A stretch of DNA of 58,611 nucleotides, filler included, from Sphacelaria rigidula (taxonomy: Eukaryota), in NCBI GenBank assembly GCA_964200075.2. It is 7 parts of 7 records of this genome, joined end to end, with 100 filler letters (N's around TTAATTAATTAA, not from the genome) between each part and the next. Parts side by side here need not be neighbours in the genome. Positions count along the whole stretch, not along the records: positions 25,165 to 33,451 come from CAXNAA020011648.1; 6 more parts are not named here. One strand, given 5' to 3'. Positions 1 to 58,611 of the stretch are shown here, piece by piece (position 1 is the first letter of the stretch; the number at the start of each line of letters is the position of its first letter). A model generated the notes under the pieces. That model worked only from the letters and a program-made list of their open reading frames with translations, made no database searches and was not told the origin of the DNA. Made by a program: the position numbers and the translations under genes.

Positions 1-25504: not shown

Positions 25505-26209
25505 TCATGAGGCATCTGCATCCCATGCGGTATCCGTGTTCCGTAGAACGGCTGTGTCGAGATCGCCTTGGGCGTGTCGTTGGAGGCACCAGGATCCCCT
25601 CCGAGCGGTCGGCACCTCGGTGTAGTATGCATCATCCAAGCGAATCTTAAGGGGGCTTGGGTCATCGAGGAAACGGATAAAGTAGGAGTGGTCAAATGCA
25701 GGATCGACCAAATGAAGTTTACCCAACCACCACAGTGAATCCAAGGCCTTGAACCAAAAGTACGCCCCCTTCGGAAAGCGTCGTCCGTGAAAAGACTGCA
25801 TGTATCGTGAACGCGAAAGAAGGCTATAGCCTGTTACAACAAACCGCGCTGAGTGTTCACGTGCCAGTTCCCGAGCAGCAGCTCCCTTGCGCATCGACCG
25901 ATATCTCTTATTCAATGGGCGGTGTTGGACGGTATCTCCTACCCAGTACAGCAATATTTCCCGACGAAAATGACGCAAATCAACTTCACGCTCCCATGTA
26001 ACACGCATGATACCCTTCCAATGTGGTTGATACATTACAGCTATTTTACCTCCACGACCGCGAACCAGTTGATGGCCCGAAATCCTATCTACCCTAACGC
26101 GTTCCAGGGGTGCGTCTACATCCTCGACCGTCATATGATACGGCTGAGGTTTGGTCGCATACTTGGTCAACACATACTGGCTAAGCCCTAGCGGCAGCTG
26201 TCTGGGCAT
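25505..26209 (-). pseudogene. Integrase C-terminal extension: chromodomain (~26098-25943) followed by a PWWP/Tudor-like domain (~25777-25637)
   Basis: VDRISGHQLVRGRGGKIAVMYQPHWKGIMRVTWEREVDL fits the chromodomain pattern Y.v.WKG....TWE.e..L. FPKGAYFWFKALDSLWWLGKL...YFIRFLDD resembles PWWP G..VW.K....WWPg.v...Y.V.F..D. Confidence 0.7.
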
Positions 26210-26717
26210 GTCAGAGGAGTCATGAGGGGAGACACACGGTTTGCATCGTAGTATCGAGACGCGAGTTTCGGTTTCAAACCAGGTTCATCCGTGGGAAAAT
26301 CTTAATACAAAAGTTTCGCTCCCACCGGACTCTTGCCGGGTGCGATAGCGCTTGGGCCAACAGCTAAACTTTTCCAAGGACCAGTCCAATTCAAGGATAG
26401 TTTTGCCTTCATCACTTTGTCCAAAGATGATGATTTCGAGCTAGCTCCTTGATTGATGGGCTCCACATCGTTATACACCCATGCCCATTGGCCTACCTTC
26501 CACACCGGACGGTTATGTACCACATCATCCAACACCGAGTTTGCCCTGGCTATCTTGGCCAAATTGATTCGGTTCTGTTCTCGTACCACTTCATATGCAA
26601 GACGAAGGCGATTGCTAACCGACAAATGATACTCTACAACATCACGATCTAGACTCTGATGTCCGCCTGTATTTTTGCGTTCGAATACCGTTAAAGGTAA
26701 CCTAGGCATGCGTCCAA

Positions 26718-26930
26718 TGATTGATTGATTGATTGATTGTCGCACTGACCCCCCCGGGGTCCGGCCGTGATCTCATGATAGACGTACTCAAGAAAAACGG
26801 AATTCAAACACGTTGTAAGGGGGAAAAAAAGGAACAGAAAACAATAGGAAGAGGAGAAGAAACAAAAAAGAGAAAGAGGGGTCGAACGGAACGGCATAGC
26901 AGACTAAGTCGTGACGAAACACTATATATA
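26718..26930 (-). mobile_element. (TCAA)n-tailed retroposon fragment nested inside the Gypsy integrase
   Basis: Interrupts the integrase between ...ITGLSPN-IH and IGRMPRLPL; carries the conserved terminus and (TCAA)n. Confidence 0.85.
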
Positions 26931-29900
26931 TATGAATTCCATTCGGTGACAATCCCGTAATGGCATTGACTGAATTGTTTTAGTTTATTTGGACAACGGG
27001 CAGGTGCAGATCCCAGTCCATCTGTCTCTCATTTGCTACAGCAGCAAGCATCTTTGCCACCGTATGATTCACTCGTTCCGTTCCACCATTGGAGGAAAGG
27101 TGATATGAAGTAGTGAAAATGCGATGAGCACCCAAAATGTCACTGACGGCAGCTGAACGCTTGCCTGAAAAATGCGGGCCGTCGACAGACAGTAAGCGTT
27201 TGGGCACACCCCACTGTGGGATGTGCATGTATACAAGAATGTTGGCGGTACCTTCCACGTTATAGCTACTGGCAGGGACAGCGTGCATCACCGCATGTCG
27301 ACTAAATCTATCCGTAAACAACAAAATATACTTATTACCACTATCCGTTAGGGGCAGAGGACTAGAACAGTCACACGAAACTACTTCGCCAGGCCTGTTT
27401 GGGAGTGTCATGGAAACAACCGGCCGACGAACTGTTTGACGGGAAGGTTTTCGCGCCTGACACAAAAGACAACGCCTCACCCACCAACGCGACTGATCCA
27501 TACAAATTCACCAATAAAAACGTTCCAACATCTGGGAGGTCCTAATGGCGCCTAGATGAGTCGATGCCTGTGAATGTCATTCGTGTAGAACCCACGGGCG
27601 CAGAAGCATCGGAACATAGATGTGGATGGGTTCATCACGTAGCAAGCGGGCATGTCGACTTGTAGGCTTCCCCCTGGGGAGGGCTGCTGTGGGCCGGCGA
27701 ACTAACAGAACTATACCATCATCATCCGTATGCAGCATACCTTTCCTTGAAAGTTCAGTAACTTCATCCTGTGTGGGCGCTTTGAGATTCCCGACTGGCA
27801 AAAGGAATTCGGTTTCTGAGAATGGACATGGGCAACCTTTAGATAAATAATGAATAGCTGATTTTCAAGCAGGTTCTATCTGTTGTTCCCGGGCCCCATC
27901 GGCGTGGGAGAAGAGAGTCAAACGTTCCTTGAACACGCCATCTGTTGAAGCGTCTACTTCGTGTTGGGTCGGTTCGAGGCGGGGTTGGCACGAAGCGGTG
28001 ATTTCGGAATCAAGGGTGAGCCTACCAGTTGGTGTACTCTCAGACGGAACGATAACGTCTACTCCTGCGTCGATTAGCGTGCAGGGTGTTGTGGAGGTGT
28101 TTGCAATATCATCACCAAGGCAGGGGGGCATAGCCGTGGTTTCGGCTATGGTTGGCAGGGGCGGCACGGTCGCGGTCGATTTCCTGGGGGCCTTGCGTCG
28201 CGGAGGTTGAGGAGGCACAAGGAAACTATCGGGGACCGGGGTGGGGGCAAGGAGGGGAAGGTCAGGGCCAGATACGGGTAATTTGGTGGCCGTTTCGGCG
28301 GTCCGCTGTCCACGAGTCCTACTCGAAATCAAATCTCGAACTTGGACTGGTACGATGGAGTCAGCAAAGGACGGTCCTACACCTGCTGCGAAAACTATGC
28401 ACTGGCCAGTTGCACGAAAATGATCATAGCCAACAGTATTCGGAGACAGTCCATGCCAAGCTGAGTACAACGATTGAGGTTGCAAGCTGCCCAGAACTGA
28501 TGCGTGGGCTGTGGTCGTCAGCCCACCCATGCCTAAAGCCGACGTTTCTGTCAGTGAAAGTGGTGTGTAGAGGCCTTTATATCCATTCCTGCTTATGAAA
28601 TATTGAATGTCTTCGGTGGGATCGGTGATACGTTCCACGGTGGATTCATCGATAGGTTGAGCCGGCGTGGGCAAGCGTGACAGAAAGTCGGTGTTTGCAT
28701 TTTGCGGGTCTGTGCGATATTTCAACTGGAAGTTGTAAGACGACAGGATTTTGAACCAGCGTTGGACCCTAGCGTTGTGTTCCGCGATTTTCGCAAGGCT
28801 TTTCCAAGACTGATGATCCGTATAAATCACAAACGGGATGTCATACAAATACTGACGCAGACGTCGCACGCCCCAAACAACTGCGCCGGCCTCTTGTTCC
28901 ATCACAGACCAATTCTGTTCATTCGGAAAAAGTGGTGCGACTCAGATAGACAATGGGACGAACAGTAGCATCGACTTGCTCCTGTTCTAATGTGCAGCCA
29001 AACCCAATTTTGGAAGAATCTGTGTGGAGCCGGAAAGGGCGGGAACCCTGTCCGCGGCCGACTAGTCGGGGAAGATGAGAATCGGCGGGCGCGAAAGGGC
29101 GTCAAGAAGACGGCGGGCGATTTTTCCATCTCCAATGTGGACACAAATTTCACCCCTTTTTCGAGAAGGGTGGTGAGGGGTTTTAGCGTTTGGGCAAGGA
29201 TCGGCAAGTACTGTCTGTAGTAGCTTAGACCTCCCAACAAGGAACGCAGTTGAGAAATGTCCCGGGACATGGGCATATCGGTGAGTGCGGCGACCTTGTC
29301 GAGGTTTGGGCTACGACCTTCGGGGGTGATGCAATGACCCAAGAACTCAATCTTCGTGGCGCCAATGCGGGATTTGGAGGGGGCGAGCTTAAAGTTGTGT
29401 TGTTCAAACCGATTAAAGAATGATGCCAACTGTTCGACGTGTTCAGCCGGTGTGGAGTCGTGGCACACCGCGTCATCAAGGTAAATATGGCATTTGGGCA
29501 ATCCATCAGTTACACGGAACATTACACGTTGAAACGCACCTGGAGCTCCGGCGGCACCTTGTGGTGTAACCAGCCACTCGTACAAACCTGATGGCGTGCG
29601 AAACGCTGACAGTTCAATGGAATTTGGATCCATCACGAGCTGGTGGTAGCGGGACTGCATGTCAAAGTTCGAAAATACCTTACCCCCGCCAAGAGAAACA
29701 ATAATTTAATCAATCCGTGGAAGTGGCAGTCGAGCGATTTTGATGACAGCGTTCAATCGTTGATCATTGATCGTCAGTCTGATTTTGCCATCTTTCTTCC
29801 GGACGACTACTAAACGCGAGGCCCACGGAGACGTCGAGTGCCGAATTAAACCGGCGGATAAGTAACCATCGAGTATTACTTGGATCTTATTCGCTACGAG

Positions 29901-32900
29901 GGGCTTCGTACGGTACGGACGCATAGCGATAGGCGGAGGGCCATCAGGGATTTTGATCTTGAACGGTGTCGTGATACATCGACCTAAATCCAAGGGCGCG
30001 GTAGAAAACCTTTCAGATTATCTAATCACGATAGATCTCAGTCTTTCGATTACAGTGGGTGTCCAACCATCGCCAGATAGATCAAAACAATATGCCTTAA
30101 GTTAGGAGGCATGTCATCCCACAACTTTTGAAAAATAGCGCGTTGTTCTGGGGAAAATCTATCCAGTAATGCACTTGGGGGTTGAGGTTCAGGCGCATCG
30201 GGTGTATTTGTCACCACCATGGGGTCAGGCATATGTAGCGGAGGGGGGGCCGTGGATTTCGGGGAGTCGGTTGACGAGTTGTTGTCCGCAGGGGGGCACA
30301 CATCTGACAGGACTGTTCGTATGAGAGGCGCTTGAGCATAACCCAACAACTGACCGGCGAGTATATCGAAACATACACGAGACGTGAGGTATATGGCCTG
30401 CCTACTTCCCTGGAGAAAGACTTTGGTCTGTTCAAACGGACCAACCTGTGCTCGGTCAGGTTTGAGAGATTCGACCAAATAATGTCCTGTGAGGGCGGGC
30501 GATCCGTTGCGCCTCACGAGGTTCACTTGTATAAGTTGGGGTTCACGAGAAAGCGAGACTACAGGTTCACCAACATAGTACAGACGGAAAGCATTGCCTG
30601 TATGCCTGGGGTCATCCTCATAGGCGTGAGCTCCCGAATCAGTGTCGAAGTGACCCAGTGACAGTTTGCCTGTGACTGAACTGTTCGGGACAGATGTGCC
30701 CGACGTGTACGAGTGTGTGGAAAAACGAAGCCAACTATCTCGACCCAACAAAACATCAAAAGACATGGAACCGTCGGGCACAATTAGTGCCGATACAGAC
30801 AACCGAGCAGTGGGAGTAGTATCCTGGTAAAATTGTACACTTAGTATCTCCGATTGGTTAAACGTAACAGATGTGGAGGAACCAAACCAACCAAAAACGC
30901 GAGGGTGCACGGTTGATAGACAATGCTCGTCCGCCGCGCCCGCGTTGATCATCTGTTGCCAGCAGCTGACTGTAATGAACTTTTGAGGCGACCAGAGTCT
31001 GGTAGTGCAAGAGCTATCAAATGACAGTTTGCACGCGCTCCACTATGTAAACCTATCTTGGTCGTGAAAGAAGCATCATCCATCGTTGCAGTACCACTGA
31101 CGAGATTGGGCCCGAATTCGAGTAAGACATCTGACACACCCTGCTTTGCATTTTGAACGAAGGTGCCAAAAGACACCCGTTGATGATCCTGTGGGACAAG
31201 CTTTTGGTCGGAAGGATGGTGCGTGCATGGACTGTCAGTGTTTGTGCATGGAATATTTGTCTCATCAGTCGAGGGTTGAATCTCATATACTGCAACGGAG
31301 GGGCGATGCTGGGGAAGGGCAATTGTCGTGGTTGGACCCGACAACTGATCTGTGCGTGGTGTTTCACCCTTATTGGCCAACAGAGGGGACGAATCGTCAT
31401 TGTGCAAAGCCGGATCAATTACATTATCCAGCTTGGTCAGAAAAGGTGACGATTCATCGGAGCGCGGTGTTGAGTTTGATACGCCAGTCAACTCAATACC
31501 ATCACTGGTTAGGGCCAACATGGGAGGTTTCGGAGACGATTCGTCGGGACGCGGGGTTGGTAAAGCTGTACTGTTCAATCTGGCGTCTATTGAAGGGGCC
31601 AACGTGGCGAGTTAGGAGATGAGTGGTCTTGCGTAATTCTTTGTCTGCCTGGTGACAAACACACGATTGAGTTGTCTTCATGACTAGGATGCGAACGACC
31701 ATGAGTCGGCGAAGTCTCTGTCCCTACAGACGCAACGCTTCATCGGAAATGGGTTCTAACGCAGTGCACAAGGGGTGGTCAGCGAGCAGTAACGATCTGT
31801 TCGAAATCTGGGGAGTACCGGCCTGTTTCACTCTGAGGTTTTCATCTGTCCGAGCCCACACGCAATCTCCTCCTTGGAGTTCACGTGCGATTGCTACATC
31901 AGGGCTATCTACATCATCATCTGGAGGAGCCCGCCTATGGTGACGACTGCTGCCGAGATAGCCCCCCCCCCCGAACCGGCCAAAAAAGTGCACGGAGGCG
32001 ATGATCATAAATGCAGTTAGAGCTGGTTTCGTGCTGCACGACGCGACTCATTCGAAGGTTATAGCTGATTTCGGACTGCTACACGCCTCTCATATAGGCG
32101 AAATTGCTGCAAACGAGCCCAATAGTGGGATCGCGCCGGTTTATCGGACGGTCTCCGGTGCACTTTTTGTTGGGGGGGCTATCTCGGTATTAATCTGACG
32201 CGTATAGCGCACGAAAGGGTCGGCGGCTCCAGCAGCTATTGAAACGAGTTCTCGGACAGTCGAACCTAGGTCACGCTTTTGGCGCACCACCTGAGTCGCT
32301 GTCAGTTGGGGTTCCATTCCAACCCGCTGAGCGACGGAAAGCATGGGTTCTTTGCTGTTGCAACCTCTCAAGGAATAATTACGCTCAGCATATAGAAGGG
32401 AACCGGGCATGGTAGTTTTTGCGGAACTCGGTAGAGTGGTTAGCCGGGCACTTGAGCAGTTGGGGGGTGCTTGAGCGTGTGGCTTTGAATTTGGTGTTCT
32501 CCGATGAACGGTCGGAGAGGCAGTGTCTACCGTTCCAGAAGATATTTCGGCGCCAGATCCGTTAGAAACTGCACTACATGACTTCCTCTCCTCCGAAGGG
32601 AAGGGGTTCGATTGAATATGATTGGTACCTGGTGGATGTAAAACTGGGTGATCAAATCCAGGATTAAAACGTTGGGTTTGGTCACTGCTTAATTGATAGC
32701 CATATAGCCATGCAACGGTGCACGGGCTTCGGCTGTCTTGGAACCCTTCAAGGTAGTGTCAGCATATCCAGGGAACCCACACCACATGGTTGAACCCGCG
32801 GTGGCCGCCGTTGATTCACGTGTGTGATGTTCGTGACCTGGCCGAGCGAAAGAAAATTGTTGGGTACTTCTGCGGTGAGTTACCGGCGAACGTTGATTCC

Positions 32901-33666
32901 TAGTTGTGGGGCTGTGCCAACGATCGGGGAACGAACTGTCGTCAGAAGTACAAAATAGACGGGCAGGTGGTTGCGCCCAGGTTTTTGGGTCAGCCACACG
33001 TCCTGTGTTACCCCACTGTTTGGCGCTCGGAAACGCGGGGGCTTGGTAAACGTTCCCAGAAAATGGTCAAGTTGTGCGGTGAGCATCAGGGGTGGGTTGT
33101 TGGGCGTTTTCCTGGCGTGGGGGACCCGTAGGACTAGGTGCAATCATCAGTGGTCGTCTTCCGTCTTGTGATTGTGCCTGGTTCTGCGGTTGAGAGTTTG
33201 CCGGGTCAGACTGTGTTAGACGTGGCGCTGAGTCGGCAGGCCGCGTTTGGTAGTGCGCTGTTTGGTACAGTGGGTCTTGGTAGCGGGAATCATTTACCGT
33301 AAAAGCAATTACCCCGTCTAGGGCGGTTGGTTTGGCCACGCGTGTCGCCGCATTGAGGGCGGCGGTAAGAACGCATACGCGCTTGCCAAGTTGGCCAGCA
33401 CGAGAGTCATCCTACGATAGGGGGGGGGGGGGGGGGGGGAGACGGAGTGTTNNNNNNNNNNNNNNNNNNNNNNNNNNNNNNNNNNNNNNNNNNNNTTAAT
33501 TAATTAANNNNNNNNNNNNNNNNNNNNNNNNNNNNNNNNNNNNNNNNNNNNAAGCCTACTGATCATCTTGCATTTGGATGACAGTCACCAACGAGTTGCT
33601 TTGTTCTGTGGTATCGCCACTTCCAGAGACAGCCATGACTTTTACACTGCCTCATGGGTGCATCAC

Positions 33667-33820
33667 CGGTCGCGTACTGGGGGGGAGACGGGTCGATCTC
33701 TACCTTCTGACGGTTGGGTCGTGGGTTCGAACCTCAGTGCAGTCACACCATCTGGGATTTTATCGTACACCATGCCCAAGAGTGGAGAGCGACCATGTCG
33801 TGGGGGTAGACAAAATTTGG
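33667..33820 (+). mobile_element. Partial copy of tRNA-derived SINE (same family as 49508-49904)
   Basis: ttctgacggttgg..cgtgggttcgaa..tc.gtg.agtcac...accatgccca..ag.ggagag.gacca shared. Confidence 0.7.
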
Positions 33821-34893
33821 CAACCTATGTGTTTTTGGTCTGCGGGGTCAATGAGATCCCCGCGTTCAAATCAAGATGTGTTTTTGGTTGGCGGGGGCAT
33901 TGAGTTCCCCGCGTTCACCTCTGATTGTGTTGAGTTGTCAGTTGTGTACGTGTCAAGCCTTTGCATGGGCCCCTCCCATCTGGACACTTATGATTCTCTT
34001 TTGGCTAGAAACGAGGCAAATCTTTTCATTTTTGGAATCAGCGTCATTTTCACTCGAAACAATTAGTGTCGGCATCATGGTCAATTGAGAAAGGTATGAA
34101 ACAGCAGCGTACCGTCCTTCTCCACTGAACGCTCGGGGCGGGGTTGTCACGCCGCGAGCGCGTTGTGATCTTGCCTGCATATCGCGTTGTCTCGACCTTA
34201 CTTCATTTTTTCCCATCTCTGGACTGCTGCTGCTACTCCACAGTACATGCGATTTATTTTTCATAAGGCACTGAAAATGACGCTATCTACTATTCTAATC
34301 CGAATACCCCCACCGTACTCCCGCCCACCCTTGCCCCATTCGCCGGCTGCCAAAGCGCGGCGTGCACATAGCCCNNNNNNNNNNAAAAAACACCCTATTA
34401 TTATTTTTAATCCCAACGCCCCCCCCCCCCCCCCCCCCCGGGCTATGGTCAACGGTCAAACGACTACGGCAAGCAACGAATGAGTACGCCTCATCGGATT
34501 GAGGTCGAAAACAAACCCTTCTTTTTCGAATTTAAGTCGGCATCAGCTCAATGGGTACTAACCCTTTTTCTTTGTGGTAGACGCGCGTCTCGCCCAAATC
34601 ATCGTTTCTCATGGAATTCTGAAACGTTTTGCGCAAGGCCTCGAACAACGTGCTCAGCTCATAAGCTAGCTGTTACTACCGCTTTGTCAAATTGTGCGAT
34701 GTACCATTACGCAACGCACATGAGTATCAACACCGGTGCCCATGTATCTGGCTGTCGATTCATTCAGCGTGGCGGCGATGGCCGCCGAAAATCTCGTATT
34801 CATATGCTTTGTTCCCCATCACAGTTGAAGGCGAGCTGGGAGGTAAACCCTCGAAAACAAGACGTTGCATTGTACGCTACGTTTTTGCGGCAG

Positions 34894-34927
34894 GTACAGC
34901 AGGAGCAACAACAGAGCCGACAACGGC

Positions 34928-34976
<49 letters not shown>

Positions 34977-35002
34977 GCAGCAGCAGCAGCAGCAACAACA
35001 AC

Positions 35003-35062
<60 letters not shown>

Positions 35063-38000
35063 CACAATGTCGATCACAGTTATTGTCAACAGCATCAGCC
35101 TTTACTAATCAAAGACAAAGCGAGCAGCACCGACAGTTTCTCAAGTCCTGATACGCGGAACTCGGCAAAGTCAAAGCCCTCAACATTCGTCGTTGGCGGC
35201 GACGGGCGAGGTTGCGCTGGAAAGTCAGGGACAACAAGTGGTCGGGAGTGTGAAGATGGTGGGAATAATGGTGATTGTATCAAGAAGGGGGCGCGGGAAG
35301 GGGCTAGAGGTGGCGAGGAGCGGCAAACGTACCCTGATGGCTCGCACGAGTTTGCTCAAAATGGTGAAGCGGCAGGTGGTAATGATGTTGATAGCAATGG
35401 TGATGGAGATCAAAACGCGGAGGAGCTATTCTTGCGTTTCGCGGTAACAGACACTGGAATAGGCGTGGCTGATAGCATGAAACCGCGTCTGTTTCAGGCA
35501 TTTTCTCAGGTGCAGCTGATGCAAAATACGGGTGAGTGGCCGTATACACGGCTTTTTTTTACCGTAGTTCTTGCTGTTCGTGTATTGATGCTTGTATGTT
35601 CTGATGTGATTTTGATTGGTGGTCGCACATAAAATACTCCCTCGGGAATTCAGCCTTGGTCACATGATCGACGTACGCGAGATCAAACAAAAAGGGAACA
35701 CTCGCTGAAAGGAGAGTGCAGAGAAACAGAAAGGTGGAACAGATAAGAAGGTGAAACAAACCGAAGACAAGAAAAATAGGACTAAAAATGACCGGCCTGT
35801 GCAGCATGGATGGCTTCAGGTGGAAAACATCTTGTGCAAAAGCAAACGCATTAGAACGTGATCGAGAAGAAGCTGTGAGGACGTATTACGGCTCATCTAA
35901 AACACGGAGTATATATATATATATATGTATAGATTTAAACATCGAACCTACCGTGGAACTCGAAACTGCAGTGCAGTACGCGGGAAGTACTCACCCTTCT
36001 TGCCATGACCACACGCCAACGCAGCGCACAGCTTGTGTTGGTGTTTGTTTGAGCTGGTACTCGTCTTCATTCGTTGATCTTTCCTCCGTTGCCTTTTGGT
36101 GTGTTCTGGATCTCAGGATTCGATACAAATAGAAAGTATACCATGCGAAAAGATTGCGTTGTTGTCTATAGACCGGCGCCCAGAATAGATGGGACAACAC
36201 AGACACAGACACAGACGCACACACTCGTGGGAACTGTCCCCATTTTGTAGTCCTTCTCCACATCATATCTACCCCTCTCACACGCCTCACCCGCTCTATC
36301 GGCAAGAGAGGCCCCCAGGGGTAGCTTTAGCCGGCTAGCAACTAGTACTACCAACTCTTGCTCTTCAAACAGTTTCCGGTCTTCCTGCTTGTGGGCTGCT
36401 ACTCCCTCTCACCGTAGACGGTCTACAGAAGTTTTCGTACTACAAAGGTCCAGTGCCGTGCAGAAACAAGTCACGTCCCGCAACTTTTTTGCGACCCGCG
36501 CAGCTTGAGCTCGTGCACGTTTTTTTTTTTTTCCCGGCATTTGAGGTCGGACTAGACCTTACGACTGTCTGATCCCGAGTTCGGCGGCCCTAAGGTCGAC
36601 AGCCTGGTGACGGAGGGGTGTTGTGACAATTCCGCTGCTCTTCAACGTGGCTTCCATGAAAAAAAAATGGATATTCGCCATCTTCGTGTAGGTACCGTAG
36701 ACGACATGGTTCTGTAGTACAGGTGGCCTTTTACTAGCCTGACTGTTCTGGTGGGTTCGGAATAGCTGTTTTGATGAAAGACATAACGCCCACGAAGAAA
36801 TAGGTGGATCTGGACCCGCTGGGCCGTTGCCACTCACATACCGCATCATCGTCGGTACTTTGCAGTACGGAGCTCAGGGCGCAGCCATTACCACGGGAAG
36901 CGGAGGGGTGTGGGTGCGACCATTTTGCTGACGGACGCCTTCGGCAGATACCGCTAAGATTGCTCTGCTGTGTGATACAGATGCCCTCCAAACTCCGAAC
37001 CGAGCGCTCCACCATGGATACAGATTCTACACTTTGCCACACTGCAACGAAGGTTTTTCATATTTTTGTTCGATTTGGCGCCCGAGGGCCATTAAAGGTC
37101 CTTGAACACATGAAGTTGTCGTAGTTTAAATATCCGTGGGACAGTTGGGCCGTACTCTCGGAGTAGAAAGGTCTCGGACGCCGTAAGAGTTCATCCCTGG
37201 CTTGTGCAATATCATGAGCGAACTCATGAACTACATGGCTATGGTCGATTTTTCGTTCTCTCGAACTCCGTTGCTCACCTGTACCGTCGTGTTGTCGTGT
37301 CCGCATCGATATCCATCGGGCTACTGTAGAATTTAAATGACCAGCACAAGAGTGCTGACCGTTTAGGTGGTGATCCTACCAGAGTTGGGCGTTAGTTTAT
37401 TGTGGTATGTTCAATGGTGTATTCCAATGTATGTTATTCCTCTGCCTCTGTCCCGTAAGTCTGGGTGGCTGTGTTTATTCGGGTCCTTCACTAGGTCCGA
37501 TTTGATTCTTGTTCTTTGTTGTTGCATTTTTTGGCGTCTTTGGAGGTAAAACCAATGTTTGTTCTTGACAGGACAGTTGGGGCTTGACCCATGCGCCCGA
37601 GCGGTCGGTAAAACTCAGTCGGCCCGGAAATGGCCGCATGTCACCCCTTCTTCGGAGGCAACCCTCCCCCCACCCACTTCCCCACTCCCGGCAAGAATAG
37701 AACAAACGACTCAAAACCTCTTCTCTTCAGCTTAATTCTTGCACAGGGGCTGGGCTGGCTACGTGTCGCCCTCGATCACGTTTGTCTCTTCATCATTTGT
37801 GTCCAGCACGAAAATGGCAACAACCGGTTGAATTTGGCCAAAAGCAGATTCGAAGTTGCCCAAATTGGGTCAATTTTGACCCGAAATTGTGTTCAGAATA
37901 CATATGTCCCCCCCTTATTCTCCTATGAACATCTCTATATCTTCATCTCTCCATCGGTGCTAACTCTGGCATCGTAAGCGCCCCCGTTCGGGAGATACGA

Positions 38001-40678
38001 CGTATATCCCATAATCACCCAGACGTCGATAGTATGTATACATCGACATCAATGTCGACGACTATTTCCACAGTGATCCAAGATAACTTATACGTGAACT
38101 AAGATGAAGATCGGGGCAATTCTTCGTGCCTGATACACTATGCACCGGTGACATGCACACAGGAAGTGGCTTGGGACTCTACTCCGTTCGTCGGAAAGCC
38201 GCTGGGCTTGATGGGACCTGCGGTGTCACGGACAATCCTTGTTCACAAGGAGGCTCCATCTTTTTCTTCGCCGTTCCGTATATGCCTGACCGAACGGAGG
38301 TACGTGTGTGTGTGTGTGTGTGGTGTGTGTGTTGTGTGCGCTTGCTGTGTGCGTTGTGACTGGTTTTGCTGTAGTTACAGTGGAAGGCATAAACAAATAC
38401 AACGCTCTTTGGTCGGTTTCACCTTTCCCCAACTTCGGTTACTCTTTCTTGTCTTTTTGGAATCGAAGCCTGCCGACGATCGACTTATTAGTATGCACCG
38501 CCGTTAATCTTCATGGGTTGAGCGTGTAGCGAGCTGTGTGTCCCTGTTTCCAGTCATATCAAGTCTGCATTAGAGCGCTCAAGAATGTTCGTCAGAGTTG
38601 TTCATGTAACCATCAGAGAGCTCTCGGTGCAGGATCCCTGTGCATCGATGCTGACTTCTTCCACGGTAAACGCAGAAGTTAGCAGTTGATAAAAACACAA
38701 ATTTGGGTTGTCAGAGACGCTCGTGTTACTTAATGGGGTCCGGGACCGAGCACTCTCTGATAGCCATATATGACGAGGAAATATCGGTTCTTCCACGCAG
38801 AAATTTGGGTCGCAGGAGACGTTGATATCATTATTTTTTTGTTCGGAATCGAGTGCTCCCTAATAACTCTGTATGAGGAGGAACTGACAGTTTTTGAAAC
38901 AGAGAATTGGTTCGTAGGAGGCGTTGGAGCAAGAGTATTGGGGTCCGGAACGGAGAAGGGGTCAGTACACTGATACAAGCAAATTGAGAATATATGTGAA
39001 TGTCTCGTTTTGCCCACACCCCCTATTGTTTTAGCAGCAACGACACAGATACGTTTTAATCTTCCAACTTTCTGTCCTGCACACACTCCACTGCCGATGT
39101 GACACAAAACGATCCGTCTTGACCCTCTCCTCTTCCGCTCGTGGATGCTTCACTTGCAGCTACGCACAGACGCCAACAATGCAATGAGCTCTCCATCCGC
39201 CTTTAAGATCATGCAGACTAGCTCGTTCGATCAAGTTCTCATTCAAAAAGATCCGCAAAGTGCGGGCTCGTGTATCTCTATATTCCTTCCTCGGATTCTT
39301 CAAGGTTTTGAACTCTCCATCCGCCAAGATCATGTAGACTAGTTGGTTCGATCCAGTTATATTCCAAAAGGGTCCGCGAAGTTCGGGCTCGTGTATCCCC
39401 ACACTATTTTTTCCAATCCTTCGACTAGTTTCCCCCTTCACCCCCGCGCGCCCGTCCCCAGAATCGCCCGCCTTCCGGCTCTGCTCGCAACGCAAGAATA
39501 GCGTCTTCCTTGTGCTGATTCGCCGCGGTAGTCTATTGGTACGATTGAAACCATGTGATCGGAAGAATGCGGGTTCGATTCCGGGCAGATTCAATTAGAT
39601 TTTTCCGAAGATTTTTCTAAGGGTTTCCGTCGTTGAAAACATGAAGACGTGATGAGCAGAAGTAGTTCGGTTGGTGAGAGTCGACGCGGTGTGGGAATGC
39701 TGATCATGATCTAATCCAACCCGCGATACCACAACATGAGACGTGTACCGGGAAAGAGATGGGTCGGTCTCTCAAGACCGCGGAGTCGTCCCGAAGAAGG
39801 AGGGGGGTTGAAAAGTGTGCCAGTGAAACAAGCAAACACACAAAAGCAGCGCATGCGATTTTTTCTGTCGCCATGTCTAGGGTACCGGGCTGCTCAACAC
39901 GTCGACCAGTACGACGCGAACATTTTTCAAGCAAGGCGACAGCGTCGAAGCTGAATCATACCGACGACGATCGGACACACCCACGACCGCCTGCGTGGGG
40001 GCGGGTCGTACCGAGGACCTTGGCAGTCTTGGTCGCACTAGATTTACGAGCGATTTGTCGTCGAGATTTCCTGGCAGAGACACCTGTAGTGACGACGGGT
40101 GTCGGTCGTCCTCACGACTGATCGCCGGTCCGGATACCTTCGGTGAAATCGGGGCGTCGTTTGCGGCCGCAGCGGCAGGAGCAGGCGGGACGACCCCTGG
40201 AGAGGGTCGTGATGATGGCAACAAGACGACTGTTGGTAGCACCAACGGTAGCAACGGCGGTATCGCCATCTTCGATGGCACTAGCGAGCAAGTAGGTGGC
40301 CAATGCAGGAGAGGTGGCACCGGCAGTGGGGGGCGCATGTACATGGTGAGTGCGTCGCACGCGGAAGAAACGACGGCGTGCATTGGAGAGAGCGGTGTGG
40401 AGGCGAGGATGCAAGGTTGTGCTGGGACGGCAGGGACGAATGGGTCCGGGGCGCAGCGGTGGCATAGGCTGGGCGGCATATCACCGGAGACAACAGCGCC
40501 GAGAGACAGAACGATACTACCCCCAGACCAAGCGGTATCGAACGTAGCGGGCTGCGTTGATCAGCGTGCCGGCTCACGCGGGATTTTGGTGGTTGATGAT
40601 ACATCGACGGTGCGTCAATTGCTGGCCCGCGGCGTGAAGAGGATGGGGTACGAGGTGGACACGGCTTGCACGGGCGAG
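34894..40678 (+). CDS. Hybrid histidine kinase (HATPase_c + receiver domain), partial; exons 34894-35531, 38163-38299, 39881-40678
   Basis: LRFAVTDTGIGV (G1), RLFQAFSQ (F), T-G-SGLGLYSV (G2), GGSIFFFAVPY (G3), then ILVVDDTSTVRQLLARGVKRMGYEVDTACTGE (receiver N-half). GT-AG phases 1 and 0 are compatible. The H-box and the receiver phospho-Asp are not seen. Confidence 0.9.
34927..35061 (+). repeat. Coding (CAA/CAG)n trinucleotide microsatellite (poly-Asn/Ser in the kinase frame)
   Basis: Direct sequence. Confidence 0.95.
35610..35850 (-). mobile_element. Retroposon 3' fragment ((TCAA)-tail family) in kinase intron
   Basis: Shares aacactcgctgaa, atg.ccggcct and atggcttc.gtggaaa.atctt with 12345-12620. 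Confidence 0.7.
39190..39430 (+). repeat. ~120-bp tandem duplication in kinase intron
   Basis: ctctccatccgcc..aagatcatg.agactag.t.gttcgatc.agtt...ccgc.aagt.cgggctcgtgtatc occurs twice. Confidence 0.8.
39522..39830 (+). mobile_element. tRNA-derived SINE (second family)
   Basis: GGTAGTCTATTGG A-box-like and GGTTCGATTCC B-box; body shared with 16570-16676 and 42460-42660. Confidence 0.7.
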
Positions 40679-42459
40679 GTGAGGGGGAATATGTGAGAGA
40701 GGGTACTGTTACCGTTGGCTACAGCCAATGCACACGTCACGGACCAGGAAATGTGCGCACACGCAGCAAGTATGCGATTGGTATGCGTGGTTGAGAACAA
40801 ACTATACGTGCCGATGTAGGCGATTATAACGAGCACAACCTTCATTATAGAGTTTGCGACTACGCTCAACATCGAGATTTGTTTTTCCGGGTGACTGGCC
40901 GAAACGAAGTTCACTTGGAAAACGTACCATCACCTGTGAGCACAATATAATAGAAAAAAATTAGCTGGATGAGATCCACAAAGAATCAAGCACCGAGACA
41001 CGTCACGAACAATTCATACAGGTAGCTATAGACTGGACAAACCTTGCAAGCGAAGGCGATGTCTTGCGGGACGCTGGATAAAACAACGTTTTTCTGCATT
41101 TGTCGTCCAAGTGTCTCACATAACCATCTTGCTCTTGTCTGTTAATGCCGCTGTGCCATGTAGCCCACGTGAGCGAACCCTCCCACTCATCACGAATACT
41201 TAACATTCCTTGCTGTCTTGTCTGACGAATGTCTTGTATAGCGGCTGTCTTGTATAACGCACCGACCCGCTAACTGGAGCAGCCCAGCAAGTGTCAAGTT
41301 TGTGCATCGGAAACAATAAGTGGGCCCCAAGTGGTGTCGAACATTGATACTCGTCGCCACTATCAGCAGCACCATGGCCATAATCCATGTCATACCCTGA
41401 GAAATGATAGGCTACTCCAGTGACCGTGTCGGCACGTTGTTCAAGAGAGTCGGCTCCAACCGTCGATATGTGTGTCGAGCTGTAGATCATACAGAGGGGG
41501 GCTACTATGGTATAGCGGTACGATGGCGTGAAATATCTTTACCGTGAGGTCACTTGAATATTCGTCGATATCTCTATTTTTACCTTCAGTGTTTCGACAT
41601 CCCGAAAGAAGCGACCGGAGTATGATCCATCATACTTTCGTCGACCCTCATTTCATCCGAAGGGCGAGGAGAAGGATGATTGATACGCTCATGTTTGAGT
41701 AGTCGTAAAAATCAATTGTAGACTAATCTCTGTGTCTGTCCTGACGATTCTCCCGGTCCTCGATACATGCACACATACATCTGCACATTTTCAGGGTATG
41801 CGGTGACTTGCTTCCCCCCCCCCCCCCCCCCCCCCGCCNNNNNNNNNNNNNNNNNNNNNNNNNNNNNNNNNNNNNNNNNNNNTTAATTAATTAANNNNNN
41901 NNNNNNNNNNNNNNNNNNNNNNNNNNNNNNNNNNNNNNGCGCGCGATGTGCCGCATCAGGTACAGTTTAGAGAGCGATGGCCTAGCACAGGTACGTTCTC
42001 GGCCGACCGGTGGCCCAGATAAGGTACGATTGAAAAAAAAATCCTAGATCAGGTATACCTGGGCGAAATTTGGCCTACAAAAGGTAAGTGGTTTCTGAAG
42101 GCGAGACGTCCGCTTTCGCGTGGCCATATCTCTCGAGTAACATGGTTTTTTCCCGTTTTTTTTCGAGGCCGGGGTGCCAAGGTGCCAATGGCCCCCCCGA
42201 ATGATGTGCGTGAAAAATTCGTAGCGAAAACGGTCAAAATGGCGTGTTTGGCTGCTTTCGCGTTTGTGGCCATTTTTCGTACCTTTCTTGAGCAAAAAAC
42301 GAGAAGGTATACCTTTTCTAGTCCATTGCTCAAACAAAAATGTCTCTCACCGACCAAACCTCCTACAATGTCCCCTAGCTCGACTCTGTACACGAGTCAC
42401 CCTACCCATCCGGGCGTCGGTCCTCAGAATTGGTTATTTTTCTTCGTTCGAGTAGTATC

Positions 42460-42660
42460 TGATTTCCACCATGGAAAGCGTGAGAACGTGAGTAAACAAA
42501 GTAGCTTGACTGAGTTAGTTTGACGAGAGTTGACGCGGTGCGGAAGTGCTGACCCAGTGCGCGAGACCAAAATGCAAGGCGTGTACCGGGGAGAGATGAG
42601 TTGGTCCCTTGAGATCACGGACTCGTCCCGAGGAAAGGGAGGGGTTCAAAGTGCGGCAAT
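42460..42660 (+). mobile_element. Body of second SINE family (headless copy)
   Basis: gagttgacgcggtgcgg..gtgctga..gtgtaccggg.agagatg..ggtc...tcgtcccga.gaa.ggaggggtt.aaagtg shared with 39680-39825. Confidence 0.65.
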
Positions 42661-44900
42661 TTTTTTTAAATAATACGTGATGAAATAAATGTGATGTCAT
42701 GCAAATCTTCCGTGGAAAAAATTCAACTGGACTACTTTAAGAGGGCTGATTTTCCAAAGATGCTGCACCCGGGCGGAAAGACGCTAACTAGAGAGCGTTG
42801 TTGCCCGGAAGACATGTGTTTCGAAAGTGTAATACGATCACTGTTCGAAATGGTTTGATTGAACGGAGTCATGGTTCGCTTGAGTAAGCACGGAGCATAA
42901 ATACTACAAGTCCCCACCCCCTCTCCCAGGAAAAGTACCGTTGGAGGCAAAGCCAGCAACATAGTACTAGTAGTAGTGTTGCCCCATTATATCTGATGAG
43001 GCTACAACACTCTTGAACATGCAGCATCTGCAACAAGCTTGGTCTGAGTGTCATGATGCCTTACTTGCCGGTAGCTTGTAGCGCGGCTGAATACTGTCGG
43101 GAGCTCTTCTTGTTCTGAACAACATAGCGAGATCCGTTGTTCGCGGGTGGCCGGTTGTCCGGGATCGCTTACCTTCTCCGCAATCTGTAGCCTGCAAGTT
43201 TACCTGCAATAAAATTCGTCGCTTTCGCGCCTAAATGAGACTGCTTTGATTGTTGAGTACCAACCCTCCCACCAGGTGTCATTCAAAACGAGCTCCGCAC
43301 TCTGATCGCCGTAATATCAGGCGGTGAGCGCCGGGTCATCCACGTACACGCCGCGGCTGCCGCCCGACCCTATTGCTCATCGACCCCGCCCATGTATCAG
43401 CTCCGGAGCTAACGGTTGTGACACTGCCGAAAAATGCAGACGAGGCACACAGCTCCACCTGGGGTGAAGTATTCGGGTGGCTGCCTGTTGCACATGTGTA
43501 TGTGTTGTACGTATTCGAACGTATGTGAGGGATGCGATGTTCCGCTCGAGCAGTGTCCATGGTGCCCGGGGGAGTATTTTGTCGAGCACTTGCTGGAAAG
43601 TTCGCAGCCGGATATGATGTCTCATAGACCCTGGTATTCTGTGAAGAGCGTACCCCTTTAGACAGCAGCACGGGAAAAAGAGAGAGGCCAGTAGTGCTCT
43701 GGACAGGAGATCACAAACTTGTTGTGCAGGTTTTTATTGGCCAAGTTTGAAGGCCACGCCGCAGGAGGGTGCTGCTAACGTCGAATTTCGCGTCGTACGC
43801 AAGATACGTACTACAGGATACCTGCCCCCCCGTGCTAGCGCACTATCCCGACCGCGATTAATGCTGCAAATACGGTGTGTTGATGCGGAACCACATGCGA
43901 CAACGCAACATGCTCAAGGGCTGAGCCGCTGCAATATATGTGCCAAGCACAACACGGCACGCATCACTTGAAACGCAAAAGTGAGTAATCGGTGGTGGGT
44001 AGCGTACCAAACGTTCTGCAAGGTGCCCATTTTGTAATACGATACAAGTATACGTTTTCGTTTCCTTTCGGCATTATCGATGCGTAGCTGTAAAGATATG
44101 CAATACTCGTCCGTCTGCATACTTCTTCCTCACGCTGCTTTTGCTGCCTGTACTGGTCCTCTGTATTGTAGCACATACACCCCTCATCGATATCGAGAGA
44201 CGATGACGCTGGGCCTCGACGGCGGCTCTCGAACCGCCCCACCTTCGCGTTACTTCAAAGCCGTTCTGGACTTCAACCATCCTGGTGTAAACTTTCCTTC
44301 AAGGTGCGGTTCGGGGGAGGCGGTCCTGTCACGATACGCAATGCGTGTTCTTCTATGCAAATAAGACGCGCAGTTGCGCATGTGGGCTGAGGTCCTTCGG
44401 GTGCTGCTAGCCCCGTAGCGCAGTGTACTCCATCATGTGAACGAGCAAGTCGTTGCATCTCGCTTGAACGAATGCGTTGATCGGAAGAATAGAATTGTAC
44501 CCGAGTGGCACGTGTTCGCTACGGGGCACCCTCTCCTGGCAGCTGTTCCCAGCTGAATCAGTCACGCAAGTTTACTTGTTCCCTAGACACCTGATGGCTG
44601 CGTGAGCTCGTCGTACGCTGTGACAACCCTTGTGCGAGCAAAACATCATTTTCTCCTTGCTGCAGTGTGTGACTGACATCGCCCCGCTAACGACACCACG
44701 CAGGATCCCATTCACTCCAGCTGACGGCGGAGAAGAAGCCATCGCTACCTGAATTTCACGCCATGAACCACAGCTTACGGTCGATGCTGACGACCGTAGG
44801 ATATCCAGAGTTCAAGTCGGCCGTCCTACAGTGGGATCGTCCCGACGCTATCCACAATCATTCCATCTAAGCTCTTCCTCATCACAGCAACTTACACGGT

Positions 44901-47900
44901 TCAACATTTTCTCTCGCCCGAATATATGCCGCGTTTGGAAGCCACTGGAAGTGCTGCGCTATCGCGATGGCCGTGAACGGATCCTAAATCCAACCCCTGG
45001 TGTTCTCGAAGTCTTGCCGTCGCCTCTGCTATGCCGCAGCGTCGGCCTTCTCGATGCGCGAGCATCATCTCTTTGAACTCGCTGAAGTCTCCCATGGCCA
45101 CGAGCATGTCGAATACGTCGCCGATAATCTCATCTGTGTAAAGGGGAGGCTTTTTTCAGCGCTAACATCAACGTCTGGGCAAGTTGTCGCTGTGATTTGT
45201 CCTGCGCTTAAGGGTATAAGGGCTCACGTGTTCTCCTTACCTACAGTGTCTGCATCGCAACAACGCATATCGCGGTACTCTGACGACGGGTTGTGTGGAA
45301 CCCTGGCACCGCATGCAACGACAGGTATCGTCCAGAATACGCTCCATGGAGCATCCTTCGTGAGGCATAGGGGTCACGTGAGAGTTCTAGCCACCCTTGA
45401 TGAACTGTTGTGGGAAAATCTCCGGACGACACGACCAAAATTCTCACCCTCTCTCTCGCTCGCCATCTTGATGAAGGCCTCCATGCTAAATGCCGGGATG
45501 CGTTCTCGCAGCCAATCCTCAATATGCCGTTCTGCTTCAGGCAGACAAGAATTTCGGGGAGGACACGACAGATGGGTGAAGGGGCGATGAAACAGCCAGC
45601 GATTTCGATTACAGAAAACCAGAAAGTCGAAAGCCCGTCTGAGCAAGACAGAGAGGAGAAGCGAAGAGCAAAGCGAGTGTCGCAAGGCAGTATGTCGATC
45701 GGTCGCCGCAACTGCAGGTCCGTCACCCTGGTAGCGACGACCAAGTCAACATGCTGATTTTCGTCGGTTGCTTTTGCGTGTCACTTCCTCCTGTGGTCTC
45801 GTTTAAGATCGGCCATGAGGTTTGACGAAAGTAGCAATGTCGTGTCCAGGTTTTGGATGCTGTCGCGGCATAAGTGATACTCACCAGAGTCATTTTGGCT
45901 CGCCGGCGGTGGTGTATGTACAGTTTAGGAGTCATGAGGAAATAAAGGTACGCCACAACCTTCTACATCGGCAACGCTGGACCGCCAGTCGAGATGACAA
46001 AGTGGCACGTAGTTGCCTGATTGGCCGAAAGAAAACTCAGGGAATCTTATTGGCCAGTATTCCTCGGTCGATGGTGGATGAAGCCCACGGTCTTTTGGAG
46101 CGGAGAGACTTTGGACGTAAATGACATCACGCGGAGGGTTTTGCTATTTTCTGGACTGTACATTTGGGCGTAGATGACGCCAGCCGCCGACCATAGGATA
46201 TCGGTAAATCAGATTTCCTGAGTTTCTTTGACGAACTGAAGAACTACGAGCCGCGTTGCCTGTCCGTGAACTACTGTGCAATTGCGATGGCTGCGGTTTT
46301 CCGTGACGGAGGTGACCACGACACCGGGGTGTGCAAGTTGTTTTGGCCGCTCGATCGCCACTGTCGGGACATTTCTGGCCAGAATAGGGCACAGTGTATG
46401 GTCGATACAAATCATCGTACACTACACGGTACAAGAAAAACAGTTTATGCAAAACAAACGACTTGCATTTCGAGCATACGAGGCTGCAGTATACCGTGCC
46501 ACATACGCGAATGTCCACTCTCTTTTGCAAGAGTTAACTCGTGGTTCGCACACGGTAGTAGCCAACTCACCGACTAGCTGTGTATATTGTTGGAAGAGGT
46601 CGGTGTAGATCAGCAGGTTCTCTTCTGAATCTACGAACTCTCCTGCAAAGTCGAGAGCGCAGCATGCGATGAACATTGGACATGTCGAGGAATGCGGATG
46701 AGGCCAAGCCCTGCCCTTGGGCTCAGAACCTGTTCGACCCAGATTCTAGATTTGCAGCATTCCGTACAAGACCCGAGCCCTTGATCCCTGAGCAGCATCT
46801 AAACCGGTTGAATGGATAACGTTGAGTAAGGCAATGCGGGCTAAGGACACTCACCGCACCACTCGTCGACAAACTTCTGCTGAACTGAGGCGAAAGTCGG
46901 ATCTAACACCGCTTCTTCGAGCGCGCCCACGATGGAATCGAATCGTCTATCCTGCGGTAGACAGTGGATGGCGCGGACGCACTTGTGCCGTATAATTGAA
47001 GTGTTTTCAACGCCATCGGTTGGTTTCGCTCTCCCGCAGTATGGTGCGCTGGGCTTGTCGAGCAAGTGTTACATTCTCTCCGATCAAAGAGCCCGACGAT
47101 TTGTCCTAGAAAAAAAATAAAACACCCTTCGAATGTCGTGTAAGACTCGGGAACAGGACTGCCATGAAGCAAAAGCATGCGAGTATCGCCCGCCTGGCTT
47201 CACAAGATTGTGTGCCACAATGACTGTTGCAAGGGTTGATCACCTTCCCATGAGTATCTATTTCCGTCAGTGGAGACTGTGGGGATAGAGCAAAGGAATA
47301 ACAGATTAGTTGCAAATGTAGAGCAGTATATTTTTGCACCAAAAGCAGCGAAACATTCTAGCATCCGAGTAATAATTGAAAATCAGCGCTATCTTTCGAA
47401 AGATCGTAGACCAAGTGGGTGTCAATGTTTCAATCAAGCGCGCTGCGCCTAGCACATCTCACGCAATAGCGCGAAATACATCATTATTATTGTTGTCGTT
47501 TTCGTTGTTGTTGTTGTTGTTGTTGTTGTTGTCTTCGCATTGAAAGCTATTCTGATATCATCGCAGTAATCTGTACTGGGCATCTGATGCGGACGGCTTC
47601 CGTGGTCACAAATCATAATATTTGATAAAAAAAAGAGCTGAGGGTTACAGCCATATATTATGGCATATTCTATCGGCATCCAGATATCCAGCAAAAGCGA
47701 TCCCACGGCCCAAAACTACCGTGGCCATGTTCAGGCAATTTCCTTGCGCTGTCTATGCCGTCTGACCATCCAACGCACATGGTTGAAACCCGTTTGGGAA
47801 GTGCGGCTACAGGAGCCGAGACGCACCCCTCAACATGACCACGACGCTCTTGAGTGGTCGAATCGCTGTTGCAGCACCCCTATGATGAGAGCAAGGCACG

Positions 47901-48518
47901 CTGATGCTCTTGCACTCGTGCCGGGCGTGCCCCAGACATTTGATGCGGCAAGGACTACATCTAGTAACCAGTCGGCTATCCACAGCCACACTAGGGAACG
48001 GGCAAGTGACTGACTACGTGCTTTTGGATCGCACGATTCTTGGCATGATGTACTCGAGATAGGTACAAAGCATTCCATAGCTTCGTCTTCGAAGCAATCT
48101 ATGTTTACAATCCTATTGACGCTAGATCTCCACAGGTGGACCATGGGTGGGTGTGCGGTACGCGCGGGGCGCACCGGTCTGCCCTATCTGCTCATTTTCA
48201 TGTCTTCTTGACTTGCACGGCAAGTTACACCCCATCAGAGAAGAGGGGTGTGAATTTACGACTTACAAGAGTCCTTGATTTGAACACAGGATAATCAGCA
48301 TCCAATCACGTAATTTTTGCACGCACAAAACGGTCACTAGAACTGACCCTAAGGTAAAAGGCACAATATACAGAAAGATGGCTGTCAATCTGCGTCTCGC
48401 GCTTTAAACACTCGAGAGTACTGGAGACTCGCCTCTTCCGACCCCTCGTTGTCTGCCAACACTTCTTCTTCTCCGTCCCAACACGGATAGTCTCGTTCTT
48501 TGTCTTCTCCCAACTCCC
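44901..48518 (-). CDS. ARL2BP: ADP-ribosylation factor-like protein 2-binding protein (BART domain); exons 48518-48433 (GC donor), 46951-46855, 46642-46571, 45531-45448, 45133-44901; start codon unresolved
   Basis: Spliced: EGSEE-DRRFDSIVGALEEAVLDPTFASVQQKFVDEWC-GEFVDSEENLLIYTDLFQQYTQLV-ERHIEDWLRERIPAFSMEAFIKMASERE-DEIIGDVFDMLVAMGDFSEFKEMMLAHRE...*. This is colinear with the ARL2BP pattern FD..VG.LE...MD..F...Q..F...EF.D.EENKL.YT..F..Y..LVE..IE..L..RIP.F.M..F......DE..GDIFDML....DF..FKEM.L. Confidence 0.92.
47500..47720 (-). mobile_element. Retroposon-like 3' end with (CAA)n tail; similar end at 58537-58611
   Basis: gatatc.gaa..g.ttt.aatg.gaagac(aac)n in both copies. Confidence 0.55.
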
Positions 48519-49507
48519 CTAGGAAAGAGAAAATTCGCACATAGACAAGAAAATGACGAGGAAGTGATTCATGACTACCAGTTGATTTATGTACTGCCTG
48601 TCCTGCAAAGTATTGTAGAGTAGTCCATTTCATTGTCGTTTGGAAGGGCATATAGTATCCACGAGCTGACCATATAACGTTTATTTTTTTAAGAAGCCAA
48701 TGCATAAAAAATGAAAGCCTCGTGTGTTCACCTCTGTCTGATGTGATGATTCATTGGATTTTTTTTTTTTAATATTTCCCTTGATATGATGAAAGTCCTG
48801 CAGGCTAAAATGGGCACGCGTTGTGCTCAGCGATGCTGTGTTCGATCCTGAGGTTAAGTGCTCGCCCAGCGTGGCGCGCAATACACAATAAAGTGATGAC
48901 GGGGTTGTTCAATGTGGGAGGGTGCTTTTGCCTACTATGTCTGTCCTGCTGTAGAGTGTTCCCACTGCTAGCTCGATGCGACGTACAGCAGTACCCCCAG
49001 GAACATGTGGCAATCATAATGTCGATGGGGGGGGAAACGTACCATTATCAGCAACACATGGCCCTCTCCACCTCTGGCACTTCCTCCTCGATTATTCGTG
49101 CATTAGGCTTTAGTTTGATGCTTGACCGCTTTATTTCTATGAGTGCTGTCTAAAGTAGGCGGGCAGCTGAAGGAGTAAGCGCTCGACGGCGGGGCAAGAA
49201 ATGGGCTCATCTGACATTAAATTTTGCGGAGAGACGTTTTCAGTTTTGAGGCCATGTGGGTATGGATACCGAACTTAGCACTGATATATCGCACGCTCTG
49301 ATGTCCTGATGAGTGCAAGTTGCGGGGCACTGTTTCCTAGCTGGAGTGGTCGATGATGAATTTCGTCGGTCGCCTCGATAGGTGCAGGTTTGGACCGCAG
49401 CCTGAGTTCTTCGTGTGATAGTATCGGTAAGGTGTTAGTCACAGCCTAAGGTTGAAGGCGTCTGCGGGGCACCGCACCCTGGGCTCTTGGGTGGTAACGA
49501 CCAGTGT

Positions 49508-49904
49508 GTGCTGTGCTGTGCTGTGCTCTGTGTGTGTGTGTGTTGTCATCCCGTTTATTCTGGACACCAGTCTACATCTTTCGGTATATGTGGGCGAATC
49601 AACAGGAGTCACACAGGATGAAGGTCAACACAGGAGCTTTTTTTCGGAGCCTTGCCCTAGTATCCCACCTCCCTTCTGCGGCGCTTACCTCATACTTTTT
49701 GTCGCGAGAAGGGTTCCTCGGTCCCTTTCCCTCGTCGACCGTGAAATCGAATTTTGTGTATCCCCGATATGGTCCCTCTCCGCTGTTGGGCATGGTATGA
49801 GGAAAGAATCACAGATCTTGTGACTTCACCAAGATTCGAACCCACGTACCAACCGTCAGAATGTTTTGGAACTACCAACTGAGGTACCGGGGCGACCGGC
49901 TGAT
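49508..49904 (-). mobile_element. Full-length tRNA-derived SINE, ~400 bp, CA-rich tail, 7-bp TSD
   Basis: Head gccccggtacctcagttggtag (A box)...gtgggttcgaatc (B box); tail (CA)n/(CAGCA)n; CCAGTGT at 49501-49507 and 49905-49911; tail also at 36165-36225. Confidence 0.8.
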
Positions 49905-50456
49905 CCAGTGTCATCCCAAATAATACTAGTAATATAATTTCAATTTCATGCTGATGATGCGGTTTGGCCTTTCATTTTTGCGAGTAGAAGGAGGCAATCT
50001 CCCTTGTGATGTGCCGGACTGCCCTTTGATGTGCTTTCTTGGCGAGTGGAAACGTGAGATTTGGCAAACATAATTTATTCACGACTTTGGTTGGTACGGA
50101 CAGCGGATGAAGAAGAGTGAGCTCCAGAAGCTGGGGGGGGGGGGGGGGGGAGAGAAATGTGTGGATTGCCGCAGAGGTTGCCGAGGTAGACACCACACCC
50201 CTTGGAGGAGAAAGCGCGGTGGAAGNNNNNNNNNNNNNNNNNNNNNNNNNNNNNNNNNNNNNNNNNNNNTTAATTAATTAANNNNNNNNNNNNNNNNNNN
50301 NNNNNNNNNNNNNNNNNNNNNNNNNGGGGAGTGGTCTCGCTTACCCCCCCCAACAGAATAAGGAGGGGATGTGGTTTGCTTAGGTTTCTCATTGGAGAAA
50401 AACAAAATGCTTGAGTTTTTTTTTTTGTGCATCTTTTTATTGCGGAAGTTCCTCAC

Positions 50457-53150
50457 CTTGTCACCCCCCTTTTCGAGACCGATCAAGGTGCAAAGGTCCT
50501 TCAGAGCAGCCATAGTCCACTTCTTGCTTTCCAGCTTTTTCGTTCTGATGGCACGTGACGCCTTGTCATCCTCCTCAGCGAAGCCAGAAAAGCTGTTGAC
50601 CAACGGAAATTGTCGGACAAAAACAATATGAGGACATATTCAACCAAAAGAGAGTAGTACAAGAAAAATATACGAGTATACATCTTCAATGTTCTGTCAA
50701 CAGACGAATGAAAAAGGTTGGAACACGAAATTTGAAGGAAAAGACTTGTCCAACAAGATACTATTTTTCTTGTTTACACTTTCCCGCTTCTTTTGGGTTT
50801 TCTTGGCGGCACCGTTGTACGCCCCGACGAAACCCGAAAAGAATTTTCCAGGGATATTTTGAGGAGACGTGTCATGTAATATATATTGCCCGCCCAATAT
50901 GTTGACGCGTCGGGTGGTCATTTTATATAGGGCGAGCAATATAATGGCACGAGAGAGGGTCAATCTATACTGTGCCATCAATATGTCAAGTCTCGCGACA
51001 TGCGATATATATCGACCGAACAATATATCATGACACGCGCCACCTCAATATATGTTGGCCGAGTAACTTGTTGGTGCGGTAAGGCACTAATATATATATT
51101 TGTCGAGTAATATATTGGCTGCCACACGAGGTCAATATATTTTGACGATTCAATATACTCAACACCCGAAGCGCCAATATACATTGCCGCCCGAATATGT
51201 CGTGCGCCAATGGGTCCAATATACAATACACGACGGCGGGGATGGTCACAATACATATTAGTGTAGCAATATATATATATATATATTGATTTTGAAGATG
51301 TAGATTGTAAAGTGTACTGGAATAAGTATGGTGGGCAGTTCTATGTTCGCGGGCGCATCCATCGAAAGATGTATCACCGCATAAATAAATCGCTCAATAT
51401 ATTCCTCCGCGAACGTGTTCCCTATATATTGGCTGCACAAAAGCTGTGCGATGCGCGTGCGCAATATATATATAGGAAAAACAACATATTTGCATGGTTT
51501 GCGTTCAATATGTAATATGGTAACAGTATGTTACGCATCGCTTCGACTCAAAATATATGGACACTTCAATGCATACACGGCCGGCATCCTCAATATATAT
51601 ATATTGAATGTTTTGTTCCCGGAGCAAATGCACGTCCAATATATATTGTCATGCATAATTTCGCGATCATGACACAAGAAATACATGTTGTTGCTTCAAT
51701 GTCTCCGAGGACATCTCAACACATTACATATCGAACGGACAATATTTGCGCTGTCTCCAATACAAAGTAATGGTATCACATTTGAACATATTCTTTTGTC
51801 CAGGGTATTTTTTTTTTTTTCCTTGATGGAAGGAGGAAACCCAACTCAACACTTACCCCGCGTCCAGGGTATAGGCAACACAGCACCCTTGACCACAGGG
51901 GTACGAAAAGGCGCATATCGACCCGCGTTTTCTGTCGTGATGTTTACCGAAGATATATTACATGCTGTGAAGGGGATGGGCGACCACGTACCGGCGGCCA
52001 GGTAGGTGTCAGAAGGCATATTTACCGGGTCGCTCCTTCTGCCATCATATTTTCTGACCAGTATATACATATATATATATATATATATTTCTATTTCTAT
52101 TTCAAAGGAATTCGACATCTCTTCGTAGCAATGCATGCGAACTTCTGCGACTCCCTTCAAAGCTTTTCCCACTCTGCAAAAGCTCCGGCATCGACCGGGT
52201 CTGGATCTTTCTCAAAGTGTACATCATACTTACAGTATCCGATATATATATTGACCGGTCAATATGTTCTCAACAATGCGACCCCGATATATTTTGGTCG
52301 TGCAATATGTCGCCATTCACACTGCCCCAATATATATTGATAGGACAATATGTCTTCAACCCCACGGTACCAATATATTTCGGGCGAGCAACATGTGAGC
52401 AGCCCCACGACATCAAAATATATTGGGCGCGCCGGCAATATACATTACGCCGGCAATATATCGCAAAATTCCATTATGATCGACTAATATATATTGAAAG
52501 CATATTGTGTTGTCCAGGGTGTGAAACATATAAATGATCCGTGAATACCAAATCGTCGAGAAACCACCGTGATGTGACAGCCATTTCGGAACAGTATAAG
52601 CAAGACGGGCGGACATCAACCGTAGGTCACGTTGTTCATCACCCCCGGATGATCAGTTCTGGAGGGCCCTCGACGACTGCTTTTGCAGTAGAGCAATAAG
52701 ACCGAATCTGATCTACGCAAAAATGTGCAAACGGGAGGTTCGCAAAGCCGCAAGTGGAGCTTTAGTGGTATATACCAAAACATGAGCGGCCGTAGCGGAA
52801 ACTATGCAGCACCTCAGCTTGATTTTACCTCCTACTGCTATTACGCTTGTACAGCAAAAAAAAAAAGAGCAGGTTGCACCTGAGTAGGTGAAGAAAAACC
52901 AAGCAACTTGTGTACCAGAGAATAAGACTTGAAGGGAATACATGGAAAAAAATTGGTCTCACTAAAGTTACACAACAATGAGAAAAAACGACCAAGGACT
53001 TGGAGGGGTCATGGAGGACTGACTGACTTGTCACTTACTTTCGGATGTTTTTCTTTCGTGTAGACTTCTTTCCCACGACGCCGTACAGGTAGGCGTGAAA
53101 CGCCTTCAGGAGATCATGGTCAGCGTCGATCTTGCCCAGGTTGATCGGAA
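50457..53150 (-). CDS. DEK: DEK-like chromatin protein (pseudo-SAP/SAP region), partial; exons 53150-53039 and 50592-50457
   Basis: INLGKIDADHDLLKAFHAYLYGVVGKKSTRKKNIR-N-FSGFAEEDDKASRAIRTKKLESKKWTMAALKDLCTLIGLEKGGDK matches DEK LH..L..R.G.....KKN...FSGF.....K........LK..C..L.LE.SG. Phase-2 junction AA|C. Confidence 0.85.
50877..52523. mobile_element. Second, inverted copy of the 1.66-kb CAATATATATTG-array TIR element (in DEK intron); one terminus lost
   Basis: Ends in TGTCCAGGGTGTG at 52511-52523; its reverse complement is colinear with 8936-10570 including the inter-repeat spacers. Confidence 0.88.
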
Positions 53151-53301
53151 CTTTTATGGGTTTTTTTGTCCGTTGCGGCCAAACCACGAGAGAGGGAAGA
53201 ACGAGGGACATTGAAAGAAAAAAAGTGGCGCAGAGGGGGTGGGGGAGGTGTTGTCATGTGTTGCTTGCGTGAGTCAATTGAGCAGTGACTACGCAACCTG
53301 A

Positions 53302-53550
53302 GGGGGTGGGGGGGTACTCATGATCCTGCGTGCCGTAGTCATGAGACCATTGGCCTCGGATCCCTACAAAGTTGGAACGGAGCACACCGGGCTATCACCG
53401 GACCAGGCTCGGAATTAATCACCAAGCGCGAAGCTCGGTGATGTGTTCGGCGGGTCGCATTAAGGGTGGGCTGCAGTCTACTCAGAGTGTTCGGCCCGAA
53501 GCGTACAAACTTGTTTGCACATGGATACTAGCCTCGAATGGGTTGATTCA
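53302..53550 (-). repeat. ~280-bp dispersed repeat, copy 4
   Basis: Reverse complement aligns with 2390-2631. Confidence 0.8.
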
Positions 53551-55413
53551 CTTCTTGAAAAAAAAAGGGAAAACGCATGCATACGAAATCACCACACACT
53601 ACAGCACGAGTTGAGGAGCCGATACATTGCTGTGAGATCTGTCAACCCTTTCTCGTCTCCAGAGGTGTGCTTTAATCATTTGAGTCGGCATCGTTTTCAT
53701 TTCAATAAGCATGACCGTAGGATCCAGAAGGCCGATCCGCCCTCACGAGTCAACGGGGTCACCTTTGGGCACTCGAAGGTATCGATCAACGACGCAAGCG
53801 CTTTTCTGTTGGTGAGTGAGAATGTTGCAGCATCAAGCGTCGACCCGCTCGGCGACGACCTAATCTTGTCGCGTCAGTCAATACCAGCACTTGAAATCAC
53901 TTCGAAATCTCACGGAGACGCGCGGATATCTTTATATTTGGTTTGTTCTTTGTTGAGGGGCCATATTCCAAAACCCTTGGCGTCCTAGAAAATCGGATCA
54001 CTAGGTTGGACATCTCTCGGCGAGGCCATCATGTGATCAGTGTGTCCCAAGACACACTGAGGAAGACACACCGGGGATGAATGACGTGAAATGCTGCTAA
54101 TTGAAAACATGCGCCTGGACCAAAAAAAAACTGTTGAGACCAAAACGCATTATTGCACTCGCCGGACAACATATGACTTCGTCGAAAAGTGTACTTCGTA
54201 CAGTATCGACTATTGTGCCCATCACAATAGACAACAGATTCAATACTTTACGCAGTACACTTTTTGATAGTGTAGTCCATTGTCCGTACGTATCCAGAGG
54301 GTGCATCATTGCTACCCTTTGACCGCCCGATTGTCTTGTTCGGCTCCCAATCTTCAGTCTCGAAAAGCAAGAAAAATAGCACATCATCCCCGCTGCAGCG
54401 ATCACAGGCTTTGAAAGCATGCCGTGCAGAAAAAAAAAGTACAACCCTGCGTGCGTGTGGCACGCGTTCGGTTTTTTCTGTTACACGCTGAGAAAATTGC
54501 CGTGTATAGGTGTCAGAAACATGAGAGGAATAAGAGGTTCTAGCCAAGATATCCCTTCATGATGACACTTTTCACCGCGATCCTGACCGGACGCCACCCG
54601 TTGTGCCCCGCGCACCATGGAGCGTGAAAAAATCCCAGCTCTCAAACACGATCTTTCGTAGGTGGGATACCTCGGGTCATGCTTTTTCCAAGTAGTGGTG
54701 CGATAAAGGAGGCGGAAAATGCGATAAAAAAAGGGGGAGGGAGAACTGAAAAAATTGATGTCAAATCAGGAAAAACACGGAACATATAGAGAGAAAGCGT
54801 GTTTGTTTTCCACGACATGGGAGAACGAACACTTCAAAGACACGATTAGCAACCGGCGCTGGAGACCAGCGGACACCTTATCGCCCCACGAATCTCTGTC
54901 GCCGCCTTCGCCTATTGCGTGTGGCCGTGATCCGTGTCCTCGGCTGTGTTTACGGGACTTCTCTTGCTCGCACGGTCATTGGCCAGCAGCTAGCTAGCAC
55001 CAACTGTAGTATAGTGCGGTACAGCTGTAGTTACCGCGAAGATAGAATAGTGCCGTTCAATACAGTACGGTATAGGGCAAGGTCTGCAGTTTTTGTGCGG
55101 ACAGACGCGGATATATGTGGAAGAGGAGCGAGGGTGGAGGTTCGCAGTTTCTACAACTGAGGTGAGGGTACGCTGCGGGTGGGCCGATTTTAAAGGCCGA
55201 CGTGACGTCATCCTACACACGCGTGCGCATGTGTATGTGAGTGTGTGTGTGCTGGGTACGCCGAAGGCGGACCTTCCTTTCCTGCCATCTGTGCACAAAT
55301 GGGTATAGAAGTTATGGTGGCGTTCTTTTTTCCATTTTTTATTGCTGTCTGAACGCCGGCAAACCTCGCGTGCTTCGTGAAATTGTTCGACTTCATGATT
55401 CATGACAAGCTTC

Positions 55414-55673
55414 CATAGGTCGGACGAATCACTGATTCGTTTGGAAAGTACTTGATTCTCGTGTGATTGATTCGTACCGCGTACGAATCAATCCTTCGGC
55501 TTTGTTTTCAGCATTGCAACCCAGGTACGCGCAGCCCAGGCACGCGAAACGGCGCAAAAGTTGCGTGGGAACCTTTTTGGCCATCAGTCGACTTTCTTCT
55601 CTCTTTCGAGCAATCAGGCCTGAAAAATCGTGGATTTGGTGATTCGAATCGGCAATGATTTGTCCGAACCGTG
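55414..55673. mobile_element. MITE, 260 bp, imperfect ~21-bp TIRs, 8-bp TSD
   Basis: CATAGGTCGGACGAATCACTG...CAATGATTTGTCCGAACCGTG; TSD CAAGCTTC at 55406-55413 and 55674-55681. Confidence 0.88.
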
Positions 55674-55711
55674 CAAGCTTCTCATACAGGGCGTACATAT
55701 CTTTCCAGAAC

Positions 55712-55875
55712 TTTCTTCTCCAAAACTATCCCATACATATTTCTCAAACTTGAGAAGATAAATGATTTACCGGATACCATACAGCCCATACCTTCTTCGA
55801 AAACTACCCCATATATATAAATATATATATTTCTCGAACTTGAGAAGATGGATGATTCACCGGATACCAAACAGC
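55712..55875 (+). repeat. ~80-bp tandem duplication
   Basis: ttcttc..aaaacta.cccata...atatttctc.aacttgagaagat..atgatt.accggatacca.acagc occurs twice. Confidence 0.8.
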
Positions 55876-56274
55876 GGCGATTCTCACCCCAGGGCGACTC
55901 CTATTAATATTAACAAACGTCATCACAATGTGGCCACAATCAAGCACCACAAATAAGTCCGATATGGTATACTAATATTAAGTGACTGCAACATTACCGG
56001 TATATTGCAGAGGTCCTACATAGTACAGTCATGCCGGGCAAGCGATCCACTGCACTATACCGGGGCCTCCACTGCCATGCGTCCTCGCTCAACGATTGAA
56101 AAATCATAAAACCGGAGTGCGAACCTCTGGATAATGGGTTACCGTAATCTGGAGAAATATCACCTAGGGACATACATCAGTTGGGGAGGGTGGTATTATA
56201 CGTGGTGGGAGTAAATACCGTACTTTGTCTGGTGTGCGCCTGCACATGCGATTAGAAATGCCTCCATGACCTGA

Positions 56275-56340
56275 TTTTTGATTGATTTGATCGTCGCACT
56301 TGAACTAACCCCCCAGGGATCCAGCCGTGGTCGCATGATA
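56275..56340 (-). mobile_element. (TCAA)-tail retroposon 3' fragment
   Basis: gtcgcacttgaactaacccccagggatccagccgtggtc.catgat is the reverse complement of the family terminus. Confidence 0.7.
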
Positions 56341-57839
56341 CACCATGCATGCGGCACAACTCTGAGTGAAGCACTGTCGCGTGATTTTATGCACTGGAAA
56401 CGATACCTGTGTGAGCTGCATTCTACTCCTACTTCATGACAGTGGACGCGGTCCGGGATAGGTGGGAGGATCGGTACAACCACCCGTCATGATGAGAAAA
56501 AAATGTAGAAATATAAATATATAGTAGATATAGATATACGAGCTGGGCCGGCTTAAGAGCTGCTAAAACTTGCGCACACCACAGCTTCTCCCAGTTTCCC
56601 GAATGAACCCGATGTAAGCATATCACTGTGAAGTGTAGACCAACCTGGTGACACACGGCATCGCCGCTGAATGAAAAAAAATGAAAAAAATGTACTGCAG
56701 AATGTATGACCTTCACGACGGACGAAAAAAAAGAGAACCTGTCGGGATTCGAACTCATGACCTCCATAATTGGAATGTCCCATCACTTGATTCGTAGGGG
56801 TGCAGCAGCGTCACGGAAAATGTTGAACGCACGGCCCAATTCGACGACTCTTGAGCTCAAGTTTCAGGTAGACCTGCTGCATCCAAGGAACTGATACTCC
56901 ACGTGTCCAGCTGCAGATTCTCATATTTTTGCTGGACTCATAACATTATCTTGTTTTTGCTGAAATTTCAAATGCCTGTAACACATATATATATATATAT
57001 ATATATATTCTTTGCTGCTCACGTGATCTTCTGCATTTCGATCATGAGAAGCTGCTGTCAAAATTTCAGCTTCCAACTCCTCATATCGCGTCGTGGGTCG
57101 CCTGAGCGAGAATCACACCTACTCTTGGCTGGCCCAGCTCGTATATTACCATCGAGATCATCCACAAGTCGGTCCATTTAGAAAATGCAAAACACATGAT
57201 AGTATGATAAAAATAAAATGGGGTTTTATTCTTGACCGCTGCGAGCGCGTATTTCGAGACGACTCTTCATATTTTTTTCCTGTTTGCATCCTTGTGGGCA
57301 AAGTATGGCAGCGTTTGCCATCGTGTCTGGCCCCGAAGCTGGGAAGTTGAGAGTCTCGAGCCCCGACCCGAGCAAACCCCGGGGATTTTGTCTGGGAGGA
57401 CCGGTGCTGTTCTGCAGGTTCCAGATCGGTCAAGCGCGGGAGATATGCAACCAGGGGTCACTGACCTAAGCACACGCCGTGGGGGCTCCGCGGTGTACAA
57501 AAACCGTGTGGCCATCGGTACAGCCTTTCTAGCCCCAGGATTGGGCTTGTACACCAAAAATTTATCAAGCGTTGACTATTTATTGAAAGTCGATTCGATT
57601 GTCATATTCATAATCGGATTAACTTCATGTTGATTGTTGATCAGTCAGTGATGCGATAATTATAACACTTGGTTATTTTTGGAAATAAAAGAGGCGTTTG
57701 CACCGTGTAAACGCCACCCATCGTCTGCGGCGCGCGCGATCAAACGACCTCGGATCTGCTCGACACGACGATAAAAGGATTTAGAGTGAATCCAAAGAAC
57801 ACTGTCCACACATAGCGGTAGCAGCACACAACAGCAGAG

Positions 57840-58160
57840 CAATGCTACGGTAGGGGTGCACTTGCGCGAAATCTTGTCTGGTTCAGGGGCTCCTAACGAT
57901 TCTAGATGCACAAGAATATCGGTCAGGGCATCCCCGTTTGCACTTTTATTCGAGATATCCCTGACACATTGGAATAGTCATCCTGATGTACTCTCTCATA
58001 TTTCATATTTCGTGTGTTGGATGAGATGAAGGGCTTTGAAAACAATTATAGCCTCGGGAAATATTTGTTCACCTCTACCGTAGCATCATTCAGCTCATAG
58101 CACAGGAGTAGAGCAGTATGATCAGGGTTACAGGCAACTTGGCACCATGATGGGCACGGT
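57840..58160 (-). pseudogene. Decayed coding repeat paralogous to 22600-22950
   Basis: tcttgtctggttcaggggctcc.aacga.tc.agatgcacaa and downstream blocks are shared; in-frame stops. Confidence 0.55.
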
Positions 58161-58611
58161 CATTCGTGGTGTACGTGGTGTACCCGCTGCCGACAATGCC
58201 TCAGTGGAGTGTTTTCCTTCACATGATGACGGCTGAGCTGGAAGTACAGCCCTCTACAACGAGGATACTGTAACGTGTCGGACGAAGAGGTGGTTGACGC
58301 AGGCGATCCTCTAGGGTGTTGATCGAAGACGAAGCGCATGTATCCCCGTATTGCCATCCTAGTCCGCAAGCACCTCGCGGTGCAAGCTTCATCTGCCGAT
58401 TCCGAATGTGTTATCTTCGTAGGCGGGCTTGATTGAAACCCAAACGCGAAACCGTCTGTCTGAGCAGGGATCGCGTGGCAGACATTGTTCTCCTGCACGA
58501 GCTTGAAACACAACCTCTGGTAAAGAGCACCGCTACGGTTGTTGTTGTTGTTGTTGCTGTTGTTGTTGTCTTCACATTAAAAACCGTTCCGATATCTGCG
58601 CGGTACATTCG

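Follow-up and report, generated by a model that had tools for sequence, protein, structure and literature searches.

The analysed window, a stretch of 58,611 nucleotides from the brown alga Sphacelaria rigidula, contains on its minus strand the remnant of a Ty3/Gypsy retrotransposon. The part of the remnant studied here is an open frame of 259 aa, counted from stop to stop, at positions 25505..26284 (minus strand; stop at 25505–25507), which corresponds to the C-terminal integrase extension of the decayed element. An ATG at 26209 coincides with residue 26, and the uninterrupted 234-aa frame noticed in an earlier sequence-only reading of this DNA is indeed present as the portion from this ATG to the stop. 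Residues are numbered along the 259-aa frame, so that the residues named in that reading as W152, W160/W161 and F180 are W177, W185/W186 and F205 in this text. Complete polyproteins of relatives were aligned by tblastn colinearly with the window from about position 30844 down to 25511, passing through frames -3, -2, -1, -1 and -3, and the alignments of P0004, P0006, P0161 and P0179 ended in the 25505..26284 frame, which places it at the extreme C-terminus of Ty3/Gypsy pol.

Upstream in pol lies a piece of the integrase C-terminus that contains the GPY/F module (26302..26772, minus strand), its WTGPW motif being located at 26374–26388. The order proposed previously, with the frame lying behind WTGPW, was right, but the two are not continuous: the motif and the tail are read in different frames, a stop at 26302–26304 ends the GPY/F piece and a frame shift a few codons further separates them. 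The integrase is also interrupted by an inserted short dispersed repeat of 213 bp (26717..26929, minus strand), detected by self-blastn; contigs from all four of four runs connected 26716 directly to 26930, that is, without the insertion. The zinc-finger end and the catalytic core occupy 26980..27507 (minus strand), identified by tblastn and by a Pfam rve match below the cut-off (E 6e-5), and the remaining pol, comprising the end of the protease, the reverse transcriptase (RT), RNase H and a Pro/Ser-rich linker, extends over 27865..30844 (minus strand) in three further frames (-3, -2 and -1). Pfam matches on the upstream pieces were RVT_1 (E 7.5e-21) and RT_RNaseH (E 1.3e-17). The order RT, RNase H and integrase (H2C2 finger, rve core, GPY/F), established from Pfam, tblastn and the WTGPW motif in the window pieces and in the relatives, is that of Ty3/Gypsy elements (Metaviridae). 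Three direct-repeat searches of the window detected no LTR pair around the pol remnant; either the copy has decayed or the ends of the element lie under masked stretches. The window copy is dead, as its pol is distributed over at least four frames, carries the 213-bp insertion and has no detectable pair of LTRs.

A HMMER search of 1.84 billion representatives revealed 737 library proteins homologous to the tail at E≤1e-3, 333 of them at E≤1e-10. Nine long polyproteins in which Pfam recognises RT/integrase domains covered 67–99% of the tail with 42–56% identity, and the closest named relative was an unnamed protein product of S. rigidula itself (84.8% identity over 257 aa). The family is present in a high number of copies, since 3519 and 3322 contigs in two runs covered a 2-kb stretch at ≥90% likeness. 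The window copy deviates from most of these contigs at many sites. The sequencing runs containing the stretch carry algal labels; none of the listed ones is recorded as RNA, and two putative RNA runs with tail contigs say nothing about transcription. P0161, P0179 and P0167, the longest three of the family's polyproteins, begin with an N-terminal NADAR domain (PF08719; E 1.7e-47, 2.9e-36 and 2.8e-18, respectively), but neither tblastn nor Pfam revealed this domain in the window copy. Judging from this architecture and from the host, the element probably belongs to a brown-algal, NADAR-bearing Gypsy lineage.

The tail contains two conserved blocks, both kept in eight of the nine long tails, the ninth (P0010) ending early. 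Block 1 has the motif I-(T/S)-G-H-Q-x-V-R-G-R-G-G-x-x-A-V-x-Y-E-T-H-W-x-G...W-E-R-E-x-D-L...I-L-x-Y-W and block 2 the motif L-P-x-G-A-x-x-W-(Y/F)-K...W-W-L-G-K...Y-x-V-R-F-L-D-D-P-G-P...L...Y...G-S-W-C-L-Q-x-H. An AlphaFold2 (AF2) model of the whole tail, built on a 56-row alignment (pLDDT 82.2, pTM 0.72), was confident for residues 60–250. The segment in front of them, residues 7–59 (26108..26266, minus strand), is predicted to be disordered (pLDDT 37–51) but is conserved in the alignment, with the motif RCKPC...LP.GL..YVL...SPPYH.T..DV.

Residues 60–117 (25934..26107, minus strand) were modelled as a chromodomain, on which AF2, the VIA fold search and profile matches agreed. The string YQPHWKGIMRVTWEREVDL, quoted earlier as the chromodomain, is found at residues 85–103. 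In the AF2 model, two long strands (65–75 and 81–89) and a short third strand are followed by a C-terminal helix at 100–115, giving the three-stranded sheet and C-terminal helix expected for this fold. The best VIA match was the Chp1 chromodomain (Z 7.2, rmsd 1.8, 53 of 55 residues aligned), with Chd1, HP1 and Polycomb further down (Z 6.0–6.8). When the family profile was confronted with 177,635 PDB sequences, one of the two best targets was the Swi6 chromodomain (E 0.018, then 0.0074), a match below threshold though in agreement with the fold searches. Pfam detected no family at E≤1 in the window's own tail. Sub-threshold Chromo matches were obtained for 6 of the 16 relatives scanned (E 0.0026–0.098), and none of these reached the PF00385 gathering score of 25.1 bits, the best being P0182 with 18.1 bits (E 0.0026).

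The aromatic cage of this putative chromodomain appears to be incomplete. The family was aligned by HMM with Swi6 and MPP8 and was read at the positions which we take to form the methyl-lysine cage in these proteins, as we do for PHF19 below. The first position (63) was occupied by L, V or I in 75 of 95 sequences and the third (92) by L or I in 82 of 95; only the central one, W89, was aromatic (W in 83 of 95), so that one of the three canonical positions seems to be retained.

The chromodomain is followed by a linker, residues 118–167 (25784..25933, minus strand), delimited by the AF2 model and by conservation. It was modelled as a long helix (126–143), a short strand (153–155) and a second helix (158–164), and its conserved residues are Y128, R132, A136, R138, R142 and Y153. 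Between W114, where the chromodomain helix ends, and F170 lie 55 aa, which agrees with the spacing of the two domains given before.

The second domain, residues 168–240 (25565..25783, minus strand), was assigned as a Tudor-like, five-strand SH3-type barrel based on AF2, Foldseek, VIA, profile searches and conservation. The string FPKGAYFWFKALDSLWWLGKLHLVDPAFDHSYFIRFLDD, on which the claim of a second reader domain had been founded, lies at residues 170–208. A domain-only AF2 model of residues 126–259 had a pLDDT of 90.4 and a pTM of 0.83, and the strands 175–179, 185–193, 200–205, 208–215 and 232–237 were all predicted with a pLDDT over 90. They form the five antiparallel strands of a barrel of about 60 residues as seen in Tudor and other Royal-family domains. 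The top Foldseek matches were the Tudor domains of PHF19, PHF1 and MTF2 (probability 1.00, identity 25–29%, target-normalised TM 0.59–0.70, rmsd 1.9–2.3 over 45–52 columns, E 5e-3 to 3e-2); no Foldseek match of the models was found at E≤1e-3. Among the 50 VIA rows listed for the domain-only model, 38 were of the Royal family (Z 4.1–5.6), including Tudor, extended and tandem Tudor, Spindlin, Agenet, SAWADEE, chromo-barrel and one PWWP domain, 10 were other small barrels (TraI, KOW, Ski2, Pelota, R67 DHFR, designed SH3 and UBE2O) and 2 were of unclear class. Small Tudors were covered almost completely (RDM15 56/58, PHF19 55–56/57, SMN 54–55/56), and the barrel together with the preceding helix was aligned to extended Tudor domains over 77–83 residues (Z 5.2–5.6). 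All VIA Z-scores of both domains were below 8 (best 7.2 and 5.7), a 'middling' range that may mean a mere common arrangement, SH3-like barrels being common. Such values are expected for 55-residue domains.

The other of the two best targets in the profile search of PDB was the PHF19 Tudor, aligned to the second domain at E 0.043–0.063, and Pfam Agenet appeared in 2 of the 16 relatives scanned (E 0.02 and 0.23). Profile matches to the anticipated kind of fold were therefore present in the form of PHF19 (E 0.04–0.05) and Agenet (E 0.02), but both were below threshold. The protein atlas gave weak leads only (scores ≤0.81), a phmmer search of the tail against PDB returned noise alone (linalool dehydratase, E 0.36) and the BFVD viral fold library gave no useful match (best E 0.011, rmsd 15). 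The sequence signals are weak singly, yet they agree with the fold searches domain by domain.

Conservation of the barrel was evaluated as column counts over 160 sequences, many of which are translations of decayed copies or pseudogenes. The aromatic residues named in the sequence-only reading are conserved in the family, W177 being kept in 63 of 80 sequences, W185 in 62 of 75, W186 in 58 of 73 and F205 in 56 of 66, as are D207 (53/64) and W232 (41/48). All six were retained in 27 of 48 near-complete barrels. Further conserved residues are F/Y178, Y201, D208, P209-G-P211, C233 and H237, along with the basic K189, R204 and K213. The proposal of a second Royal-family-type fold behind the chromodomain was thus borne out in the models and alignments: the five-strand barrel was predicted with confidence, its structural matches are mainly of the Royal family, Tudors being the best of them, and the aromatic residues in question are conserved.

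In the alignment to PHF19, W186 and F205 fall on the cage positions, so that two of four appear to be aromatic. The equivalent of PHF19 W50 is A, S, G or T and the remaining position is Pro-rich. The F-L-D-D motif of the barrel pairs with F-E-D-N of PHF19, and W177, F/Y178, W185 and Y201 are conserved near the PHF19-type cage positions. The barrel cage is not universal in the family, since the divergent branch P0076/P0089 carries Q186 and L/M205, besides Y177. Judged by these residues, neither domain alone looks like a textbook methyl-lysine reader. The incomplete cages are compatible with a composite pocket, with another ligand or with a barrel which binds nucleic acid or protein.

According to the models, the second domain is Tudor-like and not a PWWP domain, the label it had been given on account of its motif. 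The consensus at the relevant site is (G/S)-L-W-W-L-G and not P-W-W-P. Behind the last strand (232–237), the models contain just a four-residue helix and a low-confidence end, with no helical bundle. The single PWWP row in the VIA search (Shuguo, Z 4.9–5.4, 56 residues aligned) was level with many Tudors and was outranked by the best of them. A Pfam scan of 36 sequences, made up of proteins and window ORFs, listed no PWWP or Tudor family for any of them.

Two other candidate interpretations of the barrel were considered and set aside. The match to the TraI translocation-signal domain (Z 5.7–6.5) was judged to reflect a shared small-barrel arrangement. An origin of the barrel by internal duplication was unsupported, as hhalign gave a probability of 0.3% for the GPY/F region and 0.1% for the chromodomain when each was compared with the barrel.

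The strongest competing explanation is that the barrel is a generic SH3/KOW-type module whose ligand is nucleic acid, or a protein of the host or of the element, rather than a histone mark. It could be an additional DNA-binding module resembling the C-terminal domain of the integrase, or it could provide a docking site for a host factor, and in such a case the chromodomain alone, if anything, would contact chromatin. The C-terminal domains of retroviral integrases are SH3-like DNA binders, which speaks for this possibility, as do the VIA scores of KOW domains (Spt5, DSIF), Ski2, Pelota, R67 DHFR, designed SH3 and TraI, which at Z 4.1–5.7 are tied with those of Tudors. The presence of aromatic residues at just two of the four PHF19-type cage positions, the lack of W186 and F205 in the P0076/P0089 subfamily and the conserved basic residues on the barrel (K189, R204 and K213) point in the same direction. 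However, the only sequence-level signals are those of histone-reading Royal domains, namely the PHF19 Tudor and Pfam Agenet. Foldseek, which combines sequence and structure, ranks Polycomb-like Tudors first at 25–29% identity, the F-L-D-D motif aligns with its PHF19 counterpart and Royal-family domains make up 38 of the 50 VIA rows. We therefore consider a generic barrel rather unlikely.

It would also be conceivable that the tail was retained as a domesticated host gene and for this reason stayed open amid a broken pol, as the 259-aa frame with its ATG at residue 26 might indicate. The weight placed earlier on an intact frame within a broken pol was not justified: open stretches of 358, 330 and 267 aa occur in other pol pieces of this copy, so the length of the tail is ordinary and its openness is evidence of nothing. 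Moreover, the stretch is a repeat found in the thousands of contigs mentioned above, from most of which this copy differs at many sites, and there is no hint of a promoter or a separate transcript. Domestication is very improbable on these grounds. Given the lack of a Pfam family in the window's own tail, the likeness to reader domains might be thought coincidental, the frame being one that happens to be open in decayed DNA. This possibility is already refuted by hundreds of homologues with position-specific conservation and by confident AF2 models whose sequence and fold matches converge on the same two domain types, and its probability is negligible.

The locus is probably a decayed copy of a high-copy, brown-algal NADAR-Gypsy element encoding a chromodomain and a Tudor-like barrel, a tandem which in active copies would bias insertion. 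Within this explanation, the two folds stand as predictions, accompanied by their conservation and by the family assignment, and the arrangement of chromodomain and barrel, conserved across the family, probably helps to choose the landing sites of new copies. The extension of about 250 aa behind GPY/F would consist of the disordered segment, the chromodomain, the helical linker and the Tudor-like barrel, in this order. In active copies the tandem Royal-family module may tether the integration complex to nucleosomes, which would bias the sites of insertion by analogy with the chromodomains of chromoviruses. On its own the chromodomain lacks a methyl-lysine pocket, which the barrel may provide or complete. 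The likeness of the barrel to Polycomb-like Tudors would suggest H3K36me3 as a ligand; a confident call of this mark is ruled out by the incomplete cage.

Integrase-fused chromodomains are a textbook case of a transposon picking its landing sites by reading chromatin. A conserved chromodomain–Tudor tandem on one integrase would extend this chromatin reading by transposable elements (TEs) to combinatorial or composite reading. Both domains go undetected in Pfam-type annotation, so TE domain surveys that rely on it would overlook this architecture.

Brown algae are described as having no PRC2/H3K27 methylation and no DNA methylation, with only sporadic H3K9 methylation; H3K79me2 and H4K20me3 are associated there with repression and H3K36me3 with activity (PMC13076208). 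Intact TEs in Ectocarpus are reported to be marked by H3K79me2 (PMC12477816). This repertoire of marks makes brown algae an informative host, and the module could therefore serve as a compact natural probe for the marks of 'safe' chromatin in this lineage. In a bolder version of the preferred explanation, which we regard as possible though doubtful, a whole brown-algal Gypsy lineage would encode in cis, on its integrase, a histone reader built of two domains, a chromodomain and a Tudor. It would be the first tandem module of the Royal family carried by a transposon, and it would be adapted to the host chromatin and steer integration via a non-canonical mark or combination of marks, such as H3K79me2, H4K20me3 or H3K36me3. 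The tandem module gives a concrete hypothesis, testable with existing ChIP maps and peptide arrays.

Several known systems resemble this arrangement in part. The PWWP domain of LEDGF/p75 is said to tether HIV integrase, and as a functional analogy a Royal-family barrel would in both cases direct the integrase of a retroelement to marked chromatin. LEDGF/p75 is a host protein recruited in trans, whereas the barrel described here is not of the PWWP type and is encoded by the element itself, in cis. Gao et al. reportedly dealt in 2008 with the chromodomains of chromovirus integrases (MAGGY, Tf1 and others). In chromoviruses such as MAGGY and Tf1 and in the oomycete Chronos elements, as here, a chromodomain is located on the C-terminus of the integrase and is thought to tether integration to marked chromatin (described in PMC5348765). 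Those elements have one reader domain, whereas in the present family the chromodomain seems to retain one of three cage positions and is followed by a second barrel.

The Polycomb-like Tudors of PHF1, PHF19 and MTF2, H3K36me3 readers according to the titles of PDB entries 4hcz, 4bd3 and 5xfr, resemble residues 168–240 most closely in both fold and sequence, with the common pattern G-x-x-x-x-x-K/R...D-G-L-aromatic-aromatic-L-G-K-I...V-x-F-x-D. The differences are that the E-values are non-significant, that two of the four cage positions appear to be non-aromatic in the barrel and that no PHD fingers are present. Unlike those Tudors, the barrel is also part of a transposon integrase and has an N-terminal helix as in extended Tudors.

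Integrase-fused reader domains as such are already known. TE fusions in the survey of Grau-Bove et al. are, as far as the part considered is concerned, mainly with Chromo and PHD domains. A literature search for integrases combining a chromodomain with a Tudor or PWWP domain yielded nothing beyond the Ectocarpus paper of Dinatale et al. (Genome Biol 2025, PMC12477816) and general surveys, as judged from the portions of these sources that were available. The passages of that paper's text to which the comparison was confined describe no element as carrying both a chromodomain and a Tudor domain (PMC12477816). The chromodomain lineages of Ectocarpus are described there as unrelated to, and outside, chromoviruses and Chronos (PMC12477816).

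Two Ectocarpus elements come closest. Gypsy-10_Ec32, reported as the first TE with a Tudor domain, carries one (cd20401) at its C-terminus; like the present family, it is a stramenopile Gypsy element whose Pol ends in a domain of the Tudor type (PMC12477816). Compared by its description, it belongs to a separate lineage and has the Tudor alone, found by standard domain tools, whereas the barrel reported here escapes Pfam (PMC12477816). The second, Gypsy-12_Ec32, exemplifies one of four Ectocarpus Gypsy lineages, in which Pol begins with NADAR and the integrase is fused to a putative chromodomain (PMC12477816). The likeness extends to the Ty3/Gypsy pol, the NADAR domain of the longest polyproteins, the integrase-fused chromodomain and the brown-algal host. 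The chromodomain of this lineage was published in 2025, with no mention of an extra barrel in the text considered (PMC12477816). In the description on which the comparison is based, the Gypsy-12_Ec32 lineage is presented with a chromodomain only (PMC12477816), whereas in the family analysed here the chromodomain is followed by a predicted Tudor-like barrel.

Between the integrase and the chromodomain of the window's decayed Gypsy element, a conserved segment was located at 26108-26266 (-), corresponding to tail residues 7-59. This segment was strongly conserved and yet predicted to be disordered, with the conserved pattern R-C-K-P-C...L-P-x-G-L-x-x-Y-V-L...S-P-P-Y-H-x-T.

The integrase of the same copy was interrupted at 26717-26929 by a short dispersed repeat, further copies of which were identified at 13140-13234, 20676-20775, 21361-21487 and 56278-56343 by comparing the window with itself. 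The copies were ~90-210 bp long and 72-86% alike to one another, and the repeat may represent a MITE- or SINE-like element. In the contigs from all four runs compared, position 26716 was joined straight to 26930. Two other repeat families were detected in the window: an inverted pair of ~1.6 kb (8935-10573 versus 52524-50874, 74-83% identity) and a ~280-bp unit at 2350-2631, matched at 11448-11972 and 53308-53557 and arranged in tandem at 11438-11972.

Six pairs of 44-base N runs were found (8289-8388, 16677-16776, 25065-25164, 33452-33551, 41839-41938 and 50226-50325), and their regular spacing of 8387-8388 bases points to masking rather than assembly gaps. One pair was located ~340 bases downstream of the stop codon of the tail, where a 3' LTR would start, and a second was close to the expected 5' end of the element.

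Outside the element, open frames at 34411-35632 contained a long CAA/CAG triplet array (34869-35084) and gave a Pfam TFIIA match just under the cut-off (E 1.1e-8), which is probably a low-complexity effect of the poly-Q array. At 3378-4517 (-), an open frame matched PF01134 with E 1.5e-12, indicating an N-terminal motif of the GIDA/FAD-binding type; a host gene resembling MnmG/MTO1 probably has one of its exons here.

Among the library proteins matching the family, the longest polyproteins (P0161, P0179 and P0167) matched PF08719 strongly at their N-termini, with E-values as low as 1.7e-47 for this NADAR domain; no such domain was detected in the window's own Gypsy copy. In the P0093 gene model (373 aa), TIMP and WSC domains were joined to the linker and barrel of the family, most likely a host gene and an adjacent element fragment merged by the gene caller. 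P0076 and P0089, which form a divergent branch, retained both the chromodomain and the barrel, but the barrel had Y177, Q186 and L/M205 at the positions of the conserved W177, W186 and F205. This branch may represent a natural 'cage-less' variant, of use for comparison with the rest of the family.
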